A stretch of DNA of 54,585 nt from Rhodospirillales bacterium (GTDB lineage Bacteria > Pseudomonadota > Alphaproteobacteria > Rhodospirillales > UBA2165). Position 1 is the first letter of the stretch; every line of letters starts with the position of its first letter. Shown here piece by piece: positions 1 through 54,585 of this stretch. The notes under the pieces are model-generated. The model was not told where the DNA came from and did not search any database. It worked only from the letters and a program-made list of their open reading frames with translations. The stretch covers positions 1 to 54,585 of the forward strand of contig JAYGEH010000054.1 in the NCBI GenBank assembly GCA_046582475.1. The letters run 5' to 3'. A program made the position numbers and the translations under genes.

Positions 1-186
1 ATGAAACCCAAGCTCCGCACCGACCTGCTTGCTGGTCAAACCGTCGGCGCACCGAAGGATGATGCGACAACGATCAGAAAGTGAGCGAGGGGCTCTGTGA
101 CGACGCACTTGCCGCTCCAGATAACGACGCTCATCATCACCCAACAACAACGCAACATTCGGCCGTCCGCGAAATCCAACCATCAT
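1..186 (-). mobile_element. IS630-family transposase, 5' end only (runs off the window)
   Basis: Minus-strand ATGATG at 186-181 is preceded by GGAGGA (196-191). The translation MMVGFRGRPNVALLLGDDERRYLERQVRRHRAPRSLSDRCRIILRCADGLTSKQVGAELGFH has the layout of the N-terminal HTH of IS630/Tc1-type transposases. Confidence 0.55.
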
Positions 187-263
187 TGATCCTCCGAAAA
201 AATCTCTGCGAAGGTATTACCGAATATTCTATTAATGTATCGTTATTCGGTTCTAGATGACTA

Positions 264-532
264 GGTCATGGACTCATAAATGGCGGCGAGCTGTGATCTG
301 CAAATAGCCTGTTTCGGTAGGAGAGTGCGCGAAAGCGGGGCCTCAGCCCCGGTGAGGGCGCCGGACGCACCGAAACGGGCTATTTGCCGACCCCCCTCGG
401 GGCGTGGTTCTTTTGCCCGCTGGACGGCGTTGCGTCGTCGGTCATGATGCTTTGGCATCACTCCCTCCTATCTCCTTGCCAGCAAACAAAATAACACACG
501 TCACAGTCGTCGCCATTTATGAGTCCAAGACC
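264..532. mobile_element. MITE-like element (family C) with 22-bp terminal inverted repeats, flanked by TA
   Basis: The left end GGTCATGGACTCATAAATGGCG (264-285) matches the reverse complement of the right end (511-532) at 21 of 22 positions. TA lies at 262-263 and 533-534, and the left flank reads CTAG. An internal 19-bp inverted repeat pairs 300-318 with 369-387 (one mismatch). No credible ORF. Confidence 0.6.
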
Positions 533-536
533 TAAC

Positions 537-1550
537 TCAAGGCCCCTCGCAGAGGATCGGCCAGATCAGGCGGGTGCCGGCGGGCTCGATCCTGCCGCCG
601 GTGGTCTTATAGGGGATGCGGACGGTCTTGGCCGCCGCGCCCAAGGCGCGCACCGCATGATTGTCGGTGACCTTTTGCGCCGCCATCAAATACAGCGCCA
701 GGGGATCGAAATAGTGCATATTTTTCGGCACCACCTTGATCTCGGTGCTTTTGTATTCGCCCGTCGGCGCCACGTAGATGGACAGGTGCAAATGCGGATA
801 ACCCTGGCGCCCGAAATGGCCGCCAACGGTGCCGGTCTTGCCCGAATGGCCGATCACCTGCCCCATTTTCACCCGGTCGCCCACTTTTAGCGCCGGCAAT
901 TCCCGGAAATGCTTGTATTTGGAATAGAGGAATACGCTGAGGCCGGTATCGTTCGGGGTGTGGCGCAGATAGATCTGATTGCCGACCAGCCGGCCGCCGG
1001 TATAACGGTGCACCACTTCACCGTCGGCGAGCGCGACCAGCGCGGTGCCTTCGGCCGCCGATATATCAAAGCCTTCATGATAGCCCTGGTAGAACCGGGG
1101 CGTCCGTCGGGAGCCGTCATAACGGGTCTGATCGCCGAACAAGGATTTCACTTCCAGGCATTTGGCATCGGCCGGATAGACCGCCGTCACGCCGGTATTA
1201 AAGAGCCCGGCGCGTTCCTGAATTTCGCGCGGCAGGGTCGGGTTCAAATCACCCGCGATTGCCGGTTGGGGTTTGCGCTGGGGTTTTGCGCCGCCGGCCA
1301 TGCGTTTTTGGATAAAGGCGCGGCGTTCGCGCCTGGAAAGATCGAAAAACTGCCGCCGTTCGGACCCCGTCAGACCCTGGATGATCTCCCGCGCCGCCGG
1401 ACTCGGGCCGCCTTGCGCCTCGGCGGCCGGTATCGGCAGCATTGCCGCGGCCGCGGCCGCCAATCCCGTGGCAAAGGCCAGCATTACGCCAGATCTCAAT
1501 CCATCGGGTTCCATGCGCTTGATGATAACAAAATTCCGCGACTCACGCAT
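537..1550 (-). CDS. M23 family metallopeptidase (LytM-type), secreted
   Basis: 337-aa ORF with a hydrophobic N-terminus ending AAEAQ. M23 signatures HEGFDI and GYPHLHLSIY are present. The start codon is uncertain (1550 or 1514). Confidence 0.85.
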   Translation of the reverse strand: MRESRNFVIIKRMEPDGLRSGVMLAFATGLAAAAAAMLPIPAAEAQGGPSPAAREIIQGLTGSERRQFFDLSRRERRAFIQKRMAGGAKPQRKPQPAIAGDLNPTLPREIQERAGLFNTGVTAVYPADAKCLEVKSLFGDQTRYDGSRRTPRFYQGYHEGFDISAAEGTALVALADGEVVHRYTGGRLVGNQIYLRHTPNDTGLSVFLYSKYKHFRELPALKVGDRVKMGQVIGHSGKTGTVGGHFGRQGYPHLHLSIYVAPTGEYKSTEIKVVPKNMHYFDPLALYLMAAQKVTDNHAVRALGAAAKTVRIPYKTTGGRIEPAGTRLIWPILCEGP

Positions 1551-1651
1551 TATTTACCGTAACCGGGCCTATTATGACTGGCCTCGGGATCGGTTAATTG
1601 AGAGATTAAGGCGGCGATTTTGTTCGCCAAGTAACTTTGGAATTTGCACCA

Positions 1652-2182
1652 ATGAAAACGATACGCGCAATCATAATTTTTGCTTTCGGCGCCTTTCTGT
1701 TGTCCGCCGCGCCAAACGCCAATGCCGGGCCGGGGCTCAAGCTCTCGGAAAGCGTCAAGGCCGGATTGATGTCCATGCGGCCGGTTCGCGGCCAGCCGGT
1801 CGGGCCTGAATTTTTCGACGGCAAGCCAACCATGGTGATATTCTTCGCCAGTTGGTGAGGCACTTGCCGTTCTGAGTTCGTGCAACTCAGCAACTATCTG
1901 GCGGACGGCGGCGCCGGCGAGCTTAATGTCGTCGCCATCGCCTGGACCGAGGGCCGCTACGGATTTGCCTCGCCGGCGCGCCTGCGCAGCTTCATCAGAG
2001 ATTTCCATCCGTCGATCCGCGTGGTCCATGCCAATCCACGTGTCGAGAAGGATTTTGCGCCGCTGGTCTATGTGCCGGCGAACTTCGCCTTCGACGGCAA
2101 GGGCCGGTTGCGCCTGGGCGACGGCAACCGTATGCATCTCAACCGCAAACAGATTGCCTTTATCGTCGATAAGATAAAATAA
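1652..2182 (+). CDS. TlpA/ResA-like thioredoxin-fold thiol:disulfide oxidoreductase; predicted selenoprotein (UGA 1856-1858 read as Sec)
   Basis: Track ORFs 1637..1858 and 1880..2182 share one frame. The joined protein reads ...GKPTMVIFFASW-U-GTCRSEFVQLSNYL..., so the TGA sits at the first Cys of the WCxxC motif. Signal peptide MKTIRAIIIFAFGAFLLSAAPNANA. A hairpin lies downstream of the TGA. Confidence 0.75.
1872..1890 (+). promoter_or_regulatory. Candidate bacterial SECIS hairpin for the TlpA-like gene
   Basis: CUGAGUU-CGUGC-AACUCAG forms a perfect 7-bp stem with a 5-nt loop containing GU. The stem starts 13 nt after UGA 1856-1858. Confidence 0.55.
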
Positions 2183-2234
2183 GGCGGGTTCCGGCAAAAC
2201 TGCCAGCCGGGCCAAATGCCTCCGCTGGCAACGC

Positions 2235-3512
2235 TTAGGCGCTGGCGCCGGCGGGCATCATCCGCATCCGCTCTTGCGGCAGACGCAGGCGGATGGTGGT
2301 TCCGGCGCCGGGATTGGAATCGATATTCAGCAATCCGTCGTGCAGCGCCATCAATCCCGAGGACAAAGGCAGTCCCAGTCCGGTGCCTTGGACGCCGTTT
2401 TCAATTTCGTGGGATATGCGGCCGAATTTTTCCATTGCCATGGCGATGTCATCGGAACTCATGCCGACGCCGGTATCGGCCACCGAGATTTGGCCACCGC
2501 CATCCTCGGTCTCGGCATAGTCGAGGGTCACCGATCCCGAACGCGGCGTAAATTTAACCGAATTGGTCAAGAGGTTGATCAGCACCTGTTTGATGCGGAG
2601 AACATCGCCGTAAATCCAGACGCCGTCGTCGGTGATATTGTTGGTTATGGTAACACCCATACTATCGGCCAGCGGCGCCATCAAAACGCAGCACGAATGG
2701 GCCAGGTCGGCCAGCGAAAACTCGGCCTCCCGCAATTCCAGGCTATTGCCCTCGATTGCGGAAATGTCGAGAATATCATTGACCAGCTCAAGAAGATGCT
2801 GGCCCGAAACCATGATATTTTTGATGTAACATTCCTGGCCGGAATTTTCCAGGGGCCCGCGCACGCCGTGCGACAAAGCATCGGAGAAACCGATAATCGC
2901 GTTCAAGGGGGTGCGGAATTCATGGCTCATATTGGCCAGAAACTGGGATTTCGCGTGGCTGGCGGCCTCGGCTTTTTCGACCGCGTGCAGCAGCGCTATT
3001 TCGGTATCCTTGCGTTCGGTGATTTCCTGGCGCAGCTCGCGGGTGCGCGACTCGATTAAACTTTCCAGATTGTTGTTGGCATCGACAAGCGCCTGCTCGG
3101 CATTTTTGCGGTCGCGGATTTCCTGGACCTGGCAGATGGTGTGTTCGGGATTGCCATCCCTGTCCAGCACCGCCGAGGAATGCAGCGCCACCCAAATCGG
3201 GCGGCCGTCTTTGTGGATGTAGCGTTTCTCGGTCTCGAAGCTGGAACCATCGCCTGCGTTCAGCCGGGCCAGAGCGTCAACGCCGATTTGCCGATCGTTT
3301 TCATGGGTGAATTCGGCGGAGGATTTGGCCAGAATTTCGTCTTTCGTATAGCCCAATAGATCACAGAACGCCGAATTGACCCAGCGAAAGCTGCCGTCCA
3401 ACTCCAGCATCAGCATGCCGACACCGATATCTTCAAAGGCGCGGTAAAACCGCTCGGTATCGGTCCAGATTTGCTCTTTCGCCTCGATGATGTTCAAAGG
3501 ACCTTCCACCAA
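2235..3512 (-). CDS. PAS-domain sensor histidine kinase (orphan)
   Basis: N-terminal PAS region, coiled linker, H-box MSHEFRTPLNAI, and HATPase boxes DTGVGM and GTGLGL. There is no adjacent response regulator. Confidence 0.9.
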   Translation of the reverse strand: MVEGPLNIIEAKEQIWTDTERFYRAFEDIGVGMLMLELDGSFRWVNSAFCDLLGYTKDEILAKSSAEFTHENDRQIGVDALARLNAGDGSSFETEKRYIHKDGRPIWVALHSSAVLDRDGNPEHTICQVQEIRDRKNAEQALVDANNNLESLIESRTRELRQEITERKDTEIALLHAVEKAEAASHAKSQFLANMSHEFRTPLNAIIGFSDALSHGVRGPLENSGQECYIKNIMVSGQHLLELVNDILDISAIEGNSLELREAEFSLADLAHSCCVLMAPLADSMGVTITNNITDDGVWIYGDVLRIKQVLINLLTNSVKFTPRSGSVTLDYAETEDGGGQISVADTGVGMSSDDIAMAMEKFGRISHEIENGVQGTGLGLPLSSGLMALHDGLLNIDSNPGAGTTIRLRLPQERMRMMPAGASA

Positions 3513-3668
3513 AATTATAACAACCTCAACACCGCCTTTGCGGCGGGGCGAGCGGGTAGCAGGCTTGGATATTGGTTTTCATCCCCGGAATTAATAGATG
3601 GCGGGACAAAAAAAAGCGGGATCGCCTGTGGATAAATTCGGATGCGGGATATCCGCGCCGTTTAGCGG

Positions 3669-4652
3669 TCACGCCAGATAGAGCGCATCCTCGGGCGGCA
3701 GGTCGAGAAGCCCGCCCAAATCGGCCCCGCCGCCGCCACTGCCATTGACGAAAAACTGCAGCCGGTTGCCGCAAGGGTCCTTGATATGGATGGCGCGCCG
3801 GGCCGCATGTTCGCTCACCCTTTCAATGGCGACGCCGCGCTTGGCGCACAATTCCAGCGCCCGCTCGAAGGCGGCATCGCTGATCAACTCGAACCCGCCA
3901 TGGTGAAACCCGGCCTCCCATCCCGGCTGGCGTCGAAACAGGGCCAGGCTTTGCTCACCGACGCTGCCCGCCAGCAGGGTGAAATCCGCCTCCGGTCCGC
4001 CCACCAAGACCCGAAGGCCGACCAGCCGGGTATAGAGATCCAGCATGGCGCCGTAATCATCGGCGATAAGCGCATAATGGGCGGCGCGTCGGGTATGAAA
4101 GACGGCATCCTCGACGATGAAGATTTCCGGATCGACCGGATAACAAGGCACGCCCACCGGCGGCGTCGCCCCCGGCTGCCAATCGGGATTTCGGTTCGGG
4201 CCGACGATCTCGCCGGTGCGTTCCTCCCGCCAGTCGGCCTTGACGTCGGCATAAACCTCGAACCGGTTGCCCTCGGGATCGTGGCCGTAACAGCAATGGG
4301 CGACATCGGCGGACAGGTTCCAGTCGAATTCAAATCCGTATTTGCCGATATTGGCGTAATCCTCCACCAACTCGGTCTCGGTCTCCAGCTCAAAGGCGGC
4401 GTGATGCATGCCGTTGACGCGCCCCTCGCCTCTGGGCCCAGTGACGTCAAAGATCGCCGTATCATGGTAGGTATTGCCGTTGGAAAGGAAATAGGCCTTT
4501 AGGCCGGGGCGTGTATAGACGGTCTGAAGGCCCGCCACATCCCGGTAGAATTCCGCCGTTTTGGCCACATCGCTGACCCAATAATTGACATGCCCCAAGC
4601 GGCGCGGCCGGAAAATGCCGCGGCTGAAAGTTTTGCTGTCATCCATCATCAC
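3669..4652 (-). CDS. Two-domain VOC superfamily protein (type I extradiol dioxygenase-like)
   Basis: 327 aa with two glyoxalase/VOC modules (LGHVNYWVSDV...HHAAFE and a second half ending HIKDPCGNRLQFF). Confidence 0.75.
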   Translation of the reverse strand: MMMDDSKTFSRGIFRPRRLGHVNYWVSDVAKTAEFYRDVAGLQTVYTRPGLKAYFLSNGNTYHDTAIFDVTGPRGEGRVNGMHHAAFELETETELVEDYANIGKYGFEFDWNLSADVAHCCYGHDPEGNRFEVYADVKADWREERTGEIVGPNRNPDWQPGATPPVGVPCYPVDPEIFIVEDAVFHTRRAAHYALIADDYGAMLDLYTRLVGLRVLVGGPEADFTLLAGSVGEQSLALFRRQPGWEAGFHHGGFELISDAAFERALELCAKRGVAIERVSEHAARRAIHIKDPCGNRLQFFVNGSGGGGADLGGLLDLPPEDALYLA

Positions 4653-4695
4653 CTGTCCTCCCGCCGGTTATCTTAAGCCCATTGCCGGCGAGGGG

Positions 4696-4966
4696 CTAGA
4701 GCGGTTCCGAACAAATAGGAACCATTTAACCGGGATGATTTTGCCCCGTGGCGAGGAGCGCGCCGCATGGCGATGCATGGCATCGGCAAAGATGTGCGAC
4801 GACGTCCACGGTTCAAAAGCACCCTGCCTGCGGTGGGTCGAATCGGCTCCCCGGGGGGCGTTGCGGCGCTTGCCCGATGCAATGGCATCGCGCGGCGCAC
4901 CGCGCCTACCCGGAAAACCGATTTGTTCCCATCAAATTGATTCCTATTTGTTCGGAACCGCTCTAG
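4696..4966. mobile_element. MITE-like element, family A, copy 1
   Basis: Perfect 26-bp terminal inverted repeats: CTAGAGCGGTTCCGAACAAATAGGAA (4696-4721) against 4941-4966. Both ends lie in CTAG. A second, inverted copy is at 39968-40254. Confidence 0.75.
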
Positions 4967-5661
4967 GCCAGATCAAACAGCAGCGCTTCGGTATCCGCAC
5001 CGGCCTCGAACAAGACCGAGGCTTCGCCCTCCAGAGCCGCCGCGTCGCCCGCCGACAAGGTTTCGCCGTTAACGCTCAAGCTGCCCCAGGCCACCTGCAC
5101 CCAGATATTGCGCCCGGTTGCCGGGTTGTAGGTTTCGCGTTCCTCGGCGCCCAGTCGGAGCACGTACAAATCCACATCCCGGTGAATGGTAACGCCGCCC
5201 TTGGCGCCGCCCTTCGATCCGACGCAGATCAAGGCGCCGCCGGTCTCCCGGGTTGGTACGTCCTGCTGTTCGTAGGAAGGCAGCAGGCCCACGGTATCGG
5301 GAATGATCCAGATTTGGAAAAAATGATTGCCGTCATCCTGGGACGGATTGAATTCCGAATGCTGGATACCGGTGCCGGCGCTCATTTTTTGAATCTCGCC
5401 GCGCCGGATGATGGAACCGTTGCCCATGTTATCCTGGTGTTCGAGCTGGCCCTCCAGCACATAGGAGATGATTTCCATATCCCGGTGGCCATGGGTGGGA
5501 AAGCCGCCCGCGGCAACGATGCGGTCCTCGTTGATAACCCGCAACGCGCCGAACCCCATATGGTTGGGGTCATGGTAATCGGCGAAGGAAAATGTGTGTT
5601 TGCTGTCCAGCCAATCCAACTTGGCGGCGCCCCTTTCGTCGCTTTTTCGTATCTGGATCAT
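4963..5661 (-). CDS. Pirin family protein
   Basis: 232 aa with the cupin metal motif GFPTHGHRDMEIISYVLEG...H and a C-terminal pirin domain. The stop TAG (4965-4963) lies inside the MITE-A terminal CTAG. Confidence 0.9.
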   Translation of the reverse strand: MIQIRKSDERGAAKLDWLDSKHTFSFADYHDPNHMGFGALRVINEDRIVAAGGFPTHGHRDMEIISYVLEGQLEHQDNMGNGSIIRRGEIQKMSAGTGIQHSEFNPSQDDGNHFFQIWIIPDTVGLLPSYEQQDVPTRETGGALICVGSKGGAKGGVTIHRDVDLYVLRLGAEERETYNPATGRNIWVQVAWGSLSVNGETLSAGDAAALEGEASVLFEAGADTEALLFDLA

Positions 5662-5689
5662 CGGTTTTCTCTCTTTCTTTGCTCTTATA

Positions 5690-5945
5690 CCAAGGATCAG
5701 TGATCATGACCGATAGAGACGGCCTAGCAAGATTTTTGGCAAGGAGCGTGCCCCGCGGCGCCGCGGGGCATCGCAAAGCGTGCGCGACGCTGCCCGAAAG
5801 CCTTGCTCGGCCGCCGTTGCGGTCGCCCATGCGGCCCGCGGAGGGCGTCAGAAGCGCGGGCCGATGTCCCGCATCGCCGGCACGCTCCTTCCTACCCGGC
5901 GGACGGCATGGGCGATCTCTATGGGTCATGATCAATGATCCTTGG
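5690..5945. mobile_element. MITE-like element, family B
   Basis: CCAAGGATCAGTGATCATGACC (5690-5711) matches the reverse complement of 5924-5945 at 21 of 22 positions. TA lies at 5688-5689 and 5946-5947. There are further internal inverted repeats (GGCAAGGAGCGTGCC / GGCACGCTCCTTCC). Confidence 0.65.
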
Positions 5946-5947
5946 TA

Positions 5948-6640
5948 TTAAGCCATATCGAATATCAGCAGCACCGCCGCCTCGATGGCGGTGATGGTCA
6001 CAGTGTTTATGCCTTCCACCGCCGCGCCGTCGCCGGCGGCGATAATAGCATCGCCCAGGGCTGCCGCCCCGCTGGCCACCTGCACCCAGGCGCGGCGCCC
6101 GGGCGCCAGGCTCAGCGCGGCCTTTTGGCCAGCCTCCAGCTGGCCCGAATAGAGCCGCAAATCGGCGTGGATGGCAACGCCGCCTTCGGGCCGCAGCGGC
6201 GCGCCGATCAAGGTCAGCCCGGCGCCGGCGCCATTGAGAGACATCTGCTCGTAGCCCGGCTCGAGCCCGATCTCGGCGGGCCTGATCCAGATTTGCAGGG
6301 AATGGCTGATCTCGGTCTGCGACGAATTATATTCAGAATGGACAACGCCGGTGCCGGCGCTCATGCGCTGAATTTCGCCTTCGCCGATGCGCCCCTTGCC
6401 GCCGGTGGAATCTTCGTGGCGCATGCCGCCGGCCACCATAAAGGTGACAATCTCCATATCCTGGTGCGGGTGCATGGGAAACCCCTGGCCCGGCTGGATG
6501 ATCGTTTCGGCGATGGAGATCAGCGCGCCATAGCCGTTTGGGCGGGGATCAACGGAATTGTCGGCGGCGAAGCTGCGGATGATTTGCACCCAGCCCCGGT
6601 CGGTAGTGATACGGTCGCCGCTTTTGAATTTCTCGATCAT
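5948..6640 (-). CDS. Pirin family protein (second paralogue)
   Basis: Starts [17 protein letters not shown] and carries [19 protein letters not shown]. Its ATG (6640-6638) overlaps the tgt stop TGA (6639-6637). Confidence 0.9.
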
Positions 6641-7761
6641 GGTTCGATATCGCCCAAAGCTTGGCGGCTGTGAAATTCCTTGGCAAATTCTTCGAGCCCG
6701 CCGGCCTCGATGGCGGCGCGGAGACCCGTCATCAGGTCCTGATAATACTGCAGATTGTGCCAGGTCAAAAGCATCGGCCCGAGAATTTCGTCGGCCTTGA
6801 AAAGATGGTGCAGGTAGGCACGGCTGTGCCCGGTGCAGGCCGGGCAGGTGCAGGCCGCATCGATGGGGCGCGCATCCTCGGCGTGGCGGGCATTGCGGAT
6901 ATTGATCGATCCCCGGGGGGTGAAGCCCTTGCCGGTGCGCCCGGACCGGGTCGGCATGACGCAATCGAACATATCGATGCCGCGCGCCACGGCGCCGACC
7001 AGATCGGCGGGCGTGCCGACGCCCATCAAATAGCGCGGCCGCGCCTCGGGCAAATGGGTTACCAATCCATCCAGGACGCCGAACATCACCTCCTGGCCCT
7101 CGCCGATGGCGAGGCCGCCGACGGCGTAACCATCGAAGCCGATCGCGGTCAGCGCCGCCGCCGATTGCTGGCGAAGATCATCGAACACGCCGCCCTGGAC
7201 AATGCCGAACAAGCCATAGCCGGGGCGCACCCGGAAGGCGGACTTGGAGCGTTCCGCCCAGCGGTGGGTCAGTTCCATGGATTTGGCGATGGCGTCCTTG
7301 TCGCCGCTCATGGCAGGGCATTCGTCCAGCACCATGGTCACGTCGGCGTCCAGCAGGCGCTGAATTTCCACCGAGCTTTCCGGGCTCAGGGTGTGGCTGG
7401 CGCCATCGATATGGGATTGGAAGGTGACGCCGTCCTCGGTCATGGTGCGCAGCTTGGAAAGCGACATCACCTGGAAGCCGCCGGAATCGGTCAGGATCGG
7501 GCCCGGCCAATTCATGAATTCGTGCAGTCCGCCGAGGCGCTCAATGGTTTCGGCGCCGGGGCGCAGCATCAGATGATAGGTGTTGCCGAGCACCATTTCG
7601 GCGCCGGTGGCGGCGACCGCCTCGGAGGTCATGGCCTTCACCGTGCCCGCCGTACCCACGGGCATGAAGGCCGGCGTTTCCAATGTGCCGTGATTGGTGC
7701 TTAATCGGCCCCGGCGGGCGGCGCCGTCCCTGGCCAGAATTTCATAGGCGAAACCGCTCAT
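6637..7761 (-). CDS. tgt: tRNA-guanine(34) transglycosylase
   Basis: MSGFAYEI...[16 protein letters not shown], and the Zn site [17 protein letters not shown]. The longer track ORF up to 8115 is an upstream artefact. Confidence 0.95.
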
Positions 7762-8792
7762 TACCCATTCCGTTCCAGCAAGCAGGCATCGCCGTAGGAG
7801 AAGAATCGGTAGCGCGCTTTTATGGCGTGGGCGTAGGCGGCGCGCATGCGCTCCAGCCCGGCGAAGGCGGCGACCAACATAAAAAGGGTGGAGCGCGGCA
7901 GATGAAAATTGGTGACCATGGCATCGGCAATTTTGAAGCGGTATCCGGGCGTCATAAAGATATCGGTCTCGCCGGTAAAGGGGGCCAGGCGCCCATCCGC
8001 GCCGGCCGCCGTTTCCAGGAGCCGGAGCGCGGTGGAACCGGCGGCGACGATACGCCCGCCGGCCTGCCGCGCCCCGTTGATGGCCGCCGCCGCCGCCTCG
8101 CTGATCTCGCCCCATTCGGTGTGCATGACGTGATCTCGGGTATCGTCCACCTTCACCGGCAGAAACGTCCCGGCGCCCACATGCAGGGTGACGAGCGTAT
8201 TGTTTACGCCGCGCGTGGCCAGCGCATCGATGATCGCCGGCGTGAAATGCAGGCCCGCCGTCGGCGCCGCGACGGCGCCGGGGCGCGCCGCGAACAAGGT
8301 CTGGTAATCGGCGATGTCGGCCGCCGCGCCGGTTTTAGGCCGCTTGATATAGGGCGGCAGGGGCATGATGCCGTGCCGGTCCAACTTGGCCAGCAGCGGC
8401 GCGCGGCCGAGCCCGAATTCCAGCCGCACTTCGCCGCCGTCCCGCTTCTCGGCGACCCGTGCCTTGAAATCCGGCGCGAAGGTTATTGTATCGCCGATGC
8501 GCAACCGTTTGGCGGGCCGGGCGAAGGCCCACCAGCCGCCGCCGGACACCTCTTTATGCAGGGTCACTTCCACATTGGCTTCGCCGCGCCGGCCGGTGAG
8601 GCGCGACGGGATCACGCTTGTATTGTTGCACACCAGCATATCGCCGGCCCGCAGCAGGTCAGGCAAATCGGTGATCTTGTGATCGGTAAAACTGGCATCC
8701 ACGTGCAAAAGCCGCGCCGCGTCCCTCGGGCGCGCCGGATGCTGGGCGATCAAATCCTGGGGCAATTCGAAATCAAATCCATCGACGCGCAT
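7761..8792 (-). CDS. queA: S-adenosylmethionine:tRNA ribosyltransferase-isomerase
   Basis: 343 aa with [23 protein letters not shown] and [10 protein letters not shown]. The stop TAA (7763-7761) overlaps the tgt ATG by 1 nt. Confidence 0.95.
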
Positions 8793-8861
8793 GACCAGCC
8801 GGACCGTATCGGATGCGTCGTTGCCTCACAATGAGTGATTAGTGGTGCGCCTTGATATAAG

Positions 8862-9311
8862 ATGCCGGCCATGATCGACGACATCTACAACACCGAAGTC
8901 TTGCGCCTGGCGGCCCATATCTCGCGCATCGATCCGTTGCCAAGCGCGGACGCCGAGGCCGCGCTCAGGAGCCCCCTTTGCGGCTCGACCATCGCCGTGC
9001 AGATCTGCGTGGCGGATGGGCGCATCACCGATTATGCCCAGGAGGTGAAGGCCTGCGCCCTCGGCCAGGCCGCCGCCTCGGTGATGGCGTCCGAAGTGAT
9101 TGGCAAGGATGGGTTGGAAATCGCGGCGGTTCGCAGCCAGATGGAAGCTATGCTGAAAAGCGATAGCGCGCCGCCGGACGGTGACTGGGCGGACCTGGCG
9201 GCACTGGCCCCGGCGGCGGAAGCGAAATCCCGCCACGGCGCCATCCTGCTGCCCTTTGATGCGGTGCTGAAAGCCTTCGCCGAGATCAAGGCGGCGGCCG
9301 CTTCAGGATAA
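8862..9311 (+). CDS. NifU-N/IscU-like iron-sulfur cluster scaffold family protein
   Basis: 149 aa with MIDDIYNTEVLRLAAHI...SPLCGSTI...ACALGQAAASV...RHGAILLPFDA, typical of the short alphaproteobacterial NifU_N-type proteins. Confidence 0.75.
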   Translation: MPAMIDDIYNTEVLRLAAHISRIDPLPSADAEAALRSPLCGSTIAVQICVADGRITDYAQEVKACALGQAAASVMASEVIGKDGLEIAAVRSQMEAMLKSDSAPPDGDWADLAALAPAAEAKSRHGAILLPFDAVLKAFAEIKAAAASG

Positions 9312-9348
9312 TCGTGTTATAGGCGCAAAAAGGCGGCGCGGAATTCAA

Positions 9349-10398
9349 TCAACTCTCGACCGTCACCCGGGCTTCGCCTTCGCACATTTCGCCGACCACC
9401 GAGGCGTAGCCGTAGCCCTGTTCCTTGAACAGCGCCAGGACTGCATCGACGGCGCCGGCATCGCAGCTCACCACCAGGCCGCCCGAGGTTTGCGGGTCCA
9501 TCAACAGGTTCCTCTGCCACGCTTCGATGCCGTCAAAGGTGGTGACGTGATCGGTAAAGCTGTCCCAATTGCGGTTGGCGGCGCCGGTGTTGTAGCCTTT
9601 CTGCGCATAATCGGCGGCGCCCGCCAGGAGCGGCAGCTTGTCCCAAGACAGCGTGGCGCCAAGGCCGGCGCCCTTGCACATTTCGTAGGTGTGGCCGCAA
9701 AGACCGAAGCCGGTGATGTCGGTGATGGCGTTGACGCCGTCCAATTGGGCCAGATCGGCGCCGACCGAATTCAATTTGACAGCGCTTTCGACCATCACTG
9801 CGTAGCCGTCGGGACCGAGCTCGTCCTTGTTCAGTGCGGCGCCGAAAATGCCGACGCCCAATCCCTTGCCGAGGATCAAAACGTCGCCCGCCTTGCCGTC
9901 GCAGTTGCGCATGATGTGGTCGGGGTGAACCAGGCCGACAACCGCCAGGCCGTAGATCGGCTCCGGACTGTCGATGGTATGGCCGCCGGCCACCGGGATA
10001 TTGGCCTCGCCGCACAAATCAGCGCCGCCGGAGAATATCCGGGCCACCATTTCCGGCGGCATGATGTCGGCCGGGAAGCCGGCGATGGCCAGGGCCAGGA
10101 TCGGCGTGCCGCCGGTGGCGTAGATATCGGACAAGGCGTTGGCCGCCGCGATGCGGCCGAAATCGTAGGGGTCGTCGACGATGGGCATGAAGAAATCGGT
10201 CGACACCACCACCGCTTGGGTATCGTTGATTTTGTAGACAGCCGAATCATCGCCGGTCTCGACGCCCACCAGCAGATTGGGGAAGCGCGCCTGCGGCGGT
10301 AATCCGGATAACATCTTCTCAAGCACCGACGGTGCTATTTTGCAGCCTCAACCGCCCCCGTGAGAGAGCTCGGTCAGCCTAACGACCTGCGTGTCCAT
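9349..10398 (-). CDS. selD: Selenide, water dikinase (selenophosphate synthetase), Sec-containing form (UGA at 10350-10348)
   Basis: The track ORF starts at GTG 10326. Reading upstream in frame gives [30 protein letters not shown]..., which reproduces the SelD glycine-rich loop with TGA where E. coli has Cys17. Downstream motifs are LLVGVETGDDSAVY and VAGGHTID. Confidence 0.85.
10322..10336 (-). promoter_or_regulatory. Candidate SECIS hairpin inside selD
   Basis: On the minus strand, AGCAC(C)-GUC-(G)GUGCU forms a 5-6 bp stem. It begins 11 nt after the UGA and has GU in the apical loop. Confidence 0.5.
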
Positions 10399-10901
10399 GA
10401 TTCCTTACCAAACTTGTTGCAATGGCCGGGCACCTTATAGGGCACCCGGCATCTTGCAGCCAATCAAAAATTCGCGAATTTGTCCAGGTGTGTACTGGCA
10501 CCATCCCCAAGAGACCAAGGGGTAATCGCATTTGGGCTGATCAATGGGCGCCGGCACCCGATCCACCTGCCTTTGCCCCTTGCGCAAATCGTTTCGCAGG
10601 CTAAATAACAAGCAATGCTCTTGAACATTGTGAATAGGAAGTTTTGATCCCACGCCGGGCGGTGCCCGTGATCGTGGCCGGATCTGTTGCGCGCAGCGTA
10701 CTTTTACCCCCACAAAACCCCAACCACCCCCATGGTCGATTTTCCAAAATGTGTCGCATTTGGGAGCGGCATACCAGGGGTGGTATGAATTGTGGGCCGG
10801 GCCCCCCAGGCCGTCTGGACGCCGAAAAGCGGTATGAAACGGCAGGAACCGTTAGCAATGATGGTGAACCGGTATGGCCGAATTTGGCGAAACATGTCGC
10901 A

Positions 10902-11963
10902 CTATACGTGCCCAGCCAGCTTGGGGATCACTTTTTCGCCGAACAGGCGCACCGAACCTATCGCCTCTTCCAGGGGCAGGTCGTTGAAATTGACCTGCAT
11001 CGATGCGATCTCGAAGCCGCCGGTGATCTCCTGATACTCGGCGATCTGATCGACCAGCTTTTCCGGCGGGCCGATGAAGGCGGCGCTTTTTTCGATCTGG
11101 GTCTCGATGGTTTCCTTGGCCAGCATGGCGATGATCTTGTCGTAGCCGGGATAATCGGCGGAACTGGTGCCTTCCATCCACAGCGAGGCGGCATCGACCA
11201 GGGATTTCAAATACCGGTTCAAGGGCTCGCGGGCGATGTCGATGGCCTTGGTCTGGTCCTCGTGGCAGAACAGATGGTGCGCCAGCATCACCCTTCCGGG
11301 GCCTTCGTGGCCGGCCTCGGCGCGCGCCTGGCGGTAGGTCTGGATCAACTCGTTCATCATGCCGCCGGTGAGCGGAATGGCCATCACGTCATGGCCAAGG
11401 CGCCCGGCATTGGCGAATGAATCCGGGGTGATCAGCGCCGCCACCCAAAATGGCGGGCGCGGTTTCTGGGTCGGGCGCGGCAAAGATGTGACGCCGGCAA
11501 AGCTGTTGAACTCGCCATCCATGGTGACGTTCTCGTCTTCCAACAGGCGGCGCACCTGTTCGATACCCTCGGCGAAGCGGGCCTTGGATTCATCGAAGCT
11601 GCGTTTGAAAATTTCAAACTCGACCGGCAGGAAGGCGCGCGCGAAGCCGCACTCCATGCGGCCGTCCGAGATGGCGTCGAGCATGCCGATCTCGCCGGCG
11701 ATTTTAAGCGGATTGTTGAAGATCGGCAGCACCGCGCCGGTGACCAGACGCGCCTTTTTGGAGCGCATTGCGGCGGCCGACAGGAAGACATGCGGGTTCG
11801 GCGAATAGCCGCCATAGGGCTGGAAATAATGCTCCACCGTGCGCACGTGGGAGAACCCATATTCATCGGCCAGATCGACCAGTGCCAAGCAATCGGCCCA
11901 ATATTCCGCCCCCGATTTGAGGTCCGGTCCCACATCGGGGAAAAATTGCATGCCAAATTCCAT
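10902..11963 (-). CDS. LLM-class (luciferase-like) flavin-dependent oxidoreductase
   Basis: 353 aa with ADEYGFSHVRTVEHYF and a TIM-barrel LLM layout. Ends in TAG. Confidence 0.85.
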   Translation of the reverse strand: MEFGMQFFPDVGPDLKSGAEYWADCLALVDLADEYGFSHVRTVEHYFQPYGGYSPNPHVFLSAAAMRSKKARLVTGAVLPIFNNPLKIAGEIGMLDAISDGRMECGFARAFLPVEFEIFKRSFDESKARFAEGIEQVRRLLEDENVTMDGEFNSFAGVTSLPRPTQKPRPPFWVAALITPDSFANAGRLGHDVMAIPLTGGMMNELIQTYRQARAEAGHEGPGRVMLAHHLFCHEDQTKAIDIAREPLNRYLKSLVDAASLWMEGTSSADYPGYDKIIAMLAKETIETQIEKSAAFIGPPEKLVDQIAEYQEITGGFEIASMQVNFNDLPLEEAIGSVRLFGEKVIPKLAGHV

Positions 11964-11981
11964 GGTCCAATATCCTCGATT

Positions 11982-12701
11982 TTATTGTTTTTGCGGCGCC
12001 GGTGTTTCCTGGGCGGCTTCGGCGTGGAAATCGCCGCCGCCGCCGGCGATATAGGCGGGCAGGTAAATGGCTTTGAAGGTGGCCAGAATCTGCTCGAACG
12101 GCACATCCATAAAGACGCCCCGGTCACGGACATATTCCATATGCCGCTCGCCCTTCTGGTTGAACTCATGGAACAGCGAATGTTCCGTGCCGTCGAATTC
12201 CAGCGGCTTGATGGCGAAGCGGTCGCAGAGGGTCCGGTTGAAAGTCGGCGTCGCCCTCACCCAGCGCCCGTCGATCAGAATCTCGGTATAGGAATGCCAG
12301 GCGAAAAGGTCCGAGCCGAGCATATCGAGAAGCCGCCGGGTCGCCAGGTGGTTGCGCACATCGGCGTAACCGGGGCGCGCCGGCACACCGTTGATCCTGA
12401 GGCAGGCGGCCAGGAGCGCCGATTTCGGCACGCACCAGCCGCGCCCCGTTGTGACGGCGTCGCTGGCCCGGTAGCTTTCGATCTTCGCCACCGGCAGATA
12501 GGGATCGTAGAGAATTTCGTCGCGCACCGCGTAATAAAGGGAAATAGCGCGCTCGCGATCGGTTTTGCCCTTGACGTGGGCATCGGCGAATTCGAGCACG
12601 CTCGGATGATCGCTGTCCACGAGGCGGCCGGGTTTTAGGTAAATATCTCGATTGCGATTGCGCATGGGAACCAATATTTTTGCTGGCGGACCATACGGCA
12701 T
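11982..12701 (-). CDS. Transglutaminase-like cysteine peptidase superfamily protein
   Basis: Core GRGWCVPKSALLAACLRINGVPAR...H...D. It lies 18 nt upstream of the LLM gene on the same strand. The start is uncertain (12716 TTG, 12701 ATG or 12665 ATG). Confidence 0.75.
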   Translation of the reverse strand: MPYGPPAKILVPMRNRNRDIYLKPGRLVDSDHPSVLEFADAHVKGKTDRERAISLYYAVRDEILYDPYLPVAKIESYRASDAVTTGRGWCVPKSALLAACLRINGVPARPGYADVRNHLATRRLLDMLGSDLFAWHSYTEILIDGRWVRATPTFNRTLCDRFAIKPLEFDGTEHSLFHEFNQKGERHMEYVRDRGVFMDVPFEQILATFKAIYLPAYIAGGGGDFHAEAAQETPAPQKQ

Positions 12702-12740
12702 AGATTTCAGAAGCAACAGGAAAAAGTTTTGGCGTCCGGG

Positions 12741-13250
12741 ATGGCAAAAAAGGCAAATTTATTGAGATCGATGGCTGCATTCGGCCTCGCCTTGGCGGCG
12801 CTTGAGGCGCCCGTCGCGGCGGCGGCAAGCTGTTTGAGTGATGCCGAATTGGGCGCCGTAACACGCTCGGTCATTACCAAATCCTTGGGACCCGTGATGC
12901 GCATCTGCGCCAAAAACTATCCCGAGATCGAAGCCCGCGCTCTCGATGCGACGCGCGAATTCTTTATCACCTATCGCAACGATATGCGCCACAACAGATT
13001 GAAAACAAACGAAATATTTCTCCGGGTCTTTGAAGCCGACTGGCAAAGCAACCTGGCGGCATTGCTCGATGAGGCGACCGGTCCCATCGTGCGCCGGGCC
13101 GGGATATACAGCGCCGAACAATGCACGGCCGAAATCCAGCGCCTTGAAGTTATGGTGAACCGGCTAGATTATAGCGCCATCATGGCCGACGGCGCGGCGC
13201 GCAAAATGTTTGAAATCGAACGCCAGCACATTCCGGCCTGCGAGGAATAA
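12741..13250 (+). CDS. Hypothetical exported protein
   Basis: Signal-like N-terminus MAKKANLLRSMAAFGLALAALEAPVAAAAS. No family recognised. Confidence 0.5.
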   Translation: MAKKANLLRSMAAFGLALAALEAPVAAAASCLSDAELGAVTRSVITKSLGPVMRICAKNYPEIEARALDATREFFITYRNDMRHNRLKTNEIFLRVFEADWQSNLAALLDEATGPIVRRAGIYSAEQCTAEIQRLEVMVNRLDYSAIMADGAARKMFEIERQHIPACEE

Positions 13251-13268
13251 AGAAACGGGGAACGCGAA

Positions 13269-14024
13269 ATGCTTGAGCTATATCATGGCGGTTTGACCAC
13301 ATGCTCGAAACAGGTGCGGCTGACCTTGCGCGAAAAAAATCTCGATTATGTCAGCCATTATGTGAATTTGCGCACCTACCAGCATTACAGCGCCGATTAT
13401 TTGAAGATCAATCCCAACGGGCTGGTGCCGTCGCTGGTGGATGACGGCCGCGCCATCATCAATTCCCTGGCGATCATGGAATATCTGGACGATATCTGTC
13501 CCGAACCGCCCTTGCGCCCCGCCGATGCAAAGACGCGCGCCGATATGCGCCGCTGGCTGTCCACGTCGGACACCACCCACGCCTCGATCATGACGCTCAC
13601 CTACAACGCCTTCCTCAAACCCGAGGTGGAAGCCTTGAGCGACGACGACAAAGCGGCGGTGATGGCCGCCAATCCGGTGCCGGAACGGCGCGAGCGCATC
13701 CGCCGCATCGCCTATGGCGGCTACAGCGCCGAAGAAGAGAGCCGCGCCATGGACATGACCGCCTTCACCCTCGGCCAGATGGAAGAAGCTTTGGCGACAA
13801 GCGAATGGATGGTCGGCGACTATTCGCTGGCCGATATCAGCCTCTTTGCCCTCACCCACCGGCTCGGCGAATTGGACGCCGACATTTTCGATGCCAGCCG
13901 CTTTCCCGGTGTCGTCGATTGGCACCAGCGCATGCTGGCGCGCCCCGCCGTCGCCCAGATCATGGAGCCGGGCACGGCGGAAACGCCGGCCAACAGCGCG
14001 CTCAGTCTTATCGGTTTGGGATAA
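13269..14024 (+). CDS. Glutathione S-transferase family protein
   Basis: MLELYHGGLTTCSKQVRLTLREKNL...GLVPSLVDDG...ESLAI-like N-domain plus a helical C-domain. Confidence 0.88.
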   Translation: MLELYHGGLTTCSKQVRLTLREKNLDYVSHYVNLRTYQHYSADYLKINPNGLVPSLVDDGRAIINSLAIMEYLDDICPEPPLRPADAKTRADMRRWLSTSDTTHASIMTLTYNAFLKPEVEALSDDDKAAVMAANPVPERRERIRRIAYGGYSAEEESRAMDMTAFTLGQMEEALATSEWMVGDYSLADISLFALTHRLGELDADIFDASRFPGVVDWHQRMLARPAVAQIMEPGTAETPANSALSLIGLG

Positions 14025-14026
14025 AG

Positions 14027-15193
14027 CTATCCGGCAGCGCGGGGCAGAACCTCGGTCGCGTAACTCTCCAGCGAGCGCAGCATGACTGCGTTGGTGAGCA
14101 GCCCCGTATAACACCAGGCGAACACCCAATCGACGGGCAAGCGCTCTTTGATCGCTTCCAACTGACGGGTGACCGTGTCGGGGCTGCCGATCAGCATATG
14201 GCCGGACGTGAACATCTCGTCTGGGGAATAGCGCACGCCGGTATCCGGGTCTTCCAGGCCGCGTCCGAAACCGAACGGCTCGAACCAGGCGTTGCGGGCG
14301 AAATTCGAAGACTCCTCGGCCAAGGCCAGGGCCTCAGAGTCGGTGTCGGCGATAATCAGGGTGCGCAAAACGGCGACGCCCTCGCCGCGCGGCTTGCCGG
14401 ACGCTTCGGCGTAGACGTCGAGCAGTAATTCCTCGCGCTTCGGATGCAGGGGCGGCAAGACCGCGACCACGCCTTCGCAAGCGCACCAGCGGATCGAACG
14501 CTCGGTCGATGAAAACGGCAGGAACAATTCCGGATAGGGTTTCTGCAGCGGCTTCGGCACGACGCCGATCTGTTTCAGGATTCCGTTCTCGACGCCGGCG
14601 CCCCATTTGTCGGTGGTTTCCAAATCCCAGGGCGTGCCCGGCGCCGGAATTTGCCAGTATTTGCCCTCGAAGGAGATCATCTCCTCGGTCCAGCATTTCT
14701 TGATGATCTGGAAACATTCCTCGAAGGCGGCGCGGTTGGCATCGTCGATATCCTTGGGCGCGCCAGGGACGGCGCCATGGATGCCGTGGGTCTGCTGGGC
14801 CATCACATCGACCCAGCGGCGCTGGTAGCCGCGCGCAAAACCGGCGCAGGCGCGCCCGCCGGTCATATGGTCGAGCATGGCGATGTTTTCGGCGACCCGG
14901 ATCGGGTTTTCCGCCGGCAATACGATGCCCAGCTGACCGACCTTGATGCGCTTGGTCTGCATGGCGACATAGAGATCGAGCATCACCGGATTGTTGGAAA
15001 GCTCGATGCCTTCGATATGGAAATGATGTTCGGTGAAATTGATGGATTCGTAGCCGAGTTCGTCGGCGAGCACCGCCTGCTCGCTCAACTCGGCCAGCAT
15101 GCGGCCATAGAGATCGCTCCGGAACCCGGCCATGCCTTGGGTAATCTCGGATTTGCGGCCGATCGACGGCAGAAAAAACAACGATGTCTTCAA
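14027..15193 (-). CDS. LLM-class flavin-dependent oxidoreductase
   Basis: 388 aa with ADELGYESINFTEHHFH. Ends in TAG. Confidence 0.85.
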   Translation of the reverse strand: MKTSLFFLPSIGRKSEITQGMAGFRSDLYGRMLAELSEQAVLADELGYESINFTEHHFHIEGIELSNNPVMLDLYVAMQTKRIKVGQLGIVLPAENPIRVAENIAMLDHMTGGRACAGFARGYQRRWVDVMAQQTHGIHGAVPGAPKDIDDANRAAFEECFQIIKKCWTEEMISFEGKYWQIPAPGTPWDLETTDKWGAGVENGILKQIGVVPKPLQKPYPELFLPFSSTERSIRWCACEGVVAVLPPLHPKREELLLDVYAEASGKPRGEGVAVLRTLIIADTDSEALALAEESSNFARNAWFEPFGFGRGLEDPDTGVRYSPDEMFTSGHMLIGSPDTVTRQLEAIKERLPVDWVFAWCYTGLLTNAVMLRSLESYATEVLPRAAG

Positions 15194-15243
15194 GGGATCC
15201 CCCTACCCCTTTTACGTCCGCAGTCGGAACGCTGCGGCGAAAC

Positions 15244-16251
15244 TTAAGTCCAGGTGGCGAAACCCATGCCGCTGCCGGTGCCGGCCGGCGTCCGGTAGCA
15301 GGGGACGTAATCCAGCATTTTCATCTGCAGACCGGTATCGGAGACGGCGCCGGCGGCGGTGATCCAGTTCTTGGTCTCCGAGGTGCCAGAGCGGAACATG
15401 ATATTGGGCTCATTGGCAATGGTTTCCACGTCCTGTTTCAAGAGCGCGTCGATCATCTTTTGATCCCATTCCTCGTCCACCACGAAGTGGCTGAGCCCGC
15501 CGGACGCGCACACCGCGACCCGCTTGCCGCCATCCCAGGCGCGGATAGCGCGCCCGATGGAGCGCCCGAATTCGTAACAGCGTCCCGGCTTCGCCTGGTT
15601 CGGCGGATAGTAGGTGTTCAGGAGCACCGGCACCAAGGGGATCGGCTTGTCCTTCAAGATGCGCCGATAGATGAATCCGACCGCGTGGCCGATCCCGCTG
15701 CCGCGCGGACCCGACGGCGCTTCCATGGAGGCGGTAACATCGATTTCATCTTCCATGGCCTGGGCAATGATGGCTTCGGCGAGGCCGGCGGCCACCGGAT
15801 AGTCCTGATCCTCGGGCGGTTTGTTGGCGGTGGCGGTGTAGCGGATACCGGCCTGCATGTCTTTCATCCGTTCCGGGGTTACCGCCTTGTTGATCACCTT
15901 GGGGCCGCAGAAAACCGTGTAGGCGGGCTGGATGGAATCGCCAAACCATTCATGCTGGTCGTCGCCGATCAGGACAATGATGTCGGGATCGACCTCGGCC
16001 AGCTTGGCGGCCAACGCGTCCAGTTGTTTCCGGTTGCGGTCGTGGCGTTCCTGGCGGACCTCCATCATGTTCTGCGCTTCCAGATAATTGCTTTTGCGCA
16101 GCTCATACAGCTCCTCATAGGTATAGGTGCCGTCCCGGTAGGCAAGTTCCGGATTTTCGTGGTCGGCATCGGCGCGCAAATCCCACTTGTCCGCCGGCAT
16201 CGACAGCAGAGGCCCGTGCGACGATCCAAATCCATATACAATGTTCGCCAT
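15244..16251 (-). CDS. Class III extradiol ring-cleavage dioxygenase family protein (LigB-like)
   Basis: 335 aa with MANIVYGFGSSHGP at the N-terminus and CASGGLSHF near the C-terminus, as in LigB-type subunits. Substrate unknown. Confidence 0.7.
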   Translation of the reverse strand: MANIVYGFGSSHGPLLSMPADKWDLRADADHENPELAYRDGTYTYEELYELRKSNYLEAQNMMEVRQERHDRNRKQLDALAAKLAEVDPDIIVLIGDDQHEWFGDSIQPAYTVFCGPKVINKAVTPERMKDMQAGIRYTATANKPPEDQDYPVAAGLAEAIIAQAMEDEIDVTASMEAPSGPRGSGIGHAVGFIYRRILKDKPIPLVPVLLNTYYPPNQAKPGRCYEFGRSIGRAIRAWDGGKRVAVCASGGLSHFVVDEEWDQKMIDALLKQDVETIANEPNIMFRSGTSETKNWITAAGAVSDTGLQMKMLDYVPCYRTPAGTGSGMGFATWT

Positions 16252-16370
16252 CAGAAGCCGCTCCTTGTCGGTCTTGAATTGGGGAAACTTAGATGCAGGC
16301 GTGAAATTATAACAACAACGCCGTCAAAACGAAATCCACATCGTGTCTGCACAAATTTCGATGCACGGCT

Positions 16371-17735
16371 TTATTCCGCCGCCGCCGATCCGCTTTGCTT
16401 GGCGTAACGACTTTCGGGGCGCGGCAGGCCCAGATGTTCGCGCAAGGTATTGCCCGTATATTCGCTGCGGAACAGGCCGCGTTTCCGCAAAATCGGTATC
16501 ACCAGTTCGCAGAAATCATCGAGGGCGCCCGGGATATAGGGCGGCATGATGGTGAAGCCGTCGCAAGCCTCGCCCTGGAACCATTCTTCCATATAGTCGG
16601 CCACCTGTTCGGGCGAGCCGACGAACACGTTCTTGCCGCGGGCGCCGGCCGAGTGGGCGCCCAATTCGCGGATCGTCATGCCGGTTTTACGGCCCAGCGC
16701 CGTGAGCTCGTCGTAATGGCCCTTGCTGCCGCCCACATGCTGGGGCAGGGGATCGGGCAACGGCTTGTCCAGATCGAAACCCGAAAGATCGACACCCAGC
16801 ATGGTCGCCAGCATCTCGCGCCCGACGATGGGATGGATCAGCGACTGGATGTAATCGAAATCCTCCTTGGCCTCGGCTTCGCTGGGGCGCACATGAATAC
16901 TAAGGCCGGGCAGAATTTTGCAATGGGCCGGGTTGCGCCCATGTTTGACCATGCGCGCCTTGACGTCGTCGTAATATTTCTTGGCTGAATCGAAGTTCAA
17001 ATGCGGGCTGAAGATGGCTTCGGCGGTGGCACCGGCCAGCTCTTTGCCGGCGTCCGACGCGCCCGCCTGGATGATCACCGGATAGCCTTGCGGCGGGCGC
17101 GGCACGTTGAGTGGGCCCTTAATCGAATAGCGCTCGCTCTCGTGATTGAGCGCGTGCATTTTATCGGGCTCGAAAAACAGCCCGCTTGTCGTATCGCGGA
17201 CGAAGGCATCGTCGTCGAACGAATCCCAAAGGCCCTTGACGATTTCCACCACCTCGTGGGCGCGGTCATAACGCTCGGCATGGGCGTAAGCGTGATCGAC
17301 GCCGAAATTCCGGGATTCGGCGTCGTTACCCGAGGTCACCACGTTCCAGGCGGCGCGGCCGCCGGAGATATGATCCAGCGAGGCCAATTTGCGGGCGATA
17401 TGGTACGGCGCGTTCCAACTGGTTGAAACGGTGCTGACCAGGCCGATTTTCGTCGTCACCATGGCCAGGGCCGACAGCAATGTCAGCGGCTCGAAATGGG
17501 CGACGAACTGGGTGGAACGGCTGATGGCATCGATATGGGCGGCGCGCACGGCGTTGCCGTCGGCCAGGAACAACAGATCGAATTTGGCGCGCTCCGCCGT
17601 TTGCGCGATCTCCACATAGTGTTTGATGTTCACATGGGCGTCTTTCTCGGCGCGCGGATGGCGCCAGGACGCGACATGGTGGCCGGTCGGATTGTAATAC
17701 GCCGCCAAGTTCATTTCACCGCGATGGCCGCCCAT
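16371..17735 (-). CDS. NtaA/DmoA/SnaA-family FMN-dependent LLM monooxygenase
   Basis: MNLAAYYNPTGHHVASWRHP...FDLLFLADG. AGGAGA lies 6 nt before ATG 17735. The upstream extension in the track is unlikely to be real. Confidence 0.85.
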   Translation of the reverse strand: MGGHRGEMNLAAYYNPTGHHVASWRHPRAEKDAHVNIKHYVEIAQTAERAKFDLLFLADGNAVRAAHIDAISRSTQFVAHFEPLTLLSALAMVTTKIGLVSTVSTSWNAPYHIARKLASLDHISGGRAAWNVVTSGNDAESRNFGVDHAYAHAERYDRAHEVVEIVKGLWDSFDDDAFVRDTTSGLFFEPDKMHALNHESERYSIKGPLNVPRPPQGYPVIIQAGASDAGKELAGATAEAIFSPHLNFDSAKKYYDDVKARMVKHGRNPAHCKILPGLSIHVRPSEAEAKEDFDYIQSLIHPIVGREMLATMLGVDLSGFDLDKPLPDPLPQHVGGSKGHYDELTALGRKTGMTIRELGAHSAGARGKNVFVGSPEQVADYMEEWFQGEACDGFTIMPPYIPGALDDFCELVIPILRKRGLFRSEYTGNTLREHLGLPRPESRYAKQSGSAAAE

Positions 17736-17800
17736 TCGAATTCTCCTAAAACGAGATAAAACCTTAACATTAATATGGGTATATGGTACCGGTGCCGGAC

Positions 17801-18289
17801 CTAACTTGCAATCGCCTGGACCAGCGGCCGGGTCCGTTCGATCCAGCTTTCCAGGGCCGGGTCCTCGGCATAATAATTGTCGATCAAATAGAGGCCCGGC
17901 GCCGGACATATGGCGCCCAGCTCGACCAGCACCGGCTTCAGGCTCAATTCCGGCGCCAGGGCATGGTTCGGCGCGGCGCCCAGCATCAGCGGCAGACCGA
18001 TGACGCCGGCCAGCCCGTCATAAGGTATCTGGTCCAGAAACAATTTCAGCAATCCGGTATAGGTCGCCTTGTAGGTGGGGCTGGCAAAGACCACCGCGCC
18101 CGAGCCACAAACCGCCGCCACGGCATCTTCGACGTCTTTGTTGCCCCATTCCAAAAGCTTAGGCCCCATATCGGCCAGATCGAGAACCAGGTCCGGGTCT
18201 TCACCGGTGAGGCCGCGCGCCGCCAGGATGCCGGCGTCATGAGTTCTGGATTTGGGTTTCGGATTGCCGACCACCACCGCCATTTTCAT
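17801..18289 (-). CDS. NAD(P)H-dependent FMN reductase
   Basis: MKMAVVVGNPKPKSRT...FASPTYKATYTGLLK. GAGGGA lies upstream. Ends in TAG. Confidence 0.8.
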   Translation of the reverse strand: MKMAVVVGNPKPKSRTHDAGILAARGLTGEDPDLVLDLADMGPKLLEWGNKDVEDAVAAVCGSGAVVFASPTYKATYTGLLKLFLDQIPYDGLAGVIGLPLMLGAAPNHALAPELSLKPVLVELGAICPAPGLYLIDNYYAEDPALESWIERTRPLVQAIAS

Positions 18290-18417
18290 TTCGCTGTCCC
18301 TCTTCTTTTTGCCGTTGCTAATCAGGCTATCGATTGCGGACGGCGGCGTCAAAACAGATTGACCGCGGCGGGCTGGGCGATGAAAGTGCGCTGACACCAT
18401 TTGGGGAGTATCGTTCG

Positions 18418-19332
18418 TTGGACTACAACAAACTTGGAAACTCGGAATTGATGGTGGCGCCCATCGGCCTCGGCTGCAACCGCCACCTGGACGATGGCGA
18501 CACCGTTGCCCTGGCCTCGATCCAAAAAGCCCTCGATCTCGGCATCAACCATTTTGACAGCGCCGATATGTACGGCTTCGGCGACGGCGAGACGTTCCTC
18601 GGCAAGGCCTTGAAGGGGCGCCGGGACGAGGCGGTGATCGCCACCAAATTCGGCTTCGTGCGCGGCGACGACGGCAAAATGAAGTATGTCGGCGATCCCG
18701 ACTATGTTCGCCAGGCCTGCGATGCCAGCCTGGGGCGTCTGGGGCTCGATCATATCGATCTCTATTACCAGCACCGCATCGATCCCAGTTTGCCCATCGA
18801 GGAAACCTGGGGCGCCATGGCCGAGCTGGTAACGGCGGGCAAAGTGGGGGCGCTGGCCATATCGAATGCGAACGCCGAGCAAATCCGGCGCGCCCACGCG
18901 GTCCATCCCCTGGCCGCCGTGCAAATGGAGTATTCCCTTTTTGAGCGCACTCCAGAGGCCGAAATTCTGCCCACCTGCAAGGAGCTGGGCGTGAGCTTTG
19001 TCGCCTTTGGGCCGTTGAGCTTTTCGCTGCTCGGCGGCGATGTGACAAGCATCGACGATCTGCCCGAAGGCGACCACTACCGCCGCGGCATGGCGCGCTT
19101 CCAGGACGAAAATATCGGCGCCAATCTCAGATGCGCGGACGCCGTGCAAGCCATCGCCAAGGAAATCGGCGCGACGCCGGGTCAGGTATCCCTGGCATGG
19201 ACCATGTGCGGCGACCACGATGTGATCCCCATCCCCGGCTGCCGCCAGTCCCGCCATCTGGAAGAAAATGCCGGCGCCATCGACATCCATTTGAACGCCG
19301 ATCAGATGCAGCGGTTGAACGACGCGTTCTGA
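18418..19332 (+). CDS. Aldo/keto reductase
   Basis: (M)DYNKLGNSELMVAPIGLGC...GINHFDSADMYG...HIDLYYQHR. A TTG start at 18418 after GGGGAG fits the usual AKR N-terminus. Confidence 0.85.
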   Translation: MDYNKLGNSELMVAPIGLGCNRHLDDGDTVALASIQKALDLGINHFDSADMYGFGDGETFLGKALKGRRDEAVIATKFGFVRGDDGKMKYVGDPDYVRQACDASLGRLGLDHIDLYYQHRIDPSLPIEETWGAMAELVTAGKVGALAISNANAEQIRRAHAVHPLAAVQMEYSLFERTPEAEILPTCKELGVSFVAFGPLSFSLLGGDVTSIDDLPEGDHYRRGMARFQDENIGANLRCADAVQAIAKEIGATPGQVSLAWTMCGDHDVIPIPGCRQSRHLEENAGAIDIHLNADQMQRLNDAF

Positions 19333-19334
19333 TT

Positions 19335-20948
19335 ATGGCGGTTCGCCCGGTTCCGGTTCTCATCGTTGGCGGCGGGCCGGTGGGGCTCGGTCTGGCCAGC
19401 GATCTCGGCTGGCGCGGCATCGAATGTTTGCTGGTGGAGCGCTCCGACGGCAGCGTCTTTCATCCCCGCGCCAACACGGTGAATTCCCGCACCATGGAGT
19501 TCTGCCGCCGCTGGGGGGTGGCCGAAGCGGTGCAAAATGCCGGCGCGCCGCCGGAATTTTCCCAGGACATCCTCTATGTGACCGGACTTCAGGGGCGCAC
19601 CATCGCCCATATCGAGCGCCCGGCCTATGGCGGCGCCAAGCCGTTGCCGACCACGCCGGAACCCTCGCAGCGCTGCAACCAGTTGTTTTTCGATCCGGTC
19701 ATCCGCAATCTGGCATCGGGGTTCGAAAGCGTGACGCTATCCTATGAAACCCAATTCGAAAGTTTTGAACGCACCGATGACGGCGTTCTGGCCACGCTCA
19801 AAGATTTAAATACCGGAATTACGAAACAAACCCATTTCCGCTTTCTGGTCGCCTGCTGCGGCGGCAACTCATCGGTGCCGGATGCCATCGGCTCGGTGAT
19901 GGAAGGCACCCAAGTGCTCTCCTACAACCTCAATTGCTTCGTCAAAATTCCCGAGCTCTGGAAATATCACGACAAGCCCAACGTCGCCTTTTATTTCATG
20001 ACCGGCGACGGCACCGGCGCCAACAGCTTTATCGAACTGGACGGCAAGGAATTGTGGCGCATGGGGCTGACGTCGGACACCGGGCCCCTGTCGGGCGAGA
20101 CTGTCGATGTGCATGGCGTCTTGAAGAAATTGATCGGCGAGGACGTACCGTACGAGCTGCTGTCCACCCTGCCCTGGACCTGCCGCTCCATCGTTGCCGA
20201 CAAATGGTCCGAGGGGCCGGTGTTCCTGGCCGGCGACGCGGTGCACCAGCATTCGCCGGCGGGCGGCTTCGGCATGAATACCGGCATGGGTGACGCCGTC
20301 GATCTGGGCTGGAAGCTGGCCGCCATGATCGAAGGCTGGGGCGGCGAGGCGCTTGGCGCCAGCTACCAGGCCGAGCGGCGCCCGGTCGCCCAGCGCAACG
20401 TGGCCCAGGCCACCGGCAACCGGGAAGTGGATTATTGCGCCTATTCGGGCGCCGTGCTGGATGCCGATACGCCGGAGGGGGCCCAATTGCGGGCGCAACT
20501 CGGCGCCGAAATTATCGCTGAAAAAACCAGCCAGTTCGTGTCGCACGGCATTGCGCTGGGCTACTGCTACGACACCTCGCCCATCGTCGCCGGGGACGGA
20601 ACCGAGGCGCCGCCGCTGACGGTTGGCACCTACGTGCCGACCACCTATCCCGGCGCCCGCGCGCCGCACGCCTGGATCGATGAGAATACTTCGACCATCG
20701 ATATCTTCGGTAAGGGGTTTGTCTTGATGAATTTCACCGGCGAGGCCGCCGGCGCCGGGCAATTCCTCACCGCCGCCGATCAATGCGGCATGCCGCTTCG
20801 CGTGGTCGATTCCGATGACGCCGAAATCGCCGCCATTTATGAGCGGAAATTGGTGCTTGTCCGCCCCGACGGCCATGTAGCGTGGCGCGGCGACCGGGCG
20901 CCGGAAGATGCGGGCGCGATTATCGATCAGGTGCGCGGCGAGGCATAA
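19335..20948 (+). CDS. FAD-dependent aromatic-ring monooxygenase
   Basis: VLIVGGGPVGLGLA (GxGxxG), GDAVHQHSPAGGFGMNTGMGDAVDLGWK, and a C-terminal thioredoxin-like dimerisation region. The ATG lies 2 nt after the AKR stop. Confidence 0.85.
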   Translation: MAVRPVPVLIVGGGPVGLGLASDLGWRGIECLLVERSDGSVFHPRANTVNSRTMEFCRRWGVAEAVQNAGAPPEFSQDILYVTGLQGRTIAHIERPAYGGAKPLPTTPEPSQRCNQLFFDPVIRNLASGFESVTLSYETQFESFERTDDGVLATLKDLNTGITKQTHFRFLVACCGGNSSVPDAIGSVMEGTQVLSYNLNCFVKIPELWKYHDKPNVAFYFMTGDGTGANSFIELDGKELWRMGLTSDTGPLSGETVDVHGVLKKLIGEDVPYELLSTLPWTCRSIVADKWSEGPVFLAGDAVHQHSPAGGFGMNTGMGDAVDLGWKLAAMIEGWGGEALGASYQAERRPVAQRNVAQATGNREVDYCAYSGAVLDADTPEGAQLRAQLGAEIIAEKTSQFVSHGIALGYCYDTSPIVAGDGTEAPPLTVGTYVPTTYPGARAPHAWIDENTSTIDIFGKGFVLMNFTGEAAGAGQFLTAADQCGMPLRVVDSDDAEIAAIYERKLVLVRPDGHVAWRGDRAPEDAGAIIDQVRGEA

Positions 20949-20974
20949 GTCATGACCTAGGCCAAACGGCGGCC

Positions 20975-21232
20975 CTATTCCGCGGCTGCGGGAAAATCAC
21001 CCAAAATGCGGCGGATAGAGGCCGGTCCGTCCTCGCCGTCTTCGATGAAATCGGCGGTGCTGATGAATTCCGGAAACTGGTTTTGCGCGGCATCGCATAA
21101 GAGTCCCGGCGCTTCGCCGCCGATCGGCATTTCTTCCGACCTGGCGATCGGCTGCCAATAGGAACGCCGCAAATTGCCGCCCGGCGTACCGGAACCGGTC
21201 CTGCAAATAGCGATTTTCGGCGCGCCGGACAT
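20975..21232 (-). pseudogene. Possible remnant: N-terminal ~40 aa of a Rieske non-haem oxygenase alpha subunit, then unrelated sequence
   Basis: An 85-aa ORF follows GGGGAGG. The stretch ICRTGSGTPGGNLRRSYWQPIARSEEMP resembles the conserved L(C/T)RVGPGTPMGxLMRxYWxPxxxSxEL N-terminus of phthalate-family oxygenases. No Rieske CxH...CxxH motif follows. Confidence 0.3.
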
Positions 21233-21297
21233 GGTGCCTCCCCAGTACCGCCGGGCAAATTGAATCGCACCCCCGGCGAATTGCCCTCGAGGGGATT

Positions 21298-21786
21298 TTA
21301 AGCCGGCAGCGCCACTTCGCGGCGGCGGATCAGCCACCAGACAATCAGCGCGCCCAACAGCTTGCTGGCCGTCATCGCCACGGCGCCGGCCAGCGACAAA
21401 AAGCCCATCAGACCTAAGAAGACAACGCTGTCGATGGGCGTGCCGATGATGCTGGAATAGATGATGCGCTCCGACAGAGGCCGGCGGGTGAAGGAATAGA
21501 CCGCCCAATTGGCCAACTCGCTCACCAGAAAGGCGGCGGCGCTGGCCTTGGCCACTTCGGGGCCGGCCATAAAATAGCTGAGGCCGAGACCGATGGCCAT
21601 GGCCACCAGCACATAATGGCCGATCTCGCGCTGCGCGAAATCGCGGGCGACGAAGACGAATCCTACCAGAAGCGCCACCGGCGGCCACATGGTGCCGCCC
21701 GGCAGCTTGACCAGGGGAACCACCGTGAAGGCCCAGTTCACCAGAACCACAAGGGCAATATAAACAAAGGTATGGAGGTATTTCAT
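21298..21786 (-). CDS. yhhQ: VUT-family queuosine-precursor transporter (YhhQ/DUF165-like)
   Basis: 162-aa polytopic membrane protein MKYLHTFVYIALVVLVNWAF...FVARDFAQREIG...SIIGTPIDSVVF. Only the 3' part of track ORF 21298..22410 is credible. Confidence 0.75.
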   Translation of the reverse strand: MKYLHTFVYIALVVLVNWAFTVVPLVKLPGGTMWPPVALLVGFVFVARDFAQREIGHYVLVAMAIGLGLSYFMAGPEVAKASAAAFLVSELANWAVYSFTRRPLSERIIYSSIIGTPIDSVVFLGLMGFLSLAGAVAMTASKLLGALIVWWLIRRREVALPA

Positions 21787-22014
21787 CGTATTCCGCCAAA
21801 TTCTGGGTGTACCTAACCGAACCAATAACCCCTGTCGAGACCCAATTCCGGGTCCCGTGTTAACATTGTCACGGTGATATTCGTTGGAATTCGGCTTAAA
21901 GTGACTATCTAAAAAAATGCGCGTGCGGTTGAAATTCCGCCGCGCCATTGCGAATATGGCTGCAACCCCGGCAAAATTGGGTCCGGGCAGCCAGCCTGAA
22001 GGAGAACCGAGCAC

Positions 22015-22839
22015 GTGGATTTTGCAACCCTGGCCGGCCTGGCGGTCGGCATCACTGTTGTAACCCTGGCGATAGCGACGGGATCGGATTTTTCGATCTT
22101 TCTCAACGCGCCCGGCTTTCTGATCGTTATCGGCGGCACCTTCGCCGCCACCATGATCAAGTTTCCCCTGTCGGGCTTTTTCATATCCATGCCGGTGGGC
22201 ATGAAGGCCGCCTTCACCAACGATAGTGAACAGCCGCGCGATTACATAAAGCTGGCCATCAAACTGGTCAAATAGGGGCGCAAATCGGGACTGATATCCC
22301 TGGAAAACGAAAAAATCCGCAATCCGTTTTTCAAAAAAGGCATCCAGCTTTGCGCCGACGGGCGCGACCTCGATTACATCCGCAAGGTCCTCACCCAGGA
22401 GATGGCCCATTCCATCCAGCGCGAAGAGGTGGGCGCCCGGGTGTTCCAGGCTATCGGCGAAGCGGCGCCGGCCTTCGGCATGTTCGGCACCTTGGTAGGC
22501 TTGGTGCAGATGCTGAGCAATATGAGCGATCCGTCGGTTATCGGGCCGGCCATGGCGGTTGCCCTTCTGACCACGCTCTATGGGGTTTTGCTGGCCAACC
22601 TGATCGCGCTGCCCATCGCCGACAAGCTGGAAGACAAGGCCGGAAGAGAAAAGTTGCTGCGATCCTTAATCATCGAATGCGTGTTTCAAATTCAGCAACT
22701 GCAAAACCCGACGGCGCTGCGCGAAATACTCGAGCCTTATCTGCCTGAGAAACAGCGCGCCTTCGGCGGCGACGATTCCTATACCGGCGGCTTGAAATCG
22801 GGCGGCGACCGTCAGGCCGGCCTAAAGAAGGTGGCCTGA
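22015..22839 (+). pseudogene. motA: MotA/PomA-type stator proton-channel protein with one in-frame TAG (22273-22275)
   Basis: Track ORFs 22015..22275 and 22402..22839 are in the same frame. Read-through gives ...DYIKLAIKLVK*GRKSGLISLENEKIRNPFFKKGIQLCADG...AAPAFGMFGTLVGLVQMLSNMSDPSVIGPAMAVALLTTLYG, which is collinear with PomA/MotA. Confidence 0.8.
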
Positions 22840-22840
22840 C

Positions 22841-23614
22841 ATGCCCCTGACGACCGCCGCCATCGAGGTCGGTGTAACGCGCAAGAAGCGGAAAGGGGCG
22901 CCGGTCTGGCTGGTTACATTCGCAGATTTGATGGCACTGTTGTTTGCGCTGTTCGTGCTGATCATATCGTTTTCGGAAATCGACAGCGACAGCTTCCGCC
23001 GCAACGCGGGCCCCCTGGCCGAGGCCTTCAACTAGCCGCCGCCCATATTCACCCGCTCCGAGAAAAGCGCCTCCAGCGCCTCGAAACCGGTGCAGGAAAA
23101 GCTGGAGAAGAAAAACGAGGCGCAATCGGAAAACGAGGCCAGCTATTTGCGCACCGTGCAGCGCGGCAAGCTGACCGAGAAGGTGCGGGCCGCCCTCGCG
23201 GGCGAGCTGCGCTCCGGCGTTGTCCAATTGGAAATCAAGGACCGCTTTATCATCCTCCGCTTTCCGGCGCGCACCACCTTTGCCCTCGGCAATTCCGATC
23301 TGGAGGGCGCCATCGGCGGCACCCTGGACCGCATCGCAGATGTCCTGGCGCGCACCAACGGCGATATAATCGTTTCCGGACATTCCGACAACCGGCCCAT
23401 ATCCACCGGCCGCTACCGGTCCAACTGGGATTTGTCCTCGGCCCGCGCGGTGTCGGTCATTCACCGGCTTTTGCGCCATCCGAACCTGAACCGCGGCCGC
23501 GTTTCCGCCGTCGGCTATGCCGACACCCGCCCGCGCACCTCCAACGACAGCGCCGATGGCCGCGCCAAAAACCGCCGCGTCGAAATCAAGGTCGAAATCC
23601 CGGCCACCCGGTGA
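22841..23614 (+). pseudogene. motB: MotB/PomB-type stator protein (OmpA-like C-terminus) with one in-frame TAG (23033-23035)
   Basis: ORFs 22841..23035 and 23090..23614 are in the same frame. The TM/plug region WLVTFADLMALLFALFVLIISFSEID includes the conserved Asp. The OmpA-like domain has GHSDNRPI...SNWDLSSARA...NRRVEI. Confidence 0.8.
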
Positions 23615-23657
23615 TAGGACTTGGAGAAATTTCCCCCATTTTCCCTCCCATTTAACG

Positions 23658-23686
23658 TTGACAGTGTGAGTGCCAAGCGGTAGTTT
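23658..23686 (+). promoter_or_regulatory. Candidate sigma70-type promoter of rplU-rpmA
   Basis: TTGACA (23658-23663), a 17-nt spacer, then TAGTTT (23681-23686), about 60 nt upstream of the rplU ATG. Confidence 0.4.
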
Positions 23687-23747
23687 CCGCGCCTTCCGGC
23701 GGGAATGATAGAAACCCGCCATTTTTATGACGGAAAGCAATTAGAAA

Positions 23748-24320
23748 ATGTACGCAGTCGTTAAGACCGGCGGTAAGCAATATCGCGTGACGCCCGGCGA
23801 CGTCATTCTTGTTGAAAAACTGCTCGGCGAAACCGGCGGCAAACTCAAGCTGGAAAACGTCCTGATGATTGGCGAGGACGGCAAGGCGACCGAGATCGGC
23901 GCCCCGTTGGTCGCCAAGGCGGCGGTCAATTGCGAGATTCTCGATCAAAGCCGCGCCGAAAAGGTGATCGTCTTCAAGAAAAAAAAGCGCAAAGGCTATC
24001 GACGCCTCAACGGCCATCGCCAGGAACAGACCGTGCTGCGCGTTCTCGACATCAACGGCAAGGGCGCCGTGAAGCCGAGGGCGGCGGCGAAACCGCAAGC
24101 GGCGGATAAACCCGAAGCGGCCGAAAAACCGAAAGCGGCCGCGAAACCCAAGGCAGCGCCAAAACTGAAAGCGGCGACGAAATCCAAAGCGCCCGCCAAA
24201 GACAAGGCCCCGGCCAAGGCGAGGGCCCCGGCCAAGGCGAAGGCGGCGGCGAAGCCAAAAGCGGCGGCTAAATCGAAGGCGCCGGCGAAACCCAAGGCGC
24301 CTTCAAAGAAAGACGATTAA
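23748..24320 (+). CDS. rplU: 50S ribosomal protein L21 with a long Lys/Ala/Pro-rich C-terminal tail
   Basis: [25 protein letters not shown]... forms the core (~100 aa). It is followed by ~85 aa of AKPKAAAK-type repeats. Confidence 0.95.
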
Positions 24321-24332
24321 GGAGCAACGCTT

Positions 24333-24593
24333 ATGGCCCATAAAAAAGCAGGCGGATCATCGCGCAACGGACGCGATACCATCGGGCGGCGCCTCGGCGT
24401 CAAGAAATTCGGCGGCCAGGAAGTGCTCGCCGGCAACATCATCGTGCGCCAGCGCGGCACCAAGTTCCATCCCGGCGAGAATGTGGGCATGGGCAGGGAC
24501 CATACCCTGTTCGCGCTTTCCGAAGGCAGGGTCTCGTTCCGCAAAAAGGCCGCCGGTCGCACCTTCGTCAATGTCGAGCCGAGCCCCGCATAA
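24333..24593 (+). CDS. rpmA: 50S ribosomal protein L27
   Basis: [29 protein letters not shown]...[13 protein letters not shown]. Confidence 0.97.
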
Positions 24594-24624
24594 GCGATCC
24601 GGCCATTGGCTTATTAGTTTTAAG

Positions 24625-24651
24625 GGGAATGGCCATCCATTCCCTTTTTTT
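24625..24651 (+). terminator. Rho-independent terminator after rpmA
   Basis: GGGAATGG-CCAT-CCATTCCC forms an 8-bp stem with a 4-nt loop, followed by T7 (24645-24651). Confidence 0.8.
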
Positions 24652-24656
24652 GATAG

Positions 24657-26866
<2,210 letters not shown>

Positions 26867-26878
26867 GATGAACCGGTT

Positions 26879-28153
26879 ATGACTATGAATCCAATTACGG
26901 GAAATATCCCCGCCCTGATGCAGGAAATCGGCGCTGCCGCCAAGGACGCCGCCAGAACCCTGGCCGGGGCGCCGACGGAGGCCAAAAACCGCGCCCTTAC
27001 CGAAGCCGCCAATTCCCTGCGCGGCAACGCCGCCGCGCTTTTGGACGCCAACGCAAAAGATATGGATGGGGGCCGCGAAAAAGGCCTCACCGCGTCGCTC
27101 CTGGACCGCCTGGCACTGGACGAAAAGCGCATCGAGGCTATGGCGGTTGGTCTGGAACAGATCGCCGCATTGGAGGATCCGGTCGGCTTCGTCATGGACC
27201 GTTGGCAGCGGCCCAACGGCCTGGACATATCCCGGGTGCGGGTGCCGTTGGGCGTGATCGGCATTATTTACGAATCCCGGCCCAACGTGACCGCCGACGC
27301 CGGCAGCCTGTGCCTGAAATCGGGCAATGCGTCTATTTTGCGGGGCGGCTCGGAAAGTTTTCATTCTTCCACGGCGATCTTCGATTGCATGCAGGAAGGC
27401 CTGAAACTGGCCAACCTGCCGGCCGCCGCTATCCAAATGGTGCCCACCACCGACCGCGCCGCCGTCGGCGAGATGCTGACCATGACCGAGTATATAGACG
27501 TGATCGTGCCGCGCGGCGGCAGGTCCTTGGTGGAGCGGGTGCAGACCGAGGCAAAAGTACCCGTCTTCGCCCATCTGGAGGGCATCTGCCACACCTATAT
27601 CCATGCCGATTCCGATCCCGACATGGCCCGCGACATCGTCGTCAACGCCAAGATGCGCCGCACGTCCATCTGCGGCGCCACCGAAACCCTGTTGATCGAT
27701 AAGGGCGCGGCGGCGACCCACCTGCCGATGATCCTGGATGCGCTCACCCAGGCCGGTTGCGAAATCCGCGGCGACGCCGATACCAGGGCGCTTGATGACC
27801 GGGTCGGCCCGGCCACCGACGAAGACTGGGAAACGGAATATCTGGACGCTATCATCGCCGTCAAACAGGTAGACGGCGTCGAGGACGCTGTCCGTCATAT
27901 CAACGAACATGGCTCCGACCATACCGACGCCATCGTCACCGATGATCCGGAGACGGCGGAAACTTTCCTCAGCGGCGTCAACAGCGCCATCGCCATGCAC
28001 AACACATCGACCCAGTTCGCCGACGGCGGCGAGTTCGGCATGGGTGCTGAGATCGGCATATCCACGGGCAAGCTGCACGCACGCGGCCCGGTCGGCGTCG
28101 ATCAACTGACCACGTTCAAATATGTGGTTCGCGGCACCGGCCAGACCCGGTGA
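26879..28153 (+). CDS. proA: Glutamate-5-semialdehyde dehydrogenase
   Basis: 424 aa with [14 protein letters not shown] and [17 protein letters not shown] (catalytic Cys). Confidence 0.95.
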
Positions 28154-28746
28154 GCAATTACAAACGCATCGGTCTTCTCGGCGGCTCGTTCAATCCGGCC
28201 CACCGGGGCCATTTGAATATCAGCCTGACCGCCCTGGACAGTCTCGATCTGGACGAGGTTTGGTGGCTGGTATCGCCGCAAAACCCGTTGAAACCGTATC
28301 AAGGCATGGCGCCCTACGAGACCCGCTTCGCGTCCGCCGAGGCCCGCGCCGATGATGCCCGCATCCGCGTCTCTCACTTCGAGCGGGATCACGGCACCCG
28401 CTATACCGCCGAAACAGTACGCGCCTTGAAAAAAGCCTGGCCTGAAGACAATTTCGTGTTTCTCATCGGTGCCGACAATCTGATCCAGTTTCATAAATGG
28501 CGCCAATGGCGGCAGATATTCCGGCTTATTCCCATTGCGGTTTTTCCCAGGCCTTCTTATTCTATGCGGGCGCTCAAGTCGCGGGCGGCCCATCGGTTCG
28601 TCCGGCAACGGGTGCCGGAAATTTATGCCAAGCGTCTGGCCTCGAAACGGGCCCCGGCATGGATGTTCCTGCACATGGCGCCGGACGCAAGCTCGGCCAC
28701 CAAAATCCGGGCGCGCCGGCGTACGGTTGGTGCCCGAATCGTTTAA
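28150..28746 (+). CDS. nadD: Nicotinate-nucleotide adenylyltransferase
   Basis: [16 protein letters not shown] ((H/T)xGH motif). The GTG start overlaps the proA stop. Confidence 0.9.
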
Positions 28747-28769
28747 GACTGGACACATGCGGAAAGGAG

Positions 28770-29156
28770 ATGCATCCCATCGTTCGTTATAAATCGACGC
28801 CACCGTCACCCTCGCAATTGCTGGATACGGTTACGGCGTCTCTTGATGACGACAAGGCGCTTGCAGCCGACGTCATCGATCTTGCCGGTAAAACCGATTT
28901 TGCCGACTATATGGTTATTGCGACGGGAACGTCGCAGCGGCACATCGCCACCATGGCAGAGCATCTCCGCGAAAATTTGAAAGCCAATGGCCTTGCCTCG
29001 GTTCCGATTGAGGGGCTGGGCAATTGCGACTGGGTGTTGATCGACGCCGGCGATATCATAGTCAATCTGTTCAAGCCCGAGGTCCGGCAATTCTACGAGC
29101 TGGAGAAAATCTGGGGCGATCCTGTCGCCGAAACCGGATCGGCGGCCAAACCTTGA
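28770..29156 (+). CDS. rsfS: Ribosome silencing factor RsfS
   Basis: AAGGAG lies before the ATG. DDKALAADVIDLAGKTDFADYMVIATGTSQRH...WVLIDAGDIIVNLF. Confidence 0.9.
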   Translation: MHPIVRYKSTPPSPSQLLDTVTASLDDDKALAADVIDLAGKTDFADYMVIATGTSQRHIATMAEHLRENLKANGLASVPIEGLGNCDWVLIDAGDIIVNLFKPEVRQFYELEKIWGDPVAETGSAAKP

Positions 29157-29186
29157 GCCTGCAACGGGCTTGAAGGAACCGGGGCG

Positions 29187-29642
29187 GTGCAGATCACCAT
29201 TGCCGCCGTCGGACGCATGAAATCCAGCCCGGCCGCCTTGCAATGGGAAGACTACCGCAAAAGGATGGCCTGGCCGGTTTCCTTAAAAGAAGTGGAAGAG
29301 CGCAAGAATCTTCCCGAACCCCAGATGATCCTGCGCGAAGCGGAACTGCTTAGCGCCGCCGTTCCCGCCGACGCCTTGCTGATCGCCCTCGATCCCGGCG
29401 GCAAGTCCCTGTCGAGCGAGGAATTCGCCGCCCAGATGCAGCGCTGGATGAACGACGGCCGGTCCCAATTCGCCTTCGTCATCGGCGGCGCCGGCGGGCT
29501 GGCCGGGGCGCTGGTTGCCCAGGCCGGCTTCAAATTGTCCTTGGGCGCCATGACTTGGCCGCACATGCTAGCCAGGGTCATGCTGATCGAACAGCTTTAC
29601 CGGGCGCAATGTATCTTGACGAAGCATCCCTATCACCGTTAG
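29187..29642 (+). CDS. rlmH: 23S rRNA (pseudouridine1915-N3)-methyltransferase
   Basis: 151-aa SPOUT fold with FVIGGAGGL...LSLGAMTWPHMLARVMLIEQLYRA. Confidence 0.9.
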   Translation: MQITIAAVGRMKSSPAALQWEDYRKRMAWPVSLKEVEERKNLPEPQMILREAELLSAAVPADALLIALDPGGKSLSSEEFAAQMQRWMNDGRSQFAFVIGGAGGLAGALVAQAGFKLSLGAMTWPHMLARVMLIEQLYRAQCILTKHPYHR

Positions 29643-29653
29643 ACCGCGACAGA

Positions 29654-31228
29654 ATGAACGACAACGCCGACGCCCTTAAACGACCGAAACCGACGGTTCT
29701 CTGCATCCTCGATGGCTGGGGAGAGCGCGACGGCGGCGACGACAACGCCATTTATCACGGCCACACCCCAAACTGGGACCGCATGCGGAGCACCTATCCG
29801 ATGGCGCGGCTGCAAGCCTCGTCCGTCGATGTGGGCCTGCCCGCGGGCCAGATGGGCAATTCCGAGGTGGGCCATATGAACATCGGCGCCGGGCGCGTGG
29901 TGTTGCAGGACTTGCCGCTTATCGACGCCGCCATCGCCGATGGCTCGTTGGCCGGTAACTTGAGCCTCAAAAGCCTGATCGGTGGCTTGGCCGCCAGCGG
30001 CGGCACCTGCCATCTCATGGGCCTGGCGTCCCCGGGCGGCGTCCATTCCCACCAATCCCACCTGATTGCCTTGGCCGGCACCCTGGACGCCCATCGCATC
30101 GAGACACGCTTTCACGCCTTCTTGGATGGCCGCGACGTGCCGCCGTCGAGCGCGCTTGGTTACATAAAAGCCATCGAGACCGCTACTCAAAACCGGGCCG
30201 GCTTTAAAACCGCGACGGTGTGCGGGCGCTATTGGGCCATGGACCGGGACACCAATTGGGACCGGGTTCAGCGCGCCTATGCCATGCTCACCGAAGGCGC
30301 CGGAGAAATATCGGACAGCGCCGCCGCCGCCATCCAGAAGAGTTACGATGCCGGCGTTACCGACGAGTTCGTCGAACCCCGGGTGATCGGAGACTATTCG
30401 GGTATGGCCGACGGCGACGGCATCCTGCTGTTCAATTTCCGCGCCGACCGGGCGCGGGAATTATTAACGTCTCTGGTGGACCCGGACTTCGGTGGCTTCG
30501 CCCGGGGCCGGGTCGTCAAATTCGCGGCGTGCCTCGGCATGACCGAATATTCCAGCGACCTGAATGCATACATGTCCGCCATGTTCGAACAAAGGCCCCT
30601 GAACAATATCCTCGGCCAGGTGGTCTCCGAAGCCGGCTATAAGCAACTGCGCATCGCCGAAACCGAAAAATACGCCCATGTGACATTTTTCCTGAACGGC
30701 GGCGAGGAAGCCCAGTTCGAAGGCGAAGAGCGCATTCTGGTGCCGTCGCCGAAAGTCGCCACCTATGATCTGAAACCGGAAATGTCGGCCGTCGAAGTGA
30801 CCGATAAGCTCATCGAGGCAATCGAAACACGACGTTTCGATCTGATCGTCGTCAACTACGCCAATGGCGATATGGTCGGCCATACCGGCATTTTCGAAGC
30901 GGCCGTCCGAGCCGCCGGGACCATCGATTCCTGCCTCGGCCGCCTGGAAGCGGCGCTTAAAGATGTGGGCGGCGCCATGCTGATCACCGCCGATCATGGC
31001 AACGCAGAACGCATGCATGATCACCAAACCGGTCAGCCCAACACCGCCCATACCCTGTCGCCGGTGCCGGTCCTGCTGGTCAATCCGCCGGACGGCGCCA
31101 GGGCGCTCCACGGCGGCGTCTTGGCCGATATCTCGCCGACCATCCTGCAACTCATGAACCTGCCGCAGCCGCCGGAAATGACCGGGCGCTCGTTGCTGGA
31201 AATGGCGGAAGCGCATGCGCCCGGTTAG
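29654..31228 (+). CDS. gpmI: 2,3-bisphosphoglycerate-independent phosphoglycerate mutase
   Basis: VLCILDGWG, NSEVGHMNIGAGR and ITADHGNAE. The track ORF start at 29555 overlaps rlmH and is unlikely to be real. Confidence 0.95.
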   Translation: MNDNADALKRPKPTVLCILDGWGERDGGDDNAIYHGHTPNWDRMRSTYPMARLQASSVDVGLPAGQMGNSEVGHMNIGAGRVVLQDLPLIDAAIADGSLAGNLSLKSLIGGLAASGGTCHLMGLASPGGVHSHQSHLIALAGTLDAHRIETRFHAFLDGRDVPPSSALGYIKAIETATQNRAGFKTATVCGRYWAMDRDTNWDRVQRAYAMLTEGAGEISDSAAAAIQKSYDAGVTDEFVEPRVIGDYSGMADGDGILLFNFRADRARELLTSLVDPDFGGFARGRVVKFAACLGMTEYSSDLNAYMSAMFEQRPLNNILGQVVSEAGYKQLRIAETEKYAHVTFFLNGGEEAQFEGEERILVPSPKVATYDLKPEMSAVEVTDKLIEAIETRRFDLIVVNYANGDMVGHTGIFEAAVRAAGTIDSCLGRLEAALKDVGGAMLITADHGNAERMHDHQTGQPNTAHTLSPVPVLLVNPPDGARALHGGVLADISPTILQLMNLPQPPEMTGRSLLEMAEAHAPG

Positions 31229-32492
31229 CGCCGCCTTCCTTGCACTTTTCCTTCCGTCGCTATTAAGCGGGCCGGCCCACGCCGCCGAGAAACTGACCGC
31301 CGAGAAGCCGCCCGGCGAGATCGGGCGCCGCCTGAAGGATGTGGAAAAGGCCATCGACCAGGGCAAGAGAAAATCCCAGGCGCTGGAGAGACAGGCCAAC
31401 GCGCTGCGCCGGAAGCTGACCGGGGTTAATCGCAAGAAAGTCGCGCTGGCCCAGGATATCCAGGGTCTGGAATCGGAAATGAACGATCTGGAACGGGAAA
31501 TCGCCGAACTCAACGGCGCCGAGGACGAAAAGAAATATCTGCTGGCTTCCCGGCGCCGCCAGTTCGCCCAGCTGCTGGCCGCCCTGCAAAGATTGTCGCG
31601 GCTGCCGCCGGAAGCGGTCATCGCCTATCCGGACCGGCCCGCCAATCTGGTGCGCGCGGCGATCCTGCTGCGCACCACGTTGCCCCGGATCGAGGGCCAG
31701 GCAGCGCGACTTCGCGAAGATTTGATCGCCCTCGACGTGACTCGTGACCAGATCGCCGAGCAGCGTGCAAAACTGGCCGCCGCCGCCGCCCGCATCGACG
31801 ATTACCGGGGCGATCTGGAAAAGGCTTTTCTGGAAACCAAGGCCGCCCGGCGCGATACCCTGGCCGCCCGCCAAGTGGAAGCAAACAGGCTTAAGCGGCT
31901 GACCGAAGAAGCGGGAAGCCTCCGGGACCTGTTCGAAACGCTGGAAACGGAGCGCAAAAAACGCCAGGCGTTTCGCAAAAAAACCAAGGAAAAACAAAAG
32001 CTTAAGGCGATTCAACGCCATCGCCCCCTGAGCCTGGATCCGAAAAGCCGGGTGGCCGCTATTGCGTCATTTGAAATCCGGCCCATATCTAAAGCGCGCG
32101 GAACGCTGAATTTTCCGGCGGTGGGCAGCGTCAAGGAACGCTATGGTGCTAAGGTGCGGAAAGGCATTTGGCGGAAAGGCATCGTCGTTGCGACCCGCGC
32201 CAACGCCCAGGTGGTGGCGCCCTATGACGGCAAGGTTGTCTTCGCCGGACCGTTCCGCGGATACGGGCTGCTCTTGATAATCGAACACAGCGAGGGTTAT
32301 CATAGTCTTCTGTCCGGCTTGGCGCGTATCGACGCCATCATCGGGCAATCACTTCTATCTGGCGAACCGGTCGGTAAGATGGGTAGTTTTGGTGCCGGGC
32401 GCGAACAACTTTATGTCGAGTTAAGGCAGAATGGAACGCCGATCGATCCCATGCCGTGGATGACGGCACAAAAAGGTAAGGTAAAGAGATGA
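31215..32492 (+). CDS. envC: EnvC-like murein hydrolase activator (coiled coil plus degenerate LytM/M23 domain)
   Basis: Signal peptide, a long heptad-rich region, and the C-terminal GIVVATRANAQVVAPYDGKVVFAGPFRGYGLLLIIEH. Confidence 0.8.
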   Translation: MRPVSAAFLALFLPSLLSGPAHAAEKLTAEKPPGEIGRRLKDVEKAIDQGKRKSQALERQANALRRKLTGVNRKKVALAQDIQGLESEMNDLEREIAELNGAEDEKKYLLASRRRQFAQLLAALQRLSRLPPEAVIAYPDRPANLVRAAILLRTTLPRIEGQAARLREDLIALDVTRDQIAEQRAKLAAAAARIDDYRGDLEKAFLETKAARRDTLAARQVEANRLKRLTEEAGSLRDLFETLETERKKRQAFRKKTKEKQKLKAIQRHRPLSLDPKSRVAAIASFEIRPISKARGTLNFPAVGSVKERYGAKVRKGIWRKGIVVATRANAQVVAPYDGKVVFAGPFRGYGLLLIIEHSEGYHSLLSGLARIDAIIGQSLLSGEPVGKMGSFGAGREQLYVELRQNGTPIDPMPWMTAQKGKVKR

Positions 32493-33784
32493 AAAAATCG
32501 ATTTTGACATTGGCGGTTGCCGCCGCGTTTCTGTTGACCATCCCGGCCGCCGGCGCCGCCGAAAAGAAAAAAGAAGCCGACACCTACCGGCTGCTCAACC
32601 TGTTCGGCGACGTGTTCGAGCGGGTGCGCTCCTCCTATGTGGAAGAGGTGACCGACGAGCAGCTCATCGAAGCCGCCATTACCGGCATGCTGACCTCCCT
32701 CGATCCCCACTCCAGCTTCCTGAATGCCAAGAGCTTCAAGGACATGCAGGTCCAGACGCGCGGCAAATTCGGCGGCCTCGGTATCGAAGTCACCATGGAG
32801 AACGGTTTGATCAAGGTGGTCTCGCCCATCGACGATACGCCGGCGCACCGTTCCGGGCTACAGCCCGGCGACCTTATCACCCATCTGGATGGCAAGCGGG
32901 TACTCGGCCTTACCTTGGCGCAATCGGTCGAAATCATGCGCGGCAAGGTTGGCACCGACATAAAATTAACCGTCCGCCGCCTTAATAAGCCGGCATTCGA
33001 TGTCACCATCACGCGCGCCATCATCCCTCTTCGCACGGTGCGCTCCAGGCTTGAAGGCGATATCATCTATGTGCGTATTTCCTCGTTCAGCCAGCCGACC
33101 AATGACGGCTTGAAGCGGGCCATGGAAAAGATGCGTAAGAAAGCCGGCGATAAATTCAAGGGCGTGGTGCTTGATCTGCGCAACAATCCGGGCGGGCTTC
33201 TGGATCAGGCGGTGGCCGTATCGGACGCCTTTCTCGACCGCGGCGAAATTGTCTCGACGCGCCCGCGCAACAAGGAAAACCACCAGCGCTTCAACGCCAA
33301 GCCGGGCGACCTGGCGGATGGCAAGCCGTTGGTTGTGCTGATAAATGGCGGCTCGGCCAGCGCCTCGGAAATCGTCGCCGGCGCCTTGCAGGACCACAAA
33401 CGGGCCATCATCCTCGGCGCGCAATCCTTCGGCAAGGGCTCGGTGCAAACCATTCTGCCGCTGGGACCCCACGGCGCCATGCGTCTGACCACGGCGCTCT
33501 ATTTTACGCCGTCGGGCAAGTCCATCCAGAAGGTCGGCATCACGCCCGATATCGAGGTTCAGCAGGCGCGCATCGAAACGATACCAACCAACCGCCGGCA
33601 AAGCCGTGAATCGGATTTGCGCGGCGCCCTCGACCAGCGTAACAAAAACGGCGCCGGCAAATTGGATAACAAGACCGATCCCGGCAAGGAGGCGGCCGCG
33701 ACCCCACCCCAGGATTTCCAACTGCAACGGGCCTTGGATTTGCTGCGCGGCATTGATCTTTTCACCAAGCGGTTAAAAGGCTAA
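32489..33784 (+). CDS. ctpA: Carboxy-terminal processing protease (S41)
   Basis: PDZ region GGLGIEV...GDLI. S41 core DLRNNPGG...LINGGSASASEIVAGALQD...GKGSVQT. Confidence 0.9.
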   Translation: MKKSILTLAVAAAFLLTIPAAGAAEKKKEADTYRLLNLFGDVFERVRSSYVEEVTDEQLIEAAITGMLTSLDPHSSFLNAKSFKDMQVQTRGKFGGLGIEVTMENGLIKVVSPIDDTPAHRSGLQPGDLITHLDGKRVLGLTLAQSVEIMRGKVGTDIKLTVRRLNKPAFDVTITRAIIPLRTVRSRLEGDIIYVRISSFSQPTNDGLKRAMEKMRKKAGDKFKGVVLDLRNNPGGLLDQAVAVSDAFLDRGEIVSTRPRNKENHQRFNAKPGDLADGKPLVVLINGGSASASEIVAGALQDHKRAIILGAQSFGKGSVQTILPLGPHGAMRLTTALYFTPSGKSIQKVGITPDIEVQQARIETIPTNRRQSRESDLRGALDQRNKNGAGKLDNKTDPGKEAAATPPQDFQLQRALDLLRGIDLFTKRLKG

Positions 33785-33799
33785 TTCGGATCAGCACCG

Positions 33800-35371
33800 A
33801 TGGCGGATGACGAGGCCGACGACGAGCCCCTGGACGGCGACGAATTAGACGACGACGGCGGCGGCGAACCGGACTCCGATGACGACGACGACTTCGGCGA
33901 CGATGACGACGACGATGGCGATGACGGCGATGACGGCGGCGATGACGATGACTTCGGCGACGATGACTTCGGCGGCGATTTCGACGATGACGAAGACGAC
34001 GACGAAGGCGGCGGCGGTTCGGGCAAGAAGAAAGTAATCATCATCGGCGCGGCGGCCTTCGTTGTGATTGCCGGGGCGGCCGGCGGCACGCTGATGCTAC
34101 TCGGCGGCGGCGAGAGCGAAACCGAACATGCCAGGGCCGCGGATCCGAATATTCCCGTGGTCACCATGGCCATTCCACCCAAGCGGCGGATGAAAATTCT
34201 CGACGAAAGCACGTCCGGCGGTGCGCCGCGCGCGCGGCCGAAATTTGGCGCCGGCAAAAGCGCTGCACCCAAAAAACTTAAAGCCGGTGCGAGCCGGAAA
34301 CCCGCCCTGACCCCGCCGCCGGCGGAAGGTAAAAAGATGGCCGCACCGGCACCGGCGGCGGCCGCGCGAACGGCGGCCGCCGGCCTGGGCGCCGCCGAGG
34401 CACCCCGGGAACCGTCCAAGCCGGCGGCCACTGGTGCCCGGCGCACACCGGGCAAGGGTGTGATCACGCCGTCGGTCACCGCCGTCGCCTTTCGCGGCAT
34501 CCCATTGCAGCCACGGGGCAAAGCCCTGAGCGGCGTCAATACGGAAATGATCGAATCCACCGAAGCCGGGTTGTTGCCGCGCAAGACAGCGAGCGGCGGC
34601 GGCCCCTGGATGGAATATGCGCGCCCGTTCAACAAGGACCTCAAACGCCCGCGCATTGCGATAATATTACGGGGCATCGGGCTGAGCCGCGCCGCCACCC
34701 TTGCCGCTATCAATCAATTACCCGGCGGCATCACCCTGGCCTTCAGCCCCTACACCGCCAATCTCGGCGATTGGATGGGGATGGCGCGCTCATCGGGGCA
34801 CGAAACGCTGATCGATCTGCCCATGGAACCCAACGATTTTCCGGTTTCCGATCCTGGCCCGCTAGCCATGCTGACCGAGTTGGAGGCAGCCGACAACATT
34901 AAACGCCTGCAACGCCTGTTGGGGCTGGCGCCGGGTTTCGTCGGCGTCTTTCAGGTCATGGGTTCGAAATTCGCCGCCTCCGAGGAATCCCTGACACCGG
35001 TCTTGAGCGAATTGCAAAAACGCGGCCTGCTCTATGTGGATAACGGCATACCCGAGGGCGGGCTTAGTATCAAAGTCGCCAAATCCCTGGCCTTGCCCCG
35101 GACCAGCATCGCCTTCGTGCTCGACACCGTCGCCTCCGCCGCCGCCATCAACGGCCGCTTGACGCAACTGGAAAAGCGCGCGCGCAACAGAAAAACCGCG
35201 GTCGGCGTCGCCGAACCCTATCCGGTCACCATCCGGCGCTTGGCCGAATGGGCTAAATCACTGGACTTCAAGGAACTGACCTTGGCGCCGGTGTCCGCCG
35301 TGGTGCGCATCGATGGCCCGGTAAAAAAACCAAGCGCGGAATCTGGCGCGGAACCGGAGGCCAAGAAATGA
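33800..35371 (+). CDS. Divergent polysaccharide deacetylase (YibQ-like) with an extremely acidic N-terminal tail and one TM segment
   Basis: About 75 aa consist almost only of D/E/G. A TM segment follows (VIIIGAAAFVVIAGAAGGTLMLL), then an A/P-rich linker and a C-terminal domain IAIILRGIGLS...HETLIDLPMEP... Confidence 0.7.
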   Translation: MADDEADDEPLDGDELDDDGGGEPDSDDDDDFGDDDDDDGDDGDDGGDDDDFGDDDFGGDFDDDEDDDEGGGGSGKKKVIIIGAAAFVVIAGAAGGTLMLLGGGESETEHARAADPNIPVVTMAIPPKRRMKILDESTSGGAPRARPKFGAGKSAAPKKLKAGASRKPALTPPPAEGKKMAAPAPAAAARTAAAGLGAAEAPREPSKPAATGARRTPGKGVITPSVTAVAFRGIPLQPRGKALSGVNTEMIESTEAGLLPRKTASGGGPWMEYARPFNKDLKRPRIAIILRGIGLSRAATLAAINQLPGGITLAFSPYTANLGDWMGMARSSGHETLIDLPMEPNDFPVSDPGPLAMLTELEAADNIKRLQRLLGLAPGFVGVFQVMGSKFAASEESLTPVLSELQKRGLLYVDNGIPEGGLSIKVAKSLALPRTSIAFVLDTVASAAAINGRLTQLEKRARNRKTAVGVAEPYPVTIRRLAEWAKSLDFKELTLAPVSAVVRIDGPVKKPSAESGAEPEAKK

Positions 35372-35397
35372 CGCGGAGCGGCATCCCGGTATAGCCC

Positions 35398-35889
35398 ATG
35401 GTCATGGCTCAAGTTTCAGACCTGCCCTACCGGCCCTGCGTTGGCATCTTCCTGATCAACGACGCCGCCAAGATATTGGTGGGGCGGCGCATCGGCGCCG
35501 AGGCCGACGCCTGGCAAATGCCCCAAGGCGGCATCGATGCCGGCGAGGCGCCCGCCGACGCGGCCCTGCGCGAGCTTGAAGAAGAGACCGGCACCGGCAA
35601 CGCCCGCATCATTGGCGAGGCCGCCGGCTGGTTGCGCTACGATCTGCCCGGCGATCTAATCGGCAAGGTCTGGCAAGGAAGGTACCGGGGGCAAAGCCAA
35701 AAATGGTTTGCCTTGCGCTTTTTGGGCAGCGATGACGAAATCGACCCGGCCGCCGTCGCCAACCCGGAATTCGACGGCTGGCAATGGATGGCCGCCGGTG
35801 ATCTGGTGGCCAACGTGGTGGCCTTCAAGCGCGAAATATACGCCAGGATCGTAACGGAATTTGCGCCGCTTTTAGCGAACTTGGATTAG
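35398..35889 (+). CDS. rppH: RNA pyrophosphohydrolase (Nudix)
   Basis: YRPCVGIFLIN...WQMPQGGIDAGEAPADAALRELEEETG (Nudix box). Confidence 0.9.
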   Translation: MVMAQVSDLPYRPCVGIFLINDAAKILVGRRIGAEADAWQMPQGGIDAGEAPADAALRELEEETGTGNARIIGEAAGWLRYDLPGDLIGKVWQGRYRGQSQKWFALRFLGSDDEIDPAAVANPEFDGWQWMAAGDLVANVVAFKREIYARIVTEFAPLLANLD

Positions 35890-36184
35890 CCTTGGAGAAA
35901 TCGGATTACCGGTAAAATGTCGTTATTTATTAAAAAATTAGGCGGTCTCGCAGCCGGGAATTTATGGGAAAATTTGTTGTGATAGACGGTTTGCGGGCCT
36001 ACACAGTGTGTGTTATGAGTTTTGGAGTTTCAGCCACAAAATCTGGAGCTGAATTTTTAGAGAATTTCCGAAATAACCGTAGCGGATATTGCCGCGCGCC
36101 AAGCATGAAATCTTGGCAAGGAATTTTACATTCAGGTCCTATCTGATCAAACCCGGAGAAAACCTGAGCGAGGAGTGTGCGAGA

Positions 36185-38059
36185 ATGGAGGGCAGTCAGG
36201 CAGCCCAGTTGAGTAAAGTAAAGCGCGAGGAAGTCGAGGATGTGGTGATCCGCTTTGCCGGCGATTCCGGCGACGGCATCCAGATCACCGGCAGTCAGTT
36301 TACCCTGACCACGGCGCTTGCCGGGAACGATTTGGCGACCTTTCCCGATTTCCCGGCCGAAATCCGGGCGCCCGCCGGCACCACTTTCGGCGTCTCGGCC
36401 TTTCAAATTCATTTCGGATCCCGCGACATAAAGACCGCCGGCGATGCCCCCGACGTTCTGGTGGCGTTGAACCCGGCGGCGTTGAAAGTCAATCTGGATG
36501 ATCTGGTTCCGGGCGGCATGATCATCGCCGATACCGGTGCCTTCACCGACCGCAATCTCAAAAAAGCCGGCTTTGACGCCAACCCCTTCGACGATGGCTC
36601 CCTGGATGGCTATCAGGTGATCGCCGTCGATATCACCGCCCTCACCCTGGAAGCGGTCAAGCCGCACGGCCTGTCGCAAAAAGAAGCCGCGCGCTGCAAG
36701 AATATGTGGTCCTTAGGGCTGGTCTATTGGATCTATGACCGCGACCGCGATCCCTCGGCGGCGTGGCTCAACCGGCGCTTTGCCGCGCGCCAGGAAATCG
36801 CCGAATCCAACATCGCCGCCATCAATGCCGGCCATGCCTACGGCGAAACCATGGAGGTGTCGGCGGGCAATGCGCATGCCTTTTCGGTGGCGCCGGCCAA
36901 GATCGAGCCTGGGCTCTACCGCACCGTGACTGGGATCGAGGCCTTGTCCTGGGGCATCATCGCCGGCGCCAGCTTTGCCGGGCTCAGGACCACATTCGCC
37001 GGCTATCCCATCACCCCGGCCTCGGCGATCCTGCATACCCTTTCCAAGCTGAAGCAGTTCGATGTGACCACCTTCCAGGCCGAAGATGAAATCGCCGCCG
37101 TCGGCGCCGCGATCGGCGCGGCTTATGCCGGAAATTTGGGCGTGACCGCTTCGTCGGGCCCCGGCATCGCCTTGAAGATGGAGGCGATCGGGCTGGCCAT
37201 TTCGGTGGAATTGCCGTTGGTGATCCTCAACGTGCAGCGCGCCGGCCCGTCCACCGGCCTGCCGACCAAGACCGAACAATCGGATCTTTATCAGGCCGTC
37301 TATGGCCGCAACGCCGATTCTCCGCTGGTGGTGCTGGCGGCGCGCTCGCCATCGGACAGTTTCGAAGTCGCCATCGAAGCCGTGCGGCTGGCGATCCAGT
37401 TCATGACCCCGGTCATGCTGCTCGCCGACGGCTACATCGCCAACGCCTCGGAGCCTTGGAAAATTCCGGATGTGGACGCCTACGAGAAGTTTCCGGTCAC
37501 CTTCCACACCGATGCGGAAGGCTTTCACCCGTTCCTGCGCGATGAAGAAACCATGGCGCGGGCCTGGGCGATACCGGGCACGCCGGGGCTCGAACACCGG
37601 ATCGGCGGCATCGAGAAATCATCCACCACCGGCAATATTTCCTACGATGCCGAAAACCATCAGGTGATGACCGATCTACGCAAGAATAAAATCGACGGCA
37701 TCGCCAAATTCATTCCCGACCAGGAAGTGGCGCTGGGCGACGACAAGGGCGGCATCGCCGTTGTCGGCTGGGGCTCGACCTACGGTCCGATCAACCGGGC
37801 GGTTCAATTGTTGCGCGCCGAGAAAGCCAAAGTGTCGCACATCCACTTGCGCCATATCTGGCCGCTGCCGCCTAACCTTGGCGATCTTTTGAACGGCTAT
37901 GATCAAATTCTGGTGCCGGAATTGAACACCGGCCAATTGAAAACGGTATTGCGCGACCAGTACCTGGTTCCGGCCGAGGGCCTGAGCAAGGTATCGGGCA
38001 TGCCGTTCAAGGTCACCGAAATTGAAACCGCCATCCGTGACCGCTTGGAGACAAAATAA
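36185..38059 (+). CDS. korA: 2-oxoacid:ferredoxin/acceptor oxidoreductase subunit alpha
   Basis: VIRFAGDSGDGIQITG marks the gamma-type domain, fused to the alpha domain (GYPITPAS...). ATG at 36185. Confidence 0.9.
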   Translation: MEGSQAAQLSKVKREEVEDVVIRFAGDSGDGIQITGSQFTLTTALAGNDLATFPDFPAEIRAPAGTTFGVSAFQIHFGSRDIKTAGDAPDVLVALNPAALKVNLDDLVPGGMIIADTGAFTDRNLKKAGFDANPFDDGSLDGYQVIAVDITALTLEAVKPHGLSQKEAARCKNMWSLGLVYWIYDRDRDPSAAWLNRRFAARQEIAESNIAAINAGHAYGETMEVSAGNAHAFSVAPAKIEPGLYRTVTGIEALSWGIIAGASFAGLRTTFAGYPITPASAILHTLSKLKQFDVTTFQAEDEIAAVGAAIGAAYAGNLGVTASSGPGIALKMEAIGLAISVELPLVILNVQRAGPSTGLPTKTEQSDLYQAVYGRNADSPLVVLAARSPSDSFEVAIEAVRLAIQFMTPVMLLADGYIANASEPWKIPDVDAYEKFPVTFHTDAEGFHPFLRDEETMARAWAIPGTPGLEHRIGGIEKSSTTGNISYDAENHQVMTDLRKNKIDGIAKFIPDQEVALGDDKGGIAVVGWGSTYGPINRAVQLLRAEKAKVSHIHLRHIWPLPPNLGDLLNGYDQILVPELNTGQLKTVLRDQYLVPAEGLSKVSGMPFKVTEIETAIRDRLETK

Positions 38060-39084
38060 TGAACGTGACCACGCGGCCTGAAAAATTGACCACCAAGGAT
38101 TATGCGTCCGATCAGGAAGTACGCTGGTGTCCCGGCTGCGGCGATTACGCCATCGTCCGCGCCATGCAGACGGCGCTGGCCGAGATGCAGGCGCCGCCGG
38201 AAAAAACCGTTTTTATTTCCGGCATCGGCTGCGCCGCGCGTTTTCCCTATTACATGGCCACCTATGGCTTCCACACCATTCATGGCCGCGCCGCGGCGAT
38301 CGCAACCGGCACCAAGATCGCCAATCCGGAGCTTGATATCTGGGTCATTTCCGGCGATGGCGATTCGCTCTCCATCGGCGGCAACCATCTGATGCATGTT
38401 TTGCGGCGCAACGTCGATCTGCAATATATCCTGTTCAATAATGAAATATACGGATTGACCAAGGGCCAATATTCGCCGACCTCGCGCATCGGCACCCGCT
38501 CCCCCTCGACGCCGGCGGGGTCCATCGACGCGCCGGTTTCGCCGACCGAATTCGCCATCGGCTGCGGCGCCCGGTTCGTGGCCCGCGGCATCGATTCGCA
38601 GCTAAAGCAACTGCCAAAGCTGTTTGTGCGCGCCAAAGAGCATAAGGGCGCTTCGTTTGTCGAAGTGTTACAGAACTGCATTGTATACGCCGATGGCATC
38701 TTCGCCGAATTCACCCAAAAATCCATGGTCGAAGAAAAACAAATCGCCGTCGAGCATGGCAAACCGCTTTTGTTCGGTAAGGACGGCAACAAGGGCATCC
38801 GCCTCAAGCCCGGGCGCATGGAGATCGAAGTGGTGACCGTCGGCGCCGGCGGCATCGAGGAAAAAGACATCCTGGTGCATGACGAAACCAACAAGATGAT
38901 GGCGCATTTGCTGGCGTCCATGGAATCGCCGGAATTTCCGGTGGCGGTCGGTGTGCTCTATTGCGAGCCGGGGCCGACCTATGACGAAGGCCTCTATCAT
39001 CAGCTCGACGAAGCCATCGCCGCCCAGCCGGAGGCGAGCCTCAACGATCTGTTGCGCGCCGGATCAACCTGGACGGTCAAATAA
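38059..39084 (+). CDS. korB: 2-oxoacid:ferredoxin/acceptor oxidoreductase subunit beta
   Basis: VRWCPGCGDYAI...GIGCAARF...SGDGDSLSIGGNH (TPP binding). TAATG overlap with korA. Confidence 0.9.
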   Translation: MNVTTRPEKLTTKDYASDQEVRWCPGCGDYAIVRAMQTALAEMQAPPEKTVFISGIGCAARFPYYMATYGFHTIHGRAAAIATGTKIANPELDIWVISGDGDSLSIGGNHLMHVLRRNVDLQYILFNNEIYGLTKGQYSPTSRIGTRSPSTPAGSIDAPVSPTEFAIGCGARFVARGIDSQLKQLPKLFVRAKEHKGASFVEVLQNCIVYADGIFAEFTQKSMVEEKQIAVEHGKPLLFGKDGNKGIRLKPGRMEIEVVTVGAGGIEEKDILVHDETNKMMAHLLASMESPEFPVAVGVLYCEPGPTYDEGLYHQLDEAIAAQPEASLNDLLRAGSTWTVK

Positions 39085-39128
39085 ACGGCCAACCGATTCC
39101 GGCGCGCCGGTAAAGCGGGGACGCGCCT

Positions 39129-39971
39129 ATGCCCAGATTTAACCGTCAATTTGGCGCGCCGATTGTGCTGCTTGCGCACCTCGTGGCGGCGATCGCGGTG
39201 TGGCCGGCGGCGGCGGCGGGGGCCGCGGAAGCAACCTCCGGCCTGCAACTCGGCGACGAGTTCAGGGACTGCCCGCTCTGTCCTGAAATGGTCGTCATCC
39301 CCGCCGGAAAATTCATCATGGGCTCGAAATACGGGCGCAAGCGGGAATTGCCGCTGCACCGGGTGCGGATTCCCAAATCCCTGGCGTTCGGGCGCTTTGA
39401 GGTTACTTTCGATGAATTCGATGCCTGCCACGCGGCGGGCGGATGCAAGAAAAAACCGTTCGATAGGGGTTGGGGGCGCGGCAAGCGGCCGGTGATGAAT
39501 GTGCTGATCGGCGATATCGAAGAATATGTAGCCTGGATCAACAAAATGACCGGCGCCCGTTATCGCCTGCCGTCCGAAGCGGAATGGGAATACGCGGCCC
39601 GCGCCGGCACCAGTTCCGGCTATTGGTGGGGCGATCAAATGCGCTCCGGCGCCGCCAATTGCCGGAATTGCGGTTCTAAGTGGAGCGGTAGAAAAACCGC
39701 GCCGGTGGGCAAGTTCGAGCCCAACCCCTGGGGCCTCTACGATATGCACGGTAACGTGCTCGAAATTACCTCCGATTGCTGGAACACATCCCATTTCAAC
39801 GCTCCTGGCGACGGATCGGAACGCGGCGACGGCGATTGCAAAAGCCGGGTGATCAAGAGTGGCGCCTGGTATTATCTGCCCAAGGTGTCGCGCTCGGCAT
39901 CCCGCGTCCGCAACGATGTCCGCATCATCAGCTATTTCATCGGCTTCCGGCTGGTGCGGGAAATGGACTAG
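39129..39971 (+). CDS. Formylglycine-generating enzyme (SUMF1/FGE-sulfatase domain) family protein, secreted
   Basis: Signal peptide, YRLPSEAEWEYAARAG and DMHGNVLEITSDCW. The stop TAG (39969-39971) lies inside the MITE-A terminal CTAG. Confidence 0.85.
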   Translation: MPRFNRQFGAPIVLLAHLVAAIAVWPAAAAGAAEATSGLQLGDEFRDCPLCPEMVVIPAGKFIMGSKYGRKRELPLHRVRIPKSLAFGRFEVTFDEFDACHAAGGCKKKPFDRGWGRGKRPVMNVLIGDIEEYVAWINKMTGARYRLPSEAEWEYAARAGTSSGYWWGDQMRSGAANCRNCGSKWSGRKTAPVGKFEPNPWGLYDMHGNVLEITSDCWNTSHFNAPGDGSERGDGDCKSRVIKSGAWYYLPKVSRSASRVRNDVRIISYFIGFRLVREMD

Positions 39972-40254
39972 AGCGGTTCCGGATAATTATGAATCAATTT
40001 GATGGGAACAAATCGGTTTTCCGGGGAGGCGCGGTGCGCAGCGCGATGCGGATCCTTCGGGCAAGTGCCGGGGCGCCGCCTTAGGAGCCGATTTGACCCA
40101 CCAATGGCCGGGTGCGTTCGATGCGTGGACGTCGTCGCACGCCTTTGCCGATGCCAATGCATCGCCCTGCGACGCGCTCCTCGCACACTTGGGATGGAAA
40201 TGTTGGCAAAATCATCCCGGTCAAATGGTTCATATCTATCTGGAACCGCTCTAG
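39968..40254. mobile_element. MITE-like element, family A, copy 2 (inverted relative to copy 1)
   Basis: The ends are CTAGAGCGGTTCCGGATAATTATGAA and TTCATATCTATCTGGAACCGCTCTAG. The interior aligns with copy 1 in reverse complement (e.g. CCGGAAAACCGATTTGTTCCCATCAAATTGATTC), with substitutions and small indels. Confidence 0.75.
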
Positions 40255-40263
40255 CGGTGAGCG

Positions 40264-40707
40264 CTAAGCCAGAAAATTAACGCCCGGCGACTGGAAGACA
40301 GTCTGCCCCTCCGGCATCGTTTGGGCGAGGCCATCGGGCCGCGTCGCGTTCATGATTTTATCGTAGGTTTCGGCTACCATGGTGGCCAGCGCCAAGGCCG
40401 CGGAAGGTTTGAAGGACGCCGTCTGCTGAAAAAGAAGCTGCGCCTGAAACGCCGACTGAAAGGACTGGAATATGGGTTTGCGCGCCGCCGCTTGGCCGTC
40501 GATGGACGTTCCCGGACCGCGTGCCTGGCGGCCGCCCGGGCCATCGCCACCGCCGGAGAGGCCGGCCTGCACCTGGCCGCCGAACGACGTTCCCGATATC
40601 GGCGCCTCGAGGCCGGGTCCGCTTTCCGATGCGCCAGCGCCGAACATGGCGGGACCATATGCGGCCACACGCCCGGCATTGCCGGCACCTGTTGCTATTA
40701 ATGACAT
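40264..40707 (-). CDS. Hypothetical Gly/Ala/Gln-rich protein
   Basis: This 147-aa frame shows G/C-rich third positions, unlike the overlapping frames. No family recognised. Ends in TAG. Confidence 0.4.
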   Translation of the reverse strand: MSLIATGAGNAGRVAAYGPAMFGAGASESGPGLEAPISGTSFGGQVQAGLSGGGDGPGGRQARGPGTSIDGQAAARKPIFQSFQSAFQAQLLFQQTASFKPSAALALATMVAETYDKIMNATRPDGLAQTMPEGQTVFQSPGVNFLA

Positions 40708-40784
40708 GTTTCAACGCTCACCCAAAAACAATAATAGCGGATCATTGCGCTGAAAACCACAGGCTCGTGTGGCGCCCACCGGTT

Positions 40785-41519
40785 ATGCTAAACTCGTTTA
40801 TCATGTGGACCGATGCCGTTGATTTGAGGAACTATTACGCCACGCCCATTGGCGCCGTGACCGAACGCCTGGTGGGTCAGCATATCCGTTCGGTCTGGCC
40901 CGATACCACGGGTATGCGCATGCTCGGCATCGGCTTTCCGGTTCCCTATCTTGATGGTTTTCGGCGCCAGGCCGAAACCGTTATCGCCGCCATGCCGGCC
41001 TCGCAAGGGGTCTTGCACTGGCCCGAGGACGGCCCCGGTCTGACTTATTTGACCGACGAGGCGGAATTGCCCATCGATGATCTGTCTCAGGACCGGGTGT
41101 TGCTGATCCATGCCCTGGAATGCGCCGAACAGGTGCGCCCGATGATGCGCGAGATATGGCGGGTCTTAAGCGGCGGCGGGCGGCTCCTGATCGTGGTTCC
41201 CAACCGGCGCGGCCTGTGGGCCCGGTTCGAGCGCACGCCGTTCGGCAATGGGCGTCCCTACTCCGCCGGTCAGATTAACCGCTTGCTGCGCGACACCATG
41301 TTCGCACCCTTGGCGACACGCGGCGCGTTATACATCCCGCCGGCCCGCTCGCGCATGATACTATCCTCGGCCGGGGCCTGGGAGAATGTCGGCCATCGCC
41401 TATTCAAAGCCTTCGGCGGTGTGATATCGGTGGAGGCGGAAAAACAGATCTATGCGCCGGCACCGACCCCGGCGGCGGCGCGCATCAGGCGCGCTTACGC
41501 TACGGCGATAAAGAGTTAA
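40785..41519 (+). CDS. Class I SAM-dependent methyltransferase
   Basis: MLNSFIMWTDAVDLRNYY...MRMLGIGFP...VLLIHALE...LSGGGRLLIVVPN. The longer track ORF start is an artefact. Confidence 0.7.
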   Translation: MLNSFIMWTDAVDLRNYYATPIGAVTERLVGQHIRSVWPDTTGMRMLGIGFPVPYLDGFRRQAETVIAAMPASQGVLHWPEDGPGLTYLTDEAELPIDDLSQDRVLLIHALECAEQVRPMMREIWRVLSGGGRLLIVVPNRRGLWARFERTPFGNGRPYSAGQINRLLRDTMFAPLATRGALYIPPARSRMILSSAGAWENVGHRLFKAFGGVISVEAEKQIYAPAPTPAAARIRRAYATAIKS

Positions 41520-42165
41520 CTGCCTCCTTGGTCAGCAGAAACACCGCTTGCTCGCCGGCCAGATTGGCCAGCGCCACGTTGGAGCGGATACGCCGCCTGG
41601 CCCCCCGGTGATTGAGGGCGATCGAGCGCTCGATCTCGATATCCAATTCGGCGCAAAGCTGGATGAAATCCTTGATCGTGCAGGAATGGATATTGGGGCT
41701 GTCGAACCAATGATGGGGCAAGGCGTTGGTCACCGGCATGCGGCCTTCGAACATTAACGATACCCGCACCCGCCAATGGCCGAAATTGGGAAACGAAACG
41801 ATGGCCCGGCGCCCGATGCGCAGCATATTGCCGAGCACGTCCCTGGGCGCCCGGGTCGCCTGCAGGGTTTGCGAGAGCACCACATAATCGAAGGCGCCAT
41901 CGGGGTAATCGTCAAGATCGGTATCGGCATCGCCCTGGATAACCGACAAGCCCTGGGAGACGCAGGCATTCACCCCTTCCATGGAAAGCTCAACGCCGCG
42001 CCCATCGACGCCTTTTTCGTGGATCAGATAATCCAGCAAGGCGCCATCGCCGCAACCCACGTCCAGAAGCCGGCTGCCCGGCTCGACCATGTTGGCGACG
42101 ACCTCGAGATCGCCGCGCAATTTTTCGCGCTGACGGCTGGCGTCCATGCTTTGCTCAGGCCTCAT
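41500..42165 (-). CDS. metW: Methionine biosynthesis protein MetW
   Basis: [15 protein letters not shown]...[17 protein letters not shown]...[10 protein letters not shown]. Start at 42165 or 42147. Confidence 0.9.
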
Positions 42166-43357
42166 TTTCGAATTTGAGGCCGAAATGTTCGCGGGCGCCG
42201 TCCAGAAAACCGGACAGCACGCTCCAGAATTCCGGCTCCTCCAGCAGGAATGCATCATGGCCCTTGTCGGATTCGATCTCGGCGAAGCTGACATTGGCGG
42301 CCGCCGCATTCAGGGCATGCACGATGCGGCGGCTTTCGGATGTGGGATAGAGCCAGTCGGAAGAAAACGAAATCACGCAAAACCGTGTCTCGCAGCCGAG
42401 AAACGCCTCGGCCAGCACGCCGCCATAGCGTTCGGCCAGATCGAAATAATCCATGGCCCGGGTGATATAGAGGTAGGAATTGGCGTCGAACCGGTCGACA
42501 AAGGTGCTGCCCTGGTGGCGCAAATAGCTTTCCACTTGGAAATCCGCGTCGAACCCGAAGGTCACCGCGTCCCGGTCCTGAAGCCGGCGGCCGAATTTAT
42601 TGTGCAGCGCCGGTTCCGACAGATAGGTGATGTGCGCCACCATGCGGGCGATTGCCAAGCCCCGGTTGGGGTTGGTGCCTTCGGCCAGATAGTTGCCGCC
42701 GCACCAATCGGGATCGGCCATGATCGCCTGGCGGCCAACCTCGTGAAAAGCGATGTTCTGGGCCGAATGATAAGGCGCCGCCGCGATCGGCACCGCCGCC
42801 CGCACCCGCTCGGGGTAAAGGGCCGCCCATTCCAGAACCTGCATGCCGCCCAAGGAACCGCCGATAACGCAAAACAGCCGGTCGATTTCCAAATGGTCGA
42901 GCAGCAGCGCCTGGGCACGCACCATATCGGCGACGGTGATCACCGGAAAATCCAGCCCCCAGAGCTTGCCGGTGGCGGGGTTAATCTCCTTCGGCCCGAT
43001 GGTGCCCATGCAGCTGCCCAGGATATTCACACAAATGATGAAATAGCGGTCGCTGTCCAGGAGCTTGCCGGGCCCGACCACCGATTCCCACCATCCCGGC
43101 TTGCCGGTCTGCGGGTGCGTGTCGCCGACAAACTGGTCGAGGGAGAGAGCATGGCAGATGAGTACGGCGTTGGATTTATTCCGGTTCAATTGGCCATATG
43201 TTTGATAGGCGACGGGAAAATCGGAAAATTCGACGCCGCAATCCAGGCGCAGGGGCGCCGTTAGCGCCAATCTGGTGCAGTGTCCGGACCCGGGTCCATT
43301 GGCCAATGTTGCGGCCGATTGATTAGGCGGCGTGGTCATCCGACCATTATATCCCAT
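42155..43357 (-). CDS. metX: Homoserine O-acetyltransferase
   Basis: Alpha/beta hydrolase with [10 protein letters not shown] (nucleophile elbow) and a C-terminal GHDAFLLE. Confidence 0.95.
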
Positions 43358-43434
43358 TTTGGCGTTTCAGAAGTCATCCGGTTACACCCCGTCCAAGCGG
43401 CGTGGCCTGGCCCTCCAGCTCCAAATGACGCCCA

Positions 43435-43463
43435 TAGCTATGAATCGCGCCCGCCCAAGTCAA
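43435..43463 (-). promoter_or_regulatory. Candidate sigma70-type promoter of metXW
   Basis: On the minus strand: TTGACT (43463-43458), a 17-nt spacer, then TAGCTA (43440-43435), about 80 nt upstream of the metX ATG. Confidence 0.3.
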
Positions 43464-43534
43464 TCTTTTCTTTGATTTTAGGGGTGCCGGGCATTATCAC
43501 TTCGCCTTCCCGATATTTACTTAAGTCACGCAAA

Positions 43535-44419
43535 ATGTCCGAAGCCGAGCTTAATAAACTCAGAGATGAGATCGACGCCATCGATTTGGAGCTGCTCCAG
43601 CTCCTGGCCCGGCGCAATGCGGTCAGTGGCCGCGTCCGGCTGGTCAAGACGGGCGATAAGGTCAAACTGCGCCCGGGACGCGAGGCCAAGATATTGCGCA
43701 AGCTGCTGGCCGCCAACAAGGGCGGCTATCCGGACCGTTCGTTGCTGCGTATATGGCGGGAAATTTTCAGCGCGTCCCTGGCCAGCCAGGGCGCATTTTC
43801 GACCGCCGTTCTGACCGAGGATGGCGGTTCCTTATTATGGGACTTAGGCCGCGATCATTTCGGCGCCGGCGGCGCCTTCACCCGCTGCCCCACGCCGCGC
43901 CGGGTGCTGGAAGCCGTAAGCCGCGGCGAAGACGCCCTCGGTATCCTGCCGGCGCCGGACCCGGAAGACGCCGATCCCTGGTGGCAGCATCTTTTGGTAC
44001 AGCCCAATTCGGTCGGCGGCGCCGGCGCGCCGCAAATCATCGCCAAACTGCCGTTTTGGATTTCCGGCAGCAGCAATAGTGGCGGCGGCGGGACGGCGGT
44101 GGTCATCGCCATGATCGAGCCGGACCCATCGGGCGACGACCGCACCTACATGGCCATCGATCTGGCCGGCGAGGTGTCCGCCAACCGGCTGACCAGCGCC
44201 CTCGCCGACGCCGGGTTCGACGGCACCCTGGCCGCCAGATGGCATGAAACCCAGGCGCCGGAGCGCTGGGTGAAGCTGATCGATATGGCCGGCTTTGCGG
44301 GCGCCGACGATGCCCGGTTCGGCGCCCTGACCGATGCCTTGGAGGTGCCGGTCAATCAGATATTCCGCTTGGGCAGTTTCGCCGTGCCATCCATCATCGA
44401 AACCTTGAGGGGCGGTTGA
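43535..44419 (+). CDS. Chorismate mutase (AroQ domain plus C-terminal domain of unclear function)
   Basis: LNKLRDEIDAIDLELLQLLARRNAVSGRV...RPGREAKILRKL. Confidence 0.8.
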   Translation: MSEAELNKLRDEIDAIDLELLQLLARRNAVSGRVRLVKTGDKVKLRPGREAKILRKLLAANKGGYPDRSLLRIWREIFSASLASQGAFSTAVLTEDGGSLLWDLGRDHFGAGGAFTRCPTPRRVLEAVSRGEDALGILPAPDPEDADPWWQHLLVQPNSVGGAGAPQIIAKLPFWISGSSNSGGGGTAVVIAMIEPDPSGDDRTYMAIDLAGEVSANRLTSALADAGFDGTLAARWHETQAPERWVKLIDMAGFAGADDARFGALTDALEVPVNQIFRLGSFAVPSIIETLRGG

Positions 44420-44421
44420 TC

Positions 44422-45531
44422 ATGGCGTCCCCGACACCGCTCCCGGGTCTTCTGGATATTTTACCCTATGCCGGCGGCGAAGCCGAGATTGAGGGCTTTG
44501 ATCGGGTCATCAAGCTGGCATCGAACGAAGGCGCCTTCGGGCCCAGCCCGAAAGTGCGCGCCGTGCTCGAAGGCGCCATCGATAATTTTCACCGCTATCC
44601 CGATGGCGACTGCACCAAGATCCGCCAGGCCATCGCCGGCAAATATGGATATCCGGTGGAAAATATCATGTGCGGCGCCGGCTCGGACGAACTGATCGGG
44701 CTGATCGCCCGTTGTTATGCCGCCACCGGCGATGAGATTATCTGCTGCGCGCACGGCTTTGCCATGTATCCCATCTATGTAAAACAGGTGGGCGCCGATC
44801 TGGTGGTGGCACCGGAAACCAATATTACCGTCGATGTGGATGCGATCCTGGAGCGGGTGAGCGCGCACACCAAGGTGGTGTTCATCGCCAACCCGAACAA
44901 TCCTACCGGCACCTATATCCCGAAATCCGAGGTCGAGCGCCTGCGCGCCGGCTTGCCCGATCATGTGCTGCTGGCCCTCGACGGCGCCTATTCGGAATTC
45001 GTCGACCGGGCGGATTACTCGAACGGCGCCGAGATGGCGGCCGCCAGCGATAACGTGGTCATGCTGCGCACATTTTCGAAAATTTACGGCATGGGCGGGC
45101 TGCGTCTCGGCTGGGCCTATTGCCCCGACGTGGTCGCCGATGTGATCAACAAGACCCGCTCCCCGTTCAACGTCTCCTACCCGGCGCAAATCGCCGGCCT
45201 GGCGGCGCTGCAGGACGACGCCTTTGTCGCACACGCACGCGCCCACAATATCCGGTGGCGGCAATGGACCAGTGATGAAGTGCGCAAGCTCGGCCTCGAG
45301 GTTCCCGAATCGGTCTGCAATTTCGTCCTGGTACGGTTTCCGCAACGGCCCGGGCGCAGCGCCGAGGATGCTGATCAGTTCCTCAAATCCAAGGGCATCA
45401 TCGTCAGGCGCATGGCCGGCTACGGCCTGCCCGACGCGCTCCGCATCTCCATCGGGCTGGAAGACGAAATGCGCGCCGTCGTCGCGGCCCTCGATGAATT
45501 CACCCGCCGCAACGCTTCGGAGCCCATCTGA
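44422..45531 (+). CDS. hisC: Histidinol-phosphate aminotransferase
   Basis: KLASNEGAFGPSP, PNNPTG and TFSKIYGMGGLRLG (PLP Lys). Confidence 0.9.
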   Translation: MASPTPLPGLLDILPYAGGEAEIEGFDRVIKLASNEGAFGPSPKVRAVLEGAIDNFHRYPDGDCTKIRQAIAGKYGYPVENIMCGAGSDELIGLIARCYAATGDEIICCAHGFAMYPIYVKQVGADLVVAPETNITVDVDAILERVSAHTKVVFIANPNNPTGTYIPKSEVERLRAGLPDHVLLALDGAYSEFVDRADYSNGAEMAAASDNVVMLRTFSKIYGMGGLRLGWAYCPDVVADVINKTRSPFNVSYPAQIAGLAALQDDAFVAHARAHNIRWRQWTSDEVRKLGLEVPESVCNFVLVRFPQRPGRSAEDADQFLKSKGIIVRRMAGYGLPDALRISIGLEDEMRAVVAALDEFTRRNASEPI

Positions 45532-45537
45532 ACCGCC

Positions 45538-46428
45538 ATGAACACGGAAAACAATAATTTCGGCCGCATCGCGCTTATCGGCATCGGCCTGATCGCATCG
45601 TCGCTGGCGCGCATCATTAGGCGGGACGGCCTGGCGGACCATGTGGCGGTGACGGCGCGCACCCAGAAAAGCCTGGATATCGCGGCGTCGCTGAATTTGG
45701 CCGACAGTTTCACCCTGGATGCCGCCGCCGCTGTCCGGGACGCCGATATCGTCATCATCTGCTCGCCCATGGGCACCTATGTGCCGGTCATCGAGGCCAT
45801 CGCGCCTGCGTTAAAGGCCGGCGCCATCGTCAGCGATGTGGGCTCGGTCAAGGGATCGGCCCTCGCCGACCTGGCGCCGCATATTCCGGACGGCGTCCAT
45901 CTGGTGCCCGCCCACCCGGTTGCCGGCACCGAGCATTCGGGCCCCGAGGCCGGCTTCACGGAATTGTTCGAAGGCCGCTGGTGCGTGCTGACGCCGGCGC
46001 CCGGCACCGACCAGGCGGCGATCGATACCATCGCCGCTTTGTGGACCGCCTGTGGCTCCAATACCGAGATCATGGCCGCCGGTCACCACGATCTGGTGAT
46101 GGCCATCACCTCGCACCTGCCGCATTTGATCGCCTATACTATCGTCGGCACGGCGACCGATCTGGAACAGACCTTGCGCAACGAGGTGATCAAATATTCG
46201 GCCAGCGGATTCCGGGATTTCACCCGCATCGCGGCCTCGGACCCGGCCATGTGGCGGGATGTGTTTCTCAACAATCAAGACGCGGTGCTGGAAATGCTGC
46301 AGCGTTTTTCCGAGGATCTGACGGCCATGCAACGGGCTATCCGCCGCGGCGAGGGCGATACCCTCTATGATCTGTTCGAGCGCACCCGCGCCATCCGCCG
46401 CGGCGTTATCGACGCCAAGCAGGCCTGA
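45538..46428 (+). CDS. tyrC: Prephenate/arogenate dehydrogenase
   Basis: Rossmann N-terminus IALIGIGLIASSLA, then HPVAGTEHSGP. Confidence 0.88.
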   Translation: MNTENNNFGRIALIGIGLIASSLARIIRRDGLADHVAVTARTQKSLDIAASLNLADSFTLDAAAAVRDADIVIICSPMGTYVPVIEAIAPALKAGAIVSDVGSVKGSALADLAPHIPDGVHLVPAHPVAGTEHSGPEAGFTELFEGRWCVLTPAPGTDQAAIDTIAALWTACGSNTEIMAAGHHDLVMAITSHLPHLIAYTIVGTATDLEQTLRNEVIKYSASGFRDFTRIAASDPAMWRDVFLNNQDAVLEMLQRFSEDLTAMQRAIRRGEGDTLYDLFERTRAIRRGVIDAKQA

Positions 46429-46430
46429 AT

Positions 46431-47594
46431 TTAGCGAAGCTTTTGCGGCCCGCTGGTGCCCGGCGGGCGCGTCCATTTGATTTTCGGCATGTCCATCAGG
46501 TGCACCGGGCCGGCGTAAAGTTTTTGTTCCTGTATCGACAACGGCAGGCTGATGGTCGCGGCGCCGCCGCCCTTGGGTTTGCGCGCCAGGGCGCCCAGGA
46601 TCACCCGGGCCATGGCGGCATCGCGGGACCGGATGTGGCCGGCATTGCGCAAGGCTTTGACGGTCTGGAAAAAGCCGCGCACCTTGGCGGTCATGGCGCC
46701 CATCGGCTGCATCGCCTGATCCAGGGCCAGGGTGCCGTTGGCGCGCACATAGAGGGGGCCGTATTGGGTCTCCAGGCGTTCCACCTCGACAATGCCGCCG
46801 CCGTCGCGCCAGTGGCCAAGGGCATCCACCGTGGCTGGAAATTCGAGGCCGCCCAGAACCTTCGCCTGGAAATTCAAAATCCGCACATCGCCTCCCAGCG
46901 GCAGTCCCAGCCCGGCCGGCAGTTGCAGGCCCCGGAGGCGGAAGTCCAAATCGAAGCTCGGCGTCTTAGGGGTCACTTCGGAAGGAAACAAGCGCTCGGC
47001 AAAAATCTCGGCGCCGGCCACCGAGGCGAAATTTGCGCCGCTCCCGGTGGTGATGGTGAGCACTTTCGCCGACAATTGCACCGAGGCGGGCAGACCATCG
47101 CCGTGCAGATCAGCCACCACGAGCAGCCTCGCGGCCTGCCCCCTAAACGATTGCCGTAGGCGCCCGGCGGCAATGTCCAGTGCGTGTTCGCCGGCCAGAT
47201 CCACCGAAATCCGGCGCAGGTTCCAGGGCGCCATGTGGGCGGTCAGCTTCTGCCCCCGCCATTCCCAGCGGTCGCCCTCGCCGGTCTCGGAAAATCCGGA
47301 AAAGGCGATGCGCGGCCCGGTCATGATGACCCGAAGCGCCAGCGGAAATCCCGAAATTTCGATGCGGCTTTGCGAAACCTGGATGCCGACCCCGGCCCGC
47401 GCCTGCACCCAGGCGCCGATGCCGTCCTTCAGGTTGGAGGCGAGCAGGAACCAATAGGCGGTGTAGGCGACGCCGACCAGCGCCGCGCCGACGATGCCGA
47501 TCAATCCATAACGGATAAGCCTGAGGCTCAAGGGCGGGCGATAGTCGAGCGCCGCGTGCCGGCTCCCTGCGCCTCTATTTGGTTGCTGGGCCAT
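46431..47594 (-). CDS. Membrane-anchored hypothetical protein (DUF2125-like, from memory of the family)
   Basis: 387 aa with one N-terminal TM (LIRYGLIGIVGAALVGVAYTAYWFLL). Convergent with tyrC, with a 2-nt gap. Confidence 0.5.
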   Translation of the reverse strand: MAQQPNRGAGSRHAALDYRPPLSLRLIRYGLIGIVGAALVGVAYTAYWFLLASNLKDGIGAWVQARAGVGIQVSQSRIEISGFPLALRVIMTGPRIAFSGFSETGEGDRWEWRGQKLTAHMAPWNLRRISVDLAGEHALDIAAGRLRQSFRGQAARLLVVADLHGDGLPASVQLSAKVLTITTGSGANFASVAGAEIFAERLFPSEVTPKTPSFDLDFRLRGLQLPAGLGLPLGGDVRILNFQAKVLGGLEFPATVDALGHWRDGGGIVEVERLETQYGPLYVRANGTLALDQAMQPMGAMTAKVRGFFQTVKALRNAGHIRSRDAAMARVILGALARKPKGGGAATISLPLSIQEQKLYAGPVHLMDMPKIKWTRPPGTSGPQKLR

Positions 47595-48063
47595 CCGACA
47601 ACCGGCGCAGCAAATCGATCAACAGGCGCCGTTCCGCTGGCGACAGATCGCCGGCGATACGGTCCTCATGGGCGCGCACCATGGGGCGCAGCTTGTCCAT
47701 CAACGCGGCGCCGCCGGTTGATAGTACCAGCGCGTTGGAGCGCCGGTCCACCTTTGAGGGGCGCCGCTCCACTAGGGCGCGCCGTTCCAAAGTGTCGATC
47801 ACCGCGACCATGGTCGAGCGTTCGATGCCGATGGCGCGGGCCAGGGCCGATTGGGTGGAGCCGGGATTGGCTTCGATCAGGACCAGTACGCCGAACTGGC
47901 CGGGGGTAATCTGGACCGCGCCCATGGCCCCGGCGAAATCGGTGAACATGCGGAGCTGGGCGCGGCGCAACTGATAGCCCATCAATTGCGGCAGAATATC
48001 GAAATCCAGCGCGTCGGCCGCTGGCGGCGGCGCGGCTTCGGGTTTTTCAGTTTCGCTGTCCAT
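47575..48063 (-). CDS. MarR family transcriptional regulator
   Basis: 162 aa with the winged HTH QITPGQFGVLVLIEANPGSTQSALARAIGIERSTMVAVIDTLERRALVERR. Ends in TAG. Confidence 0.9.
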   Translation of the reverse strand: MDSETEKPEAAPPPAADALDFDILPQLMGYQLRRAQLRMFTDFAGAMGAVQITPGQFGVLVLIEANPGSTQSALARAIGIERSTMVAVIDTLERRALVERRPSKVDRRSNALVLSTGGAALMDKLRPMVRAHEDRIAGDLSPAERRLLIDLLRRLSDGPATK

Positions 48064-48067
48064 GGAA

Positions 48068-49615
48068 TTAGTCCGCCACCGTTTCTAAATCGGCAATCAT
48101 GTCGCGCAAGGCGAAGCGCTGCAGCTTGCCGGTCGCGGTCAGCGGCATGGCATCCACATAGTACATGCGCCGCGGGCATTTATAGATGGAAAGCTTAGCC
48201 GTCAGATCGTCCTGCAGGGCTTTTTCAAATTCTTCCCTTTCGGCCCCCACCTCGGGCGCCACCATAAACAGGGCCAGGCGGATCAGCCCGTCTTCGTTGG
48301 CAACGCCGACAACGGCGGCTTCCGAGACTTTGGGATTGGCAAGCACATGCTCCTCGATCTCGTTCGGGCTCACCCACTGGCCGGAGATTTTGAGCATATC
48401 GTCGGTGCGGCCCTGATATTCGTGAAAGCCGTCGGCATCGACGCTGAACATATCGTTGGTGCAATACCAGCCGTCCTGGAATACCGCTTCGGTGCGCGCG
48501 TCCAGGTTCCAATATCCCCGCGCCACGGAGCGCATATTGACCCAAAGCACGCCGGCGGCGCCGGGCCCGGTTACCGTCTTGCCGCCCTGGTCGACGATGC
48601 GCACTTGGGTCCCCGGCGTCGGCACGCCGCAGGTGCCGGGGTTCATCCGGTCCGGGCGGTTGACGAGAAACAGGAAACAGGTTTCGGTGGCGCCGATGCC
48701 TTCGAGAACCGGCCGCCCGGTGGCCTCTTGCCAGGCGTCGAACAGAATGCGCGGCAATTTTTCGCCGGCCGAGAGGTAATAGCGCACCTGTTTAAATCCG
48801 GCCCCCCCGGCGACGCCGTCGCGCAGCATATTGCGGTAGAATGTCGGCACGCTGAGAAGGATCGTCGGCCGGTAGGTATCGACGATTTCGCCCACCGCCT
48901 TGGCGTCCGGCCAATCGGGATACAGGATGGCGGTGGCGCCGAGACTGAGGGTCGCAAATAAACAATGGGCCAGGGAGAAGGCGAAAAACAGCTTCGACGA
49001 TGCGTAAACCCGGTCCCCGGGGCCAACCTTCATCAATTCGCCGAGCATGTTTTTGGCGTCCTCGACGGTGCGCTGATTATGCACCACGCCCTTGGGCTTA
49101 CCGGTGGTTCCCGATGAATACATCCAAAAACCGGGATCGTCGGGTGACGATTTGACCGACGCCAGTTGCGCCGATGCGGCGTCCATCAGGCTGGGGATAT
49201 GGCCATAGCCGCCGATGGACCCATCGACCGAGAATGCCGCCGGCTTGCGCTTGGCGGCGCCCGCCGCCTCTTCATAATAGTTGGCGAATTGCGCTTCGAG
49301 AACGAACCCGGTGCAGGCGCTGTCGTCCATGGTAAAAGCAATCTCGGCGGCCGACAGACGCAAATTGAGGGCCACCGGGATGGCGCCGATTTTGATCAAT
49401 CCCAGATAGACGTAGAAGAATTCGGGGCGGTCGGTGACCAGCAACAAGACCCGCTCGCCCTTGCCGATGCCGGCGCCGGCGAAAACATTGCCGGCGCGGT
49501 TCACCCGCTCGGCGAGTTGCCCGTAGGTGACGGTCTCGCCGGCACACAGAATGGCCGCGTCATCGGCCTGGCCGCGCGCCAGGGCCGGGCCGAGGACCGC
49601 GTCGGCCATGTTCAT
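48068..49615 (-). CDS. AMP-binding acyl-CoA ligase (benzoate-CoA ligase-like)
   Basis: MYSSGTTGKPKGVV (AMP motif), YLSAGEKLP and GRTDDMLKISGQWVSP. Start taken at MNMADAV. Confidence 0.85.
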   Translation of the reverse strand: MNMADAVLGPALARGQADDAAILCAGETVTYGQLAERVNRAGNVFAGAGIGKGERVLLLVTDRPEFFYVYLGLIKIGAIPVALNLRLSAAEIAFTMDDSACTGFVLEAQFANYYEEAAGAAKRKPAAFSVDGSIGGYGHIPSLMDAASAQLASVKSSPDDPGFWMYSSGTTGKPKGVVHNQRTVEDAKNMLGELMKVGPGDRVYASSKLFFAFSLAHCLFATLSLGATAILYPDWPDAKAVGEIVDTYRPTILLSVPTFYRNMLRDGVAGGAGFKQVRYYLSAGEKLPRILFDAWQEATGRPVLEGIGATETCFLFLVNRPDRMNPGTCGVPTPGTQVRIVDQGGKTVTGPGAAGVLWVNMRSVARGYWNLDARTEAVFQDGWYCTNDMFSVDADGFHEYQGRTDDMLKISGQWVSPNEIEEHVLANPKVSEAAVVGVANEDGLIRLALFMVAPEVGAEREEFEKALQDDLTAKLSIYKCPRRMYYVDAMPLTATGKLQRFALRDMIADLETVAD

Positions 49616-49762
49616 TGGGGCCAAATTGCTATTTGATTGATCGGTATCAGGCACGATGCGGCTTTCAATAATGGCGGCTTTTTTTAAAGGTACCCGCAGT
49701 TTTTTGAGGTAATTTATTGTTAGCCATACGAACGTTTTTGACAAGACCCACAGTGCCCAGCC

Positions 49763-49812
49763 GGTCTGGGGATGGCATGGTTGGCCAGACCGGCGTCGTT
49801 ATTGGCACCTCG
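49763..49812 (+). repeat. Junction repeat unit, copy 1 (compact form)
   Basis: GGTCTGGGGATGGC (49763-49776), 6 nt, then GGCCAGACCGGCGTCGTTATTGGCACCTCG (49783-49812). GCCGGTCTGG and CCAGACCGGC form a 10-bp stem. Confidence 0.55.
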
Positions 49813-50031
49813 ATGTCTGGGAGACTCACCGCCTCATCGTCCCGGTGGTATTTCTTCTTTTATTTCGTGCGACATGTTCGGCCCACCCCCCTTACGGTTA
49901 TGACGCTTTGTTACGATTCCTTACGGTTTTACCCAATCTCACGTCTCGATATTTATTCCCGCGACATATTTCCGCGAATCCACCATGGGGGTTTGTGGGG
50001 ATTTGTGGGGGTAAAACGGCGTAGCCGATCT

Positions 50032-50123
50032 GGTCTGGGGATGGCTGGGCCCGGCCTACGCAGCCGAAGTGGCCGCTTCGGCGGAGTGTGCTCGGCCAGA
50101 CCGGCGTCGAACTTGGCACCTGG
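50032..50123 (+). repeat. Junction repeat unit, copy 2 (48-nt spacer between the halves, against 6 nt in copy 1)
   Basis: The same 14-mer (50032-50045) and 30-mer (50094-50123, 26 of 30 identical) are separated by 48 nt. The spacer contains the hairpin GCCGAAG-TGGCCG-CTTCGGC (50063-50082). Confidence 0.55.
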
Positions 50124-50288
50124 GTAATTGGGCGCAAACCACATGAGGATGGCCCCAGGGGCTCTTTTTGGGGGACACCCCCAACCCCAATGTTGGTCAT
50201 GTGGGCGTCCGGTGCGGCACCTGGCTATGAGATCGTCGGCCACCGGGGATCAATTCGTCCTATTCACGTTATTCAAGAACAGAAAGGC

Positions 50289-50960
50289 TTATGTAGTACG
50301 AAAGCCGGCGGATGCAATTGGGTGCGGAAGGGTGGCGGGCTTACCTTGTTCCGAAGACGTGGGCATAGTCGCAATAAGACCCTGCGCGCCGGGATAGCCC
50401 TGCACAGCGGATTTGCGATACCAGCGGACGGCTTCCTTATCGTCTTCGGCGACGCCCCAACCCCTATGGTAACTAGTGCCCAGCCGGTGCTGGGCTTCGG
50501 CATAGCCCTGCCCGGCGGCCATGCGGTACAAGTTGGTGGCAGCCGCTTGGTCTGCGGTAACGACTTTTCCATAGCGGTACAATTTGCCGAGCCAGAATTG
50601 CGCAGCGACATCGCTTTGATTGGCGGCTCTGCCAACCCAAAGTTTGGCGGCGTTATAGACTTTGGTAACGCCCTCGCCATATTCGTACATCCTGCCGAAG
50701 TATAATTGCGCGAAGGCATCGCCCTTGTCGGCAAGGGGCCTGAAATGCTTCAACGCCGTTGCGAAGTCATTTCGCCAATATGCGGTATAGCCAGCCTTGA
50801 GCTCCGGCGATCTCTTAAAATGTGCTAGCCTCCATTTTTGATGCGCCAGCCTCCCTTCGTCCACGGAGCCTAGGGCGTTACTATTCTGGCATGCCGTAAG
50901 GGCCAGAAGAGTTAATGTTATGATGGCCAAGCCTTTATTTTTGATCGAAAAATGCTGCAT
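50289..50960 (-). CDS. Sel1-repeat (SLR) lipoprotein
   Basis: Lipobox LLALTAC after MQHFSIKNKGLAIITLT. There are at least three SLR units (GDAFAQLYFGRMYEYGEGV, DVAAQFWLGKLYRYGKVV, GYAEAQHRLGTSYHRGWGV). The last unit breaks off after GYPGAQ. Confidence 0.8.
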   Translation of the reverse strand: MQHFSIKNKGLAIITLTLLALTACQNSNALGSVDEGRLAHQKWRLAHFKRSPELKAGYTAYWRNDFATALKHFRPLADKGDAFAQLYFGRMYEYGEGVTKVYNAAKLWVGRAANQSDVAAQFWLGKLYRYGKVVTADQAAATNLYRMAAGQGYAEAQHRLGTSYHRGWGVAEDDKEAVRWYRKSAVQGYPGAQGLIATMPTSSEQGKPATLPHPIASAGFRTT

Positions 50961-52122
50961 TGATCTGTTGTTCTGAAAACCGACCTGACAATCGGGCGCA
51001 TTGCTTTTCGGTGAGTCCGCGGCGTTTTGCTTTGGAAATATCTGAGCGGTAAGTTGTCGAAGGTTCCCAGTTTGGATAATGCGAATTGATTGCCAATTTG
51101 CAAATAAACTCAATAGACCTGTCGGTTCTATTAGCGGTAATGATAGGCCGCCAAAAGACGGGCCGAGAAGGATTACCAGCAGCGGCTTGTTGATGAGAAA
51201 GTCCTCTGTTCAGGCGAACGCAATGCTGTTCGGTGAGGCCGCGCAGTTTTGCTTCTTCCAGGTATTCGTTCCTATCGCTTTGTGAGTCAAATTTGATCAT
51301 CGAACGATTCAATGCGACATAACACACATCCTCATTAGACATCCTTGCAAATTTATGTCGTCGTACTGGGCCGCTAAGTGTTTGATGCACGGCGGTGATA
51401 TCCTGTTCGGTGAACCGCCGTGTTAACTGGGCGCATTGCTGCTCGATGAGGCCACGACGCTTGGCCTCATCTACCCGTTTTACGGCGTGTCTTCCGTAAT
51501 CCCATATCGGTTGATTTGCTTGAAGCGCCTTTGAGCAAATAATGTTGTCGGCATCTGAAGCAATTCCTGCCGCAATTCTCTCTCTTACGCTTTTGTTGTG
51601 CGCGGCCCGAAAACCCGCAATTCCATCATCAAATGCCGATGAAGTGCTGGGCGCTCTTGTTGACTGTTGCAAAGCGGCAAGCTGCTGTTCTGTAAATCTT
51701 CCTGTCATCCGAGCGCATTGCTGTTCAGCGAAACCGCGGCGCTTGGCCTCATTTATAAACTGCCCAGAACCAGTAGGAGCCCACATTGGATGGACAATGT
51801 GGAGGGCTTTTCCACATAGGTTCCTATTGGATATGTCCCGTATAGTCGATGGAAGTGAATTTTGCCGATGAACGGCGGCAATCTGTTGCTCGGCGAACCG
51901 CCCCGTCAGCCGGGCGCATTGTTGCTCGGTGAGGCCGCGTCCTAGCGCTTCGTTGATATGGGACGAGGCTTCGCGCCATTTAGGTGCGTCTACCTGAATT
52001 GCCAAGCCGCAGAGCGAAGATTTGGTTCTCTCATAATTCGCGGATTTGTTCACGCACCCCGCCAATACCAGCAGAGCAACCACATACCCGAGCTTCCGAA
52101 CGGCAGCGAAATGAAAATTCAT
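50935..52122 (-). CDS. Lipoprotein built from five tandem copies of an unrecognised ~65-90 aa two-Cys module
   Basis: Lipobox LVLAGC. Five units have the pattern (L/I/V)C-x2-A(L/I)-x4-6-(W/F)-x7-11-EAKRRGLTEQQCARLTGRF-x-EQQ. GGGGAGG lies before the ATG. Confidence 0.7.
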   Translation of the reverse strand: MNFHFAAVRKLGYVVALLVLAGCVNKSANYERTKSSLCGLAIQVDAPKWREASSHINEALGRGLTEQQCARLTGRFAEQQIAAVHRQNSLPSTIRDISNRNLCGKALHIVHPMWAPTGSGQFINEAKRRGFAEQQCARMTGRFTEQQLAALQQSTRAPSTSSAFDDGIAGFRAAHNKSVRERIAAGIASDADNIICSKALQANQPIWDYGRHAVKRVDEAKRRGLIEQQCAQLTRRFTEQDITAVHQTLSGPVRRHKFARMSNEDVCYVALNRSMIKFDSQSDRNEYLEEAKLRGLTEQHCVRLNRGLSHQQAAAGNPSRPVFWRPIITANRTDRSIEFICKLAINSHYPNWEPSTTYRSDISKAKRRGLTEKQCARLSGRFSEQQINAAFFDQK

Positions 52123-52269
52123 GTCCTCCCCAATATTAAAATTCTACTAAAAGAGTAATATACTATATTTCTGCAACTGTGTCCATTTTGCCTAAAATTG
52201 GCCACAGGAACGGGTTCACCCTCGCCGGCCTCGGAAGTGACCGTTTCAACTGGGTTCGTGGTGTTTGAA

Positions 52270-53699
52270 ATGTCCAGAATTTTATTCGCGAATGTAGGAA
52301 AACATTTAATGGCATTGGGTTTCCTGATTGCCGCACCACAAATATTGGATGCCGCCGAAACAGAAAATAGAGATTCGGATGTAAGATATATTTATGGGGA
52401 ATGTCTAAACCTCCAGCTCTCTTCGGATAGGACAATTGGCGCCTGCACGATGGCAATTCGATCCGGAGAACTTGAATATGGGGAAACAGCGGCGGCATTC
52501 GAAAATCGTGGCCGAGCGTATTTCAAATTAAAATTGTATGATAAAGCCGTCGCTGACTTTTCCGAAGCAATCAATATTTCAACGTTTAACGCCGGAGCTT
52601 TATACCGCCGCGGCGTTGTATTTTTATCGAGAAAAAATTTGTCCAAGCAATTTCAGACTTCACGATTGCTCTCGGGGTCAACCCCAATAACCACGAATAT
52701 CTAAATGCTCGGGCCGTAGCCTACAAAGCGATGGGTAAAACTGAGCAGGCATTGCAAGATTACGACAGATCAATCCAAATCAAGCCTAAATTCCACACCG
52801 CCTACAGCAATCGCGCCCTTATCCATAAAAGACATAAAAATTTCAAGAAAGCGGTTGCGGATCTCACGCGGGCCATCACATTGGAACCAAATAATTGGCG
52901 CGCATACCAAAATCGCGGCAGTGTGCACGAAGATATGGGAAACATGGAATTGGCCATCAAAGATTTCGAAAAAGCTGTCAAGTTTGGCAGCCGGTCCCCA
53001 GCCGTATTCAACATGTTGAAAAAATTCGGCGTGTCGCCATCGGCTATCATGATTTCATTACGTGAAATAATCATTCCGATTAAATTTTACTTGGTCAGGA
53101 ACGCCAATATGAAGAAAGACGGGCTGGTTCTGACGAATTGGCTGACCGCGGCCAACATAAATTCCCTTTTATTACCCGAGATTAATGCAATTTGGCGCCA
53201 AGCCGGCATCGTGTGGAAAAGCAATGGTGTCGATGATTACAATACCGATGACAACAATATTCCGCCCTCCATGGCGACCGATATTGTTTCAGTTTACAAA
53301 GGCATGCCCAAAAAAGAGCGCGCAAAGAAATTTAGATTTCTGCGTAATTTGGCGAGCAAATTGAAAAAACCTAAACAGTTCACTGTCATCATCGTGCCCT
53401 TCCTGGGATCAAATATTCAAGCCGTTGGTTTTCGGCCGCATAAAACGCTTTTTGTCTCCGCTTGGTCGGACAAATCCTCTTTGGGAAAATTACCGCCCGA
53501 GAAAATTGCGGCAGTCGAAAAGAAACCGTTCAAAAAGGGCTCTCTGGCTCACACGATTGCCTCAATGTTGGGACGACAATTTGGCGTGCACAAAATTTCA
53601 TGCCAGGAATATTGCTTATTCGGAAACGAAGGAACGCGCGGTTATATTCTGTCACCCACTCAAATTGCAGTCGCTCGAATGGCTGCCACTATTTTTTGA
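52270..53699 (+). pseudogene. Secreted TPR-repeat protein with a C-terminal metzincin-like (apparently inactive) domain, interrupted by a frameshift near 52620-52647
   Basis: Track ORFs 52198..52704 and 52731..53699 are in different frames. TPR periodicity continues from frame 1 (ALYRRGVVF) into the other frame (AISDFTIALGVNPNN). Adding one A to the A6 run (52632-52637) restores a perfect 34-aa repeat. Confidence 0.7.
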
Positions 53700-53762
53700 A
53701 GCAAATTCATTCGAGACAACTAGCTATCCAGAAAACAGTGGATTTCGGTATCAGGGCTGAAG

Positions 53763-54176
53763 ATGAATAATCATGGGCCAATAGGCATAATCGAAGAACT
53801 TGTCAGAGAGACCCGGTTCGTAGGTCGTGGCATTCAATATCTAAAATATCTTGCCTTCAATTCCCCAACCTTTGAGCCTGATAGAAGACGGTTCATGGAC
53901 AGCGCAGCTAAGGCCGCTGGCGCACTTGTCCTCAGATCAACGATGCTAGGTGGAGCGGCTGGAGCATTAGCTAGTTGCGAAGCGGTTAATTACCCAAGCA
54001 ACAAACACTCCTTTTGGGAGGCGTATCTATTGAGCCAAGATTTGATTAGGGGCCCAAGCCTATTGATCGATTTAGAGACCGGCCTGCAGAGCGATTTTGC
54101 CATCAATAAAACCAAATTAATCAATCAGGGTTGGGGAGCAGTAGACTATGATGTTCCTAGGCTCAGGACCCTTTAA
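53763..54176 (+). CDS. Hypothetical small protein with Tat-like signal and lipobox
   Basis: DRRRFMDSAAKAAGALVL...GALASC. The true start is probably downstream of 53763. Confidence 0.45.
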   Translation: MNNHGPIGIIEELVRETRFVGRGIQYLKYLAFNSPTFEPDRRRFMDSAAKAAGALVLRSTMLGGAAGALASCEAVNYPSNKHSFWEAYLLSQDLIRGPSLLIDLETGLQSDFAINKTKLINQGWGAVDYDVPRLRTL

Positions 54177-54227
54177 TTATTAATTCAGCATTTCACCGGA
54201 TGATGTCCTTAGGACCTTTGGAGGGCA

Positions 54228-54585
54228 TCAAATGAAAGACTTATTCTGGCTGACGCAAACGCAATTGGACCGCATGGCACCCCATTTTCTATTTTCTTTG
54301 ATCAGGCTTTTGTTATTCGAGAAATAGTAAAGAGCGACATTTCCCACATCCAATAGGACGCCAACGCCCATGACCGCGAAACTGTAGAGAGCCCAGGTTT
54401 TGAAAATGAAAGAGCCTGTTCCTTCCAGTAGAGTTAGTCCGAGGATCACTACGGGCGGGATAAAAAATACATGGCAAATCCCGATCAAACGGCTCATAGG
54501 CTTCCGCTTGTGAATTTGCACGGCGACAATCAGTGACAGGATTACACCCAAAGCCACAGATAGGCCGTCTAATGTCCCGATGTAA
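54228..54585 (-). CDS. Hypothetical integral membrane protein (5' end may lie beyond the window)
   Basis: The frame stays open to the window edge. There are three hydrophobic segments (VALGVILSLIVAV, IGICHVFFIPPVVILGLTLL, ALYSFAVMGVGVLL). Confidence 0.5.
   Translation of the reverse strand, partial: YIGTLDGLSVALGVILSLIVAVQIHKRKPMSRLIGICHVFFIPPVVILGLTLLEGTGSFIFKTWALYSFAVMGVGVLLDVGNVALYYFSNNKSLIKENRKWGAMRSNCVCVSQNKSFI

What the first reader, a model, noticed from the sequence alone, without database searches (positions are those of the whole stretch)
1652..2182. Periplasmic TlpA-like thioredoxin-fold protein with UGA at the first redox cysteine (W-U-G-T-C): a likely unannotated selenoprotein
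Two track ORFs (1637..1858 and 1880..2182) lie in one frame. They are separated only by TGA 1856-1858 and seven sense codons.
- The joined sequence reads ...MVIFFASW[TGA]GTCRSEFVQL..., so the stop sits exactly where thioredoxin-fold oxidoreductases carry the nucleophilic Cys of CxxC.
- A perfect 7-bp hairpin (CUGAGUU/AACUCAG, loop CGUGC) begins 13 nt downstream. That position and the G/U in the loop are what is expected for a bacterial SECIS.
- The same window contains a selD that also needs UGA recoding, so Sec decoding appears to operate in this genome.
An ORF caller would report two fragments or a pseudogene.
Basis: partly seen in the sequence, partly recalled or inferred. Interest (0 to 1): 0.7.

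Follow-up and report, generated by a model that had tools for sequence, protein, structure and literature searches.

The report
Periplasmic TlpA-like selenoprotein gene
The two small ORFs are one gene for an exported thioredoxin-like redox enzyme whose active-site cysteine is replaced by selenocysteine, encoded by a UGA "stop"; this is a real but ordinary kind of selenoprotein that databases currently mis-annotate as a truncated hypothetical protein.

Summary
ATG 1652 to TAA 2182 is one frame, broken only by TGA 1856-1858 (W-U-G-T-C). A perfect 7-bp hairpin (1872-1890, loop CGUGC) starts 13 nt downstream.

- **TGA conservation:** all 66 related loci that cover the site, mostly marine alphaproteobacterial MAGs down to about 35% identity, carry TGA at this codon. 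None has TGC or TGT.
- **Coding signal:** third-position variation runs in the same frame on both sides of the TGA.
- **RNA selection:** the five codons forming the hairpin core (GAG TTC GTG CAA CTC) show essentially no synonymous variation. The sixth base pair covaries through five pair types and is never broken.
- **Cys homologues:** more distant relatives read FFASW-C-xx-C and place their first Cys on the TGA.
- **Fold:** a profile matches ResA/TlpA/DsbE structures (E about 1e-14). An AlphaFold2 model (pLDDT 87) is closest to ResA and puts the Sec just before helix α1.
- **Genome context:** selD in the same window is also UGA-encoded, and UGA ends 16 of 40 other genes.

I conclude this is a genuine UxxC selenoprotein with a bacterial SECIS. 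TlpA-like and Trx-like UxxC selenoproteins have been known since 2005, so it is a new, unannotated subfamily of a known kind. selA, selB and tRNA-Sec could not be checked.

The parts
1652..2182 (+). Complete selenoprotein CDS of 176 codons including Sec69, with stop TAA 2180-2182
   Evidence: Single frame. It is collinear with full-length Cys homologues and with ResA/TlpA structures. Third-position variation follows the same frame on both sides of the UGA.
1652..1726 (+). Predicted N-terminal signal peptide MKTIRAIIIFAFGAFLLSAAPNANA, with an AxA site before GPGL
   Evidence: Read by inspection. Every family member starts M-K/R, then a hydrophobic run, then a small-x-small motif. The AF2 model has low pLDDT for residues 1-30. 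No signal-peptide predictor was available.
1856..1858 (+). UGA codon read as selenocysteine (Sec69), first position of the U-G-T-C redox motif (1856-1867)
   Evidence: TGA in 66 of 66 informative related loci. It aligns with the first Cys of FFASW-C-xx-C in Cys homologues and of WCxxC in PDB ResA and 3ia1. It lies between strand 60-65 and helix 71-84 of the model.
1872..1890 (+). SECIS hairpin: 5' arm CUGAGUU 1872-1878, apical loop CGUGC 1879-1883, 3' arm AACUCAG 1884-1890. The family-wide core is the inner 6 bp (1873-1889).
   Evidence: Five invariant base pairs, plus a sixth with five pair types (GC10, UA7, CG4, AU3, UG2) and no broken cell. RNAalifold predicts it. Codon entropy is 0 for GAG TTC GTG CAA CTC. 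The distant member L037 keeps the stem through GAAUU/AAUUC. The Cys homologues L036 and L038 lack it.
1844..1859 (+). Nucleotide-constrained stretch TTC GCC AGT TGG TGA G. It may form a mini-hairpin UUCGCC / AGUU / GGUGAG with the UGA in its 3' arm. Its role is unresolved.
   Evidence: Low synonymous variation at codons -4 to -2. RNAalifold helix with 98.7% of cells paired, but only one-sided changes. Predicted in 4 of the 7 single-sequence MFE folds. One pair is broken by GCA in distant members.
2075..2077 (+). Codon for Pro142, the candidate cis-proline of the thioredoxin fold (motif LVYVPANF)
   Evidence: Invariant in Sec and Cys forms. It aligns with the conserved Pro of ResA and 2m72.
9349..10398 (-). 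selD (selenophosphate synthetase), itself UGA-encoded: ATG 10398-10396, UGA 10350-10348 (codon 17), hairpin AGCACC-GUC-GGUGCU 10336-10322. It supports Sec decoding in this genome.
   Evidence: NCBIfam SelD equivalog, 429.6 bits, starting at profile position 25 for the part after the UGA. Context GGG-U-GCK. Sequence and fold.

Best explanation
Positions 1652-2182 encode one 176-residue exported thiol-disulfide oxidoreductase of the TlpA/ResA-like branch of the thioredoxin superfamily. Its N-terminal nucleophile in the CxxC motif is selenocysteine (W-U-G-T-C).

**Shown or strongly supported by comparison:**
- UGA 1856-1858 is a sense codon under purifying selection.
- The hairpin 1872-1890 is selected at the RNA level. 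It has a bacterial SECIS layout: it sits immediately 3' of the UGA, has a 6-7 bp stem, and has a 5-nt apical loop containing G-U about 20 nt after the UGA.

**Inferred from the established bacterial pathway:**
- SelB·GTP·Sec-tRNASec binds the loop while the ribosome has UGA in the A site, and inserts Sec in competition with RF2.
- After Sec-dependent export and signal-peptide cleavage, the Sec69 selenolate attacks a substrate disulfide or sulfenate.
- Cys72 resolves the mixed selenenylsulfide.
- The resulting Se-S bond is re-reduced by a membrane electron conduit of the CcdA/DsbD type.

The substrate is unknown, and no conserved gene neighbour points to one.
For: - **Observation:** confirmed exactly.
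- **Homologue lengths:** all 24 homologues found by word search are about 100-aa fragments that begin at the GTG inside the hairpin loop. The gene is therefore split at the same place everywhere.
- **TGA conservation:** TGA sits at the same codon in 66 of 66 informative loci, covering 50 distinct 309-nt sequences.
- **Coding periodicity in one frame on both sides:** entropy at codon positions 1/2/3 is 0.89/0.65/1.49 upstream and 0.83/0.62/1.38 downstream.
- **Hairpin:** five invariant pairs plus one pair with five pair types and no unpaired cell. The covariation score is 0.214 against 0.063 for shuffles (0 of 500 reach it). Slid-register controls pair in only 26-45% of cells. Codon entropy is 0 for E-F-V-Q-L, against 1-1.9 bits for other invariant residues. 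A distant member shows a compensatory GAAUU/AAUUC stem.
- **Cys homologues:** FFASW-C-[AP]P-C aligns on the U. These proteins pass the Pfam Redoxin and AhpC-TSA thresholds.
- **Structure:** the profile against PDB gives ResA, TlpA and DsbE at E = 4e-14 to 1e-10 over residues 40-171. The AF2 model has pLDDT 87.4 and pTM 0.81, with U69 between strand 60-65 and helix 71-84. Foldseek's top hit is ResA 1su9 (E = 1e-8, TM 0.77 normalised to the target).
- **Genome context:** selD in the window needs UGA recoding too. UGA terminates 16 of 40 assigned genes, so there is no code reassignment.
Against: - No selA, selB or tRNA-Sec lies in the 54.6-kb window. The rest of the genome is not available.
- There is no Rfam hit. 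Rfam's bacterial SECIS models are few, so this is weak evidence.
- The hairpin's folding energy in a single sequence is not exceptional (z = -0.32).
- I saw no bulged U like the one in the E. coli fdhF SECIS (comparison from my own knowledge).
- The window protein itself scores just under Pfam's Redoxin threshold (25.7 against 26.6 bits).
- No experimental evidence of Se incorporation exists.
Confidence: 0.92

Rival explanations
1. Two independent small genes, as gene callers annotate them: a peptide of about 68 aa ending at TGA 1858, and a 100-aa protein starting at GTG 1880.
For: Gene callers in public assemblies consistently call a 67-70 aa ORF and a 100-aa ORF. The GTG is conserved in nearly all members.
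Against: The joined sequence is collinear with single-chain Cys homologues and with ResA/TlpA structures, and the break falls inside the CxxC active site. The GTG sits in the loop of a conserved hairpin, and its conservation is explained by the RNA. The seven codons between TGA and GTG, including the resolving Cys, are conserved as protein.
Confidence: 0.02
2. A pseudogene or a sequencing or assembly error. The TGA would be a nonsense lesion of an ancestral TGC/TGT.
For: A single-base change converts TGC or TGT to TGA. Two relatives (L032, L066) show other lesions.
Against: TGA occurs at the same codon in 66 of 66 loci from independent samples and in 50 distinct sequences. Purifying selection acts on both sides. 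None of these loci has TGC or TGT.
Confidence: 0.01
3. UGA is recoded, but not to selenocysteine. This could be read-through by a near-cognate or suppressor tRNA (Trp/Cys/Gly) stimulated by the downstream hairpin, or a local code change.
For: Sequence alone cannot tell which residue is inserted. No Sec-specific factor other than selD was seen in the window.
Against: UGA is a normal stop for 16 of 40 genes here. The codon replaces a redox Cys, which is the classic Sec/Cys pair. The hairpin has SECIS spacing and a G-U loop, like the one after the selD UGA in the same window. A Sec-containing SelD makes sense only in a Sec-decoding organism.
Confidence: 0.04

Closest known systems
TlpA-like 'thiol-disulfide isomerase-like' UxxC selenoproteins (cd02966 / PF13905), predicted from the Sargasso Sea metagenome; also the Prx-like and Trx-like UxxC selenoprotein groups of the GOS survey (PMC1088965, PMC2398784; table in review PMC13188914)
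   Same: They are exported or lipoprotein-type thioredoxin-fold proteins from marine bacteria. Sec replaces the first Cys of CxxC, a bacterial SECIS follows the UGA, and Cys homologues are widespread.
   Different: This is a different subfamily. The current representative MDP6341533.1 shares only 27% identity over 67 N-terminal residues. The Sargasso sequences read DW-U-TWC. A GOS Prx-like 3 read matches only 27 residues around the motif. The family signatures FFASWU...EFVQL, WTEGRYG and LVYVPA were not found in the held supplements, though the GOS file is truncated. No NCBIfam model reaches its cutoff.
ResA / TlpA / CcmG (DsbE) / StoA extracytoplasmic thiol-disulfide reductases (Cys enzymes; PDB 1su9, 1jfu, 4txo, 2b1k, 3erw)
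   Same: The fold matches (Foldseek E = 1e-8 to 1e-6; profile E about 1e-14). The WCxxC position, the conserved Pro before strand β4 and the N-terminal export or anchor sequence also match. The expected chemistry is a nucleophile plus a resolving Cys.
   Different: Sec replaces Cys as the nucleophile. Scores are far below the equivalog cutoffs: TlpA 22.8 against 230 bits, DsbE 27.1 against 123, StoA 28.9 against 210. ResA's model appears only for a relative, at 30.6 against 170. There is no linkage to ccm, sco or cox genes in any locus. The N-terminus looks like a cleavable signal rather than a membrane anchor.
Bacterial SECIS element (E. coli fdhF/fdnG type; consensus used by bSECISearch)
   Same: The stem-loop lies inside the coding region immediately 3' of the UGA. 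It has a small apical loop containing G (here C-G-U-G-C), and the loop starts 20 nt after the UGA. [quoted passage not shown] The 16-37 nt spacing range is from my own recollection of bSECISearch.
   Different: The window's stem is perfect, with no bulged U. Its sequence is unusually invariant across the family, and this fixes the peptide E-F-V-Q-L. There is extra nucleotide-level constraint on the four codons upstream of the UGA.

Membership tests
Bacterial selenoprotein gene (Sec-UGA plus bacterial SECIS) | In-frame UGA conserved among orthologues, with coding selection on both sides | tested here: met
   TGA in 66 of 66 informative loci, and same-frame periodicity upstream and downstream.
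Bacterial selenoprotein gene (Sec-UGA plus bacterial SECIS) | Homologues carry Cys at the position aligned with the UGA | tested here: met
   P0030, P0045, P0047, P0049, P0050, P0052 and P0055 have FFASW-C / FWATW-C aligned with U69. DNA confirms TGT and TGC in L036 and L038.
Bacterial selenoprotein gene (Sec-UGA plus bacterial SECIS) | Stem-loop immediately downstream of the UGA with a small apical loop containing G | tested here: met
   A 7-bp stem at 1872-1890 with loop CGUGC, 13 nt after the UGA. It is conserved, with covariation at the sixth pair and zero synonymous variation in the core. bSECISearch itself was not available.
Bacterial selenoprotein gene (Sec-UGA plus bacterial SECIS) | Genome encodes the Sec machinery (selA, selB, tRNA-Sec, selD) | tested here: inconclusive
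   selD is present and is itself UGA-encoded. There is no tRNA and no selA or selB among about 45 genes scanned in the window. The rest of the genome cannot be accessed.
Bacterial selenoprotein gene (Sec-UGA plus bacterial SECIS) | Selenium is actually incorporated at the UGA | not testable with these tools
   This needs 75Se labelling or mass spectrometry.
Thioredoxin superfamily, TlpA-like branch (cd02966; Pfam Redoxin / AhpC-TSA / Thioredoxin_8) | Thioredoxin fold with the TlpA/ResA-type insertion | tested here: met
   AF2 gives pLDDT 87.4 and pTM 0.81. Foldseek's top hits are ResA, Mtb DsbE/DsbF, TlpA, StoA, CcmG and Etrx. The profile against PDB gives E = 4e-14.
Thioredoxin superfamily, TlpA-like branch (cd02966; Pfam Redoxin / AhpC-TSA / Thioredoxin_8) | C/UxxC motif at the N-terminus of helix α1, plus a conserved (cis-)Pro | tested here: met
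   U69-G-T-C72 lies between strand 60-65 and helix 71-84. It aligns with WCxxC of ResA and 3ia1. Pro142 is invariant.
Thioredoxin superfamily, TlpA-like branch (cd02966; Pfam Redoxin / AhpC-TSA / Thioredoxin_8) | Pfam gathering threshold reached | tested here: inconclusive
   With C at position 69, the window protein scores 25.7 bits for Redoxin against a cutoff of 26.6, and 20.7 for AhpC-TSA against 26. Its Cys homologues pass both.
Named equivalogs TlpA (NF047696), DsbE/CcmG (TIGR00385), ResA (NF002854), StoA (NF041202), WAxxUGC ResA-like selenoprotein (NF041054) | Score at or above the NCBIfam curated cutoff | tested here: not met
   The window protein scores 16-29 bits against cutoffs of 97-522 bits. 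ResA (30.6 against 170) and WAxxUGC (18.2 against 300) appear only for the relative tested alongside it. It is not a member of any of these families.
Sargasso 'thiol-disulfide isomerase-like' selenoprotein family (representative MDP6341533.1) | Full-length sequence similarity to the family representative | tested here: not met
   BLASTP gives 27% identity over 67 residues only. The Sargasso reads have a different motif context, DW-U-TWC.

The most novel reading that the evidence does not exclude
This clade may be an obligate-Sec lineage with a two-part recoding signal. One part is an almost invariant SECIS that dictates the peptide E-F-V-Q-L. The other would be a second conserved RNA feature: the four codons upstream of the UGA, possibly forming a mini-hairpin UUCGCC/AGUU/GGUGAR that holds the UGA in its 3' arm, or pairing alternatively with the SECIS 3' arm. 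Such a feature could tune UGA decoding against RF2 termination. That would be a new variant of bacterial SECIS architecture.
Probability: 0.12. Interest if true: 0.6.

Novelty: new member of a known kind. Interest (0 to 1): 0.38.

Why it matters
- **Annotation:** the finding corrects a systematic error. In GenBank MAGs and metagenome gene calls, this gene appears as a 67-70 aa ORF plus a 100-aa 'hypothetical protein' that starts at the GTG inside the SECIS loop. No NCBIfam model would rescue it.
- **Selenoproteome:** it adds a well-supported subfamily of exported Sec-containing thiol-disulfide oxidoreductases to the marine alphaproteobacterial selenoproteome.
- **SECIS models:** it provides 50 distinct natural sequences of one SECIS with clean covariation, which could improve bacterial SECIS models.
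- **Limits:** it changes no concept. UxxC thioredoxin-fold selenoproteins are the commonest class of predicted bacterial selenoproteins.

Tried and rejected
- **Rfam:** a gathering-threshold scan of the window and a permissive scan of 1780-1960 found only chance-level hits. One was a eukaryotic SECIS_1 match on the wrong strand at E = 6.4. This is uninformative for bacterial SECIS.
- **Single-sequence folding energy:** not significant for the 50-nt stretch, so I did not rely on it.
- **Restricted tools:** I used the post-UGA part instead. Writing X at the Sec position made the joined protein acceptable for structure prediction.
- **Conserved synteny or partner genes:** none found. Neighbours differ in every lineage.
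- **tRNA-Sec:** absent from the window and from 29 related loci.
- **Other split selenoprotein genes in the window:** a screen for TGA flanked on both sides by high third-position GC (GC3) found no convincing candidates. The screen also missed the target and selD, so it has low sensitivity.
- **Published sequence sets:** the family signatures were not found in the held supplements of the Sargasso, GOS and deep-Sep papers. The GOS file is truncated and the BSepDB tables are not held, so prior listing cannot be excluded.
- **Promoter and terminator scan of 1400-2400:** nothing found.
- **Extended lower SECIS stem (pairs 7 and 8):** the seventh pair holds in 18 of 26 sequences and the eighth in 11 of 26. 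These pairs are not part of the conserved core.

Full report
**Observation**

The sequence is as described.
- ATG 1652 opens a frame that runs to TAA 2180-2182. Its only interruption is TGA 1856-1858, in the context ...MVIFFASW-[TGA]-GTCRSEFVQL....
- The hairpin CTGAGTT (1872-1878) / CGTGC (1879-1883) / AACTCAG (1884-1890) begins 13 nt after the TGA.
- Taken alone, the hairpin is only mildly unusual. The 50-nt fold has z = -0.32, and 10 of 1369 TGA trinucleotides in the window (0.7%) have a comparable perfect hairpin by chance.
- The case therefore rests on comparison with related sequences.

**Conservation of the UGA**

A search of 5.8 billion proteins with the joined sequence returned 24 homologues at 46-98% identity.
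- Twenty-three are about 100-aa C-terminal fragments, all beginning at V/M-Q-L. That start is the GTG inside the hairpin loop. The 24th, P0007 (163 aa), matches only 42% of the query and was not examined further.
- I fetched the DNA for several of them. I also scanned 185,579 species-representative genomes (25 loci) and JGI metagenomes (30 loci).
- Every locus covering the site has TGA at the same codon: 66 of 66 loci, giving 50 distinct 309-nt sequences. None has TGC or TGT.
- The hosts in the genome scan are MAGs labelled Rhodospirillaceae, Rhodospirillales, Hyphomicrobiales, Methyloligellaceae, Rickettsiales or Alphaproteobacteria.
- Mean column entropy at codon positions 1/2/3 is 0.89/0.65/1.49 for the 42 codons upstream and 0.83/0.62/1.38 for the 60 codons downstream. 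Both halves are translated in the same frame.
- UGA ends 16 of 40 family-assigned genes in the window, so the genetic code is standard.

**The hairpin is selected as RNA**

- In 26 distinct sequences (alignment A2), the five inner pairs GAGUU/AACUC never vary.
- The sixth pair takes five forms (GC 10, UA 7, CG 4, AU 3, UG 2) and is never unpaired.
- The covariation score is 0.214 against 0.063 for shuffles, and 0 of 500 shuffles reach it. Slid registers pair in only 26-45% of cells.
- RNAalifold predicts the same helix.
- The five codons GAG TTC GTG CAA CTC have zero synonymous entropy. Equally conserved residues elsewhere, such as those of PLVYVPANF, have about 0.8-1.7 bits.
- A distant member (L037, about 35% identity) changes the 'invariant' part compensatorily, to CCGAAUU / CGUGCA / AAUUCGG, together with a Leu-to-Ile change.
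- Loop variants are CGUGG, CGGGC, CGAGC, CGGGG and CGUGCA. All keep G at the second loop position.
- The Cys homologues L036 and L038 lack both the hairpin and the V-Q dipeptide.
- The apical loop starts 20 nt after the UGA. That agrees with the published description of bacterial SECIS elements as stem-loops immediately 3' of the UGA with a small G-containing apical loop (PMC1088965).
- Rfam gives no hit.

**The protein**

- An exhaustive HMMER search with the post-UGA part found full-length relatives of 176-199 aa. Seven of them were aligned: six carry FFASW-C-[AP]P-C or FWATW-C-PP-C, and P0030 has C-P-P-Y. Their first Cys aligns with the UGA.
- These proteins pass the Pfam Redoxin and AhpC-TSA thresholds. 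The window protein falls just short, at 25.7 against 26.6 bits.
- A profile of Sec and Cys forms matches ResA, TlpA, DsbE, StoA and related structures at E = 4e-14 to 1e-10 over residues 40-171.
- An AlphaFold2 model has pLDDT 87.4 and pTM 0.81. It places U69 between strand 60-65 and helix 71-84, the canonical CxxC location.
- The model's best structural neighbours are ResA, M. tuberculosis DsbE/DsbF, TlpA, StoA, CcmG and Etrx.
- All members start with M-K/R, a hydrophobic stretch and a small-x-small site. This indicates export, by inspection only.
- No NCBIfam equivalog cutoff is approached. The protein belongs to the TlpA-like superfamily but is not TlpA, ResA or CcmG.
- Gene neighbourhoods differ in every lineage, so the substrate is unknown.

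**Sec decoding in this genome**

- selD (10398-9349, minus strand) has UGA at codon 17 in the context GGG-U-GCK. It is followed 11 nt later by AGCACC-GUC-GGUGCU.
- A SelD that is itself a selenoprotein implies a working Sec system.
- selA, selB and tRNA-Sec are not among the roughly 45 genes of the window and could not be sought elsewhere.

**Mechanism**

- Shown: a conserved sense UGA, an RNA-selected SECIS-like hairpin, a TlpA-like fold, and Sec at the nucleophile position.
- Inferred from the established bacterial pathway: SelB-dependent insertion at the UGA; export; selenolate attack on a substrate disulfide or sulfenate; resolution by Cys72; and re-reduction through a CcdA/DsbD-type conduit.

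**Comparison with what is known**

- UxxC thioredoxin-fold selenoproteins are the largest class of predicted bacterial selenoproteins. They include TlpA-like 'thiol-disulfide isomerase-like' proteins (PMC1088965, PMC2398784, PMC13188914).
- This family is a separate subfamily. It shares 27% identity over 67 residues with the current representative, and only active-site similarity with a GOS Prx-like 3 read.
- Its signatures are absent from the held supplements, which are incomplete.
- Public annotation lists only fragments named 'hypothetical protein'.
- Verdict: a real selenoprotein gene, a new member of a known kind, of moderate interest.

**Unexplained**

- The four codons before the UGA (TTC GCC AGT TGG) also show reduced synonymous variation. 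Ser is AGT in 24 of 26 sequences, although the other conserved Ser column in the gene (column 88 of the codon alignment) is always TCN.
- RNAalifold pairs UUCGCC with GGUGAR, which puts the UGA in a 6-bp mini-hairpin. Of its cells, 98.7% are paired, but only one-sided changes occur.
- Distant members with GCA break one of these pairs.
- AGUUG is also complementary to CAACU in the SECIS 3' arm (L008).
- Whether this reflects codon context, a second RNA element or an alternative fold is open.

Noticed in passing
window 9349-10398 (-): selD is itself a selenoprotein. UGA lies at 10350-10348 (codon 17, GGG-U-GCK), with a 6-bp hairpin AGCACC-GUC-GGUGCU at 10336-10322, 11 nt downstream. ORF callers would truncate its N-terminus.
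   Followed up: partly
window 1844-1859 (+): There is nucleotide-level constraint on the four codons upstream of the Sec codon (TTC GCC AGT TGG). They may form a mini-hairpin that encloses the UGA. The same AGUUG could instead pair with CAACU of the SECIS 3' arm.
   Followed up: partly
L036 about 930-2046 (ENA ERZ27247699 k141_1128075): Tandem paralogues. A Sec form (FFASW-U-PPC-YAEFGEL, loop CGGGG) is directly followed by a Cys form (P0030, FFASW-C-PP-Y, codon TGT) whose resolving Cys is replaced by Tyr.
   Followed up: partly
L032 about 1783 and L066 about 400-700: L032 has TAC (Tyr) in place of the resolving Cys and a CGAGC loop. L066 has additional in-frame stops. These may be decaying copies or low-quality assemblies.
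   Followed up: no
L016 and L019 (MAG SRP077602_co11_112, contigs CAZMHI010000089.1 and CAZMHI010000070.1): One MAG carries two copies of the family on different contigs.
   Followed up: no
window 8856-9311 (+): A NifU_N/SufU-like ORF lies between queA and the Sec-containing selD. It scores below the SufU equivalog cutoff (57.5 against 92.5 bits). A link to selenium or sulfur delivery is possible but was not examined.
   Followed up: no
window 6637-8115 (-) and 7761-8792 (-): The longest tgt ORF (492 aa) overlaps queA by about 350 nt, and its Tgt match starts at residue 124. The real tgt start is probably near 7746.
   Followed up: no
P0009 (ISR52_02230) and P0018 (GKS00_09015), GenBank MAG proteins: Public annotation of this family consists of 100-aa 'hypothetical protein' entries that start at the GTG inside the SECIS loop. 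No full-length or U-containing entry was returned.
   Followed up: yes

What the first reader, a model, noticed from the sequence alone, without database searches (positions are those of the whole stretch)
9349..10398. selD is itself UGA-encoded: the true start is 72 nt upstream of the called ORF, through an in-frame TGA in the GGG-U-GCK loop
The track ORF begins at GTG 10326. The frame continues upstream through TGA (10350-10348) to ATG 10398, giving [30 protein letters not shown]. This is the conserved N-terminal glycine-rich loop of selenophosphate synthetase, with Sec in place of the catalytic Cys. Sec-type SelD is known in some bacteria. A 5-6 bp hairpin (AGCACC GUC GGUGCU) starts 11 nt after the UGA. 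Because SelD makes the Se donor needed to insert its own Sec, expression would be self-dependent. The two candidate SECIS loops in this window (CGUGC and CGUCG) are similar.
Basis: partly seen in the sequence, partly recalled or inferred. Interest (0 to 1): 0.65.

Follow-up and report, generated by a model that had tools for sequence, protein, structure and literature searches.

The report
Selenocysteine-encoding selD gene with SECIS hairpin
The selenophosphate synthetase gene here really does start 72 nt upstream of the called ORF and reads through an in-frame UGA as selenocysteine with the help of a small, strictly conserved RNA hairpin. This type of SelD is already well known and common in marine bacteria, so the finding is correct but ordinary.

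Summary
On the minus strand an ORF runs from ATG 10398 to stop 9349, with one in-frame TGA (10350-10348) as codon 17. The full product is an end-to-end SelD (NCBIfam NF002098, 479.7 bits), and the TGA aligns with catalytic Cys17 of E. coli SelD. A 6-bp hairpin (AGCACC-GUC-GGUGCU, 10336-10322) begins 11 nt after the UGA and meets every published bacterial SECIS criterion.

The decisive evidence is comparative. In 11 distinct orthologues (63-97% protein identity), third-codon positions are invariant at only 12 of 348 codons. These are the ATG, the TGA, all six hairpin codons and four others. The 17-mer U-AGCACCGUCGGUGCU-U is the only invariant run longer than 5 nt. None of the 77 Cys-type homologues from reference genomes has the hairpin.

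TGA is a normal stop in 14 of 39 window genes. Independent metagenomes reproduce the TGA, and metatranscriptome contigs span the ATG, UGA and hairpin. A second selenoprotein gene (1652-2182) shows that the lineage decodes Sec.

Sec-type SelD is the second most widespread prokaryotic selenoprotein family, and the autoregulation idea dates from 1996.

The parts
9349..10398 (-). Full-length selD coding sequence: 349 codons plus stop, with Sec at codon 17. It encodes selenophosphate synthetase (selenide, water dikinase).
   Evidence: Searches give the sequence and translation. NCBIfam NF002098 scores 479.7 bits (cut-off 299) over residues 2-347, and TIGR00476 scores 403.6 bits. PDB 3u0o (E. coli SelD) matches at E = 1.4e-90 over residues 4-340.
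10396..10398 (-). True start codon, ATG.
   Evidence: An ATG about 16 codons upstream of the TGA is present in all 11 orthologues. An SD-like motif was checked and found upstream of the ATG in the four class-1 genes examined for it. Metatranscriptome contigs extend upstream of it.
10401..10406 (-). Shine-Dalgarno-like AAGGAA, 2 nt upstream of the ATG.
   Evidence: Read from the sequence. Comparable purine-rich motifs lie upstream of the ATG in L081, L001 and L002. Its function is inferred.
10348..10350 (-). In-frame UGA, codon 17: the selenocysteine codon.
   Evidence: It aligns with Cys17 of E. coli SelD. TGA sits at this codon in all 11 clade members and in contigs from three independent metagenomes, with no variant listed. 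TGA is otherwise an ordinary stop here, ending 14 of 39 genes.
10337..10347 (-). 11-nt spacer between the UGA and the hairpin (GGCUGCAAAAU; codons Gly18, Cys19, Lys20 and part of Ile21).
   Evidence: The length is the same as the spacer in E. coli fdhF. Synonymous sites in the spacer vary among orthologues and in community reads.
10322..10336 (-). SECIS hairpin. The 5' arm AGCACC is 10336-10331, the loop GUC is 10330-10328 and the 3' arm GGUGCU is 10327-10322. It can also be read as a 5-bp stem with loop C-GUC-G. The invariant 17-mer is 10337-10321.
   Evidence: Folds at -7.7 kcal/mol. Identical in 11 orthologues of 63-97% protein identity, and the only invariant run longer than 5 nt in the gene. 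None of the 77 Cys-type reference-genome loci has 6/6 pairs in this register. No variant is listed here in community reads, whereas flanking third positions vary. Meets the bSECIS criteria in PMC13188914.
10324..10326 (-). GTG, the start of the mechanically called ORF. This is an artefact and not a real start codon.
   Evidence: It lies inside the 3' arm of the hairpin and no SD-like motif lies upstream of it. A product starting here would lack the catalytic Gly-rich loop with Sec17 and Lys20.

Best explanation
This is a selenocysteine-type selD gene. Translation starts at ATG 10398.

[quoted passage not shown] SelB recognises the G-U at the start of the apical loop. It delivers Sec in competition with release factor 2. 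The result is a 349-residue selenophosphate synthetase with Sec in place of the catalytic Cys of the N-terminal Gly-rich loop (HGGG-U-GCK).

Without Sec-tRNA(Sec), translation ends after 16 residues. SelD output is therefore coupled to selenium supply and to its own product, selenophosphate.

What is shown:
- the gene structure;
- SelD identity;
- UGA at the Cys17 position;
- a hairpin under nucleotide-level purifying selection that is specific to the UGA-type genes;
- UGA serving as a normal stop elsewhere in the window;
- transcripts that span the region;
- a second selenoprotein gene in the same window.

What is inferred:
- SelB binding;
- actual Sec insertion;
- the feedback loop.
For: - SelD identity along the full length, including the 16 codons upstream of the TGA.
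- TGA opposite Cys17, with Lys20 and the ATP-site motifs (DDSAVY, TDFFMPIVDD, NALSDIYATGG, TDITGFGL) conserved.
- All 120 nearest database cluster representatives (64-99% identity) are 320-327 aa, which is the truncated length. All 10 related loci for which DNA was fetched (7 of them through those representatives) have the TGA and the identical hairpin. With the window they give 11 distinct genes.
- Third positions are invariant at 12 of 348 codons: codons 1, 17, 21-26 and four others. The 17-mer is the only invariant run longer than 5 nt.
- Cys-type genes encoding the same K-I-A-P-S-V-L peptide (L007, L012, L024) have only 3-4 of 6 pairs.
- The hairpin uses rare codons, with joint probability 2.7e-5.
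- TGA ends 14 of 39 genes in the window.
- The hairpin meets the bSECIS criteria. It has a 3-nt loop (or C-GUC-G, matching the pattern N1-G-U-N-N2), a 6-bp stem, 17 nt from UGA to loop, and -7.7 kcal/mol.
- The 11-nt spacer and 6-bp stem match E. coli fdhF.
- Independent metagenome contigs reproduce the TGA.
- RNA contigs span 10201-10644.
- A second gene with a conserved TGA, a hairpin and one compensatory pair shows the Sec trait in this lineage.
Against: - No selA, selB or selC lies in the 54.6-kb window or within 10 kb of selD in any related locus. The decoding machinery is therefore inferred, not seen.
- The hairpin is invariant, so there is no compensatory change in it.
- Its folding energy is not better than shuffled sequence and only just passes the -7.5 kcal/mol criterion.
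- It lacks the bulged U of the E. coli element.
- No Rfam family matches.
- There are no protein-level data.
- The metatranscriptome contigs are shallow (depth 2-5), carry no strand information and could include DNA.
Confidence: 0.93

Rival explanations
1. The TGA is a nonsense mutation or a sequencing or assembly error. The gene would then be a pseudogene, or would be expressed only as an N-terminally truncated protein from GTG 10326 or ATG 10314.
For: Gene callers annotate exactly such truncated products of 320-327 aa. The mechanical ORF list starts at GTG 10326.
Against: TGA sits at the same codon in 11 distinct orthologues, and the upstream 16 codons are conserved as SelD N-terminus. Contigs from three independent metagenomes reproduce it. 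GTG 10326 lies inside the hairpin with no SD-like motif upstream. A truncated product would lack Sec/Cys17 and Lys20 of the catalytic loop (the essentiality of these residues in E. coli SelD is established knowledge). The rest of the gene is under clear purifying selection.
Confidence: 0.01
2. UGA is read through as a standard amino acid (Trp, Cys or Gly). This would occur either through a genome-wide code change or through leaky near-cognate suppression, without Sec.
For: No Sec machinery is visible in the window. Some bacteria do reassign UGA.
Against: TGA terminates 14 of 39 genes in the window, so there is no reassignment. The UGA sits exactly at the catalytic Cys position, which is the classic Sec/Cys pair. 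A UGA-specific hairpin under nucleotide-level selection has no role in simple leaky readthrough. A second gene has UGA in the first position of a CxxC redox motif with its own hairpin.
Confidence: 0.02
3. The invariant 17-mer is conserved for a reason other than Sec insertion. Examples are a translational pause or attenuator, an RNase site or a protein-binding site. Recoding of the UGA would then use a different signal.
For: SelB binding was not tested. The stem is short and lacks the bulged U of the E. coli paradigm. The element is invariant, so structure cannot be separated from sequence by covariation.
Against: The hairpin's position (11-nt spacer), size and G-U loop match the minimal E. 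coli fdhF element and the published bSECIS model. It occurs only in the UGA-type genes. Other Sec-type selD lineages carry different hairpins at the same place, also with G-U at the start of the loop. No longer conserved structure exists around it: the lower-stem pairings in L001 and L081 are not conserved in the window.
Confidence: 0.03

Closest known systems
Sec-containing bacterial SelD selenoproteins. The original case is Haemophilus influenzae SelD (Guimaraes et al. 1996, PNAS 93:15086, cited in PMC8659212). The family is surveyed in PMC1794560, PMC2398784 and PMC13188914.
   Same: It is a single-domain SelD with UGA at the catalytic Cys position of the N-terminal Gly-rich loop, and a SECIS hairpin lies in the coding sequence immediately downstream. 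It comes from the marine environment, where Sec-SelD is one of the two most widespread selenoprotein families (357 Sec against 558 Cys sequences in GOS).
   Different: Nothing differs in kind. This clade has its own SECIS sequence, invariant across proteins of 63-97% identity. It is uniformly mis-called as a truncated 320-327 aa protein in the databases searched. I did not examine the H. influenzae sequence here.
E. coli SelD, Cys-type (PDB 3u0o)
   Same: It aligns over residues 4-340 at E = 1.4e-90. The Gly-rich loop, Lys20 and the ATP/metal-binding motifs are the same.
   Different: E. coli has Cys17 (TGC/TGT) where this gene has UGA (Sec). E. coli selD therefore needs no SECIS and is not a selenoprotein.
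E. coli fdhF SECIS, the experimentally characterised bacterial SECIS
   Same: The hairpin begins 11 nt after the UGA, has 6 base pairs, and has G-U in the apical loop (GGUC in fdhF, GUC here).
   Different: This hairpin has no bulged U, a 3-nt loop instead of 4 nt, and 15 nt in total instead of 17. The G-U therefore lies 2 nt closer to the UGA. There is no conserved lower stem.
Eukaryotic SEPHS2 (SPS2), the selenoprotein form of selenophosphate synthetase
   Same: Sec occupies the same catalytic position. The logic is also the same: the enzyme that makes the Se donor itself needs Sec insertion, which is the source of the autoregulation hypothesis.
   Different: The eukaryotic SECIS is a kink-turn element in the 3' UTR and is read by SBP2 and eEFSec. 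It is not a coding-region hairpin read by SelB.

Membership tests
SelD / selenophosphate synthetase (NCBIfam NF002098, TIGR00476) | Full-length match above the curated cut-off | tested here: met
   NF002098 scores 479.7 bits (cut-off 299) over residues 2-347 of 349. TIGR00476 scores 403.6 bits (cut-off 125).
SelD / selenophosphate synthetase (NCBIfam NF002098, TIGR00476) | N-terminal Gly-rich loop with catalytic Cys/Sec and Lys (E. coli Cys17, Lys20) | tested here: met
   SHGGG-U-GCK aligns with E. coli SHGAG-C-GCK in 3u0o.
SelD / selenophosphate synthetase (NCBIfam NF002098, TIGR00476) | PurM-like two-domain architecture (AIRS and AIRS_C) | tested here: met
   PF00586 and PF02769 are precomputed for all 120 close relatives. 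Weaker ThiL, PurM and PurL superfamily hits appear.
SelD / selenophosphate synthetase (NCBIfam NF002098, TIGR00476) | ATP-dependent synthesis of selenophosphate from selenide | not testable with these tools
   This needs an enzyme assay.
Sec-containing SelD (selenoprotein) | In-frame UGA aligned with the catalytic Cys of Cys-type homologues (a Sec/Cys pair) | tested here: met
   TGA 10350-10348 lies opposite TGC/TGT in 77 Cys-type reference-genome loci and opposite E. coli Cys17.
Sec-containing SelD (selenoprotein) | The UGA is conserved in orthologues from other organisms | tested here: met
   11 of 11 distinct clade members have it. All 120 nearest cluster representatives have the truncated length.
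Sec-containing SelD (selenoprotein) | The genome carries the Sec-decoding machinery (selA, selB, selC) | not testable with these tools
   None lies in the window or within 10 kb of selD in relatives, and the rest of the genome is not available. Indirect support comes from a second TGA-containing gene with its own covarying hairpin in the same window.
Sec-containing SelD (selenoprotein) | Selenium is actually incorporated at the UGA position | not testable with these tools
   This needs 75Se labelling or mass spectrometry.
Bacterial SECIS (bSECIS consensus model; PMC13188914, Fig. 2 legend) | Apical loop of 3-9 nt on an upper stem of 4-16 bp | tested here: met
   Loop GUC (3 nt) on 6 bp, or loop CGUCG (5 nt) on 5 bp.
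Bacterial SECIS (bSECIS consensus model; PMC13188914, Fig. 2 legend) | G in the first two loop positions, usually followed by G or U (pattern N1-G-[G|U]-N-N2, with N1 and N2 pairing) | tested here: met
   C-G-U-C-G fits the pattern exactly, with N1 = C pairing with N2 = G (criteria).
Bacterial SECIS (bSECIS consensus model; PMC13188914, Fig. 2 legend) | [quoted passage not shown] | tested here: met
   11-nt spacer plus 6-nt arm gives 17 nt.
Bacterial SECIS (bSECIS consensus model; PMC13188914, Fig. 2 legend) | Minimum free energy of -7.5 kcal/mol or lower | tested here: met
   -7.7 kcal/mol for the 21-nt hairpin segment, a marginal pass. The first 60 nt from the UGA fold at -12.3 kcal/mol.
Bacterial SECIS (bSECIS consensus model; PMC13188914, Fig. 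2 legend) | Specific binding by SelB, and a requirement for the hairpin in UGA recoding | not testable with these tools
   This needs gel-shift and reporter assays.
Rfam SECIS families | Match to a curated covariance model | tested here: inconclusive
   No hit at gathering score over the whole window or at E <= 10 over 10250-10950. Published bSECIS elements are too diverse for one model (PMC13188914), so a miss says little.

The most novel reading that the evidence does not exclude
In this marine alphaproteobacterial clade the Sec-type SelD may be the only selenophosphate synthetase. Sec decoding would then be an obligate, self-sustaining positive-feedback state. It would be inherited through pre-existing SelD protein, would be bistable with respect to selenium supply, and would be recoverable after loss only by rare Cys or near-cognate insertion at the UGA. 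The unusual absolute invariance of the 17-nt SECIS across proteins of 63-97% identity would reflect that extra constraint.
Probability: 0.2. Interest if true: 0.45.

Novelty: new member of a known kind. Interest (0 to 1): 0.2.

Why it matters
The main value is for annotation. The true selD product is 349 aa with Sec17. All 120 closest database entries are truncated calls that lack the catalytic loop, so automated pipelines under-report this selenoprotein and would misjudge the enzyme as inactive.

The clade-wide invariant 17-nt hairpin is a clean, minimal natural SECIS: 6 bp, a GUC loop and no bulge. It could serve as a search pattern and as a compact test case for SelB recognition.

The biology itself is established. 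Sec-type SelD, a coding-region SECIS and possible autoregulation have been known since the 1990s.

Tried and rejected
- **Folding-energy significance.** The 61-nt and 131-nt folds are no better than shuffles. The hairpin is too small for this test, so I relied on comparative data.
- **Rfam.** No hit at gathering score or at E <= 10.
- **Generic screen for TGA-split frames.** Too noisy at 60% GC. I replaced it with a UGA-plus-hairpin screen, which returned four candidates: selD, the Trx-like gene and two others that I did not pursue.
- **Covariation in the selD hairpin.** This was impossible because the element is invariant in all 11 genes. I did not build a covariance model for that reason.
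- **A longer SECIS with a lower stem.** Pairings involving the UGA appear in L001 and L081 but are not conserved in the window or in L002. Rejected.
- **tRNA(Sec) or another RNA gene in the 500-nt region upstream of selD.** ARAGORN and Rfam find nothing. The high-depth signal there comes from a dispersed repeat.
- **The NifU-like neighbour as a dedicated Se-delivery partner.** By tblastn it was found in only 1 of the first 160 selD loci. It otherwise appears only in syntenic close relatives, so I treat it as synteny.
- **Sec machinery near selD in relatives.** None within 10 kb.
- **The 1996 PNAS paper.** PMC26360 is not held, so I cite it only through the reference list of PMC8659212.
- **Promoter and terminator scan.** Uninformative.

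Full report
**1. The observation**

The minus strand between 10398 and 9349 is one reading frame interrupted only by TGA at 10350-10348.

Upstream of the TGA the frame reads [16 protein letters not shown] from ATG 10398-10396. AAGGAA (10406-10401) precedes that ATG. Downstream it reads [13 protein letters not shown].

Eleven nucleotides after the UGA lies AGCACC-GUC-GGUGCU (10336-10322). This is a 6-bp stem with a 3-nt loop and folds at -7.7 kcal/mol. GTG 10326 sits inside the 3' arm. Every coordinate in the finding is correct.

**2. Identity of the protein**

With the TGA read as Cys for searching, the 349-residue product matches the NCBIfam SelD equivalog NF002098 end to end. The score is 479.7 bits against a cut-off of 299, covering residues 2-347 and model positions 2-346 of 347. 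TIGR00476 scores 403.6 bits.

Against solved structures the best match is E. coli SelD, 3u0o (E = 1.4e-90, residues 4-340). There [16 protein letters not shown] aligns with SHGAG-C-GCKISPKVLE. The TGA therefore sits exactly at Cys17 and the next-but-two residue is Lys20. The other conserved motifs of the ATP site are present in the same alignment.

**3. Is the UGA a recoding site, or an error, pseudogene or code change?**

TGA is an ordinary stop here. It ends 14 of 39 genes in the window.

Contigs from three independent seawater or vent metagenomes reproduce 10150-10634 with 0-2 differences and no variant at the TGA.

In reference genomes, the nearest relatives among 80 selD loci (L001 and L002, 63-64% identity, Rhodospirillales-type MAGs) also have TGA at this codon. 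The more distant ones are mostly TGC or TGT. That retrieval was biased toward Cys by a search pattern containing the Cys codon.

An unbiased metagenome search gave L081 (70% identity), again with TGA.

A protein-database search with the called ORF returned 120 cluster representatives at 64-99% identity. All are 320-327 aa long, which is the truncated length. I fetched DNA for seven of them. Every one has an ATG about 16 codons upstream, the conserved N-terminus, TGA at codon 17, and the same hairpin.

**4. The hairpin is under selection as RNA**

This is the decisive result.

- In 11 distinct genes (pairwise protein identity 62.6-96.6%, median 69%), the third codon position is invariant at only 12 of 348 codons. 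These are codon 1, codon 17 (TGA), codons 21-26 (the hairpin) and four scattered others.
- The only run of invariant nucleotides longer than 5 is the 17-mer TAGCACCGTCGGTGCTT at nt 62-78.
- Even where residue 21 changes from Ile to Val, its third base A is kept, and that base is the first base of the stem.
- The stem uses codons that are rare in this genome: AUA is 7% of Ile, GCA 5% of Ala and CUU 9% of Leu. The joint probability of the six codons is 2.7e-5.

The peptide A-P-x-V-L forces three of the six pairs, so I scored the same register in Cys-type genes.

- None of the 77 reference-genome Cys-type loci reaches 6/6 pairs.
- None of the Cys-type selD in the metagenome set reaches 6/6 either.
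- Three Cys-type genes that encode the identical K-I-A-P-S-V-L (L007, L012, L024) have only 3-4 pairs.

In community data, divergent relatives align only to 10318-10374. Their differences fall on third positions on both sides of the UGA and in the spacer, at 10339, 10342, 10345, 10351, 10354 and onward. No difference is listed in 10322-10336 or at the TGA.

Folding energy alone is not significant (z = 0.27), and there is no covariation because nothing varies.

**5. Comparison with known SECIS elements**

The published bacterial SECIS model has four requirements (PMC13188914). The element meets all of them, the last only just.

| Requirement | This hairpin |
|---|---|
| Loop 3-9 nt, stem 4-16 bp | 3-nt loop (or 5-nt), 6-bp stem (or 5-bp) |
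| G in the first two loop positions (pattern N1-G-[G/U]-N-N2, N1:N2 paired) | C-G-U-C-G fits exactly |
| 16-37 nt from UGA to loop | 17 nt |
| MFE of -7.5 kcal/mol or lower | -7.7 kcal/mol |

Taken directly from the MG1655 genome, fdhF has UGA, an 11-nt spacer and the 17-nt hairpin GGUUGCAGGUCUGCACC. That hairpin has 6 bp, a bulged U and loop GGUC. The selD element has the same spacer and the same number of pairs, but no bulge and a loop one base shorter.

Other Sec-type selD lineages carry different hairpins at the same place.

- L050, L091, L098, L103 and L130 have CGCCAGC-GUU-GCUG-A-GCG.
- L126 has a hairpin with loop CGUGUU.

Both again have G-U at the start of the loop.

**6. Does the organism decode Sec?**

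No selA, selB or selC lies in the window. There is no tRNA at all, no Rfam hit, and Pfam on about 45 ORFs finds none. None lies within 10 kb of selD in relatives either.

The window does hold a second selenoprotein gene at 1652-2182 (+).

- It encodes a signal peptide followed by a thioredoxin-fold domain, with TGA (1856-1858) in FFASW-U-G-T-C.
- A 7-bp hairpin with loop CGUGC lies 13 nt downstream, at 1872-1890.
- All 24 database homologues are fragments. 23 are ORFs of about 100 aa covering only the part after the TGA, and one 163-aa sequence covers 42% of the query.
- In three divergent members (50-58% identity) the gene is likewise split at a TGA in the same motif.
- The hairpin is kept through a compensatory change: U·A in the window and G·C in the others.

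This is independent evidence for Sec decoding in the lineage.

**7. Expression**

Contigs at 99% identity or better from four marine metatranscriptomes cross the hairpin, the UGA and the ATG. They continue at least to 10644. Examples are X30 at 10201-10496 plus 10494-10644, and X26 at 10241-10542.

So RNA is not confined to the region downstream of 10326. The caveats are shallow depth, no strand information and possible DNA carry-over. These data say nothing about where translation initiates.

**8. Mechanism and what is inferred**

The best explanation is standard bacterial Sec insertion. SelB·GTP·Sec-tRNA(Sec) is tethered by the hairpin and decodes UGA17 in competition with RF2. Failure to do so yields a 16-residue peptide.

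Because SelA needs selenophosphate, which is made by SelD, synthesis of this SelD depends on prior SelD activity. This is logically sound. However, it depends on there being no second selD in the genome, which I could not check. Cys-type Ndh-SelD fusions are common in marine bacteria (PMC2398784).

The idea is also not new. It is in the title of Guimaraes et al. 1996 (cited in PMC8659212). [quoted passage not shown]

**9. Novelty**

- Sec-containing SelD is, with FdhA, the most widespread bacterial selenoprotein (PMC1794560).
- It was the second most abundant selenoprotein family in the Global Ocean Sampling data, with 357 Sec against 558 Cys sequences (PMC2398784).
- The present sequence comes from a widespread marine bacterium. 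It is near-identical in about 20 seawater and vent metagenomes.
- The source is probably a Rhodospirillales-like alphaproteobacterium. I judge this from the nearest MAGs, from the synteny shared with L002 and L170, and from the gene content.

This is therefore a new member of a known kind. Its practical value is for annotation, because the whole clade is mis-called as truncated.

**10. Verdict**

Confidence that this is a Sec-type selD with a functional SECIS is 0.93. Novelty is low, and I score interest at 0.2.

Noticed in passing
window 1652-2182 (+); TGA 1856-1858; hairpin 1872-1890: This is a second selenoprotein gene. It encodes a 176-aa secreted thioredoxin-fold protein with the motif FFASW-U-G-T-C, and a 7-bp hairpin (loop CGUGC) lies 13 nt after the UGA. 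All 24 database homologues are fragments: 23 ORFs of about 100 aa called 'hypothetical protein', and one 163-aa sequence. No Cys-containing full-length homologue was found. Three divergent members keep the TGA and keep the hairpin through a U·A to G·C compensatory change. Pfam matches are only weak (Redoxin 25.7 bits, just under the cut-off). It may correspond to one of the UxxC Trx-like or Prx-like families described from marine metagenomes, but I did not establish this.
   Followed up: partly
window about 10601-10692 and 10703-10788; weaker copies at 49961-50016 and 50246-50281: Two adjacent elements of about 80-90 nt lie upstream of selD. They have 20-40 times the depth of their flanks in metagenome contigs, and the assemblies break there. 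This indicates a dispersed multi-copy intergenic repeat. No tRNA or Rfam match was found.
   Followed up: partly
database proteins P0001-P0120 (relatives of window 9349-10398): All 120 nearest SelD cluster representatives (64-99% identity) are annotated as 320-327 aa proteins that start after the UGA. The whole Sec-type clade therefore appears to be mis-called and lacks its catalytic loop in public protein sets. DNA was checked for seven of them.
   Followed up: yes
L002 6001-7047: This Sec-type SelD has U-G-A-K instead of U-G-C-K, so the second Cys of the loop (E. coli Cys19) is replaced by Ala. The SECIS is unchanged.
   Followed up: no
L050, L091, L098, L103, L130 and L126 (selD loci): Other Sec-type selD lineages use different SECIS hairpins at the same position. 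One group has CGCCAGC-GUU-GCUG(A)GCG with a bulged A. L126 has a hairpin with loop CGUGUU. This suggests several SECIS classes within one protein family.
   Followed up: partly
window 8862-9311 (+), convergent with selD: A small NifU_N-like protein (26.5 bits) lies tail-to-tail with selD. The arrangement transglutaminase-like, selD, NifU-like, queA, tgt is shared with L002 and L170, and partly with L163. It was not found next to selD in the other loci, so it is probably synteny rather than a functional link.
   Followed up: partly
window 6637-8115 (-): The mechanical tgt ORF is 492 aa and overlaps queA (7761-8792). The Pfam TGT match begins at residue 131, and the L002 orthologue is 375 aa. 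The real start is probably about 120 codons downstream of the listed one.
   Followed up: no
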